A model generated the notes under the pieces. The model had not been told where the DNA came from. It searched no databases and saw nothing but the letters and a program-made list of their open reading frames with translations. DNA of 5,197 nucleotides from Octopus sinensis (lineage: Eukaryota), in assembly GCF_006345805.1 (NCBI RefSeq), contig NW_021830065.1, positions 1 through 5,197 on the forward strand. The letters run 5' to 3'. The position numbers and the translations under genes were made by a program. Shown here piece after piece: positions 1-5,197 of the stretch. Position 1 is the first letter of the stretch. Each line of letters opens with the position of its first letter.

Positions 1-87
1 TTATCGTAATCACCTTCAATAGAAACCTAATACAATAACTTTAAAAGCAACAGCAAAAATTATTATAAAATCAGGCGAAAATCAAAG

Positions 88-620
88 CCACTACAACCAC
101 AACCTACACCACCACCACCACCGCCGATACTGCTACCACAACCACCACCACCAATACCACCACCACCACCACTATCACCACCAATACCACCACCACCACC
201 ACCACCACCACAACCTACACCACCACCACAACCTACACCACCACCGCAACCTACACCACCACCACCATCACCACCACCACCACCACCACCACCACCACCA
301 CCAAAACCACCACCAACACAACCATCACCACCACCACCCCACACCACCACCACCACAACCTACACCACCACCACAACCTACACCACCACCGCAACCTACA
401 CCAACACCACCATCACCACCACCACCACCACCACCACCACCACCACCACCAAAACCACCACCAACACAACCATCACCACCACCACCACCACCACCACCAC
501 CACAACCTACACTGCCACCACAACCTACACCACCACCATAACCTACACCACCACCACCACCACCAAAACCACCACTACCACCACCACAGCCCCCCACCGC
601 CGCCACCGATACTGCTACCA
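88..620. repeat. (CCA)n-based low-complexity tract with 18 bp subunits (CCACAACCTACACCACCA) and a ~145-148 bp higher-order repeat
   Basis: Almost pure CCA triplets. Triplets of CAACCTACAC-type units start at 211, 356 and 503 (the third set is more diverged). CCAAAACCACCACCAACACAACCATCACC occurs at 301 and 449. Confidence 0.95.
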
Positions 621-878
621 TCATAATCATTGCGAAGACATTCACCATCACTGCTACCACCACAGCTACCATCGTCACCGCTACCTTTTCTATCACTACA
701 ACCACCACCACCGTCACCACGACCATTGCTACCTACTATATTACTATCATCATCATCACCACAATCAGCAACTCTACCGTCACCATACCACCAACATCAC
801 AACTACCACCAAGATAAATCTCCACCACAGCCACCAACACAACTACCTTCGCTACCATTATCACAACTAAAACTCAAT

Positions 879-965
879 ACCACCACCACCACCACCACCA
901 CCACCACCACCACCACCACCACCACCACCACCGCCACCACCACCACTACCACCGCCGCCGCCGCC
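879..965. repeat. (ACC)n microsatellite grading into (GCC)n
   Basis: 18 perfect ACC units at 879-932, then interrupted ACC units and GCC units. Confidence 0.95.
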
Positions 966-1056
966 ATTATCATCATCATCATCATCCTCTTCTATCATCC
1001 TCATCATCACCATTACCATCACCATCATCATCATCATCACCACCACCACCACTACC

Positions 1057-1087
<31 letters not shown>

Positions 1088-1192
1088 ACATCGTCATTGT
1101 CTTCATCGTTGTCATCATCATCATCATCATCATCATCATCGTCATTGTCGTCATCATCATCATCGTCATTGTCGTCAACATCATCATTATCA
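966..1192. repeat. Compound (CAT)n/(CAC)n microsatellite with CATCGTCATTGTC variant units
   Basis: CAT and CAC runs read directly; CATCGTCATTGTC recurs three times between about 1089 and 1173. Confidence 0.92.
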
Positions 1193-1432
1193 ACAGCACT
1201 GTCACGACTATGGCCATGAGCTCCCTTGAAACACTACCAGCACCAATAGCAACAACAGCAACAATAAAAAGAAAAAAGAAAAAAAGGGGCTGATGTCACC
1301 CCCACTCAATCAAACGCCCACCCATATCCTCCACTTTTGTTAGTACTCTTCAATTTCAAGTGTTACCAGCACCCCAGACATCATTTAGTACAGTAACGCA
1401 TCCTTTGTCATCACTATCATTATTAGTACCTC

Positions 1433-1535
1433 CCACCACCACCACTACTAACACCACCACCACCACCAACACCACTACCACCACCATCAACAACAACAAC
1501 AACAGCAACAACAACACCCATACAACCACCACCAC
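1433..1535. repeat. (CAC)n/(CAA)n compound microsatellite
   Basis: ACC, ACT and AAC triplet runs read directly. Confidence 0.9.
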
Positions 1536-1582
1536 ATGTCCGTCTTTCGCCGATCGGGATTTAATTGTTTGATCTCGGCCGA

Positions 1583-1686
1583 ATTACCTACCCATGAATT
1601 AACGCGTAAGTGGGCTGAGTATTCCACAGACACGTGTAGTCTTAGCGTATTTCCCAAACAGAATCAGAATGACGAAGAATGTAACA
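1583..1686 (-). mobile_element. Possible decayed fragment of another interspersed repeat (SINE 3' region)
   Basis: GGCTGAGTATTCCACAGACACGTGTA...TTAGCGTA resembles a repeat I recall from octopus genomes. There is no second copy in the window, so this rests on recollection only. Confidence 0.35.
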
Positions 1687-1708
1687 TCACTGTACTTATA
1701 TCTAAATT

Positions 1709-1819
1709 GGTTTCGAATTTTGGTACAAGGGCAGAAAATTTTGAGAGAGAGGATAGATAAACCGATTGTATCGACCCCGGTGCACAATTGATACTTATTT
1801 TATCGATCACCTGAAAGGA
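1709..1819 (-). mobile_element. Family-B SINE, 3' half (central domain plus tail) of a split copy
   Basis: CGATTGTATCGACCCCGGTGCACAATTGATACTTATTTTATCGATCACCTGAAAGGA (1763-1819) aligns with 4119-4173 of the complete copy. The extension to 1709 is based on a recalled alternative tail. Confidence 0.75.
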
Positions 1820-1885
1820 ACCCGTATTTCGTTTATGTAACCACAATATACTACAAAATATGTTAAACGCTTTTGATCTTCATAT

Positions 1886-2292
1886 CTCATTTACTCATTT
1901 ACTTGTTTCAGCCATTTGACTGTGGCCATGCTGGAGCACCGCCTTTAGTCGAGCAAATCGACCCCAGGACTTATTCTTTGTAAGCCTAGTACTTATTCTA
2001 TCGGTCTCTTTTGCCGAACCGCTAAGTTACGGGGACGTAAGCACACCAGCATCGGTTGTCAAGCGATGTTGGGGGAGGGATAAACACAACACACAAACAT
2101 ACACATATATATATATATATACATATATACGACGGGCTTCTTTCAGTTTCCGTCTACCAAAACCACTCACAAGGCTTTGGTCGGCCCGAGGCTATAGTAG
2201 AAGATACTTGCCCAAGGTGCCACGCAGTGGGACTGAACCCGGAACCATGTGGTTCGTAAGCAAGCTACTTACCACACAACCACTCCTACGCC
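1886..2292 (-). mobile_element. Family-A tRNA-derived SINE, full length (copy A1)
   Basis: The minus strand starts GGCGTAGGAGTGGTTGTGTGGTAAG (A box) and carries GGTTCAGTCCC (B box), CORE-like ACCTTGGGCAAGT, an internal TA/TG microsatellite and a (GTAAATGA)2 tail. 1942-2000 is the exact reverse complement of 3301-3359 (59/59). Confidence 0.93.
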
Positions 2293-2302
2293 TATATATA
2301 TA

Positions 2303-2510
2303 TATAAATCAGTACTCTGTTCTACTGTGTTAGCAGTGCTATTTCATCACAACTGAAGGTTGTCTCCACAGACTTTTTATAGAAATCATAGCCAGCACTT
2401 TTTAAGGTTATCATTGTTTGGCATAATTTCTATAGAATATCTGTAGAGACAACCTTAACAAATGATGTAAAGTGCACTGCTAACACAGGAGAACACTGTA
2501 TTGATTTATA
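2303..2510. repeat. Long inverted repeat (fold-back), ~95 bp arms and ~17 nt spacer
   Basis: 2303-2339 vs reverse complement of 2474-2510 is 33/37 identical; 2356-2386 vs reverse complement of 2426-2456 is 27/31 identical. Confidence 0.93.
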
Positions 2511-3008
2511 AAAACGTTCAATATACTTTGTGGCATACTATAGTTGCATAACAAAGTATTGAGTGCCCATAATTCATAGATATATACGTAACAGCTTCAA
2601 CGAATGTGTTTACAGTAATCACTCTCCATATCGCGGTTCACCCATCACGACCTCAGTACATGGCGGATTTTTCTGGCTAATATATATAAATTATATAAAT
2701 TTATATCGCGGATTCCTCAGCATATCGCGGGTTTCTGCGGCCGATAGATATTTATATATATTTTTTTTTTCATATTTTAATTATTTCTGTGATAAAATAA
2801 GCATTTTCACGCCTAAAAATTAATAAATAAAAATACTGTACAGTACTGTGTAACACATTAATTAAAGTATATTAAAAGAAAAAACGTAGTGTACCGTAGA
2901 TGAGTAAACAAAGAATCGCACATAGTGTATGGAAAACGAAACCCGTGAGGTGAATGTGTGGTGTTGTTTTGCATTTATAATAAAATAAATATATACAAGT
3001 TATAATAA

Positions 3009-3422
3009 TAGGAGTGGCTGTGTGGTAAGTAGCTTGTTTACCAACCACATGGTTTCAGGTTCAGTCCCACTGCGTGGCACCTTGGGCAAGTGTCTTCTAC
3101 TATAGCCTCAGGCAGACCAAAGCCATGTAAGTGGATTTGGTAGACGGAAACTGAAAGAAGGCCGTCCTATATATGTGTATATATGTATGTATGTGTGTGT
3201 ATGTGTTTGTGTGTCTGTATTTGTCCCCGCAACATCGCTTGACAACCGATGCTGGTGTGTTTACGTCGCCGTAACATAGCGGTTCGGTAAAAGAGACCGT
3301 TAGAATAAGTACTAGGCTTACAAAGAATAAGTCCTGGGGTCGATTTGCTCGACTAAAGGTGGTGTTCCAGCATGGCCACAGTAAATGACTGAAACAAGTA
3401 AAAGAGTAAAAGGGTAAAGAGA
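3009..3422 (+). mobile_element. Family-A tRNA-derived SINE, near full length (copy A2), nested in the MITE
   Basis: A box TGGCTGTGTGG at 3015-3025, B box GGTTCAGTCCC at 3058-3068, ACCTTGGGCAAGT at 3079-3091, TA/TG tract at about 3168-3214, GTAAAAGA-type tail at 3398-3420. Colinear with the reverse complement of 1886-2292. Confidence 0.93.
3015..3068 (+). promoter_or_regulatory. Internal RNA polymerase III type 2 promoter (A and B boxes) of SINE A2
   Basis: TGGCTGTGTGG and GGTTCAGTCCC with tRNA-like spacing (32 nt between boxes). Confidence 0.7.
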
Positions 3423-3567
3423 ATACAATAATGTTTCTATCGCGGTGGGTTTTTGGAACGTAACAACCGCGATAATCGAGGATTACTGCAATATGTAAAT
3501 TGGTATATCTAATGATGTTACACAGCTGTACTTAGCAGCTATTTAAGCAATGTGTTCGCGGATGATT

Positions 3568-3636
3568 ACGGGGTTAGATGAGTGCAGATGAAGGAGCAAA
3601 AAATCCTGAAACATGGTATATACGCCCATTACCCGT
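3568..3636 (+). ncRNA. Degenerate type I hammerhead ribozyme motif
   Basis: Stem I ATGAGTG 3578-3584 / CGCCCAT 3623-3629, extended by ACGGG 3568-3572 / CCCGT 3632-3636. Core CAGATGA at 3585-3591 (canonical CUGAUGA). Stem II AGGA/TCCT around an 8 nt loop. GAAA at 3608-3611. Stem III ACAT/ATAT with one mismatch. Putative cleavage after A3622. Confidence 0.55.
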
Positions 3637-3756
3637 TTTTTTCATTTTTGATCTAATTGTTTGCATTTGATGTCTTGGATATGAAAAGTCGTAACAAAAT
3701 CAGTGCTGGTTACAAATTTTATAGAAAATCTGTAGAGATGACCTTAACACGTGATA

Positions 3757-3868
3757 TATTTTATCGATTCCGAAAGGATTAAAGGCAAAGTCGATCTCAG
3801 CGGCATTTAAATTCAGAGCATTAGGACGGACGAAATGGTGTGCTAACGGTTCTGCCGGGTCGGCACTT
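3757..3868 (-). mobile_element. Family-B SINE, 5' half (tRNA-like head plus start of central domain) of the split copy
   Basis: Aligns with 4152-4281 (CGAAAGGAT-AAAGGCAAAGTC...GACGAAAT...TGCTA-CG-TTCTGCC), with a ~19 nt internal deletion after GAAAT. Confidence 0.85.
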
Positions 3869-3903
3869 TAATGTGCTTCTTTAAATTGAAGGCAAATTCT
3901 TCT

Positions 3904-3948
3904 CGACGGGGGTCAGCACAGTTTCTGCTCTACCAAATTTCAGTCATA
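3904..3948 (-). mobile_element. Short decayed internal fragment related to family-A SINE
   Basis: CGACGGG...CAGTTTC...TCTACCAAA resembles 2130-2172 (CGACGGGCTTCTTTCAGTTTCCGTCTACCAAAACCACTCAC). Confidence 0.45.
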
Positions 3949-4056
3949 GATATTGCTTATGGAAAAAAAAATGGAAAACGAAAAGGTAGCGGCAATGTAT
4001 TATTTCAGAAGTGAATAAAACAAATTCTCATACTGGGGTGGAGGGGCTGAGATTCT

Positions 4057-4281
4057 TTATTGCCCACCAAGGGGCTAAACATAGATGGGACAAACAAGGA
4101 CAGACAAACGGATTAAATCGATTATATCGATCCCAGTGCATAACTGGTACTTATTTAATCGACCCCGAAAGGATGAAAGGCAAAGTCTACCTCGGCGGAA
4201 TTTGAACTCAGAACGTAGCGGCAGACGAAATACTGCTAAGCATTTCGCTCGGCATGCTACCGTTTCTGCCAGCTCGCCGCC
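4057..4281 (-). mobile_element. Family-B tRNA-derived SINE, complete, with target-site duplication
   Basis: Flanked by the direct repeat CTGAGATTCT (4047-4056 and 4281-4290). Minus-strand A box TGGCAGAAACGG (4260-4271), B box GAGTTCAAATTCC (4197-4209), central GCCTTTCATCCTTTCGGGGTCGATTAAATAAGTACCAG domain, and a 3' end at CAATAAAG. Confidence 0.92.
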
Positions 4282-4403
4282 TGAGATTCTAACTGGGATG
4301 GGGGTGAGCACCCCATGATCCCTCACCCCGTAGCTACGTGCCATCAAGATACAACGGGGAAATTCTCTAAGAAGTCATTTGATCTGAAAACATGGCAGCC
4401 AAA

Positions 4404-4849
4404 TCTTTTATCATTTTTATCTTTCACTCGTTTGCAGCGGCCATACAGGGACACCATCTTGAAAAATTTTTAGTCGAAAGAATTGACCCCCAGTATTCTG
4501 ATTTTTGTTTTCTTTTTTTGTTTTTTGTAAAGCTTAGTACTTACTCTGTCAGTGTCTTTTCCAGAACCACTAAGTTACGGGGACGTAAATACAACAACAC
4601 CGGTTGTCAAGAGGTGATGGGGGCAAATTCAGACACAAAGGCACACACACACGCACGCACACACACACACACAAACACACACATACACACATACATTATG
4701 GGTCTCTTACAGTTTTCTATCTACGAAATGCACTATAGTCCGAGGTTATAGCAGAAGACACTGTCCAAGGCGCCATGCAGTGAGACTGAACCCCGAACCA
4801 TGTGTGGTCGGGAAGCAAGCTCCTTTACCATACAGCCATACCTGCGTCT
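4404..4849 (-). mobile_element. Family-A SINE, older and more diverged full-length copy (A3)
   Basis: Colinear with 1886-2292: CTAAGTTACGGGGACGTAA, CGGTTGTCAAG, a (CA)n tract at about 4642-4695, CCAAGG-GCCA-GCAGTG-GACTGAACCC-GAACCATGTG. Has an extra T-rich insert at about 4500-4526 and small deletions. Confidence 0.88.
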
Positions 4850-4947
4850 ATAATGTTTCTAAAAACCACTCACCTATCTCACACCGTCTTAAGGAAACGT
4901 TGCCCGTGGGTTTGCTAATCGTAGCAAAAACAAAAAAAAAAAAAAAA

Positions 4948-5050
4948 AGGACGAGGTTGGCCACGAATGGAATGTCTTTGATCATCGGGCGGCTCGATCA
5001 GGGCTTGTCTGGGAAATTACATGGCAAGTACAACTACAAGAACAATAACA
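4948..5050 (+). mobile_element. Possible 3' end of a further SINE family running into a (CAA)n-like tail
   Basis: TGGAATGTCTTTGATCAT...GCTCGATCAGGGCT follows an A-run (4926-4948) and resembles a repeat I recall from octopus. No second copy in the window. Confidence 0.35.
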
Positions 5051-5197
5051 AACGCCAATATCCTTATTGCCGTTACCACCATGACCACCATGACAACAAC
5101 AACAACAACAACAACGCGACCACCACTTCACCCTCATCTACAGTCATCCACTACCACCACGACGACCACTACCACCACAACCACCAACAACAACAAC
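5031..5197. repeat. (CAA)n/(CAC)n low-complexity tract running off the window end
   Basis: A perfect CAA run at about 5094-5115 and degenerate ACC/AAC triplets to the end. Confidence 0.88.

What the first reader, a model, noticed from the sequence alone, without database searches (positions are those of the whole stretch)
1820..3756. Hidden Penelope-like/retrozyme-type element: inverted arm, ~411 nt repeat unit and hammerhead
Seen: after excising SINE A1 (1886-2292) and the MITE with SINE A2 (2613-3488), ~0.65 kb remains. It consists of an inverted ~150 bp arm (1821-1874 plus 2303-2398), then a unit starting near 2416 whose beginning recurs in direct orientation at about 3703-3755 (period 411 nt once the MITE and one TSD are removed). 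The unit contains a hammerhead-like motif and has no ORF. Established: Penelope-like elements carry hammerheads in pseudo-LTRs that occur in partial tandem and inverted arrangements, and animal non-LTR retrozymes are non-coding units of a few hundred nt with type I hammerheads. Inference: this is a non-autonomous ribozyme-bearing retroelement, possibly an uncatalogued family.
Basis: partly seen in the sequence, partly recalled or inferred. Interest (0 to 1): 0.8.

Follow-up and report, generated by a model that had tools for sequence, protein, structure and literature searches.

The report
Hammerhead-bearing parasite of Penelope retrotransposons
This is an old, broken copy of a non-coding 406-base repeat family that carries a hammerhead self-cutting RNA motif and is scattered through this animal genome in the pattern left by Penelope-like retrotransposons, so it likely spread by borrowing their enzymes; this kind of element (a retrozyme) is known from other animals.

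Summary
Confirmed. The remnant at 1820-3758 belongs to a dispersed non-coding family with at least about 1,000 segments in this genome. Copies run straight across the MITE site in 15 of 29 loci, the unit is 406-407 nt (411 here), and the family carries a complete type I hammerhead. This copy's hammerhead is broken (core U4 to A, helix mismatches). The family leaves Penelope-like (PLE) insertion marks: variable 5' truncation, outward-facing arms, long target duplications in some loci (about 22 bp here), and two fixed 3' ends, about 170 and 285 nt after the hammerhead. In 20 of 36 two-armed loci one arm has each end; none strictly has the same end twice. No copy ends at the ribozyme cut or adjoins a PLE reading frame, and no autonomous partner was found. 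The family's typical sequence folds far better than shuffles (z about -9), and repeats within one insertion share variants, which fits a circular or re-read RNA template. Cutting, circles and expression are untested. Verdict: a new member of a known kind (animal non-LTR retrozyme, i.e. non-autonomous PLE), with an unusually long ~115-nt tail. The scan has noted such elements in other genomes.

The parts
1758..1819 (+). Left part of an older host repeat into which the element inserted (not part of the element)
   Evidence: 81% identical to 4114-4173 of an uninterrupted copy in the window
1797..1819 (+). Left copy of the target-site duplication (12 nt exact, about 22 nt in all); its last ~16 nt also resemble the family's long 3' end, so the boundary is ambiguous
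1820..1874 (-). Inverted arm, outer part, ending at the long 3' end (unit +210 to about +282); carries the tail
1886..2292 (-). SINE A1, later insertion into the arm beside a TA run
   Evidence: 91% identical to SINE A2 in inverted orientation; the arm is contiguous across it in unit coordinates
2303..2403 (-). Inverted arm, inner part (unit +108 to +210), 5'-truncated at +108
2410..2612 (+). Direct arm, first part (unit +111 to +312), 5'-truncated at +111
2613..3488 (.). MITE with 8-nt terminal inverted repeats, inserted at a TA (right copy reads CA); later insertion
   Evidence: sequence; empty site in 15 of 29 loci; raised depth
3009..3410 (+). SINE A2 nested in the MITE
3491..3758 (+). Direct arm, second part (unit +313 to +406, then +1 to +170), ending at the short 3' end
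3577..3630 (+). Type I hammerhead remnant: core 3585-3591 and 3608-3611, predicted cut between 3622 and 3623; differs from the family at 3581, 3586 (U4), 3603, 3612, 3617
3757..3778 (+). Right copy of the target-site duplication
3757..3872 (+). Right part of the host repeat (not part of the element)
   Evidence: 3757-3836 is 79% identical to 4152-4231; extent to 3872 from L006

Best explanation
This is a decayed insertion of a non-coding 406-nt hammerhead-bearing repeat family that was likely copied into new sites by the reverse transcriptase and endonuclease of an autonomous Penelope-like element. Shown: the unit, its hammerhead, the two fixed 3' ends, 5' truncation, outward-facing arms, one long and one short end per two-armed insertion, and the absence of coding sequence. 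Inferred mechanism: the PLE protein binds the structured unit RNA, nicks both strands of a target about 10-22 nt apart, and primes cDNA from each nick at one of two internal start sites (+170 on one side, +285 on the other). The cDNAs run 5'-wards, often through the hammerhead and into a second pass of the unit, stop at variable points and are joined head to head; repair gives the target duplication. The template is likely a self-cleaved, circularised monomer or an uncleaved head-to-tail transcript; the data do not separate these. The hammerhead is predicted to cut best as a dimer. This copy was later hit by two SINEs and a MITE and is predicted to be inert.
For: 3' ends of 90 segments: 40 at +151..185, 23 at +271..292, none at the cut site; 5' starts spread over the whole unit. 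Sample drawn only by a 16-nt motif at the long end: 21 of 29 stop there, 8 continue in the unit, none continues into other shared sequence. Two-armed loci: 20 long+short, 0 long+long, 0 short+short, 16 with one other end, of 36 (14 of 23 in the set not selected for the long end). Target duplications at the ends of 6 of 20 two-armed loci against 4.6% by chance. These match PLE marks (partial tandems, inverted 5'-truncated copy, tail on one end; 10.1101/2021.04.23.441226 passages) and the two internal RT start sites and two-strand extension shown in vitro for an anole PLE (PMC11167929). Hammerhead core letters are the commonest at every position in 59 copies; 8-bp helix I, 4-5-bp helix II, self-complementary helix III (-8.4 kcal/mol with a second copy). 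Column-majority unit folds with z -8 to -9; two other repeats treated alike give +0.2 to -2.4. Repeats within one insertion share subfamily letters in 123 of 151 (tandem) and 109 of 141 (inverted) comparisons against 57% between loci. The genome holds many GIY-YIG/RT PLEs.
Against: No autonomous partner was found: no similarity of the unit to 30 GIY-YIG loci, 20 longer PLE regions or 19 loci of an older PLE family. The tail is ~115 nt, against 30-40 bp described for PLEs. Target duplications were not above chance in one-orientation loci (3 of 37) and are missing in 14 of 20 two-armed loci. Core conservation (0.93) is only slightly above what base make-up predicts (0.89), only 24 of 55 copies keep the core and 9 of 55 keep core and helices. 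No convincing compensatory changes in the predicted fold: the excess of pair-keeping double changes is what transitions and CpG decay give, and only 1 of 27 linked column pairs is a predicted base pair. Raw difference between inverted arms (19.6%) is no lower than between loci (19.2%). The antisense strand also folds well (z -6.6). The first two searches favoured copies covering the query, which biases end counts.
Confidence: 0.8

Rival explanations
1. The copies are heavily 5'-truncated ends of an extinct autonomous PLE whose pseudo-LTR region happened to be a short tandem; there was never a separate non-autonomous element.
For: All marks are PLE marks; PLE copies are usually 5'-truncated and most of their hammerheads are found away from full elements (PMC4209133). 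The searches rank by likeness to the unit, so rare coding-linked copies could be missed.
Against: 31 of 90 segments exceed one unit and wrap back into the unit, up to 1.9 units; upstream flanks of 70 segments share no non-unit sequence at the junction apart from one duplicated locus; no PLE ORF adjoins in 98 loci or stretches examined, apart from one unrelated neighbour 680 nt downstream.
Confidence: 0.12
2. A classical tandem retrozyme or satellite that spread by rolling-circle copying or unequal crossing-over, with PLE enzymes playing no part and inverted arms arising later.
For: Size (406 nt), low GC (35%), type I hammerhead and strong self-pairing fit the animal retrozyme description (PMC7229834).
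Against: No array longer than about 2 units among 83 loci; ends sit at two internal sites and not at the cut; arms pair long with short; the window's two arms lie inside one target duplication.
Confidence: 0.06
3. A DNA-transposon derivative or fold-back element; the hammerhead is a chance match and the strong fold reflects DNA palindromes.
For: Both strands fold well; no Rfam hammerhead hit; no covariation shown.
Against: No fixed terminal inverted repeats; 46 of 83 loci have one orientation only; variable 5' truncation; all 11 core positions and three helices are in correct order and spacing.
Confidence: 0.02

Closest known systems
Animal non-LTR retrozymes (Cervera and de la Pena 2020, PMC7229834; Li, Clavereau and Pollet 2026, 10.64898/2026.07.22.740005)
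   Same: Non-coding unit within the 150-450-bp range, GC under 50%, one type I hammerhead per unit, predicted highly self-paired RNA, duplications longer than 4 bp where present, co-existence with autonomous PLEs; mussel units are 350-390 bp.
   Different: Seen only as truncated monomers to about 2 units, not as arrays; frequent outward-facing arms; two fixed internal 3' ends; circular RNA and cleavage not shown; no related pseudo-LTR found.
Endonuclease-bearing Penelope-like elements (Penelope/Poseidon, Neptune, Nematis, Hydra), including PAc of the green anole (PMC11167929; Craig et al. 10.1101/2021.04.23.441226)
   Same: Partial tandems, inverted 5'-truncated copy, tail on one end only, two internal 3' ends downstream of a hammerhead, variable target duplications, hammerhead with a short self-complementary helix III.
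   Different: No RT or GIY-YIG reading frame; tail about 115 nt instead of 30-40; helix I is 8 bp and extends into a long predicted rod, longer than in the minimal PLE hammerheads (4-5 bp).
Non-autonomous Chlamys PLEs such as MRC1 of Chlamydomonas (Craig et al., passages)
   Same: Non-coding elements that form pseudo-LTRs and head-to-tail insertions using PLE enzymes.
   Different: [quoted passage not shown]

Membership tests
Animal non-LTR retrozyme | Non-coding unit of 150-450 bp, GC under 50% | tested here: met
   406 nt, 35% GC; longest frame 65 codons, no likeness to 4 PLE ORFs
Animal non-LTR retrozyme | Type I hammerhead in each unit | tested here: met
   core and helices I-III in the family; two per insertion in L003/L076 and L077; broken in the window copy
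Animal non-LTR retrozyme | Head-to-tail repeats (dimers to multimers) | tested here: inconclusive
   31 of 90 segments exceed one unit, maximum 1.9-2.1 units; no trimers or arrays among 83 loci; no genome-wide census
Animal non-LTR retrozyme | Highly self-paired monomer RNA | tested here: met
   predicted only: z -8 to -9 for the column-majority unit, -1.6 to -2.7 for one natural copy; no covariation support
Animal non-LTR retrozyme | Self-cleavage and accumulation as linear and circular monomers | not testable with these tools
   needs bench work; no RNA holder listed
Animal non-LTR retrozyme | No LTR, primer-binding site or polypurine tract; duplications longer than 4 bp when present | tested here: met
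   no tRNA or LTR-type ends seen; 8-22-nt duplications in 6 of 20 two-armed loci
Autonomous Penelope-like element | ORF with RT and GIY-YIG endonuclease | tested here: not met
Penelope-like insertion pattern (non-autonomous) | 5' truncation, partial tandem, inverted 5'-truncated copy | tested here: met
Penelope-like insertion pattern (non-autonomous) | Tail on one end only (two fixed 3' ends) | tested here: met
   length ~115 nt, not 30-40
Penelope-like insertion pattern (non-autonomous) | Sequence shared with the pseudo-LTR of an autonomous family | tested here: inconclusive
   none in 69 PLE loci or stretches from at least 4 families, out of 5,029 first-look GIY-YIG candidates
Entry in Dfam or Repbase | Match to a catalogued consensus | not testable with these tools
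   libraries not available

The most novel reading that the evidence does not exclude
A fossil record of how an animal retrozyme integrates: a circular, ribozyme-made 406-nt RNA was read by a Penelope reverse transcriptase from two internal start sites 115 nt apart, one for each nicked strand of the target, so that one event wrote both arms; the one-long-one-short rule and the shared variants of successive passes would be direct genomic evidence joining the retrozyme circle model to PLE two-site priming.
Probability: 0.35. Interest if true: 0.65.

Novelty: new member of a known kind. Interest (0 to 1): 0.42.

Why it matters
Animal retrozymes have been proposed to ride on Penelope-like elements from co-occurrence and sequence kinship, and the 2026 preprint says the mechanism remains to be elucidated. 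This family shows the PLE integration signature itself (two fixed internal 3' ends, one per side, inverted arms, long duplications) in a purely non-coding hammerhead unit, and names the two predicted start sites to test. It would also add a likely cephalopod example (organism inferred, not shown). The family is old and this copy is broken, so it matters as mechanistic evidence and for repeat annotation, not as an active element or a host function.

Tried and rejected
Rfam scans gave no hammerhead hit for the window or an intact copy; the MIR6140 hit at 2327-2486 (41 bits, cut-off 140) only reflects the two arms forming a hairpin. A genome search with RF00163 returned 7 hits, none similar to this unit. 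Partner search: GIY-YIG loci, 20 longer PLE regions and the PLE family beside L027 share nothing with the unit; L027's RT fragment is a chance neighbour. Expression: no RNA holder listed; both listed runs are contigs, and no joint skipping the SINE or MITE was among those shown. Covariation: a promising 262/350 pattern was not a predicted pair and was dropped; no robust support. L077's 2.1-unit length is doubtful because its first 49 nt are 48/49 identical to the next pass, so 1.9 units (L076) is the safe maximum. The idea of one master with two different units was not supported: passes within a locus mostly share the same subfamily letters. Look-up of earlier scan findings by sequence gave nothing. 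Literature: no held paper has both 'hammerhead ribozyme' and 'Octopus bimaculoides'; searches listed none describing this family; the 2020 retrozyme paper has no 'octopus' or 'cephalopod' in its main text. Supplements were not read; those of PMC7229834, PMC4209133 and the 2026 preprint (not held) could list cephalopod hammerheads.

Full report
The window is a whole 5,197-nt contig of a 2.7-Gb animal genome. I take it for an octopus from the recalled look of its SINEs and the genome size; no call shows this.

Observation. Self-comparison shows the two SINE copies (1890-2288 and 3009-3410, 91%, inverted), the hairpin formed by 2303-2510, and the recurrence of 2410-2469 at 3699-3758. The MITE has 8-nt terminal inverted repeats at 2613 and 3488 and sits at a TA. 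A genome search with 3491-3756 gave 1,738 first-look candidates and copies at 77-82% identity. In 15 of the 29 other loci fetched, the equivalent of 2612 joins that of 3491 with a gap of -2 to +1; the rest are 5'-truncated or interrupted there. In L003 two hammerheads lie 407 nt apart; the column-majority unit is 406 nt, 35% GC. A 16-nt motif has 202 exact matches against 2 for the control; 12 of 59 copies spanning it match exactly, which suggests at least about 1,000 such segments. Copies differ from the commonest letter by 12% on average (7.5-24.5%, 67 segments), so the family is old; no young copy was seen.

The insertion in the window. The flanks 1758-1819 and 3757-3836 match overlapping parts of an uninterrupted host repeat at 4114-4231, with 22 nt in common: a target duplication enclosing both arms. 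The left arm is the family on the minus strand (+108 to about +282, split by SINE A1); the right arm runs +111 to +406 and on to +170 (split by the MITE). Contigs of X1 bridge 2321-2461, 2441-2642 and 3451-3567, and one of X2 bridges 1560-1908, without other letters.

The hammerhead. In 59 segments from 49 of 50 loci found by BLAST (pattern-found loci left out), the commonest letters give helix I of 8 bp, CUGAUGA, helix II of 4-5 bp with a 6-nt loop, GAAA, a short self-complementary helix III and an AUA cut triplet. For an intact natural copy the active monomer fold lies 2 kcal/mol above the best fold and the helix III strand pairs with a second copy at -8.4 kcal/mol, as described for dimer-acting type I hammerheads (PMC4209133, first half read). 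The window copy has U4 to A and four other changes; its active fold scores about -1 against -13 kcal/mol. Core conservation is 0.93 against 0.89 expected; 24 of 55 copies keep the core and 9 of 55 also the helices: decay after insertion, with little sign of selection on the copies.

Insertion pattern. Of 90 segments in 56 loci and the window, 40 end at +151..185 and 23 at +271..292; none ends at the cut (+38/+39); 5' starts are spread; 31 exceed one unit. Alignments show both ends are sharp, the short one staggered over about 20 nt. These loci were chosen by likeness to queries ending at +170 and +219, so I drew a second sample by the long-end motif alone: of 30 loci 29 are the family, 21 stop at the motif, 8 go on in the unit and none in other shared sequence. 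Of 83 loci, 46 have one orientation, 36 have outward-facing arms and 1 fell below the score used; of the 36, 20 pair a long with a short end, 16 have one recognised end and one other, and none strictly has two alike (L026, 299/282, and L021 come close). Duplications scoring 8 or more lie at the ends of 6 of 20 two-armed and 3 of 37 one-orientation loci, against 4.6% for mismatched flanks. PLEs are described with partial tandems, an inverted 5'-truncated copy and a 30-40-bp tail on one end (10.1101/2021.04.23.441226, passages). For the anole element PAc the tail was shown to be the stretch between two internal RT start sites downstream of the hammerhead, both target strands are cut and extended, and hammerhead cleavage is not needed for insertion in vitro (PMC11167929, first half read). 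The family fits this layout with a longer tail.

Non-autonomy and partner. The unit has no frame over 65 codons. Four PLE ORFs of this genome (three with GIY-YIG, two of these with RT) hit only L027 among 58 loci and the window, only the same place among 10 longer stretches, and none of 30 further loci. That neighbour belongs to another old PLE family whose other 19 loci lack the unit. Upstream flanks of 70 segments share only other common repeats away from the junction. The unit matches none of 30 GIY-YIG loci or 20 longer PLE regions. The partner is therefore unidentified; only a small share of 5,029 candidates was seen.

Template. The family has linked subfamily variants (23 site pairs at p<0.005 among 16 sites). 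Successive passes in one insertion agree at those sites in 123 of 151 comparisons, inverted arms in 109 of 141, unrelated loci in 57%; non-majority letters are shared in 26%, 16% and 8.5%. So both arms and both passes likely came from one kind of template whose units were alike, as expected if a monomer circle is read more than once or units are regenerated each cycle; a homogeneous tandem transcript fits too, and later gene conversion could add to the signal. Against: raw difference between arms is not lower than between loci. The column-majority unit folds at -127 kcal/mol (z -8.4 and -9.4 in two runs; circle -120, z -8.1), antisense z -6.6, while the SINE and host repeat built alike give +0.2 to -2.4; helix I extends into a long rod closing the unit. 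Covariation does not confirm the fold. Expression could not be judged.

Comparison. Animal non-LTR retrozymes are 150-450-bp, low-GC tandem units with type I hammerheads, expressed as self-paired circles in coral, mussel and axolotl, with PLEs proposed as helpers (PMC7229834: passages, part 2 of 6, sections 14 and 17). A 2026 preprint links them to PLE pseudo-LTRs by distribution and phylogeny in vertebrates and leaves the mechanism open (parts 1-3 of 5). A cephalopod repeat survey mentions Penelope expansions but, in the passages seen, no such family (PMC8967140). Earlier notes of this scan describe a sea-squirt retrozyme and PLE-type non-coding units in other genomes; I did not test them and they came after my reading was set.

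Verdict. It works like a non-autonomous PLE and meets the sequence-level description of an animal retrozyme, while cleavage, circles and arrays are not shown. New member of a known kind; the ~115-nt tail and the one-long-one-short rule are the parts worth a specialist's look. Interest 0.42.

Noticed in passing
L186, L189-L192; L195-L204: A second, unrelated hammerhead-bearing repeat family (Rfam Hammerhead_1 hits over the cut-off), about 230 nt of shared sequence beside TA microsatellites, with inverted arms in several loci; 2,784 first-look candidates, a count inflated by the TA run in the query.
   Followed up: partly
L106-L108, L110: A young autonomous PLE family with two overlapping frames (479 and 781 codons), 1.3-kb pseudo-LTRs 100% identical in L107, and a hammerhead-like motif beginning UUGAUAA, like the U3-A8 variant described for schistosome PLEs.
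   Followed up: no
L111, L113, L034, L119: Further PLE families with their own hammerhead-like motifs; in L111 the motif lies on the strand opposite to the reading frame, upstream of it.
   Followed up: no
window 2403/2410; L156, L157, L176, L185: In several two-armed loci both arms are truncated at nearly the same place, +103 to +127, at the foot of a strong predicted hairpin: a possible preferred stop or joining site.
   Followed up: no
window 1804-1820: The target sequence at the left end resembles the family's long 3' end, a possible microhomology at priming, although PAc is reported to start without homology.
   Followed up: no
window 88-1192, 1433-1536, 5074-5197: Long CCA/CAT/CAA trinucleotide tracts flank the repeat-rich core; a third, older SINE copy lies at about 4518-4852.
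   Followed up: no
L023 and L024: Two loci 0.75 Mb apart on contig C2 are 99.6% identical including flanks: a recent segmental duplication or an assembly duplicate.
   Followed up: no
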